A stretch of 32,000 nucleotides of DNA from Candidatus Heimdallarchaeota archaeon. GTDB lineage: Archaea; Asgardarchaeota; Heimdallarchaeia; Heimdallarchaeales; Heimdallarchaeaceae. Made by a program: the position numbers and the translations under genes. Numbering within the stretch: the stretch's first letter is position 1; the number at the start of each line of letters is the position of its first letter. Shown here one piece after another: positions 1 to 32,000 of the stretch. Below the pieces are notes generated by a model that saw only the letters and a program-made list of their open reading frames with translations, had not been told where the DNA came from and made no database searches. The stretch covers positions 1 to 32,000 of the forward strand of contig DAOVER010000021.1 of NCBI GenBank assembly GCA_030668875.1, given 5' to 3'.

Positions 1-1026
1 TCTAGAACCTGGAAGAGCTTTTTCCGAGCTAAACAAGAGTGGAAAAATGATCCTACCTTGTTTTTTGCCATGCCTAGGCCACCTAGCTACAAAAAAAAGG
101 ACGGGGAAGTAGTGGCCATCTTTACCAGTCAGCAGGCGAAGATAGTCAATGGATGGATAGTGTTACCGAAGAAAGTGAAGTACACCTACAAGACACGGTT
201 GACAGCTCAAGCAGAGCTAAGAGAAGTGCGAATCCTCCCTCAAAGAACTCACTATACCCTTGAACTTGTCTATCTGAAGAGTATACCCAATCTCAGGAAA
301 AAGTTGATCAGAAAAGGAGCGATAGATTTAGGGATGGACAACCTTGTCGCTTTCGTGGATAACCTCGGAGGAAGACCGATTGTTATCAAAGACGCAGGGA
401 AAGGGATAAAATCCATAACACAGTATTATTTGAAAGAACAGAAAAAATTACAACTACAGTATAGTCAGCAACAGAGAAAGCAAGTGCAAAAGAAGAAAAG
501 ACTCAAGTATGGTCCAGCTTACTACAAACTCAAAGAAAAGTGGCGAAGGAAGCTAAACGATGCCATCCACAAATTAACCAAGTATCTGGTAGACTTGTGG
601 GTAGACAGAGGGCTCCATGAAGTGGTGATAGGTTACAATGAACTATGGAAACAAGGGGTACATTTCTGGAAAAAAACCACCCAGATGTTCGTCACCATCC
701 CCTTCCTGAAAATCATTGATATACTGAAGTACAAAGGAGCTGAAAAGGGAATCAAAGTGGAAACTATCCCCGAACAATACACTTCTAAGAGCAGTTTCTT
801 GGATAATGAGTTCCCCAAAGAACGGAAAAAGTACAAAGGGAAAAGAATCTACCGAGGGTTGTTCCGTTCTGCTGCAGGTCATTTGATCAATGCTGACGTT
901 AATGCTGCTTACAATATTTTACTCAAAAGCGATCCGAAAGCCTTGCCTAAACGCACGGTGAACTGGGTAGGAGGATACGTGATGTATCCACAGAGAGTGA
1001 GTATAGAGTACCTTCGTTCTACATGA
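1..1026 (+). CDS. tnpB: TnpB RNA-guided endonuclease (IS200/IS605/IS607 superfamily), 5'-truncated by the window edge, rearranged RuvC-II type
   Basis: The frame is open from base 1 (SRTWKSFFRAKQEWKNDPTLFFAMPRPPSYKKKDG). RuvC-I is AIDLG; the canonical RuvC-II position reads VVIGYN..WKQ; an alternative Glu sits in PEQYTSK; RuvC-III is NADVNAAYNI. The CxxC zinc-finger Cys are absent. Confidence 0.92.
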   Translation, partial: SRTWKSFFRAKQEWKNDPTLFFAMPRPPSYKKKDGEVVAIFTSQQAKIVNGWIVLPKKVKYTYKTRLTAQAELREVRILPQRTHYTLELVYLKSIPNLRKKLIRKGAIDLGMDNLVAFVDNLGGRPIVIKDAGKGIKSITQYYLKEQKKLQLQYSQQQRKQVQKKKRLKYGPAYYKLKEKWRRKLNDAIHKLTKYLVDLWVDRGLHEVVIGYNELWKQGVHFWKKTTQMFVTIPFLKIIDILKYKGAEKGIKVETIPEQYTSKSSFLDNEFPKERKKYKGKRIYRGLFRSAAGHLINADVNAAYNILLKSDPKALPKRTVNWVGGYVMYPQRVSIEYLRST

Positions 1027-1072
1027 TGACCTCTAAGCACGACATGTACCTAGCTTTGTCCAAGAGGACAAG
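1..1072 (+). mobile_element. Right part of a TnpB-encoding IS element; right end approximate
   Basis: tnpB is followed by a perfect hairpin TTGTCC-AAGA-GGACAA (1056-1071). The sequence becomes visibly more AT-rich after about 1075. The transposase, if present, lies outside the window. Confidence 0.6.
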
Positions 1073-1112
1073 AAGACAAATAAACATCATAAATTAATGA
1101 AACTGTTAATTG

Positions 1113-1943
1113 TTAGAGATTAATGTTGGCTTTCCTAAGCCTTCTTTGAATTATTGGTTTGAATATCAGTTTTCTAAGTGCAACTTTTATGTAAAGACAT
1201 TTTTTGAAGTATTTTGCGACCAACTTATATGAATTAATTGTATCCCAAATTGTTGGATGAGCATCTATCTCGTTAACTAATATTTTTCTATATCCTCTTT
1301 TCTTTATATATTGCAATATGTAATTAATCGGTAATACCCCCGATCCAAAAGAGTAGTGTGAATCTTCACCTTCATTACAGTCAGAGAAGTGAATTTCTTC
1401 TAACTCATCAAATGGCATTTTGTCAAGTAGGTCTAGATATGTTTCAGGACCATTTTGAATGTATGAATGAGCTACATCGAATAACCATCCTTTCAGTTGC
1501 TCCCCCAAATCTTTTTTCAATCTATTATAATAGTCCAGAAAATCTTCATCAGTTCGACTCATAACATTTTCTACAACCACAGGAATTTTTAGCTGACTGA
1601 TATTCTTAACTAACGTTTCATATTCTCCTTGATGTTCAACTGGGTGAAATACAGCAACTATGATGTTTAATTTGTCTATATTTTCATTAACTAATTTAAT
1701 AACTCCATCAATCTCCTTCTGTTTCTCAGGAAAAGAAAAATCATATCCATCGATTTCACCGACTGGAAGATGAAATGTTGTTATCATATCACCTACAGCT
1801 TCTATTACGTTAGCAAGATTGTCAAAGTTTACACCTTGTGGATTTAACTCACAAGATTCTATTCCTAAGGTTTTAGCAAATTTGATTAAATGTTCACATC
1901 CTAACCCTTTGTAAGCTTGAATTGTTTGACCGATAAGTACCAT
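1113..1943 (-). CDS. Sugar phosphate isomerase/epimerase / AP endonuclease 2 family TIM-barrel protein
   Basis: Metal-ligand motifs appear in the expected order: FHLP, VFHP, VVENV, LFDVAH, EIHFSD, DSH..GSG, VNEI. Confidence 0.8.
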   Translation of the reverse strand: MVLIGQTIQAYKGLGCEHLIKFAKTLGIESCELNPQGVNFDNLANVIEAVGDMITTFHLPVGEIDGYDFSFPEKQKEIDGVIKLVNENIDKLNIIVAVFHPVEHQGEYETLVKNISQLKIPVVVENVMSRTDEDFLDYYNRLKKDLGEQLKGWLFDVAHSYIQNGPETYLDLLDKMPFDELEEIHFSDCNEGEDSHYSFGSGVLPINYILQYIKKRGYRKILVNEIDAHPTIWDTINSYKLVAKYFKKCLYIKVALRKLIFKPIIQRRLRKANINL

Positions 1944-2003
1944 ACATTTTTCTATTATGAAGATATATATAAATTAATCTTATTATTGAAAAACGGTATT
2001 CAC

Positions 2004-2759
2004 ATGATGGTAAAAAGAGCGATAGTACGAGAACCTAGTTTGAGTTATACACAGTGCGTTTCTTCACATCCGCTGCACTATACTGTAAGTCTTGAAAAAG
2101 CAAAACAACAACATAATAATTATTGTGATGCTTTATCGAGCCTTGGACTTGAGTTAATCAAACTGCCTCCAAAGAAAAAATATCCTGATTCTTGCTTTGT
2201 TGAAGATACAGCTGTAGTTTTTGGAAATAAGGTATTCATAACAAGAATGGGGGTTCAAAGTCGTCGTGGTGAAGACAAAGACATAGAAGAAACTTTCGAG
2301 GAGTATTTTACAACCAAAAGAGCAACAGAACCAGCTACTCTTGAAGGGGGAGATGTTTTACATCTTCCTAATAGGTTGATCTGTGGCATAACAAAAAGAA
2401 CAAATGAGCTTGGAACGAAACAAATGGAAGATTGGTTACAAGTTAAAGTAGATACTATAACTAACCCCAAAGTCGTTCATCTCAAAAGTTACATGAAATA
2501 TCTAGGTAATAATAAGATGATTGTTAGTGAAGAATACGTAAATCATCCTCTTCTGAAAGAACTTGACTTAATAGTAATTCCTAAGAAGGAAAGTTATTCA
2601 GTTAATTGTTTATCAATTGGTAGCACAGTAATTATGTCTAATAAATTCAGTTATGCTCAAAATGTTGTAGCTGCAGCAGGGTTTGAAGTCATTTCGCTTG
2701 AAATGAGTGAGTTTGAAAAATGTCAAGGAGCTTTAACCTGTCTCTCGATTCTTTTTTAG
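2004..2759 (+). CDS. Dimethylarginine dimethylaminohydrolase (amidinotransferase superfamily)
   Basis: Motifs PDSCFVED, LEGGDV, HLKS and C-terminal GALTCLS (catalytic Cys). Start moved to the ATG at 2004 (MMVKRAIVR). Confidence 0.88.
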   Translation: MMVKRAIVREPSLSYTQCVSSHPLHYTVSLEKAKQQHNNYCDALSSLGLELIKLPPKKKYPDSCFVEDTAVVFGNKVFITRMGVQSRRGEDKDIEETFEEYFTTKRATEPATLEGGDVLHLPNRLICGITKRTNELGTKQMEDWLQVKVDTITNPKVVHLKSYMKYLGNNKMIVSEEYVNHPLLKELDLIVIPKKESYSVNCLSIGSTVIMSNKFSYAQNVVAAAGFEVISLEMSEFEKCQGALTCLSILF

Positions 2760-2846
2760 GGTTTTTTCATATTTTTATCATAAACAATGTTACCACTGTA
2801 AATGCAAACATCTAAATAGTAAAATCACTATTTTTTTCTGAGTAAA

Positions 2847-3470
2847 ATGTTCTTCAGAAGTATATGGAAAACTGTCATTGGCTTTGTTACGTGTACAATT
2901 GTTGTTCTTCTCTTGATATTGATACTATGGCCAACATTTGACCAACCAGGATTAGTTGCCTTTAATGAAATCATGGTAACAGAACACCCTTCCAGTGGTC
3001 ATTTTGTAGTAGCCCTTCTATCACTCTTAGTTGTGAATATATTTTTACCAATAGATTTACCTGATATTTTTGATGTTGCTAATACTCTTTCTGGTAGCCC
3101 AGTTCCTGATGGTTTCCCTTTTAGTCATACAGGAATGTACATTCTGATTCTTGCAATCTGGCTTATTGGTTCATTTGCTGGGGGTTTAGCTTCTCGAGGA
3201 GGTTTAAACTCTGGAGCTTGGTCAGCTATGCTTTCCTTCGTCTTTCTCGATATAATATTTTCAATTATGGTTGATGCTATGGAGATATCCATAGCTGGCT
3301 TTGCTGGATCGTTCTTTGTAGTATTCTTCTTTACACTAGTCGTTGGTTCATTCATCTTTATACCAGTAGTTGGTCTAGCAGGAGGAATAGCGGGAGGTAT
3401 TTTAGGTAAAATGTTATTCCGGAAAGACAAAGACAAAAGTAGCAAAGATTCTAGTAATGGTGATAAGTAA
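2847..3470 (+). CDS. Hypothetical polytopic membrane protein
   Basis: About 5-6 hydrophobic, Gly-rich segments and a basic/acidic C-terminal tail. Confidence 0.7.
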   Translation: MFFRSIWKTVIGFVTCTIVVLLLILILWPTFDQPGLVAFNEIMVTEHPSSGHFVVALLSLLVVNIFLPIDLPDIFDVANTLSGSPVPDGFPFSHTGMYILILAIWLIGSFAGGLASRGGLNSGAWSAMLSFVFLDIIFSIMVDAMEISIAGFAGSFFVVFFFTLVVGSFIFIPVVGLAGGIAGGILGKMLFRKDKDKSSKDSSNGDK

Positions 3471-3556
3471 TAATTTTTGTTAAGAGAAAAACACTTTTTT
3501 TTTCCGCTTAAGCGTATGTTTTTTATATTAAAATATAGAATTCATAACTGACTAGG

Positions 3557-5035
3557 ATGGCTTCTCAAACCAACATTCAGGCAATACCTTTGGTAGAAAA
3601 GTACCGACCAGGGGTTTTTGAAGATTTTATTGGAAACTCAACCCTAGTTCAGGAAATTGAAGACTGGTTAATCACATGGAACAACCAAAAAAAGAAGGTT
3701 GTTCTGATTGCGGGTCCTGCTGGCGTAGGTAAAACGAGTGTTGTATATTATTTAATCAACAAGTACAATTACGAGTTTGTAGAAGTCAATGCGAGTGATA
3801 AGAGAAACAAAGCTGCTGTAGAACGACTAATTGGTCTATCTTCTACTGAAGGAACTGTGCTTCAAGGTGCCAGGGTTCGGAAATTAATTTTAGTGGATGA
3901 GGCAGATGGGCTTTTTGGAAACGAAGATCGTGGTGGAGGACCAGCACTAGCAAAAGCTATAGAAAAAGCTAAAATTCCAATAATTTGCACAGCAAATGAT
4001 CCTTCAGCAAAATCTTTGAAAGCTGCAAAAAGAAAAATGAAAGTTATAATGTTTAAAAGTCTCACAGAGCAAGAAATATTGACATTACTACAAAAGATTG
4101 TAGAAAAAGAGAATCTTGACATAGGTGAAAAAATACTAGTTGCGATTACAAAAAACTCTGGTGGAGATGCGCGATCTGCGATAAATGATTTAGAAGGTGC
4201 TGTTTTTGGTACAAAGGATTTAGAGGTGATTTTTTCACCAAGAAATCAGAAACACAGTCTGGATGCAGCTTTAACAAATATCTTCTCTGCTAAAGATTAT
4301 GGAGAAGCAAAACGTGCTCTTGATGGGGTTGATGTAGATTATAGAGAACTGTTAATCTATGTTTATGAACATGCTTGGAAGCAAGCAGCAAATCCTATTG
4401 AACTTTTCAACATTTATGAGTTAATTGCTGAAGCTGATATATACTTGCAACAGTGCTATATCAAACAAAATTGGATTTTCTTGAAGTATTTCTTTATACT
4501 GATATCTTCCGTTAATCTTGTAAAACAATCGCCTTTCAAATATACGAAATTTAGTTTTCCAAGTTATTGGGCTTTAATGGGAAGATTAAGAGGAAAGACT
4601 GCAAAAATGAAGCAACTAGCAATTAAGAGTACAAAAGCACTTCACTGCTCTACAAGAGTATTCATTAAGGATATTTATCCCTATCTGAAGATTATTTTTA
4701 ATACAGACGCTACTATGGCTGCAGGGATTGCTGTTTGGTTACAATACATTGAAGAAGATGTAGACTTCCTAACTAATGGCACTTCAAAAATGACAAGACA
4801 AATTATGACGCTTTTTGAAGAAGCATACATACAGATTACTGAATCTAGATTAGAACAAGCGAAAGATATTGAAATAGATTTGATGTTTTTTGCTAACATG
4901 GATAGATCGAAAAAGAAGAAATCTACAAAGACTGTTCAAGAAGACGTTCGAGAAGATGTTCAAGAAGATAATCGAACAAAAGGCACTAAAAAGAAAGCCT
5001 CACAAACTTCACTAGATACTTTTTTGGAAAAATAG
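3557..5035 (+). CDS. rfcL: Replication factor C large subunit (clamp loader)
   Basis: N-terminal LVEKYRP, Walker A GPAGVGKT, NASD, DEAD Walker B, GGDARSAINDL, and a C-terminal PIP-box-like QTSLDTF. Confidence 0.95.
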   Translation: MASQTNIQAIPLVEKYRPGVFEDFIGNSTLVQEIEDWLITWNNQKKKVVLIAGPAGVGKTSVVYYLINKYNYEFVEVNASDKRNKAAVERLIGLSSTEGTVLQGARVRKLILVDEADGLFGNEDRGGGPALAKAIEKAKIPIICTANDPSAKSLKAAKRKMKVIMFKSLTEQEILTLLQKIVEKENLDIGEKILVAITKNSGGDARSAINDLEGAVFGTKDLEVIFSPRNQKHSLDAALTNIFSAKDYGEAKRALDGVDVDYRELLIYVYEHAWKQAANPIELFNIYELIAEADIYLQQCYIKQNWIFLKYFFILISSVNLVKQSPFKYTKFSFPSYWALMGRLRGKTAKMKQLAIKSTKALHCSTRVFIKDIYPYLKIIFNTDATMAAGIAVWLQYIEEDVDFLTNGTSKMTRQIMTLFEEAYIQITESRLEQAKDIEIDLMFFANMDRSKKKKSTKTVQEDVREDVQEDNRTKGTKKKASQTSLDTFLEK

Positions 5036-5045
5036 TTCTGGTTGA

Positions 5046-5384
5046 CTAATCATCCATTTCCTCTTGTGCCTTTGTAAACTGTTCTCCTAAAGGAAATACC
5101 ATGCCTGCGGAGAGAAGAAATTGTAACATTTTCTTGAAATTCGATACTCTATATGTGTCAGAACCCATCTTTTTACGAACCATTCTATTGTCAATCAAAT
5201 ATTCTATACACCTAGAAACATCACCACCACTTATACCTGTAACCTCAATGAGCTCTTCTAAGTCCATTCCCTCCTCATATAGACTCAAAGATACTGCAAT
5301 CACCCCAACATTAACCCTGTCTATGACATCGATGGGTAAGTCGACATCATCTTTCTCACTATCTTGATTCATCATTACCGCCAA
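5046..5384 (-). CDS. Small winged helix-turn-helix protein
   Basis: MDLEELIEVTGISGGDVSRCIEYLIDNRMVRKK..SDTYRV is an HTH plus wing. The gene overlaps the upstream PRTase stop region, suggesting co-transcription. Confidence 0.7.
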   Translation of the reverse strand: MAVMMNQDSEKDDVDLPIDVIDRVNVGVIAVSLSLYEEGMDLEELIEVTGISGGDVSRCIEYLIDNRMVRKKMGSDTYRVSNFKKMLQFLLSAGMVFPLGEQFTKAQEEMDD

Positions 5385-5976
5385 TTTTATTTTTTTCTTG
5401 GGTAAGAATAATAGAGAAATAAGTTTCCACTAATGGAGAGGGGATTCCAATATCCTTTAGTTTTTTGCTGATATCTTTAACAGACATGCTATCTCGGAGC
5501 TGATTATATTGAAAAGCTACAAATTCTCCATATTCCCATGGATAAACAATCCATGATTGAGTTTCCTTAATGAAGTAATCTGGCATAATAATACTATGCT
5601 TTTTGTAATATAATGTTGCAGAACTTATTTCTTTAGGATCCTTTAATCTTATGTGTTCAATGGCAGCTCTAAGACTTTTTCCAGAGTCAGCTACATCATC
5701 AACAATCAAAACAATCTTTCCTTCAACGTTTTCTGATATCTCTTGAGTGATGATAGGCTCTTCTGATGCTCTGGCAGTATTATCGTAAAACTCAATTTTA
5801 ATATTGGCTGTTCTCCGATTACCAAAAAAATCTGCAATTAAACGAGCAGGGATCCACCCTCCCCTAGCAATTCCAACAATAATATCTGGAAAGTAATTCT
5901 CCTCAACCATTTTTTCAAATAAGTAAAAAGTCATCTGATAAGCTTGATCCCATGAAACTATTTCGTAATCGGACAT
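5359..5976 (-). CDS. Type I phosphoribosyltransferase (archaeal purine-salvage type)
   Basis: VGIARGGWIPARL and the PRPP-binding motif VLIVDDVADSGKSL; WIVYPWE. Start moved to the ATG at 5976, which follows GTGGGGA. Confidence 0.88.
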   Translation of the reverse strand: MSDYEIVSWDQAYQMTFYLFEKMVEENYFPDIIVGIARGGWIPARLIADFFGNRRTANIKIEFYDNTARASEEPIITQEISENVEGKIVLIVDDVADSGKSLRAAIEHIRLKDPKEISSATLYYKKHSIIMPDYFIKETQSWIVYPWEYGEFVAFQYNQLRDSMSVKDISKKLKDIGIPSPLVETYFSIILTQEKNKIGGNDESR

Positions 5977-6097
5977 AAATCCCCACAAATCCAAAAACAT
6001 TTTCTTGTTAAAAAAGATTCTTACTGTATCGGCATATGACCTATTCACAAACTTATTATTTTATATAGTCAAACTTGAATATTAAAGGTGAGTAATT

Positions 6098-8341
6098 ATG
6101 TCCTTTATTGAAAGATTAGAATTAACACAGGAAGAAAAACAAATTTATCAACTTCTTCTGGGATGTGGGCAGTTAACCTCTTTTGAAGCTGCTCAATTTA
6201 GTAACTTACATCTATCGAAGGTAAGTGTTGCTCTAGATGCCCTGATAAGTAAAGGTGCTATCGGAGTTTCTGAAGGATACATTAACAAATATTATGTTAA
6301 AATCCCATTAGAATACTTAGCTGAAACCAGTGAGAAATTGAGTTCTGATATTAAGACAAATCTTAATGAAACAACTAATTTTATACAAAGTAAGAAAGAA
6401 AGTTTCAATCAGTTAAGAGAAAATCTTACTAGACAGTTAGAAGAGGACGCAGATCAAAAGAAAACGACAATTGATAGTTCACTTACTGAAACCCATTCAT
6501 CTTTAAATGCATCAAATCAGCAGAAGAAACAAGCACTAGCAGAAAAATCTACAGCTTTAATCTCTAGATTAAATGCGTTAGGAGAAGAAAAGAAAGTAGA
6601 GATTAATACAATTATTAATGAATACTTTAGTGAGAATGTGAATAACCTAAATCAAGCTAAAACTACACTGAATACTGTAGTAGGAAATATAAAACAACAA
6701 ACTGAAGAATCTGTCTCAGCCTCAAACAATCAAATAACTCAACTTTCACAAGATTCTATTAATACGATCCAATCTGTTTCCGAGTTATTACAACCAAAGC
6801 TTGACGAATTACATCAGAAATACTTGTCTGAAGTTAACGAATTGATACTGTTAATAGAACAAAGAATTGAAGTTTCCAAATTGGATGTTAGAGCTTTCAA
6901 TAGAACACAATCAGAAAAATATCTCGGATATTCTTCGGAAATAACTAGAAATGCTGAAAAGAATATAGATTCTGTTTCTGAAGCTGTTTCAACAAATCTT
7001 CAAGATTTGGGTGTATCATTAGACTTGATACTCAACCAAAAAGTAGAGGAACTTTCATTAAATGTTCAAGAAACTGTTAACTCACTTAATGAGAAAATTG
7101 AAAACATTAAAGCTACTCTTGTAAGTGAACTACAACAACAAAAGAACACAACTATTTCTGCAACAGTTTCACAGATTAAAGAGAGCATGACTCTAAAATA
7201 CACTGATCTTCAGAACAATGAACAAAACCAGAGAAACAATCTAGTGAGTGAGAGAGATATGTTTATGCAAAAGTTGGAAGGTCATTATAACGAGACAATT
7301 CAAAATTATAATGAAAAATTCAGTGAAGTTAAGATAGGAGCAACTGAAAGATTTACTTCATTCAACGAAGAATTTTCAGAAAAGTTCAATGAGATTTCGA
7401 CTAATGTTGTTGCGAATTTGAATAGTAACATTCAATCTTTTCGTACACTATCTGAACAACTCAACTCAGTTTTTTCAGACTCATATGTTGCTGGTTCTAA
7501 CCAATTAAAAGAAAAATGGTCAGATTTGGTTAGCAAAGCAGAAACATTGGTTCAAGAAAGTGAAACAGCTATTACACAGCACTTTCAAGAAGTTTCAAAC
7601 TTGGTTCAAACAACCACTTCTTCATTTACAGAAGAGTTAAACAGCTTTTTACAGCAATCACTAGATTCAGCTGTAGGCACTGTCGGTAAAATGGCAAATG
7701 CATCCAAAGCAAATATAGACGAAGGCAAGCAATTGCTTGCGGGTAGTCTTAATTCAGAAGTAGAGGATTCAGTTAAATTTATCGGAGATAATAACAATAA
7801 GATGTCAGACACAGCAAACTACCTTCTGGGTATGACTTTGAAACTGAAGAACGATTTCAGGACTCTTGAAGCTACTTCAAAAGAAACTACCATTCCCCCT
7901 GTTCAAACAACATCTATTGTTGGTCTAGAAGCTGTTAAAGAGAACATTGCTCGAATTGTTAAGGACACTAAACGAGGCGTTACAATCTTGTCTCCACTCA
8001 AGGAATACATCCCCTTAGATGCAATTAAATTGCTACCAACAACAGCTAAGGCTACTCTTGTAACAAAACTGGATGAGATTGCAGATGGTGATTGGATTTC
8101 TTCAGCGATGGAATCTCAAGCTAATGTTGAAATAAGAAGGTTCAGAGATACTGGAACGGGTGTTGAACTGCCAAGATTCATTGGTGTTGAGAGAGAAAAT
8201 GAAGAAGTTCTTATTGCAGCACAAGATGAAGCTACAGGAGAAGTTGTGGGAATCTTGAGTAGGTCTACTTATTTTGCAAAACTTGTTTCATACATAGTTA
8301 TTGCTGACTTTGCAAGAGGAAGATCATCTCAAATAAAATAA
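6098..8341 (+). CDS. TrmB-family wHTH protein with a ~500-aa helical repeat insert and a C-terminal TrmB effector/PLD-like domain
   Basis: N-terminal LTQEEKQIYQLLL..GQLT..EAAQ.S.L..SKV..ALD.L.SKG resembles a TrmB HTH. The centre is helical with 22-residue periodicity. The C-terminal TTSIVGLEAVKENIARIVKDTKRGVTILSP resembles the TrmB middle domain. Confidence 0.7.
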   Translation: MSFIERLELTQEEKQIYQLLLGCGQLTSFEAAQFSNLHLSKVSVALDALISKGAIGVSEGYINKYYVKIPLEYLAETSEKLSSDIKTNLNETTNFIQSKKESFNQLRENLTRQLEEDADQKKTTIDSSLTETHSSLNASNQQKKQALAEKSTALISRLNALGEEKKVEINTIINEYFSENVNNLNQAKTTLNTVVGNIKQQTEESVSASNNQITQLSQDSINTIQSVSELLQPKLDELHQKYLSEVNELILLIEQRIEVSKLDVRAFNRTQSEKYLGYSSEITRNAEKNIDSVSEAVSTNLQDLGVSLDLILNQKVEELSLNVQETVNSLNEKIENIKATLVSELQQQKNTTISATVSQIKESMTLKYTDLQNNEQNQRNNLVSERDMFMQKLEGHYNETIQNYNEKFSEVKIGATERFTSFNEEFSEKFNEISTNVVANLNSNIQSFRTLSEQLNSVFSDSYVAGSNQLKEKWSDLVSKAETLVQESETAITQHFQEVSNLVQTTTSSFTEELNSFLQQSLDSAVGTVGKMANASKANIDEGKQLLAGSLNSEVEDSVKFIGDNNNKMSDTANYLLGMTLKLKNDFRTLEATSKETTIPPVQTTSIVGLEAVKENIARIVKDTKRGVTILSPLKEYIPLDAIKLLPTTAKATLVTKLDEIADGDWISSAMESQANVEIRRFRDTGTGVELPRFIGVERENEEVLIAAQDEATGEVVGILSRSTYFAKLVSYIVIADFARGRSSQIK

Positions 8342-8480
8342 ATGAAACCTCTCTCTTTTTTCTTTCTTTTTTCCTAAATTTGAACAAATTGTGATAGAAA
8401 TGAGAATCGCATAGAGATTGAGAAGACTTTAAAAAGGTGCTCAAAAAATGGGATTCAAAAATATTAGGTGTAAAAGAAAA

Positions 8481-8654
8481 ATGCCAACCGTAGTAGACGC
8501 TGAATGTTGTATAGCTTGTGGAGCTTGTGTAGATATTTGTCCCGAAAATGTTTATGATCTAAAGGATGTTGCAGTTACGACAAGAAAAGAAGATTGTACA
8601 GATTGTGGTTTGTGTATAGACGAATGTCCAAATGAATGTATAGATTTTGAGTAG
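8481..8654 (+). CDS. 2x[4Fe-4S] dicluster ferredoxin
   Basis: Two CxxCxxCxxxCP motifs (CIACGACVDICP; CTDCGLCIDECP). ATG at 8481 lies downstream of AGGTG. Confidence 0.93.
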   Translation: MPTVVDAECCIACGACVDICPENVYDLKDVAVTTRKEDCTDCGLCIDECPNECIDFE

Positions 8655-8763
8655 TACTTTCTACTAGTTCCATCTTTTTCATTTTTACTATTTTCTATTT
8701 TACAAAGTTTTTATCTTTTTTACCTACATATTTATTTATTGTATTCTGATTGTTCAATTAGTC

Positions 8764-11748
8764 ATGGAATCTCTTACTTGTGTTTATTTGAAGACTTTAT
8801 CCCAAATTGGGGGCGATAATCCTCGGGTTACCATTTTAGTAGATTCAGAGAATAGAAATTTTATAGTTAATCTATGGTCTCCTTGGCATGTTATAGGAGA
8901 ATATATTCAACCATATACATTACTTAAACTGTTCAATGTTGAAAAGATACAAGAAAAAGATTCTGTCTACTTCTCAGCAGGATCAAATTCTATAGTTGTT
9001 GTAGACCCAGATGTATTGATTAACGCAACAGCTGTGAACAACGTTTCTTTTTGCCCAAGAAGTTATTATCTCAATGAAATTGTTGGTGAGACTGCATCCC
9101 CCTATATCGCAATTCGTGGTTCAATCATTCACGATAGTTTTGGTTCTGCAATAGCAAGCGGAACTAAACCTTCAGAGCAGCTATCTTCTGTTATTGATTC
9201 TTTTTCACTACAGTTTGAAAAGTTCGGTTACACTAGAGAAGATGTAAATAAGGAATTGCGAGAGATGGCAGAGAGTCTAGATTCTTTTGTCGAAAAGTTG
9301 AAAGGTGATTCTCTTCCTGAAATCTTGTTTCTTTCGCCCACTTTTGGTATTCGAGGGAGAATCGATCTCTTCAATTCAGGACACATTTATGAGCTTAAAA
9401 CTGGAAAGGTTCATGCAGATGACAATATCCGATTTTCTGATTTACTTCAAGTTACACTCTATAAATATGGTCTTGATGAACATTTGGATTTATCAAAACC
9501 AAGTGATGGTACTGTGATTTATGTTGGAACTAACAAGGCTATTCTTAAGACGGCGCAACCTTCTTGGAACCTTCTTAGATATGCAATAGAACAGAGAAAC
9601 ATTGCTTACCGAATTTCATACTTGGGATATCACCCTCCCATTTTACCAGAAGATCAAATGAATAGGTGCAAAAAGTGTTCAGTAAAACATTTTTGTGCCA
9701 TGGTTTGTGCAGGTTTAAAACAAGAAAGAAGATGCTCAACCTGTCCTCATGATTTATTATGTACGCACAATGCTATGCCCGATACGTTCCAAGACTACTT
9801 CAAGCGTTTCACAAATTGGATACGTGAAGAAAGGAATGAATCTTCTCAGAATTTTGCAAATTTATGGAAATTAGATATAAACCAGAGAATTGCCAAGGGC
9901 AAAACAATAGAAGGTTTGAAACTTGAAAGCGAAATAAAGGAAAACGGAAACACTAAATTAATTTTTTCATGTAATAATATGTCAGAACTGAGAGAAGGAG
10001 ATATTGTCGTTTTAAGTCAAGGGAGCATACACAAAAGTAGTGTAATTACGGGAGCTGTTTCTAGTATCTCTAAAAACTCACTTGAAATATCGACAAGGGC
10101 TGTTGCTGGATCTATCTCTGTTGTAGACCTCTATTCATTAGATGTAGGTTTTAGAAGACAGCAAAGGGGATTATTCAACCTAGTCTTTAAGAGAAACAAT
10201 TTCAGACAGGCTATTCTTGATTCTAACCCTCCGATTATAAAATCAATTAAGGGTGATTTTGTTAAAAATAATTCCGTACAAAACGAAGGAATTGAAAGAA
10301 TATTGGGGACTAAAAACTTCTCCTTAATTCAAGGACCTGCAGGAACGGGTAAAACCTATGTCATTGCAAAATCAGCCATAATACTAGCAAAAAGCGGTGA
10401 AAAAGTTCTTCTTACTGCATTTACTAATCGGGCAGTAGACAACATATGTTCTTATCTGATATCAAACAACTTTACCAATTTCATACGATTAGGACGTAAA
10501 TATTCCACACAAGATAAAATTAAGGAATATACACTTGAAGCATATAAAGATAAAAATCCAGATAAATCGTTTTCTCAACTGTTGAATGAGATCCCTATTA
10601 TCGTCGCAACAACGTCGACAATATCTAGCCCAAATTTCGAGAAATTGGGGATTCAAACAATCATAATTGATGAAGCAAGTCAGATGACAGAACCAACTGT
10701 ATTATCAGCCTTAATGGAAGGGGATAGATTTATTCTTGTAGGGGATCATAAACAATTGCCTCCAGTTGTACAGAGTCAAACAGCTCAGACAGAAGGGTTG
10801 AGTGTTTCATTATTTGAGAGATTGGCAAAACTCTATCCAGAATCTATTCATCTATTAACTCATCAATTTCGTATGAATGAGAAACTTGTAGACTTCTCCA
10901 ATGAAAAATTCTATGAAGGGAAACTGAAATCATTTGATAACTTAGTAAAATTACAAAATCTTTTAGACTTAAGCAATTTTAAGGGAGATTACTCTCAATT
11001 AGACCATCCGGAAATTTATGACCCTAAAACCCCCTTAGTTTATGTTCCTGTACGAGGCATGTTCAACCATGATAAGAAAATTAACAAAAAAGAAGTTGAA
11101 TCAATTGCAATAATAGTGAAAAATTTCTTGAAACTCGGTTTGAATACAAATCAAATGGGGATAATTGGTCCTTATAGGGGGCAGGTCGGAGAAATAAGAA
11201 GATATCTGCCATCAAATCTTACAACTGATACAGTTGATCGGTTTCAAGGAAGTGATAGGGAATTAATTGTTCTGTCCTTAACCGAATCTCAGTCGAGTGG
11301 GAGTAGAGGATTTGGAGATGAAAGAAGATTAAATGTAGCCATAACAAGAGCAAAGAAGAAACTTGTTGTTGTAGGTGATCCACTAATCAACAAAGGAATT
11401 CTGAATGATTATATAGCATATCTGAAAACTAATGCCTCTGTTGCTGTTACCAAAGAACAGGAAAGCAGAGAAACACTAACAATTAGTGAAGAAAGCGTAG
11501 TGGTTGCTGATAATCTTTCCAAAACAGCACGTTTCTTCAAAAAGATTCAGAGTAAAGGAAAACAGCTTATTGAAAGTCAAGAGTCCAAGTACAAATGCAT
11601 GGTCTGTTTTCAACAGGTTTACGAAAATGCTCTAGAATGTCCATTTTGCGAACATATTTTTCATTATGACCATCTTGTAACATGGATAAGTAAAAAGGGT
11701 AGATGCCCATATTGTAAAACAAAACTAAGTATATTTAAAACTGCTTGA
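8764..11748 (+). CDS. Dna2-like nuclease-helicase (Fe-S PD-(D/E)XK nuclease + SF1B helicase) with C-terminal RING-H2-like finger
   Basis: DPDVLINAT..FCPR, GSIIHD, GRIDL, YELKTG, LQVTLY, CxxCx5C; helicase motifs QGPAGTGKT, DEASQ, GDHKQLPP, QFRMN, TVDRFQG, RRLNVAITRAK; RING at aa 945-984. Confidence 0.88.
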   Translation: MESLTCVYLKTLSQIGGDNPRVTILVDSENRNFIVNLWSPWHVIGEYIQPYTLLKLFNVEKIQEKDSVYFSAGSNSIVVVDPDVLINATAVNNVSFCPRSYYLNEIVGETASPYIAIRGSIIHDSFGSAIASGTKPSEQLSSVIDSFSLQFEKFGYTREDVNKELREMAESLDSFVEKLKGDSLPEILFLSPTFGIRGRIDLFNSGHIYELKTGKVHADDNIRFSDLLQVTLYKYGLDEHLDLSKPSDGTVIYVGTNKAILKTAQPSWNLLRYAIEQRNIAYRISYLGYHPPILPEDQMNRCKKCSVKHFCAMVCAGLKQERRCSTCPHDLLCTHNAMPDTFQDYFKRFTNWIREERNESSQNFANLWKLDINQRIAKGKTIEGLKLESEIKENGNTKLIFSCNNMSELREGDIVVLSQGSIHKSSVITGAVSSISKNSLEISTRAVAGSISVVDLYSLDVGFRRQQRGLFNLVFKRNNFRQAILDSNPPIIKSIKGDFVKNNSVQNEGIERILGTKNFSLIQGPAGTGKTYVIAKSAIILAKSGEKVLLTAFTNRAVDNICSYLISNNFTNFIRLGRKYSTQDKIKEYTLEAYKDKNPDKSFSQLLNEIPIIVATTSTISSPNFEKLGIQTIIIDEASQMTEPTVLSALMEGDRFILVGDHKQLPPVVQSQTAQTEGLSVSLFERLAKLYPESIHLLTHQFRMNEKLVDFSNEKFYEGKLKSFDNLVKLQNLLDLSNFKGDYSQLDHPEIYDPKTPLVYVPVRGMFNHDKKINKKEVESIAIIVKNFLKLGLNTNQMGIIGPYRGQVGEIRRYLPSNLTTDTVDRFQGSDRELIVLSLTESQSSGSRGFGDERRLNVAITRAKKKLVVVGDPLINKGILNDYIAYLKTNASVAVTKEQESRETLTISEESVVVADNLSKTARFFKKIQSKGKQLIESQESKYKCMVCFQQVYENALECPFCEHIFHYDHLVTWISKKGRCPYCKTKLSIFKTA

Positions 11749-11789
11749 AAACTAAAATAAAAAGAAAAGAAAAAAGAAAAGATATTTCT

Positions 11790-13580
11790 TTATTTCTTGT
11801 ATTTTTTAAATCCGGCAATTGCTGCTAGTCCTAAGAATGATAGGAATACTAAACCTGCAATACCTACTGGGGTTGTAACCTCTACTTCGACAGTATATCC
11901 TGCTGCTTCTACGTAATCAATTGCTAAATCAATATCGTAGGCGTAATATCCTAGAGAATCATCGAAGTCCACTGCGGCATCAGGACATGGAGGACCCCCA
12001 GGAGCACCTAATCCTTCAAGAATTTCTGAAACGATTGTTTCACGTGGAACAGCGTGACTTATTGCTTTACGAATACTCAAAGCTGCGGCAGCTGTACCAA
12101 GAGGTGTAAGTTCACCTGTACCAAAAATAGGATTTTTCATGTTGATTGCCATTTCTTGATGTGATGGATCTTTAATTAAGACACCTTCTACACCAGTAAC
12201 GTCTACAAAATCTGCTAAAACTGGATAGTATTGAGCATCCATAATGTCAATGGTACCAGCAATCAATTCAGCTACTGCACTGTCTTTACCAGCTATGAAA
12301 GTTAAATACCAATCAGTTAATTTAACAGGTTCTCCGTGCCAATATGGGTTGGGTACCATTCTAACAACACTTAGATCTGGGTCAAAATCATCTAGCATGA
12401 AAGGACCACAAGAACGAACAAGTGTGTCTTGAACGTTACCAGTTAACGGTTCTTCATTAAAGATACCATAACCATGTGTTGAAATTGCTAGTTCAACAAG
12501 GCTCTTATCAATGATAGAAGAAGCAAGTAAACCTGTTGCGAAGTTATATACTCCTGTTAATTGGAATAATAACTCACCACCTGCTATATCTGGACCGACA
12601 ACAGAGATAGAATCGTTTGTAGCAAACCATTTTTTCAAGAAACTGTAGCTTGTTGAACCTACTGCAGGTGTCATGAATAATTCATATGAATACACGACAT
12701 CTGATGGTAATACATCACTTCCATCGCTGAACTTTGCATCAGGATCTAAGAACACTGTCATATTGATTTTGCTGTCAATTATTTCTGAAATTGTGAAATT
12801 CAGAGCAATTTCTGGTTCCCATTCGTGAGTATCTTGTGCTCTCTTTACTAGATTTCCATAAACAGTTTGCATCCATTGTGTATCATAGAATGATTCTACA
12901 ACATATGTATTTGGTTCTTTCAAGTCTGCAGGAATTGCATATGTAATGCTATGATCATCTGAATCATCCCAATACTCTGCTCTATGACCTGAGCTTGCTA
13001 TTAACAGTCCATCAATCCCAGATACTGTTTCACTGAAACCAAAAAGAGATCTTGGATAGATCAGTACAATAGTAGGCAAGTCTGCATATAATATTCCTTG
13101 TATATCGTGAGCTGCTGCTGTCCTTGTAGTTGGATCTAATGCAGTTAGATAATCATCTAATCTTGCATCATATGCTGCGTTGCTGTATTGATAGAAGTTG
13201 TCACCGTTTGGTATCATGCTTTCTGTGTCCCACAAACCGGTTGGGTCCCAATCAAGTCCCCATGACCAACCAACAAAGAATATGTCGAAACCACCCTTTG
13301 CATAGGTTGGAATGTAATCATAATCAATTAATGGATATGCCCATGTACGGGGACCAATATTTCCCCATCCTGTAGATTCATGGAAGGATACACCAATACC
13401 AATTTTTGGTAATTGTTGTTCCATTAGCAGTGACCATTGATTACGGGCTGCGCTTGTATTGGGTGAAAGTAAGTTTATTGAAAAAGCGATTTGTATTTCT
13501 GTTTCTTGTGCTTGTGCAAGGTATGTGCTCATACTGAACAAGACAATTAGGGTTAAACCCAATAATGCTTTATTTTTCAT
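11790..13580 (-). CDS. ABC transporter substrate-binding protein, family 5 (peptide/nickel), with signal peptide and C-terminal membrane anchor
   Basis: N-terminal MKNKALLGLTLIVLFS signal; GPFML, NPYWHG, IRKAISHAVPRETIV, YDIDLA..Y motifs; C-terminal hydrophobic helix plus KKYKK. GGTGA precedes the ATG at 13580. Confidence 0.88.
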   Translation of the reverse strand: MKNKALLGLTLIVLFSMSTYLAQAQETEIQIAFSINLLSPNTSAARNQWSLLMEQQLPKIGIGVSFHESTGWGNIGPRTWAYPLIDYDYIPTYAKGGFDIFFVGWSWGLDWDPTGLWDTESMIPNGDNFYQYSNAAYDARLDDYLTALDPTTRTAAAHDIQGILYADLPTIVLIYPRSLFGFSETVSGIDGLLIASSGHRAEYWDDSDDHSITYAIPADLKEPNTYVVESFYDTQWMQTVYGNLVKRAQDTHEWEPEIALNFTISEIIDSKINMTVFLDPDAKFSDGSDVLPSDVVYSYELFMTPAVGSTSYSFLKKWFATNDSISVVGPDIAGGELLFQLTGVYNFATGLLASSIIDKSLVELAISTHGYGIFNEEPLTGNVQDTLVRSCGPFMLDDFDPDLSVVRMVPNPYWHGEPVKLTDWYLTFIAGKDSAVAELIAGTIDIMDAQYYPVLADFVDVTGVEGVLIKDPSHQEMAINMKNPIFGTGELTPLGTAAAALSIRKAISHAVPRETIVSEILEGLGAPGGPPCPDAAVDFDDSLGYYAYDIDLAIDYVEAAGYTVEVEVTTPVGIAGLVFLSFLGLAAIAGFKKYKK

Positions 13581-13733
13581 ATTTTTTTCACCTATAAATT
13601 TTCCACTCAAAAGTATATTTTACAGTGGAAGCATTTCCAAAGTGTTAATACAGCTTAATAAAGGTTTTGCGTTTCCATTTCAATAGTTGGAATCAAATTT
13701 ATCTTATAAGAAAAATATAAACGACACAATCAT

Positions 13734-13763
13734 GCGAGAAGTGTAAATGTGATTGCTTCTCGC
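13734..13763. other. GC-rich inverted repeat (8-bp stem) just 3' of the membrane-protein stop codon
   Basis: GCGAGAAG (13734-41) and CTTCTCGC (13756-63) are perfectly complementary within an AT-rich intergenic region. Confidence 0.6.
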
Positions 13764-13769
13764 GACCAT

Positions 13770-14249
13770 CTAAGAGGCTCCAAAGTGCTCAATAAGTTTC
13801 AAAATCTGTACCATCACCATAAGATAAACTAGGAGCAAAACCGCAGCAATATAATAAGTAAAGGAACTGAATGTTGCCTCTCGGAAACTATCTTTACTCA
13901 TCGGTGCAGATTTGAAAAGCCTAGATTTCAAATTAGTAATGGTAACTGATTGACCGAAATTACCTACACAAGCTCCAAGAAGGACTACAAAACCAACCTC
14001 ACCAAAGAATACATATTGCATAATATCTTGTAATGCTAAATCGGGAAAAAACCCTATACCATAAATAACAATTATTGAGATTATGATATTAATAACTACA
14101 AAAATAATTGAAGTAATAAATCCTAAAAATGTGATGCGAGGCCAATTTACTTTTGTTCTTTCTTCTTCTCCCTCAGCTTTTTTTTCATCGTTATTTGCAT
14201 TAGTGATCTTTTTTCTTGTTTTTCCCACTTTCTTACTTGATGGCCCCAT
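13770..14249 (-). CDS. Hypothetical membrane protein (about 3 TM), coupled to the ABC ATPase
   Basis: Hydrophobic helices follow a charged N-terminus; the gene overlaps the ATPase gene by 17 nt. Confidence 0.7.
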   Translation of the reverse strand: MGPSSKKVGKTRKKITNANNDEKKAEGEEERTKVNWPRITFLGFITSIIFVVINIIISIIVIYGIGFFPDLALQDIMQYVFFGEVGFVVLLGACVGNFGQSVTITNLKSRLFKSAPMSKDSFREATFSSFTYYIAAVLLLVYLMVMVQILKLIEHFGAS

Positions 14250-15273
14250 TATTGTCCCCTTTATCAGTTATTGGTGCTCCGCAATATGAACAGAACCTTG
14301 TTCCGTTCTTAACTTGATTCCCACACATTGTACATGTTATTACTCTTTTCATATTGTTAGGCACGAAATCAGCTTGATATATAGGATGCAGTATTATTTT
14401 ACCATTTTCCATTTCTATTGAAAAATGTTTAGGGCTATCCATGTCTAGTAAAACAGTTTTGGGGAGAACAATACGATTTTGTCGATCAATTTCTAACAGT
14501 CTGCTATCTTCCAATTTTCTGAGACTTATTTTACTTCCATGCTGACCAATTATTACACCATCTCTCAGTTCGAGAATTCTATCAGCTCTAGCAGCAACTT
14601 GTTGTGAATGCGTTACAATGCAGATAGCAATTCCGAGTTCTTCATTGATTCTATCAAATAAGTCTAAAATACTCTCTGTAGTTTCTACATCTAAATCGCC
14701 TGTAGGTTCATCTCCTATCAGTATTTTGGGGTTGGTTATAAGAGTTGTAGCTATAGCAGCTCTCTTCTTTTCTCCTCCAGAAAGCGTGTCTTCTCTTTTC
14801 ATTCTTTTATCCCAAATTCCAAGAAATTTTAGTAGAAATTCAGTTCTTTGTTTCACAACCTTTGGTTGTACTTTTGCATAATATCCAGCTAACTCTATAT
14901 TTTCTTTTACTGTTAGATGAGATAATAGTTTACTATCTTGAAAAATAACTCCCGCAAATGTTCTTCTTGCCTTTATTATTTCTTCATAAGTAGACCTTGT
15001 AATGTCTTTTGAAAGTTCTTTCCAAAATACTTTACCCGAGGTGGTTTTAGTAATTCCTGCTACTACATTTACTAGCGTAGTTTTTCCAGATCCGCTTGGT
15101 CCAATTAGAAATAACTTTTCTTGAGGTTTTACTTTGAAAGAAACACCTCTTAATGCTTGTGTTTCTATTTTCCCAGTTCGGTAAATTTTGATTATATCTT
15201 CAGCAACTAATAATGGATCAGCATCGTTGATTGCTTCGGTTCCATGCGACGGGGAACTAATCTTAGTTACCAT
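14233..15273 (-). CDS. LolD/MacB-type ABC ATPase with C-terminal AbrB-like domain and zinc ribbon
   Basis: GPSGSGKTT, LSGGE, GDEPTGDLD, VTH. The C-terminal EIDRQNRIVLPK..SIEMENGKIILHP is AbrB/SpoVT-like, followed by CTMCG..CSYCG. Confidence 0.88.
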   Translation of the reverse strand: MVTKISSPSHGTEAINDADPLLVAEDIIKIYRTGKIETQALRGVSFKVKPQEKLFLIGPSGSGKTTLVNVVAGITKTTSGKVFWKELSKDITRSTYEEIIKARRTFAGVIFQDSKLLSHLTVKENIELAGYYAKVQPKVVKQRTEFLLKFLGIWDKRMKREDTLSGGEKKRAAIATTLITNPKILIGDEPTGDLDVETTESILDLFDRINEELGIAICIVTHSQQVAARADRILELRDGVIIGQHGSKISLRKLEDSRLLEIDRQNRIVLPKTVLLDMDSPKHFSIEMENGKIILHPIYQADFVPNNMKRVITCTMCGNQVKNGTRFCSYCGAPITDKGDNNGAIK

Positions 15274-15374
15274 TGGTATAACTCTCCTCTCTTATACACT
15301 AATAAAATTGTTCATTGAATAAAATTGGTTTAAAATTGAAAAGAATAAAGAAAAGAATGTGGAATGTGTTTTGT

Positions 15375-16448
15375 TTAGGTAGATGTTTCTCCTACTTGAT
15401 CCTCAGATTCCCCTTTGTCAAGTTGTCCTTGAAAGTCTAGCACTGGAGTTTTTCTAGCCTTTATGCCATCGGTAATCTTGCGAATCAGGAAATCTCTATT
15501 CATCCATATTTTGTCAAGGTTTCCTATGATTAAGAATATTGCATATATAATTAAAAATGGTATCAAATAAATCACCCATGTTGAAAATGCAACAGCAATT
15601 GGATGATATTGCCCTTGTTCATTTGCATATCCAAGACCATATATTAGGAAGTCATTGGATTTTCTATCCACAAAGAGAGAGAATAAAATGTCTCTAAAAC
15701 TCAACGTGATGTCGCCAGTCATTAAAGCCATAGCTGTTCCAACAATGAGGCTAGAAATAAAGACTATAAGTAGGAAAGATTTAGCACTGGGAATGTATTT
15801 TTTTCTTTTTTGAACAAGTTTGAACATAATGAAATTGTATGTTGCAGAAACAACTGCACCAAGTATTATAGGCATTAGGACAATCCAAATGTACATATTT
15901 GTCCATTTTGGATTTGTTGGATTTGTTGGATTAATTAGCTCAGAACCCCAAATATTCTCTACATTGTAAAATCTGTGTGATTGAGCAAAATCTAACTCAT
16001 CAACTGGAAAAGCTCCATTTCTGAAAAAACCACTATCTGCAAACAGATATAGTGCGAAACCTAGAATTAAAGCCACCATTGGTGCAAAGAACCAAACCAG
16101 TACAGGCTTTGCAATGATTCTTAAAGTTGCATCTTGGCCTCCATTTAATCCATATGTAAGAAAGACGTTCATCCAGTAACTAGGTCCTTCCCAAAAAGAG
16201 TGTTCTGAACCTCTTAACGAATTTGTGATTCCCATAATTAACACACTAATAAGCCAGGTAGAGAAAAGATAAATACCCATTGGCGAATGAAACTTCTTCC
16301 ACATCCACTTCCCTAAGGCAATAAACCGATCTCCCAATACACCAAAAAAGGTTCTTGGACCCATTTCTGTTGTGTCAATATTGATCTCTTCCGTATCAGT
16401 TTTATCTACTTGCATATTAATAGCCACGTTGCATATTTTCTTAGACAT
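15375..16448 (-). CDS. Hypothetical polytopic membrane protein
   Basis: About 5-6 hydrophobic segments; co-oriented upstream of the ABC ATPase. Confidence 0.7.
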   Translation of the reverse strand: MSKKICNVAINMQVDKTDTEEINIDTTEMGPRTFFGVLGDRFIALGKWMWKKFHSPMGIYLFSTWLISVLIMGITNSLRGSEHSFWEGPSYWMNVFLTYGLNGGQDATLRIIAKPVLVWFFAPMVALILGFALYLFADSGFFRNGAFPVDELDFAQSHRFYNVENIWGSELINPTNPTNPKWTNMYIWIVLMPIILGAVVSATYNFIMFKLVQKRKKYIPSAKSFLLIVFISSLIVGTAMALMTGDITLSFRDILFSLFVDRKSNDFLIYGLGYANEQGQYHPIAVAFSTWVIYLIPFLIIYAIFLIIGNLDKIWMNRDFLIRKITDGIKARKTPVLDFQGQLDKGESEDQVGETST

Positions 16449-16551
16449 TTTAAACCTTTTCTCTTACAATTAGCTTTACGTTAAAAAAAATGATTCAACC
16501 AAAATCATTTAAATACGTTCATTCTTGATTTTTTAAAGCTTGAGGATTATA

Positions 16552-17985
16552 ATGAAGCCAGATGAGACATTAAACTTAGTTAGCGCCGGTATAGATGTTG
16601 GAACAACTACCTCACATTTAATTTTTTCTAAACTCAGACTTGAGAAAATATATACTCCAAGAGGAGTAAAATTTGAAGTTACGAAGAGAGAAATACTATA
16701 CAAAGGTAACATCTTACTCACTCCTTTAGTAGATGGACAAACTATAGATTATCTCAAACTTGTTGAGTTTATCAAATCTGAATATGAACTTGCAAATATG
16801 TCGATTGATGATATTGATACTGGTGCAGTCATAATTACAGGGGAAAGTGCCAAGAAAGAAAATGCAGAAGACCTTGTGAAAGCTCTTGCATACAAAGCGG
16901 GTAAATTTGTTTGTGCAGCTGCAGGACCCAATTTTGAATCAGTTATAGCAGCGATGGGATCTGGTGCTGCTCAATATTCTAAAGAAACAAAGAAAACTGT
17001 GATGAACATTGATATTGGTGGTGGTACTAGCAACATTGCAATCGTAAAAGACGGTGAAATTATTGATGCTGCTTGTGTCAATGTTGGTGGAAGATTACTA
17101 GCATTTGATACAGAAGACAAAATTGTCAGAATTGAAGCCCCTATCAGAAATTTGGAAGACAAAATAGGTGTCAAATTCGAATACGGGAACCATATAACAA
17201 TCGATCAAAAAAGAGAAATAGCAAGAATTCTTGCTGAAAGCCTCTTTGAAACACTGGATAGAAATTTACAGACACAAATCGCTAAAAATCTACTTATGAC
17301 AAATCCATTAGAATATGATGGAACTATAGATGAGTTAATGTTTTCTGGTGGTGTCGCAGAGTATATTTACAAGCAAACCGAAGAATATTTTGGCGATTTG
17401 GGTAAATACTTGAGTGAAGAAATCCTCGATATTATAAAAGAAAAGAATATCAATATTCATAAACCAGTAGAACTAATTCGTGCGACTGTAATTGGAGCAG
17501 GTCAATATACTCTTCAAGTATCGGGTGTCACGACTCATATTTCTGATGTTGACATCTTACCAATTTATAACATCCCCGTTCTGGAACCTAAGATTGACAA
17601 CAAGCAGATTACTGAGGAAACTGTGAAAATAGCTATTCAAAAGAGCCTTAATATGTTTGATGTAATGGAAGGGGAAGAGACGGTTGCATTATCATTTAAA
17701 GGAGCGATCGGTGGGTCATATGCTGGACTAACTACTTTTGCTAAAGGTGTAGTAAGTGCTTTACCAAATACAATTAGAAAGGAAAAACCTGTTATCTTAG
17801 TTTTTGATCGAGATATTGGTAATTCTGTTGGCAATGTTATGAAAAGAGAAACATCTGCAAAAAAGAACATTATTTCTGTTGATGAAATAATTATTAAAGA
17901 AGGAGATTTTATAGATATTGACAAACCAAAAGCAGGAGGACAAGTAGTCCCAGTTGTAGTGAAATCCTTGGTTTTTTCAGCATAG
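16552..17985 (+). CDS. eutA: Ethanolamine ammonia-lyase reactivating factor EutA homologue
   Basis: SAGIDVGTTTSHLIFSKL, GAVIITGESAKKENA, AGPNFESVIAAMGSGA, NIDIGGGTSN, FSGGVAEYIY, IRATVIGAG. ATG at 16552 follows GAGGA. Confidence 0.9.
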   Translation: MKPDETLNLVSAGIDVGTTTSHLIFSKLRLEKIYTPRGVKFEVTKREILYKGNILLTPLVDGQTIDYLKLVEFIKSEYELANMSIDDIDTGAVIITGESAKKENAEDLVKALAYKAGKFVCAAAGPNFESVIAAMGSGAAQYSKETKKTVMNIDIGGGTSNIAIVKDGEIIDAACVNVGGRLLAFDTEDKIVRIEAPIRNLEDKIGVKFEYGNHITIDQKREIARILAESLFETLDRNLQTQIAKNLLMTNPLEYDGTIDELMFSGGVAEYIYKQTEEYFGDLGKYLSEEILDIIKEKNINIHKPVELIRATVIGAGQYTLQVSGVTTHISDVDILPIYNIPVLEPKIDNKQITEETVKIAIQKSLNMFDVMEGEETVALSFKGAIGGSYAGLTTFAKGVVSALPNTIRKEKPVILVFDRDIGNSVGNVMKRETSAKKNIISVDEIIIKEGDFIDIDKPKAGGQVVPVVVKSLVFSA

Positions 17986-17996
17986 AAAACCTGTTT

Positions 17997-19604
17997 TTAC
18001 CACCCTATTACTATTCCATCCGCTCTAGGACTTGTCCCACCACAAAGAACACCATTCTTGGGATTTCTATTTATTATTTGACCCCGACCAAATATCATTC
18101 TTGCATATCCTGTAGTGGGTACGACTGCGTGTCCCATCTGACTTAATCTGTTCATGACTCCAATATCAATCCCTTCTTCTATTGCTACATCTCCATTACT
18201 AGTTCCATCTCTTATAGTAAATCTAGGTGCGTCAAGAGCTTGTTGAGGATTCATTCCAAAATCAATCATATTTACCATGACTTGTGCATGACCTTGAGGT
18301 TGATTGAATCCTCCCATCACACCAAAGCTGGAATAGAGCTCACCATCCTTTGTGGCCATTCCAGGTATGATTGTATGGTAGGGTCTTTTATTTGGAGCTA
18401 ATGCGTTTGGATGATCACGCTGAAGTGAGAAACCAGCCCCCCTATTTTGAAGAGTGAAACCACAACCTTTCGGAATAAGACCTGTTCCAAAACCATTGTA
18501 ATTGGAATTAATAAAACTACATGCATTCCCTTCTCCATCCACAACAGAAAAATAAACTGTATCGGAACTTGAAACTGGAGCCCCTTTTTCAACATCGATT
18601 ATTGCTTTGGTTGGATCAATTAACTCTCTTCTTAAATTGGCGTATTGTTTTGATAATAATTCTTGAATGGGAACCTGAACAACATCAGGATCAGCGACAT
18701 ACCATCTAGTATCTGCAAATGCAATACGCATCGATTCAATCATTGTATGTAAATGTACAGCAGATGAATGCTTCATGTCACTAATATCAAACCCTTCGAG
18801 CACGTTAAGTGCCATTAGAGCAGTAATTCCCTGACCATTTGGTGGTATTTCATAGACGTCAACTCCTCGATAGTTGATGGAAATAGGGTCATCGAAAGTA
18901 TTTTTGTGATTTTTCAAATCATCTAAGGTCATATAACCTTCAAATGATTTGATTAATTCTATAATAGCATCTGCAATTCGTCCTTCATAGAAACCACTTC
19001 TTCCATGTTCTGCTAGATTGCGGAAAGTATTGGCTAACGTTGGATTTTTCATAATCTCTCCCTCTTTAGGTGCTTCTCCATCAAGTAGCATTTCATCAGC
19101 GTTTGGACCTATTCGCAATTGCTTAACACCTCTTTGCCAAGATCTTGCAGTAATTGGAGCAACAGGAAATCCCTTCTCTGCTAATTCTATAACTGGAGAT
19201 AATATTTCCTTCAAGGACATACTGCCGAATCTCTTAACAGTATCTACCCAACCTGCTGCAGCACCGGGAACAGTAATTGTGTGAACATTGAGCTGTGGGA
19301 GACTATCTCGTATGTTGAGATTGTTGAGTTTTTCTATGTTCAAATCTGCTGGAGCTCTTCCACTTGCATTTAAACCGAATACTTTCTTCTTCTGATTATC
19401 ATAAAACAAACAAAAACAATCGCCACCTATTCCTGTTGAAGTTGGTTCTGTAAGATTCAACGTTGCAGCTACAGCAACAGCAGCATCGGCAGCGTTTCCT
19501 CCTTGTCGTAAAATTCGTAATCCTATCTCAGAAGCAAGAGGTTGACTTGAAGCAACCATACCGTTTCTCGAATAAACTGGAGATCTATAAGAATTGAAGA
19601 GCAT
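17997..19604 (-). CDS. ggt: Gamma-glutamyltransferase / glutathione hydrolase family (Ntn hydrolase)
   Basis: GGNAADAAVA, TGIGGD, VPGAAAGW, PPNGQG, catalytic Thr in SDTVYFSVVD, LQNRGAGF, KRPYHTIIPG, GVMGG..QPQG. Confidence 0.95.
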   Translation of the reverse strand: MLFNSYRSPVYSRNGMVASSQPLASEIGLRILRQGGNAADAAVAVAATLNLTEPTSTGIGGDCFCLFYDNQKKKVFGLNASGRAPADLNIEKLNNLNIRDSLPQLNVHTITVPGAAAGWVDTVKRFGSMSLKEILSPVIELAEKGFPVAPITARSWQRGVKQLRIGPNADEMLLDGEAPKEGEIMKNPTLANTFRNLAEHGRSGFYEGRIADAIIELIKSFEGYMTLDDLKNHKNTFDDPISINYRGVDVYEIPPNGQGITALMALNVLEGFDISDMKHSSAVHLHTMIESMRIAFADTRWYVADPDVVQVPIQELLSKQYANLRRELIDPTKAIIDVEKGAPVSSSDTVYFSVVDGEGNACSFINSNYNGFGTGLIPKGCGFTLQNRGAGFSLQRDHPNALAPNKRPYHTIIPGMATKDGELYSSFGVMGGFNQPQGHAQVMVNMIDFGMNPQQALDAPRFTIRDGTSNGDVAIEEGIDIGVMNRLSQMGHAVVPTTGYARMIFGRGQIINRNPKNGVLCGGTSPRADGIVIGW

Positions 19605-19659
19605 AATTGTGCTAAAATTAGGTTAAAAATAAGTCTGTCGGTTTTATGTTTAATCTCGT

Positions 19660-20328
19660 CTATGGTTTCTTGTAAATCCTATAACCACAATATGAGCAAT
19701 ACTCTTCTACATCAACCACCTTCTTTTTACAATTGGGACAAGACCATCCTTCAGTTTCCAAAGTTTGTTCACTTTGTAGTCTTTTAGCTTTGGAGATTGA
19801 ACTAGTTGAAGATTCCTCTTTAGATTGCCATCTCTTTCTTAGTAAGATAACAGTTAAAACCGTAATACCAAATGTAAAAATAACTCCAAAGACGATTAAT
19901 GTGATAATTGTTGGAGTACCTTCAAATGATCCAGATTCTATAGGTGAATCTTGTACAATTATTTCAACATCAACTGAATTAGAATTATCTCTATTATCTA
20001 GAATAATGTAGAAGTCTTTACCATATGTTACAGAAAAAGCAATTGAGTCTTGTTCTGTATTTAACCGTTCAATAACAGATTCTGAGCCAAATCCGTCGCT
20101 CCAATTTATGTAATTGTAATAATCAAATACGCGTAATGAAATATCAGAGCCATCTAAAACTTGAAAGAAAATATAAACAGAAGACTCAGAAGCAGCTGTT
20201 ACAATCCAACCATTTGAATCATAAGCACTTACGGATCTTGTTTCATTGACCCAAGTAATTCCATGGACTGATTGAGAAGTAAGAACTGCAAGAACCACTA
20301 TTACAAATATGATCGATTTTCTTCTCAT
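19660..20328 (-). CDS. Type I membrane protein: signal peptide, extracellular beta-domain (GOLD/p24-like?), TM helix, cytoplasmic zinc ribbon
   Basis: Signal MRRKSIIFVIVVLAVLTSQSVHG; beta-rich domain with FQVLDGSDISLRVFD and FYIILDN; TM IITLIVFGVIFTFGITVLTVILL followed by RKR; CPNC..CSYC. Confidence 0.65.
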   Translation of the reverse strand: MRRKSIIFVIVVLAVLTSQSVHGITWVNETRSVSAYDSNGWIVTAASESSVYIFFQVLDGSDISLRVFDYYNYINWSDGFGSESVIERLNTEQDSIAFSVTYGKDFYIILDNRDNSNSVDVEIIVQDSPIESGSFEGTPTIITLIVFGVIFTFGITVLTVILLRKRWQSKEESSTSSISKAKRLQSEQTLETEGWSCPNCKKKVVDVEEYCSYCGYRIYKKP

Positions 20329-20420
20329 CTTATGCCCCTGATAGTTATTCTTTGTTTCTAAACAATTGTTGTTCCTTTCTTAAATATGTTTTCAAATACT
20401 TGGTGTAGCGTTATATGTGA

Positions 20421-20701
20421 ATGATGGCGGTTCTAATAAGTGATGTAGTTAGCAATTTTTCAATTTATTCAGTAATCATAGCCGTACTCTTTATTCTCTG
20501 TTTTAGTTATCATATCTATTGCATAAAGAGAAAGAGCTGATAGAAAGATTTGGAGATGGTTTTAAGGAGTATAGAAAGAAAGTACTCGCTCTTATTATAC
20601 ATCCAAGAAATCGGAGAAAATTCTTTAAACTTCTAATTGTAAAGAGATTTAATAGCTGCCTTTATTTCCTAATCTCTCGATTTTTTCACGAATCTACATG
20701 A
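20421..20701 (+). pseudogene. Frameshifted C-terminal remnant of an isoprenylcysteine carboxyl methyltransferase / PEMT-family membrane methyltransferase
   Basis: A hydrophobic ORF (20421-20540, MMAVL...IIAVLFILCFSYH) shifts into a frame reading KEKELIERFGDGFKEYRKKV, which resembles the family EE..L..FG..Y..Y...V signature. No N-terminal part is present. Confidence 0.5.
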
Positions 20702-20845
20702 AACTGCAATTTTTTAAAGAGAAACTAAATCTTCAATTCTTGATGCCCATTCACATTTCAGCGACTATTCTAATAAGGAGACCCATACTAGAAGTTCTGT
20801 TCCAATAAGGTAGTATGATTTTCTATATTGTATTTATCTCTTGAA

Positions 20846-21094
20846 TTAATTACAATATAAGAAGACAATCCTATATAATACTAAAATAAGTTGATCTAAT
20901 CTTGTCCAATTTAATTCTGTTATCCCCTCATCCAGTATACGTGTAATTTCATGAACTTCAGAACGAATATCTACGCCTTTAATTTCAATCTGCCCCAATA
21001 GAATGTGCAGCATGTTTCTAGCTGTACAATTGTCTTTGCTCTTACATTCTTTGATTTTTTGTAGTTCATCAAATAAATTCCCTAAAATAGTCAA
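20846..21094 (-). CDS. Small hypothetical helical protein, possibly 5'-frameshifted; divergent from the TetR gene
   Basis: 82-aa ORF with a non-ATG start. An upstream ATG preceded by AGGGG (about 21175) opens a different frame. Confidence 0.4.
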   Translation of the reverse strand: MTILGNLFDELQKIKECKSKDNCTARNMLHILLGQIEIKGVDIRSEVHEITRILDEGITELNWTRLDQLILVLYRIVFLYCN

Positions 21095-21190
21095 TTCCGT
21101 TTCTAGATTTTTGGGAAAATTTGTTAATATCAGTCTTTTTTATTGGTTTCTCCAATCTTTTTTTAACCATCAGCATTGATGTCCCCTAAC

Positions 21191-21253
21191 TGAACGCTGT
21201 TTATTTATCTTTTCTTGAAACCTATATAAATTTTGTTAAATGAACACCGTTTA
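21191..21253. promoter_or_regulatory. Two imperfect palindromic operator-like sites flanking a TATA box upstream of the TetR gene
   Basis: TGAAC-GCT-GTTTA (21191-21203) and TGAAC-ACC-GTTTA (21241-21253) are 50 bp apart, either side of TATATAAA (21223-21230). Confidence 0.65.
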
Positions 21254-21291
21254 TTAATAAGACTTATTTACTCATTTACCCTTTTTCAACC

Positions 21292-21939
21292 ATGAGTTAT
21301 TCTAGATCTCGTTCAAAAGAGGCTAAGCAAAAACAAACTGAATTAATTATTAATGCTGCACGGGAATTGTTCTATGAAGCGGGTGCAGTGGGTTTCAGCA
21401 TGCGAGTTTTAGCTAAACAGTTAGGTATGTCACAGGGAAATCTTTACAACTATTGGACAAGCAAAAGAGATCTTTGGTATAATATACTTGAGCAAGATTT
21501 TCAAGAATTTGAGGATCAAATGCTCAAAATCATAAAAACACATGAAGGATCTTATCTGTCACTTCTTGAGAAATTAGCTGAGTACTATTTCATATTTGCC
21601 AGAGACAATTATCAAAAATATCAAATGATGTTTGTAGCCATTCCACCACCAGCAGAAAAAAAAGGAAGAAAAGAGAGAGATTTTGAACCCAAAACAATCC
21701 ATATTCTAATGAGAATTGTTCAAGATGCGTCTGAAAGCGGAGAGTTAGAGATAGATAACATTCTTCATTTTACACTCTATTTATGGTCTGTTATACATGG
21801 AACTGTCCTGGTTTCCAGAACTATCCTTTTTGATACAAATTCAGATCTTTCAACATTTGGTGATACAGAAAGCTTTCTTACTTATGTTACAACTATACTA
21901 AAAAAACAGCTAGCTACTTATTCAACATTGGACATTTGA
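21292..21939 (+). CDS. TetR/AcrR-family transcriptional regulator
   Basis: IINAARELFYEAGAVGFSMRVLAKQLGMSQGNLYNYWTSKRDL is a TetR HTH; C-terminal LWSVIHG. Confidence 0.93.
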   Translation: MSYSRSRSKEAKQKQTELIINAARELFYEAGAVGFSMRVLAKQLGMSQGNLYNYWTSKRDLWYNILEQDFQEFEDQMLKIIKTHEGSYLSLLEKLAEYYFIFARDNYQKYQMMFVAIPPPAEKKGRKERDFEPKTIHILMRIVQDASESGELEIDNILHFTLYLWSVIHGTVLVSRTILFDTNSDLSTFGDTESFLTYVTTILKKQLATYSTLDI

Positions 21940-22631
21940 GAATCTTTCTAAACAAACAAAGATCCTTGATTTTAGGTTCAGGTTCTTTCAGTATTGTTGT
22001 TATTCTATTAAGTAACGCTATAGTTTTTGAAACCATGCTTCAAACCTTGCTAATTTTTTGATAAATCTGTATATATCGAATAAGATGACAATTTTCCATT
22101 CTTGAAAATAATCCATTCCAATAATTGGAAGGGATTCTATATAAGTGTGTGAGCTGGGTGTAAAACATGAGGTTAAGGAAGGAATACAAAGATTAGTCCG
22201 TCCATTGATCTTGCAGGAATTTATTCTAACCTTCCAAAACCTCACCATTCATCTTTACTTTTTATTTTCCATCTGGTCATTTATTGATCACTTTTTCTCG
22301 CCATGTTAAAATCAAGTGACCAGTTATATTGTATATTGGTGACAAACATGAATGAAAGAAAACATCAAACAAGAACAGAACAAGCAGAGAAATTATTTAG
22401 AAATAACGAAGCAAAAAAGAAGAAGATAGATTATGAATATTTCAATGGACAAATAATCTTCATTTAGAACTCTTCTTCTCAAACTTCTAAATATTTTCAA
22501 CAGATATTTCCTAAGAAACATTATTAAATCTCCTGTTGTAAGTATTCTATTAATATTACATAGAATTAATAAATAAATTCAGAAAGTTTCCATGGTAAGA
22601 GATAAGTTACCTATTAAGAGAAGGCGATAAA

Positions 22632-22811
22632 ATGAGCTACATTGAGAAAGATGATTTAATCTCGCGTTTGAAGGATAGCAACAATCCTAAGAAAGAGATT
22701 GATATGGAAGCTGTAGATTTTGTTCTTTTAAAGCTAAATGAGCTAAGATACGAAATTAGCTTGAAATTCTATGAAAAGAAGATAAATGATTCCAAGAAAA
22801 GTGGATCTTAA
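22632..22811 (+). CDS. Small hypothetical protein (59 aa), below the ORF-track cutoff
   Basis: MSYIEKDDLISRLKDSNNPKKEIDMEAVDFVLLKLNELRYEISLKFYEKKINDSKKSGS*; ATG preceded by AAGGCG. Confidence 0.4.
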   Translation: MSYIEKDDLISRLKDSNNPKKEIDMEAVDFVLLKLNELRYEISLKFYEKKINDSKKSGS

Positions 22812-22891
22812 AGTATATCCAGGACAATTCTCTAAATGAGTAACAATTAAGACTTAAATAAGACTGTTTTTCAATTCTAGCTATGACTTCA

Positions 22892-23311
22892 TTACTTGAT
22901 GAGATAAAATATCTCTCTACTTGTTGTCCATTCCATGCCAGTCAGACCCTTAATCGAGTCACTAAATTCGGCTCTAGCTATCTGTCTTATTTCTTCTATA
23001 CCTTCAAAGGTATTATGATCAGTTAAAACCATCGCATTGAATCCCATGGATATGTGCCAAAGCAGATTTTGTCTAGGAGATAGATCACCATCAGAGTAAT
23101 ATGTATGAGAGTGTGGGTCTAGAAGAACATTCCATTCAGAGTGATTGTATTCTGGAACATAACTGAAACCTTCCCAATCAGAATCAGTATAATTATAGTG
23201 AGAAACAGGATCATAAATCAAAGGTATAGAGACACCAATCAGAGACCAGATGACTAAAGTGAAGATAAGAAAGTTAACAAAGAATTTCATGAGTCCTTTA
23301 TTTTTTTTCAT
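22892..23311 (-). pseudogene. 3'-truncated membrane-anchored PHP-domain metallohydrolase
   Basis: An N-terminal TM helix is followed by DPHSHTYYSDG, LTDHN and GMEWTT. The ORF stops directly afterwards and lacks the rest of the PHP barrel. Confidence 0.75.
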
Positions 23312-23376
23312 CGGTACGTGTAAAACATAATGAGTTGCTTTAAAATTCTTTTATTGAAGCAGAGGAAAAATTCCTC

Positions 23377-23802
23377 TTAGATCAGTAAATAGTCACTCAT
23401 ATCTAAAAGAACATCAAAATTATTGCATGAGATTATCCAGTCGCCATAATATGTTAGAACAATAGGTAAGCTAATCATCCCAGAATAGAAAGCTGGGAGA
23501 AGACAAGGTGTATTTGATGTCATATAAATCGAAATAGTGACTTGCATAGAATTTTCATCGACATTGGTTGTGTATCTATCTACTGAGTCACACGTAGATT
23601 GGGAGGATATGGAAATATTGATTATACAATTAAAAAATCTTTCAGATCCAAATGAATGGCTACCAGAAGTTGTAACTGAATCAATCACAATAGAATTAAC
23701 AGTTGCCCTATTAGGTCCGTAAAAGTATAATGGGATAACAATAGCTGGAACAACTAGACATAATGTAACAATAATGACCATTATTTTGGTTCTCAGTTTC
23801 AT
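23377..23802 (-). CDS. Hypothetical membrane-anchored protein with small beta-rich domain
   Basis: Basic N-terminus plus hydrophobic anchor (IMVIIVTLCLVVPAIVIPLYF), then a Ser/Thr/Cys-containing beta-type region. Confidence 0.6.
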   Translation of the reverse strand: MKLRTKIMVIIVTLCLVVPAIVIPLYFYGPNRATVNSIVIDSVTTSGSHSFGSERFFNCIINISISSQSTCDSVDRYTTNVDENSMQVTISIYMTSNTPCLLPAFYSGMISLPIVLTYYGDWIISCNNFDVLLDMSDYLLI

Positions 23803-23849
23803 AAAGATAAAATGGGAAACTGGCTATAAAAAAGATTTGAAAAGAAAGT

Positions 23850-23976
23850 TGGTAGCGCCTGATGGACTTGAACCATCGATCTTCGGGTTTCCCAATTAAT
23901 TGGTTTATGAGCCCGACGGGTTTTCCACGCTTAGGGACCAGAAGGAATTCCTCCTTCTGATTTACCCCAAGGCGCT
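23850..23976 (-). tRNA. Initiator tRNA-Met (CAU) with two introns (32 nt at 14/15; 17 nt at 37/38) and encoded CCA
   Basis: Acceptor stem AGCGCCU/AGGCGCU (A1:U72); D stem GGGU/ACCC (G11:C24); anticodon stem UCGGG-CUCAUAA-CCCGA (three G:C pairs); T arm GAUGG-UUCAAGU-CCAUC. Removing 23931-23962 and 23889-23905 gives a 78-nt cloverleaf. Confidence 0.93.
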
Positions 23977-24059
23977 CTTTCTACTCCATCTTTACTTCCA
24001 TGTCTTTTAAACCTTTTTTTCTGGCATTTATTATCAAATTAGCCTTTCAAGCATTGTAC

Positions 24060-25403
24060 TTAATTTGTTTCTATCTTTACGGATATCCCTTTTTTAGCTA
24101 AATTTCTGAAGAAAAATCTTTCAACAATTGGATCCTTTATTATTCTGCCAAAATTGATGTTTAGTTTGTCTTTGTAGCTTACCATTGCTGCTCCAACCTT
24201 GTTTACTGCTACTTGAGCTGGAACAAATTCAACATCCTCTATGTGTTCCTCAACTTCTTCAGGTAATTTTACACGCCCAAGGTTTGTTAGAATTCCTGTA
24301 TAGGCTGGTGTACCAATATAGTAGTATCCTCTTTGACCAAAAAATTTTTTCACTGCTAGGGGTGTTAACCTGAGAAACACATTACGTTCAATTGTAGTAT
24401 TTTTGTACATTGTAGAAATGAAAGCCTTGGGATGTACTTCCTTTTTCATGAAGTGATGAACTTGTCGAACAATCTCATCGAAGTTGTATCGACCTAATCT
24501 AGGATCTATCCCAGGCAAAATATAAAGAGAAAAGTTTCTCATTGTTTTTGATGGAAATAAATTACGTAAGTTAACCGGTACCATAATCCTGATAGGTTTG
24601 AGATTCTTCTTTAGTAGGTTAGATGGGAAACTATAAAGTAATTCTTGCAAAGATTCTATATAATTTGAAACGATATATTCCGTGATGCTTATACCATAAC
24701 TCTTTGATTCTTCTAACACTTTTTTTACAGGCATTATCCCTTTAGTTATGTGATAAATCCCTACTTTCTCGCGTCTGAATGGTATGTTGAATGCATTTGA
24801 CACAAACTTTCTTCCAGTTTTTGTTTTTTGACTATATCTCCTATATGCATCCTCATACTCTTCAAATCTAGGTGTTTGATTAGGTCTTAGAATATCCCCC
24901 CATCCTTCAGATTTAATTCCTCTAACGCTCAGATATTCGGCAACTAAGGCTTTCAGAAATATTAATCCACCAGTCCCATCAGTTAGACAATGATGATATT
25001 CGATCGCAATCCTTTTTTTATACGCTTTTACTCTGAAAGGAAATTCCCCCTTCTTAGCTATTGGCATAAAATTATTTGGATATTTTGAATCTGCACATAT
25101 TTTAGGATTATCTAAGTTTGTTTCCCAAAAATGCCAGAAAAAGCCTGTTTTCATGTTTACTCTAAAATATGGGAACCTCACAATTATGTTGTTCAAAGCT
25201 TTTTGAAGTTGTGTTACATTAATTATCTCTTTCATTGTAGATGAAAGACGAAAAACTTGTGGAATTTTTGGTGAGGATATTAAACTGAAACCTGTTGCAG
25301 CATTTTCTAATCTGTGCCATTCATGATCTCCCTCGCTCACGCCCATCAGAAATCTATCATTAACTTTGAACGACTCAGAATATGGGGCATTATTGTTTAC
25401 CAT
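24060..25403 (-). CDS. Condensation-domain / alcohol acetyltransferase-like acyltransferase (HHxxxDG)
   Basis: WHRLENAA, RFPYFRV, EYHHCLTDGTG, PVNLR..FPSKTMRNF, LTNLG. Start moved to the ATG at 25403, which follows GGGAG. Confidence 0.85.
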   Translation of the reverse strand: MVNNNAPYSESFKVNDRFLMGVSEGDHEWHRLENAATGFSLISSPKIPQVFRLSSTMKEIINVTQLQKALNNIIVRFPYFRVNMKTGFFWHFWETNLDNPKICADSKYPNNFMPIAKKGEFPFRVKAYKKRIAIEYHHCLTDGTGGLIFLKALVAEYLSVRGIKSEGWGDILRPNQTPRFEEYEDAYRRYSQKTKTGRKFVSNAFNIPFRREKVGIYHITKGIMPVKKVLEESKSYGISITEYIVSNYIESLQELLYSFPSNLLKKNLKPIRIMVPVNLRNLFPSKTMRNFSLYILPGIDPRLGRYNFDEIVRQVHHFMKKEVHPKAFISTMYKNTTIERNVFLRLTPLAVKKFFGQRGYYYIGTPAYTGILTNLGRVKLPEEVEEHIEDVEFVPAQVAVNKVGAAMVSYKDKLNINFGRIIKDPIVERFFFRNLAKKGISVKIETN

Positions 25404-25420
25404 TTTTCTCCCCTTTTGAT

Positions 25421-26170
25421 TTAGGTTTGCAACCTTTTCCTTATTTCTAAGACTCTTTTGATATCTACAATTCTTGTTAACCGATAATGCAAGTATAACA
25501 GAAACACGCCTAATATTACTAATGGAACGATAACATACAGAGACCAACTTATAGTTACAATACCTTCATCGGTAATATGGAAAACGAAATCTAGACCAAG
25601 ACAAATTAAACTAATACCAAATAAAACAAAGGCACCGATATTTGCCCCCTTATTTTTTACTTTAATTGATATTATAACAACCACACTTGTAACAACAATT
25701 ATTACGCCTATAATTGGCAGGGCTATTTGGTAGTACCAATCTACTGAACCATCTGCAACATCAATTAATACCAAAAACGCAATAATGGAAAGTGTCTCAC
25801 CAATAATTACAAGAGTTGGTTTTTTTAGTAGAAAGAGAGGAACCGTTATTAGTAACCATGCTAGAGCGACACCTATTAACGGATATCTGCTCCATGTTAC
25901 GGTGAACCCTTTTTCTACAATCATATTAATTGCGAGTATGATTAACATTGGAACTATTGCAGCAACACTAACCGCTTCCCAAGCTACTAATTGCTTTTTC
26001 TTACCTGAGATTTTTGGAACTTTCTTTTCTTCTTCTTTTGTCAATTCCGGATATTTTTTCTCCTCAAGAATTTGATTAATATTATCTGATTTTTGAATGT
26101 CTGATTGACACAAGGGACATTTTTCGATAAAAGAATCGACTTCAATATTACAGTTTATACAATATGACAT
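25421..26170 (-). CDS. Zinc-ribbon membrane protein (DUF6320-like), partner of the acyltransferase
   Basis: MSYCINC..KCPLCQ zinc ribbon followed by about 6 TM helices; ends 17 nt upstream of the acyltransferase start. Confidence 0.7.
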   Translation of the reverse strand: MSYCINCNIEVDSFIEKCPLCQSDIQKSDNINQILEEKKYPELTKEEEKKVPKISGKKKQLVAWEAVSVAAIVPMLIILAINMIVEKGFTVTWSRYPLIGVALAWLLITVPLFLLKKPTLVIIGETLSIIAFLVLIDVADGSVDWYYQIALPIIGVIIVVTSVVVIISIKVKNKGANIGAFVLFGISLICLGLDFVFHITDEGIVTISWSLYVIVPLVILGVFLLYLHYRLTRIVDIKRVLEIRKRLQT

Positions 26171-26406
26171 TTGTCTCACATGGCTAAGCAATCTTCTTAT
26201 TCTCTTGTTTATTTAGTTTTCCTAGAAACGAACAAAGCCAAGGAAATTTCTGTTCAACTCCTTTTTAAGTTTATTTTATTTGCAAAGCAACTTATTTCAA
26301 TTAAGTACTCTTAAAATACAATCTCCTTATCTCTTTTTTCCATATTTTATGACCATAGATGTTTTAACGAAACATTCATAACTTTTCAAGCTATTCGTGC
26401 TATTGA

Positions 26407-27216
26407 ATGTCACATTTTACTGATAAATCCAAATTCATGGATAAGGAACACATAAGGTTGTCCTCCATTCTTATACTTCTCATAGTGGATGCTTTAGTTT
26501 ATTTTGTACCTTATCGTAATGATGTCCTAATAGGGGATTTATTTGGCATTTCCCTCTGGTTCTACTTTGGTATTCTTAATTGGATTTTACTTCTTCTTGT
26601 GTACATTCTTTTCAGAGGAGAAGTGGAGCTTGACTTCTCCACAAACGAGGTAATATTTAGAGATTTCAAGAAACTTAAGAAATGGTCATTCGATAAAGTT
26701 TTGGGAATTTATCTTCTTGCATACGATGGGGAGTATATCCTCCGAATTAGACCCAAAAGATTGTTAACTCTTGACCTCAGAGTAAACTTTGACAATGCAT
26801 ACAATCTAGTGAATAAGTTCAATGAACTAGGCTTTGAGTTCAAAACTGTACGTGACGATAAACACAAACCTCTTTCTTACACCTTCCCAATACTTCTCTC
26901 GAAATATGATCGAAAACCAAGCGGATATAATCCTGAAATTCCTAATTGGAATAGGGGGGTCACTTTAAGAACAAAACTGCTTTCTATTACATTATCTCCC
27001 TTACTCTATATAATAAGTGCAACCTTAATTTTTAGAATTCCTCATTTATTAGATGGACTATCAGGAACAAAGGGAATTGTTTCGTTCATTTATGGCTTTA
27101 CAGCTTTTCTGTTATTTGATGGAGGGTTGTATCTTCTATTTGGAATCTCACTTCTAGCTCTTTTACTTAAGCAGATAACCCGTTTCAAATCTCATTCCCA
27201 TTCAAGTGATAATTGA
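26407..27216 (+). CDS. Hypothetical membrane protein
   Basis: Two N-terminal and two C-terminal hydrophobic helices flank a soluble beta-rich segment. Confidence 0.65.
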   Translation: MSHFTDKSKFMDKEHIRLSSILILLIVDALVYFVPYRNDVLIGDLFGISLWFYFGILNWILLLLVYILFRGEVELDFSTNEVIFRDFKKLKKWSFDKVLGIYLLAYDGEYILRIRPKRLLTLDLRVNFDNAYNLVNKFNELGFEFKTVRDDKHKPLSYTFPILLSKYDRKPSGYNPEIPNWNRGVTLRTKLLSITLSPLLYIISATLIFRIPHLLDGLSGTKGIVSFIYGFTAFLLFDGGLYLLFGISLLALLLKQITRFKSHSHSSDN

Positions 27217-27268
27217 AGAATGTATTCAGAATAAGAAGATTAATTTGTATAAATTACTAGAGTTTCTT

Positions 27269-27820
27269 ATGGAAGATTGTCCAGGTTTCGTTATTTCCAG
27301 TGCAAGAACCCACGAGAAGAATGCTTCAAGTGAGATGTATTATGTTCTTTCAGAGCTACTTGATCAAGAAGAAGTTAATGCGTCTCCAGTTTCTGGTATC
27401 TCTGGCTTGTCAATAGTTACTTTTCAAGGAGACCCTGTTCAAGTTTTAAAAAAACTGCAGGAAATGATTGAAGATAATCCGCTCTTTCAGTATACTTTGA
27501 AAATTGTTCCTTTTCAATACAAAGTAGGTACTTCAATTGAAAATCTAAAAGAAGCTGCCATAGAACTTAGTACAGAAATAGACGAAGCTAGCACTTGGAA
27601 AATAAATGTACGAAGACGGCACACGCAAATTCCTAGAAATGAAATAATAGGTGCAATTGCAAATGTAATCAATAAAGGAAAAGTAATGCTTGAATCTCCA
27701 GACCATTACGTAATAGTAGAAATAATTGGAAAATGGACCTATTTAGCGGTATCTTCTATACCAGAACTGTCAGTATCTGTTTCACAATTTCATGAAGAAG
27801 AAGATGATTTTACATTTTGA
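27269..27820 (+). CDS. Stand-alone THUMP-domain RNA-binding protein (Tan1/THUMPD1-like)
   Basis: TWKINVRRRH..IPRNEIIGAIA..V.LESPD.YVIVEIIGKWTYL; N-terminal ferredoxin-like part; no catalytic domain. Probable start is the ATG at 27269. Confidence 0.85.
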   Translation: MEDCPGFVISSARTHEKNASSEMYYVLSELLDQEEVNASPVSGISGLSIVTFQGDPVQVLKKLQEMIEDNPLFQYTLKIVPFQYKVGTSIENLKEAAIELSTEIDEASTWKINVRRRHTQIPRNEIIGAIANVINKGKVMLESPDHYVIVEIIGKWTYLAVSSIPELSVSVSQFHEEEDDFTF

Positions 27821-27902
27821 ATTAATAAAAATTTAAAAAAAATAAAAAAATAAAGGAAGAAAGATTTTGAACTTTCTAATTTCTTAGAGGTCTCTGGTTT
27901 TC

Positions 27903-28073
27903 TTAAAGGTCTCTTGCGGAAACAGTCTTACGACCATTGGCTTTAGCTCTGCCAGCTGCTTTCTTAAGTAGTCCAGCTAGAACATCATCTAAAGCTTTGA
28001 GTAGGTCTCCACCAACCTTGTAATCACCGAGTTCTTTTATATAGTCTCTAACTTTTGATTGTACGATCATCAT
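27903..28073 (-). CDS. Histone-fold protein, alpha3-truncated (face-to-face / DUF1931-like) type, 56 aa
   Basis: Translated by hand: MMIVQSKVRDYIKELGDYKVGGDLLKALDDVLAGLLKKAAGRAKANGRKTVSARDL*. It shows alpha1-L1-alpha2, the RKTV motif and termination just after the conserved Asp. It has its own BRE/TATA. Confidence 0.9.
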   Translation of the reverse strand: MMIVQSKVRDYIKELGDYKVGGDLLKALDDVLAGLLKKAAGRAKANGRKTVSARDL

Positions 28074-28140
28074 TTCGATAGCACTTCTGTCGGTTTTTTA
28101 CTTGCTCTAAAGCAAGCACGATATAAAATAGCTAGAGCCC

Positions 28141-28156
28141 ATTAAAAACCTTTTCG
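28141..28156 (-). promoter_or_regulatory. BRE-TATA promoter of the histone gene
   Basis: The minus strand reads CGAAAAGG-TTTTTAAT about 70 nt upstream of the ATG. Confidence 0.6.
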
Positions 28157-28351
28157 GTTAAGTCGAAAAATAATGGTATTACACCTCCTCTAATAAGCAA
28201 ACTCGTTAAAAAAGAAATTATTGTGGCGTGAAACTCAATATTTCCAGCGTTTCAAGCCAATTTGGCTTTAAACAGCGTTCTTTTAAAGAATCTGCCGGAA
28301 TCACAAAGGTTAATAAACAAATTCAAAAAAATGCGAAATTTAGCAAAAAAA

Positions 28352-29638
28352 CTAGCTTTTTTCAAAATTTTCCTGAAGGAGTTTACCTAGCTTTCTCACT
28401 CCTATGTCTATCATATCTTTTTGCATAAATGAGTAACCTATGCGCATACCACCATTAATGATTTTTAGAGGTTCGATATCTCTAGTTTCAGGATCGTATG
28501 AATGACCATGTGGAGGGAAAAAAGCTTTGCTTGGAACTACAAGAACTTCGTTTGGCAATAAAACATCTTGATTAAATTTGTTTACATCAAAAGTATATGC
28601 TTGTTCCCCCCTAGGTTGCCACCAAATAAAGAAACCACCTGTTGGATTAGTATACTCTCCTTCTGGAAAAGTTTCTAACAGTGCATTGAAAGCTGCATCT
28701 TTTCGCTCTTTATATTTCTTAACGATAATTGGAAGTTGTTCATCGATGTATTTATCATAATAAATTTCTGCTACTCTTTGAGTCAAAGTTGGTGTGCATA
28801 AATCTAAGTAACCTTTGGATTTTTCAGCTTGACCAAATAACATATCGGGCATTATTGAATAACCTATTCGCAAAGGAGCCGCTTCTTTCGATGAAGAAGA
28901 AGTATATATTACACGAGTATTGTCTTTATCCAAAGTTTTCATGGTCGGTATTTTTTGTCCAAATTGTATTTCTTTGTATGCTGCATCGCAAATTACAATA
29001 ACATCATGTTCCTCTGCAATATTGAACAATTGTTGTCTTCTTTTGAAAGACAATGTTGTACCCTTAGGATTGTCACTATCTTCTACCACATAAAGAATTT
29101 TTACCTTTTTTCCAAATTCTTTTTCTGCTTTTATGATCGTATCTTCAACATATTCAGGGATTAATCCCTCATTATCTGTTGGCGCAGTTACTGCGTGTCC
29201 TCCAACTTTTACTAATGTTGTAATCAAACCCAAATATGCAGGAGACGGTGTAACTACAATATCTCCGGGATTAATCAAAATGTCTAGTGCAAGGTAAAGA
29301 GCCTGTTGGGAACCTGTTGTAATCAAAACCTTTTCCCACTCTTCAACTCCACTTATTATTCCCGCTCCATCTCTTCGGTGAATTCTCTCAGCTAATACTT
29401 TGCGAAGTCCAGTAATTCCAGCTGTTGGTCCATATTGAAATTCATTAATAACATTTTTTTCATCTTCATCATAATAATCTGCTAATTCTCTTAGAATCTG
29501 AGGGAAGATTTTTGTTGGAAGATTACCAGGCAATCCAGCAGCCAAATAGTATTTTGCTTTACTTTTAAGAAGCCTTCTAATCTCGCTCTCAGGAATTTCT
29601 TTTGTCCAGTTTGCTAGAATATTTTTCATTGCGTCCAT
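28352..29638 (-). CDS. PLP-dependent aminotransferase class I/II (2-aminoadipate transaminase / LysN-like)
   Basis: LAAGLP, FQYGPTAG, ITTGSQQAL, DNPKGTT, DAAY, SSSKEAAPLRIGY (PLP lysine), PTGGFFIW, MRIGYS. Confidence 0.9.
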   Translation of the reverse strand: MDAMKNILANWTKEIPESEIRRLLKSKAKYYLAAGLPGNLPTKIFPQILRELADYYDEDEKNVINEFQYGPTAGITGLRKVLAERIHRRDGAGIISGVEEWEKVLITTGSQQALYLALDILINPGDIVVTPSPAYLGLITTLVKVGGHAVTAPTDNEGLIPEYVEDTIIKAEKEFGKKVKILYVVEDSDNPKGTTLSFKRRQQLFNIAEEHDVIVICDAAYKEIQFGQKIPTMKTLDKDNTRVIYTSSSSKEAAPLRIGYSIMPDMLFGQAEKSKGYLDLCTPTLTQRVAEIYYDKYIDEQLPIIVKKYKERKDAAFNALLETFPEGEYTNPTGGFFIWWQPRGEQAYTFDVNKFNQDVLLPNEVLVVPSKAFFPPHGHSYDPETRDIEPLKIINGGMRIGYSFMQKDMIDIGVRKLGKLLQENFEKS

Positions 29639-29750
29639 CTTTTACACCAATTAAATATGCATACTTGAACTGTGCTTATCTCGATAGAAACCTCTAAAAG
29701 ATTTTCCCTTCCCCTATGCAGTAGAATATAAAGGAAAAATAGTGGGTGGT

Positions 29751-30209
29751 TTATTCGTATAACCACTCTGCATCTATTTTTTTGTATGAAGACATTTCCT
29801 CTTCAGTAAAGTAGATCATGAACTCGGTTATAGCATTTTTGGGTGAATCACCTGCATGGATGATATTACGACCAATTTCTAACGCATGATCGCCTCTAAT
29901 TGACCCCGGTTCTGCTTCAGCGGGATTAGTAGCGCCAACAAGTTTTCTAGTTATTTTCACAGCATCTTTTCCCTCAACTACCATTGCCACAACGGGACCA
30001 CAAGTGATGTATTCAAGTAATCCATCGTAAAATGTTTTTTCCTTATGGATTGCATAGTGTTTTTCAGCTTGTTCCATAGAAACCTTGAACATTTTCATTG
30101 CTATGATTTTTAGTCCGACTTTTTCTATTCGTGCAATTACTTCTCCTATTAACCCTCTCTGCACACCATCAGGTTTGACCATAATAAATTCGCGTTCCAA
30201 TTTTTTCAC
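29751..30209 (-). CDS. ndk: Nucleoside diphosphate kinase
   Basis: VKPDGVQRGLIGEVI, GATNP..AEPGSIRGD, NIIHAGDS (catalytic His). GTG start. Confidence 0.97.
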   Translation of the reverse strand: MKKLEREFIMVKPDGVQRGLIGEVIARIEKVGLKIIAMKMFKVSMEQAEKHYAIHKEKTFYDGLLEYITCGPVVAMVVEGKDAVKITRKLVGATNPAEAEPGSIRGDHALEIGRNIIHAGDSPKNAITEFMIYFTEEEMSSYKKIDAEWLYE

Positions 30210-30339
30210 CTTACTATATAATCAAATTTTTGATTTGAGAATAAAAATTAATTGATTGGAACATTTCACATATAGATGCTTGAATTTGAATATCTAGAAT
30301 GAAATTAGAAATTAAAAAGAATAGTGTTGGAAAGAGAAA

Positions 30340-30528
30340 TTACATGATTTTTCTTTCGTATCTCTCTGTCCATTTTAGCTTCTTTGGATCACGTTTTAGA
30401 ACTAATTGAGATTTTTTACATTTGTTTGAACAGAAGGTCAGAACTGTTCCTGTTCTTTGAACGTAAAGCATTCCACATCCATGTTCGACATCTTTTCCAC
30501 AATATGAACACTTTCTTGTTTTTGGCAT
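30340..30528 (-). CDS. rpl24e: 50S ribosomal protein L24e
   Basis: CSYCG....G.GMLYV..G....FCS.KC......R.P.KLKWT. Confidence 0.97.
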   Translation of the reverse strand: MPKTRKCSYCGKDVEHGCGMLYVQRTGTVLTFCSNKCKKSQLVLKRDPKKLKWTERYERKIM

Positions 30529-30535
30529 CGTTTCA

Positions 30536-30757
30536 TTACCTCTTACGTATTTTCTTCGCTTCTCTTTCTGTCTCTCGTAGCATAACTACGTCACCTTTAC
30601 GAACAGGTCCCTTAAGGTTACGAGTTAGAATTCTGTTCTTATCTCGACCATCTAAAACCTTGACTCTAGCTTGGATAACTTCGCCAACACTGCCTGTTCT
30701 ATCAAGAACTTGAATCACTTCAGCAGGAATGGCATCATAGTCACTTTTAGAACTCAT
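30536..30757 (-). CDS. rps28e: 30S ribosomal protein S28e
   Basis: [44 protein letters not shown]. Confidence 0.97.
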
Positions 30758-30771
30758 CTATTTCACCTAAC

Positions 30772-31131
30772 TTACTTCTTGAGTTCAGCTAATTTGTTGT
30801 TTAAACCTTTAATAGATTGCTTAGCTTCACCAGCATCAACTATTGCAATTGAAGCTGATCCAACCTTGAGTCCTGTGGCTTTTCCTAGTTCATCCTTAGT
30901 GGGAACAAATGTATAACTTATTTTGTGCTCTTCACACAAAAGTGGTAGGTGCATAACAATTTCTGGAGGACTAACATCTTCTGCGATATAAACTAGAAAA
31001 GCTGTTTTTCTCTCAATTGCTTTTGTTACCTCGTTAGTACCTTTGCGGATTTTTCCAGTCTTTGAGGAAGTTTCTAAAATTTTCAAAGACTCTTTAACAA
31101 TTTCATCGGGAATTTCGAATTTTTTAAACAT
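30772..31131 (-). CDS. rpl7ae: 50S ribosomal protein L7Ae (k-turn-binding)
   Basis: GKIRKGTNEVTKAIER, IAEDVSPPEIVMHLP.LCEE, LGKA.GL.V. The true start is probably the ATG at 31131, after the GAGGTGA SD. Confidence 0.97.
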   Translation of the reverse strand: MFKKFEIPDEIVKESLKILETSSKTGKIRKGTNEVTKAIERKTAFLVYIAEDVSPPEIVMHLPLLCEEHKISYTFVPTKDELGKATGLKVGSASIAIVDAGEAKQSIKGLNNKLAELKK

Positions 31132-31137
31132 ATCATT

Positions 31138-31172
31138 CACCTCGGGCACAATAAATGTGCCTTCATTAGGTA
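31138..31172 (-). promoter_or_regulatory. Putative kink-turn in the rpl7ae 5' UTR overlapping the Shine-Dalgarno sequence
   Basis: RNA reads UACC-UAAU-GA-A-GGCACA-UUUAU-UGUGCC-C-GA-GGUG: C-stem UACC/GGUG, a 4-nt bulge, tandem G.A pairs and a 6-bp NC stem. Confidence 0.7.
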
Positions 31173-31223
31173 TAAAAAAGAAATTTGATAGAATTTAAAA
31201 GAATTATCTTTGTGTAGACTTTT

Positions 31224-32000
31224 TCATTTGATTCTTGTACAAATTACATCCTTCTCTTTGAGGACATCAGATACTCGTTTGTTCTCTTGACCATTTACGA
31301 TTATTATCTCATTTACTGATTTAAGAATAGAGAGAATACTACCAACTTTTCCTTTCATTGAACCCGTAACATCTATTACGTCTTCTGAGATATCAGAGGT
31401 AAAAGATAATGATTTTAAATCTTCACTAGATGCGTTCATTAGGCATTCTTTTTGATTCGATTCTGTGTTTATAACCATTAAACCATCCACATCAGTGATG
31501 AAAATAACTCGGTTAACTTGAAAATTACTCGCAAGAATATCAATTACAAGATCACCACTGATTATGTTAAAATTCTCATCTTCAGCAAAAATTATGTCTC
31601 CTGATAGTACTGGAATTAAACCTAATTGTATAGCTTTCTGAATTGGATTAAGGAAATATTCATACTGCTTACTTTCTCTCTTTGAATAGATTAGGGAGCT
31701 TGTTTGAAAATTCATTACCTTCAGATTTGCCTTTGTTAGTTCTTCAACAACAATTGAACTTAATTCATGCATGTCTTTACGAATTTGTATTAAACCTTGG
31801 ATTTGTGAAGACTCTTTAAATCCTGAAGTTATTTTGTATTCTTTAGCTTTAATGTGTCCATAGGATCCCGCACCATGAACAATGATACATGGATTTCCCC
31901 ATTCTCCTATCTGTTGACATATTTCACTTAATTCAAGCAGTCTTATTTTCTTATACTCAGTTTTATCTGTAATAATTGCTCCACCTAATTTGATAATGTC
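31224..32000 (-). CDS. Isopentenyl phosphate kinase (amino-acid kinase family), start just beyond the window edge
   Basis: The frame is open to the right edge: DIIKLGGAIITDK...VHGAGSYGH...PVLSGD...SGD...TDVDG...DVTGSM.GKV. Confidence 0.88.
   Translation of the reverse strand, partial: DIIKLGGAIITDKTEYKKIRLLELSEICQQIGEWGNPCIIVHGAGSYGHIKAKEYKITSGFKESSQIQGLIQIRKDMHELSSIVVEELTKANLKVMNFQTSSLIYSKRESKQYEYFLNPIQKAIQLGLIPVLSGDIIFAEDENFNIISGDLVIDILASNFQVNRVIFITDVDGLMVINTESNQKECLMNASSEDLKSLSFTSDISEDVIDVTGSMKGKVGSILSILKSVNEIIIVNGQENKRVSDVLKEKDVICTRIK

Follow-up and report, generated by a model that had tools for sequence, protein, structure and literature searches.

The gene of interest is a single open reading frame (8764..11748, + strand) of the window (the whole stretch of DNA that was analysed, 32,000 nucleotides). 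Its sequence and predicted structure indicate that the 994-residue product, here called Dna2-RING, is almost certainly a complete Dna2-family enzyme, and the enzyme is followed by a C-terminal finger that is very probably a genuine RING fold. The gene, its upstream neighbour and the domains of its product are as follows:

8448..8654, + strand: 68-residue 2x[4Fe-4S] ferredoxin, immediately upstream of the Dna2-RING gene (Pfam Fer4)
8764..11748, + strand: whole Dna2-RING gene, 994 residues plus stop (open reading frame list and translation)
8764..9003, + strand: N-terminal beta (OB-like) domain, residues 1-80 (six beta strands in the AF2 model, pLDDT about 90; within the alignment to mouse Dna2 5EAN)
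9016..9768, + strand: PD-(D/E)XK nuclease with putative 4Fe-4S staple, residues ~85-335 (Pfam Dna2 and PDDEXK_1; invariant residues)
9706..9762, + strand: second Cys4 motif, C315-x8-C324-x2-C327-x5-C333 (specific to the RING-bearing clade by sequence counts)
9781..10203, + strand: helical stalk and beta-barrel joining nuclease and helicase, residues ~340-480 (AF2 secondary structure; mouse Dna2 alignment)
10246..11448, + strand: SF1B (Upf1-like) helicase, residues ~495-895 (AAA_11/AAA_12; mouse DNA2 match; invariant motifs)
11455..11586, + strand: flexible linker, residues 898-941 (pLDDT below 50 in the full-length model)
11596..11715, + strand: RING-type finger, residues 945-984 (zf-RING_2; profile matches; AF2 model; fold matches; conservation counts)

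The Dna2-type architecture proposed by the sequence-only reading (a first annotation made from the letters and open reading frames) was borne out by Pfam matches, invariant motifs and the predicted structure. Pfam Dna2 (PF08696) scored 61.5 bits against a cut-off of 22.4, PDDEXK_1 was also matched, AAA_11 and AAA_12 matched the helicase region at 1e-35 and 2e-42, and the best sequence match of known structure was mouse DNA2 (helicase, 2e-58). The full-length AF2 model (pLDDT 83) matched mouse Dna2 (5EAN) end to end (E 1e-54, TM 0.70, 1031 alignment columns), and homologues of the same length aligned with Dna2-RING from residue 1 to about 992. In an alignment of 16 sequences with identities down to 25%, on which conservation of the core was judged, the nuclease residues D201, E210, K212, Q229 and Y233, the putative Fe-S cysteines C97, C302, C305 and C311, and helicase motifs I-VI (including Walker A, GPAGTGKT at 524-531; motif II, DEASQ at 636-640; and motif VI at about R855-R862) were all invariant. 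By homology, the core would cut 5' flaps and single-stranded DNA and unwind in the 5'-3' direction.

Eukaryotic Dna2 (mouse DNA2, PDB 5EAN/5EAW/5EAX, and yeast Dna2) was the best match in both sequence and fold and has the same order of OB-like domain, Fe-S PD-(D/E)XK nuclease, barrel/stalk and SF1B helicase; the nuclease and cluster residues are identical in 26 eukaryotic representatives. The eukaryotic enzymes have a long N-terminal extension that Dna2-RING lacks, whereas none of the 26 has either of two features of the archaeal protein, the C-terminal RING and the second Cys4 motif. The latter was present in 14 of 16 RING-clade sequences and in 3 of 41 other Dna2-like proteins; this clade-specific site and the unusual ligand set of the finger (below) are both of structural interest. 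Bacterial and archaeal Dna2-like enzymes (Geobacillus Bad, PMC7430649; Bathyarchaeota homologue P0016/P0184) share the nuclease-helicase core with its Fe-S cluster but, unlike Dna2-RING, have no RING tail, and no C-terminal RING was found in bacterial Dna2 relatives.

The RING is joined to the helicase by a linker of about 45 residues that is predicted to be disordered and differs in sequence among subclades; a regular-expression search of the linker for a PIP box (Qxx[ILMV]xx[FYW][FYWL]) found none that was conserved. Translation confirmed the finger motif exactly as first described (C945-x2-C948-x10-C959-P-F-C962-E-H964-x2-H967-x2-H970-x3-W974-x6-C981-P-Y-C984, nucleotides 11596-11715). Its description as RING-H2-like stood for the RING-type fold and failed for the fourth ligand: only 16 of 48 sequences retain H964, C959 is invariant and the sixth ligand is a histidine, so that the finger is a C4H2C2 RING variant and not a canonical RING-H2 (C3-x-H4-x(2)-H5-x2-C6). 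The ligands are accordingly C945, C948, C959, C962, H967, H970, C981 and C984, spaced C3-x2-C4-x4-H5-x2-H6 over the middle four (C-x2-C-x4-H-x2-H); of the 48 homologues, which go down to 22% identity, 47 retain H970 and all retain the other seven. C4H2C2 is the form that RINGs typically take in this genome; about 10 other RING proteins use it, one of them in an operon with E1, E2, ubiquitin and JAB genes.

The RING assignment draws on both profile and structural comparisons. Pfam zf-RING_2 (cut-off 27.3) gave 30.0 bits for the isolated tail and, in a genome scan, 31 bits; within the whole 994-residue protein it gave 24.4 bits, which makes the Pfam match marginal. A profile of the finger family matched RING-H2 E3 ligases (Arkadia at 2e-11; also gp78, Hrd1, RNF165, RNF126, RLIM and RNF38). 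The AF2 model of the finger (pLDDT 89) has a beta-beta-alpha layout, in which the zinc ions would be held in a cross-brace by residues 945-984, and its fold matches (among them RNF165, TRAF6, RING1B, gp78, Hrd1 and U-boxes) reached Z scores of up to 7.4 with predicted-structure r.m.s.d. values of 1.2-2.5 Å (for RNF165, 1.6 Å over 51 residues). In this window's protein, V947, W974, P982 and K985 occupy positions that we take to correspond to E2 contacts in established RING-E2 structures. Across the family, I, L or V stands at C1+2, just before C2, in 47 of 48 sequences, a tryptophan aligned with that of Arkadia lies four residues past ligand 6 in 45, proline follows C7 in 38, and lysine or arginine (the 'linchpin' position) follows C8 in 37.

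The best profile and fold matches, RING-H2 E3s such as Arkadia/RNF111, RNF165, gp78/AMFR, Hrd1, RNF38 and EL5, share with the finger the F/Y-H5 pair, the L-x2-W-L helix, the C-P-x-C-[KR] element and the hydrophobic residue before C2. They differ from it in their C3-x-H4-x2-H5-x2-C6 core, in place of which the finger has a C-x2-C knuckle as ligands 3 and 4, a histidine as ligand 6 and a variable residue at the classical H4 position. The C4H2C2 set with C3-x2-C4-x4-H5 spacing sets the finger apart from RING-H2 enzymes of demonstrated activity, which counts against reading it as an E3. We put the chance that it is an active E3 at about even.

It is improbable that the finger is instead a nucleic-acid-binding or PHD-like reader of DNA structures or of a modified protein and is unconnected with ubiquitin. 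The C-x2-C-x4-H-x2-[H/C] arrangement over ligands 3-6 is indeed the spacing of PHD fingers, and the PHD fingers of PHF21A and WSTF appeared in the profile search, but only at about 2e-3, eight orders of magnitude worse than the RING-H2 matches. The Pfam matches were to RING families, with no PHD among them, the ligands follow the order C4H2C2 rather than C4HC3, and the helix motif H-L-x2-W-[LIV] and C-P-x-C-K are RING-H2 signatures. The best 50 fold matches (Foldseek, VIA) were all RING or U-box E3 domains, although the absence of PHD fingers among them does not in itself exclude that family. A PHD or other non-E3 fold, one of the outcomes that would have counted against the sequence-only reading, is thus not what the profile, model and fold comparisons point to.

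The ubiquitin machinery on which that reading also depended is encoded in full: a genome search recovered an E1, ubiquitin, a JAB protease and two E2s with a catalytic cysteine, and genomes bearing the fusion carry full E1/E2/ubiquitin sets. The E1 candidates are ThiF proteins of 418 and 339 residues. One of the E2s, a 155-residue protein closest to UbcH5b (5e-28), occurs in 79 of the 82 genomes of the class; the other is operon-encoded. The Dna2-RING gene is not linked to any E1, E2 or ubiquitin gene, and in a closed relative Dna2 and the E2 are about 70 kb apart. A complex prediction from alignments of the RING and the 155-residue E2 scored 0.00 in a run without controls, and so weighs neither for nor against binding. 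W974 is lost in a few family members; one Kariarchaeaceae genome (85% complete) has a shortened RING helix without the tryptophan and only weak, UEV-like UQ_con matches. We considered whether decay of the RING covaries with loss of E2s and rejected this, as the genome that encodes L069, a family member with a Trp-less RING, has canonical E2s, which makes the pattern inconsistent.

The fusion is conserved across the class Heimdallarchaeia, which answers the question of its spread: full-length matches were limited to four families of the class. Carriers include named Heimdallarchaeota, Hodarchaeota and Kariarchaeaceae metagenome-assembled genomes as well as two closed Heimdallarchaeum genomes. 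All 29 of 29 Heimdallarchaeaceae genomes have the gene, usually in a single copy, and it is a chromosomal, vertically inherited housekeeping gene of a Heimdallarchaeaceae archaeon. In a quick maximum-likelihood tree the RING-bearing proteins formed one clade (SH-aLRT 96), with the Bathyarchaeota homologue P0016 and P0019 as the nearest relatives without a RING; the eukaryotic and RING clades were each well supported, and their relative branching was a polytomy. A 2025 study relates eukaryotic Dna2 to some Asgard homologues (PMC12680538). A block of a TrmB-coiled-coil protein, the ferredoxin and Dna2 is kept only within Heimdallarchaeaceae, where the ferredoxin stands upstream of Dna2-RING in 23 loci; it does not do so in other families. 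The RFC large subunit said to lie upstream is indeed there (3557-5035; NF003229, 322.6 bits, cut-off 280), but is close by in only a few loci. Its proximity is not conserved outside Heimdallarchaeaceae and therefore carries no functional weight, and a functional link to it was rejected. A TnpB gene lies at the start of the window.

We regard it as very improbable that the gene encodes a defence-type nuclease-helicase and no replication or repair enzyme. Such a role might be read from matches to the PADLOC MkoA (209 bits) and NCBIfam PLuB and ProA models and from the TnpB gene at the window's start. However, MkoA and ProA match no more than the generic helicase core; the PLuB match extends into part of the nuclease as well but, at 256 bits, is far below its cut-off of 999. 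The occurrence of the gene in every family genome, usually once and with conserved housekeeping neighbours, and the end-to-end fold match to Dna2 also argue against defence.

A weightier alternative, though still unlikely, is that the RING is a non-catalytic zinc module that dimerises Dna2 or tethers RPA, PCNA, a polymerase or another RING protein, perhaps as a docking site for other ligases. Some RING domains are only structural or partner-binding (BARD1, BMI1 and TFIIH p44), and eukaryotic RINGs of this kind, including MDMX, act as scaffolds. The non-canonical ligand set, the tolerance within the family for loss of W974 and, in a few members, for a shortened helix, and the lack of linkage to E1, E2 or ubiquitin genes are all consistent with such a role. 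On the other side, the family keeps positions that tend to be lost from inactive RINGs (C1+2, the tryptophan and the basic residue after C8, in 47, 45 and 37 of the 48 sequences), the closest relatives in sequence and fold are active monomeric or dimeric RING-H2 E3s, and the C4H2C2 type is shared with the genome's other RINGs, including the one in the E1/E2/ubiquitin/JAB operon.

We therefore favour, with a probability of roughly 0.55, the reading that this is a Dna2 whose RING recruits a charged E2, coupling DNA-end or flap processing to ubiquitin within one polypeptide; E2 binding, ligase activity, substrates and the nuclease and helicase activities are what we infer. By homology with eukaryotic Dna2, the Fe-S-stapled nuclease and 5'-3' SF1B helicase would thread and cut 5' single-stranded flaps or ends, in lagging-strand maturation, end resection or fork rescue. 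The RING, of the lineage's own C4H2C2 type and presumably gained in Heimdallarchaeia on its flexible tether, would most likely recruit a ubiquitin-charged E2, for which the class-wide 155-residue UbcH5-like protein is the best candidate. Ubiquitin might then be passed to Dna2 itself or to proteins beside it on single-stranded DNA or flaps (RPA, PCNA or other replisome parts), so that flap or DNA-end processing would be coupled to ubiquitin signalling or turnover.

A fuller version of this reading is possible but tentative. It holds that Dna2-RING is a bifunctional enzyme with an active E3 that, on single-stranded flaps or resected ends, ubiquitylates itself or its replisome and repair neighbours via the UbcH5-like E2. 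Replication and repair would then have come under ubiquitin control before eukaryotes existed, with this control hard-wired at first into Dna2 and the two functions later divided, in eukaryotes, between Dna2 and separate E3s (Rad18, Rad5/HLTF). Rad5/HLTF/SHPRH and Rad18 are eukaryotic damage-tolerance E3s that join a DNA motor or binder to a RING and ubiquitylate replisome proteins such as PCNA, and Dna2-RING may resemble them in concept, as a DNA-dependent ATPase or DNA binder and a RING on one chain. It does not belong to the Rad5/HLTF/SHPRH family, whose members have an SF2/SNF2 motor with the RING inside the ATPase and no nuclease, whereas Dna2-RING combines an SF1B, Upf1-like motor and a nuclease with a tethered C-terminal RING; the fusions are not homologous, and the likeness is one of functional analogy only.

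Among archaea, the Caldiarchaeum subterraneum E1/E2/small-RING cascade, as cited in PMC9192718, indicates that archaeal RINGs are capable of E3 function together with their cognate E1 and E2 (Hennell James et al. 2017), and Heimdall genomes encode ubiquitin, E1, E2 and UEV-ESCRT-I (Hatano et al. 2022, PMC9192718). These Caldiarchaeum and Asgard systems have the same parts as the genome studied here, but their RINGs are small, stand-alone or operon-encoded, and none is fused to a DNA-processing enzyme. Our search of the open-access literature and bioRxiv found no description of a Dna2-RING fusion, nor of any nuclease-helicase from a prokaryote that carries an E3-type domain.

Both Dna2 and RING ligases are familiar, and Dna2-RING is a real, conserved and apparently undescribed variant of a known enzyme. 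Heimdallarchaeia is the archaeal class to which the closest known relatives of eukaryotes belong, and the fusion, as read from sequence, hints at a link between ubiquitin tagging and genome maintenance that is older than eukaryotes. Even if inactive, the RING would be a hub for interactions, specific to this lineage, on a core enzyme of replication. If active, it would offer a compact, expressible system (one enzyme, E2, E1 and ubiquitin) for studying how sensing of DNA structure gates an E3, and it would provide, for the first time, direct evidence that DNA replication and repair were already tied to ubiquitin signalling before eukaryotes arose.

Dna2-RING has the make-up of a Dna2-type nuclease-helicase, with an additional cysteine motif in its nuclease region:

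8764-11748 (+), Dna2-RING gene, a single open reading frame of 994 codons
9706-9762 (+), second Cys4 motif, C315-x8-C324-x2-C327-x5-C333 (aa 315-333), directly after the Fe-S staple

The protein matched Pfam Dna2 (PF08696; 61.5 bits, cut-off 22.4), PDDEXK_1 and the SF1B pair AAA_11/AAA_12, and its closest solved sequence relative was mouse DNA2 (2e-58), with IGHMBP2, UPF1 and SEN1 far behind. For a full-length AlphaFold2 model, built from a 16-sequence alignment (mean pLDDT 83), the three highest-ranked Foldseek matches were the Dna2 structures 5EAN, 5EAX and 5EAW (E 1e-54, TM 0.70, 1031 aligned columns), with helicase-only proteins below them; residues 1-80 of the model formed a six-stranded beta domain like the Dna2 OB region. 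Across a 16-homologue alignment extending down to 25% identity, the iron-staple cysteines (C97/C302/C305/C311), nuclease residues (D201/E210/K212/Q229/Y233) and helicase motifs I-VI were invariant, and the nuclease and cluster residues were also kept in 26 eukaryotic Dna2 representatives. These matches, the fold, the beta domain and the invariant residues therefore confirm the full Dna2 architecture proposed in the sequence-only reading. The second Cys4 motif, present in 14 of the 16 RING-clade proteins, 3 of 41 other Dna2-like proteins and none of the 26 eukaryotic Dna2 proteins, may bind either a second Fe-S cluster or zinc; model confidence around it was poor (pLDDT 55-65).

The last 50 residues read C945-x2-C948-x10-C959-P-F-C962-E-H964-x2-H967-x2-H970-x3-W974-x6-C981-P-Y-C984 (nt 11596-11715), and translation reproduced the originally proposed motif and position exactly. 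Against zf-RING_2 (cut-off 27.3), the tail scored 30.0 bits alone, 31 bits when the whole genome was scanned and 24.4 bits as part of the full-length sequence; the Pfam runners-up were also RING models, with PHD absent from the families listed for the tail. A profile of 48 finger tails, searched against all PDB sequences, placed RING-H2 ubiquitin ligases at the top of the list (Arkadia, 2e-11; gp78/AMFR, 1.5e-10; Hrd1, 2e-10; followed by RNF165, RNF126, RLIM and RNF38), whereas PHD fingers scored only ~2e-3. All of the best 50 Foldseek and best 50 VIA-align matches to a finger-only AF2 model (pLDDT 89; beta-hairpin then helix) were RING or U-box domains, with an rmsd of 1.6 Å over 51 residues for RNF165 and Z up to 7.4 among the best matches; because Z-scores are modest for so small a domain, the uniform match list and the sequence profile carry the argument. 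By Pfam, profile, model and fold matches, the finger is a RING.

Its ligands depart from the type first suggested: RING-H2-like motifs are present, but the finger is not a canonical RING-H2. Among the 48 tails, C959 was invariant, H964 (the would-be ligand 4 of a canonical C3-x-H4-x2-H5 RING-H2) occurred in only 16, and ligand 6 was His rather than Cys in 47; the pattern is therefore C4H2C2, C-x2-C-x(8-11)-C-x2-C-x4-H-x2-H-x(6-10)-C-x2-C. A PHD-like reader would fit the spacing of ligands 3-6, which is PHD-like; the rest is RING-H2-like ([F/Y]-H5, H6-L-x2-W-[LIV], C-P-x-C-K), and with the profile and fold matches on the RING side we consider such a reader unlikely. C4H2C2 is shared by the majority of this genome's other RING proteins, in some of which ligands 3-4 are adjacent cysteines, so by sequence pattern the finger looks recruited from a RING family native to the lineage. 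The genome encodes some ten more RING proteins (L010-L020), most C4H2C2 with H-x2-H-x3-W and C-P-x-C; four have the adjacent Cys-Cys, and one (L013) follows the classical C-x-H-x2-H layout. Besides Dna2-RING, one RING protein is also DNA-linked (L012:1459-3072, minus strand, contig C36; 537 aa), combining a weak TrmB-type wHTH match with a C-terminal C4H2C2 RING.

A word-indexed search with the tail recovered nine proteins, ~990-1000 aa long or fragmentary, each carrying the fusion and two of them named Heimdallarchaeaceae and Heimdallarchaeota; exhaustive phmmer added representatives at 25-36% identity, some named Kariarchaeaceae or Heimdallarchaeota, with the finger still terminal. Scanning one genome per species gave 49 archaeal loci, nearly all matching to residue ~990. 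Their labels were Heimdallarchaeota, Hodarchaeota, two Heimdallarchaeum species with closed genomes (H. endolithica and H. aukensis) and, in two cases, Thorarchaeota. Among 399 genomes of the phylum, nuclease-plus-helicase matches, and with them the fusion, were confined to four families of the class Heimdallarchaeia (29/29 genomes in f1, the Heimdallarchaeaceae; 1/1 in f2; 10/12 in f4; 11/22 in f5), matches elsewhere being limited to the helicase core. When 83 nuclease-plus-helicase proteins were placed in a maximum-likelihood tree, finger left out, all 16 RING-bearing sequences fell in one clade (SH-aLRT 96). Its nearest non-RING neighbours were a Bathyarchaeota protein and one further sequence, and it was separate from the eukaryotic clade (26 members, anchored by yeast Vanderwaltozyma Dna2); the deep branches had no settled order. 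No eukaryotic or bacterial Dna2 representative checked carried the finger. A 2025 paper relates eukaryotic Dna2 to some Asgard homologues and mentions no RING (PMC12680538).

Surrounding genes in the window were as follows:

1-1026 (+), TnpB-family RNA-guided endonuclease gene, incomplete at the window start (NF040570, 116 bits, cut-off 100)
6098-8341 (+), 747-aa protein with N-terminal TrmB-type winged helix and long coiled coil (apolipoprotein-like repeats)
8448-8654 (+), 2x[4Fe-4S] ferredoxin, 68 aa, 110 nt upstream of Dna2-RING
11790-13610, family-5 solute-binding protein, adjoining the ABC-transporter ATPase
14233-15273 (-), ABC-transporter ATPase with C-terminal zinc-ribbon domain

The order TrmB-coiled-coil protein, ferredoxin, Dna2 was conserved only within Heimdallarchaeaceae (22 loci for the first; 23 for the ferredoxin, which was not kept upstream in other families), and a link between ferredoxin and Fe-S nuclease is speculative. 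The nearby RFC large subunit was correctly identified in the sequence-only reading but is not a conserved neighbour.

In the assembly (3.2 Mb, 92% complete), UQ_con matched four times and zf-RING_2 eleven times, and there are two ubiquitin genes and three ThiF-type E1-like genes, so the objection that E1, E2 and ubiquitin might be missing does not hold. One cluster groups an E1 and an E2 with a JAB protease, a RING protein and a ubiquitin-like protein; another, of a type reported for Heimdall genomes (Hatano et al., PMC9192718), comprises a UEV-Vps23-Vps28 fusion, an E1 and ubiquitin. Two E2s retain H-[PA]-N and the catalytic Cys. A 155-aa E2, closest to UbcH5b/UBE2D (5e-28), occurs in 79 of the 82 genomes of the class (92-100% identity within the genus) and is a candidate partner of Dna2-RING. 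A 218-aa UQ_con-like protein (L003:1168-1824, minus strand, contig C64) is UEV-like: it lacks the catalytic Cys and carries a fused coiled coil at its C terminus.

The evidence best supports reading the protein as a housekeeping Dna2 with an E2-recruiting RING, for which we infer E2 binding, ligase activity and substrates. Its core would process 5' flaps and ends; the RING, tethered by a disordered linker of ~45 residues (pLDDT below 50 in the full-length model) in which no conserved PIP box was found, would deliver a charged E2 to whatever DNA structure is being processed, and ubiquitin would be moved onto Dna2 itself or neighbouring proteins. Such a protein would share its design, but no homologous parts, with Rad5/HLTF/SHPRH and Rad18. 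A defence nuclease, the reading that would set housekeeping aside, is unlikely. The main rival makes the finger a non-catalytic scaffold or dimerisation RING. Four positions whose counterparts contact E2 or prime E2~Ub in solved RING-E2 complexes are conserved, namely the C1+2 hydrophobic residue (I/L/V before C2, 47/48 tails), the helix Trp (45/48; aligned by HMMER to the Arkadia Trp), Pro after C7 (38/48) and Lys/Arg after C8 (37/48). RING decay and E2 absence showed no consistent covariation across the Dna2-RING genomes compared. In one Kariarchaeaceae-like genome (L050/G010; 85% complete), the finger keeps all eight ligands, has lost the Trp and has a ligand 6-7 stretch shortened to 6 residues; only weak UEV-like UQ_con matches were found there.

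The Dna2-RING fusion is real and conserved, a variant of a known enzyme family of which we found no description in the literature searched, and this putative E3 may be highly significant for how ubiquitin signalling on DNA evolved early on.
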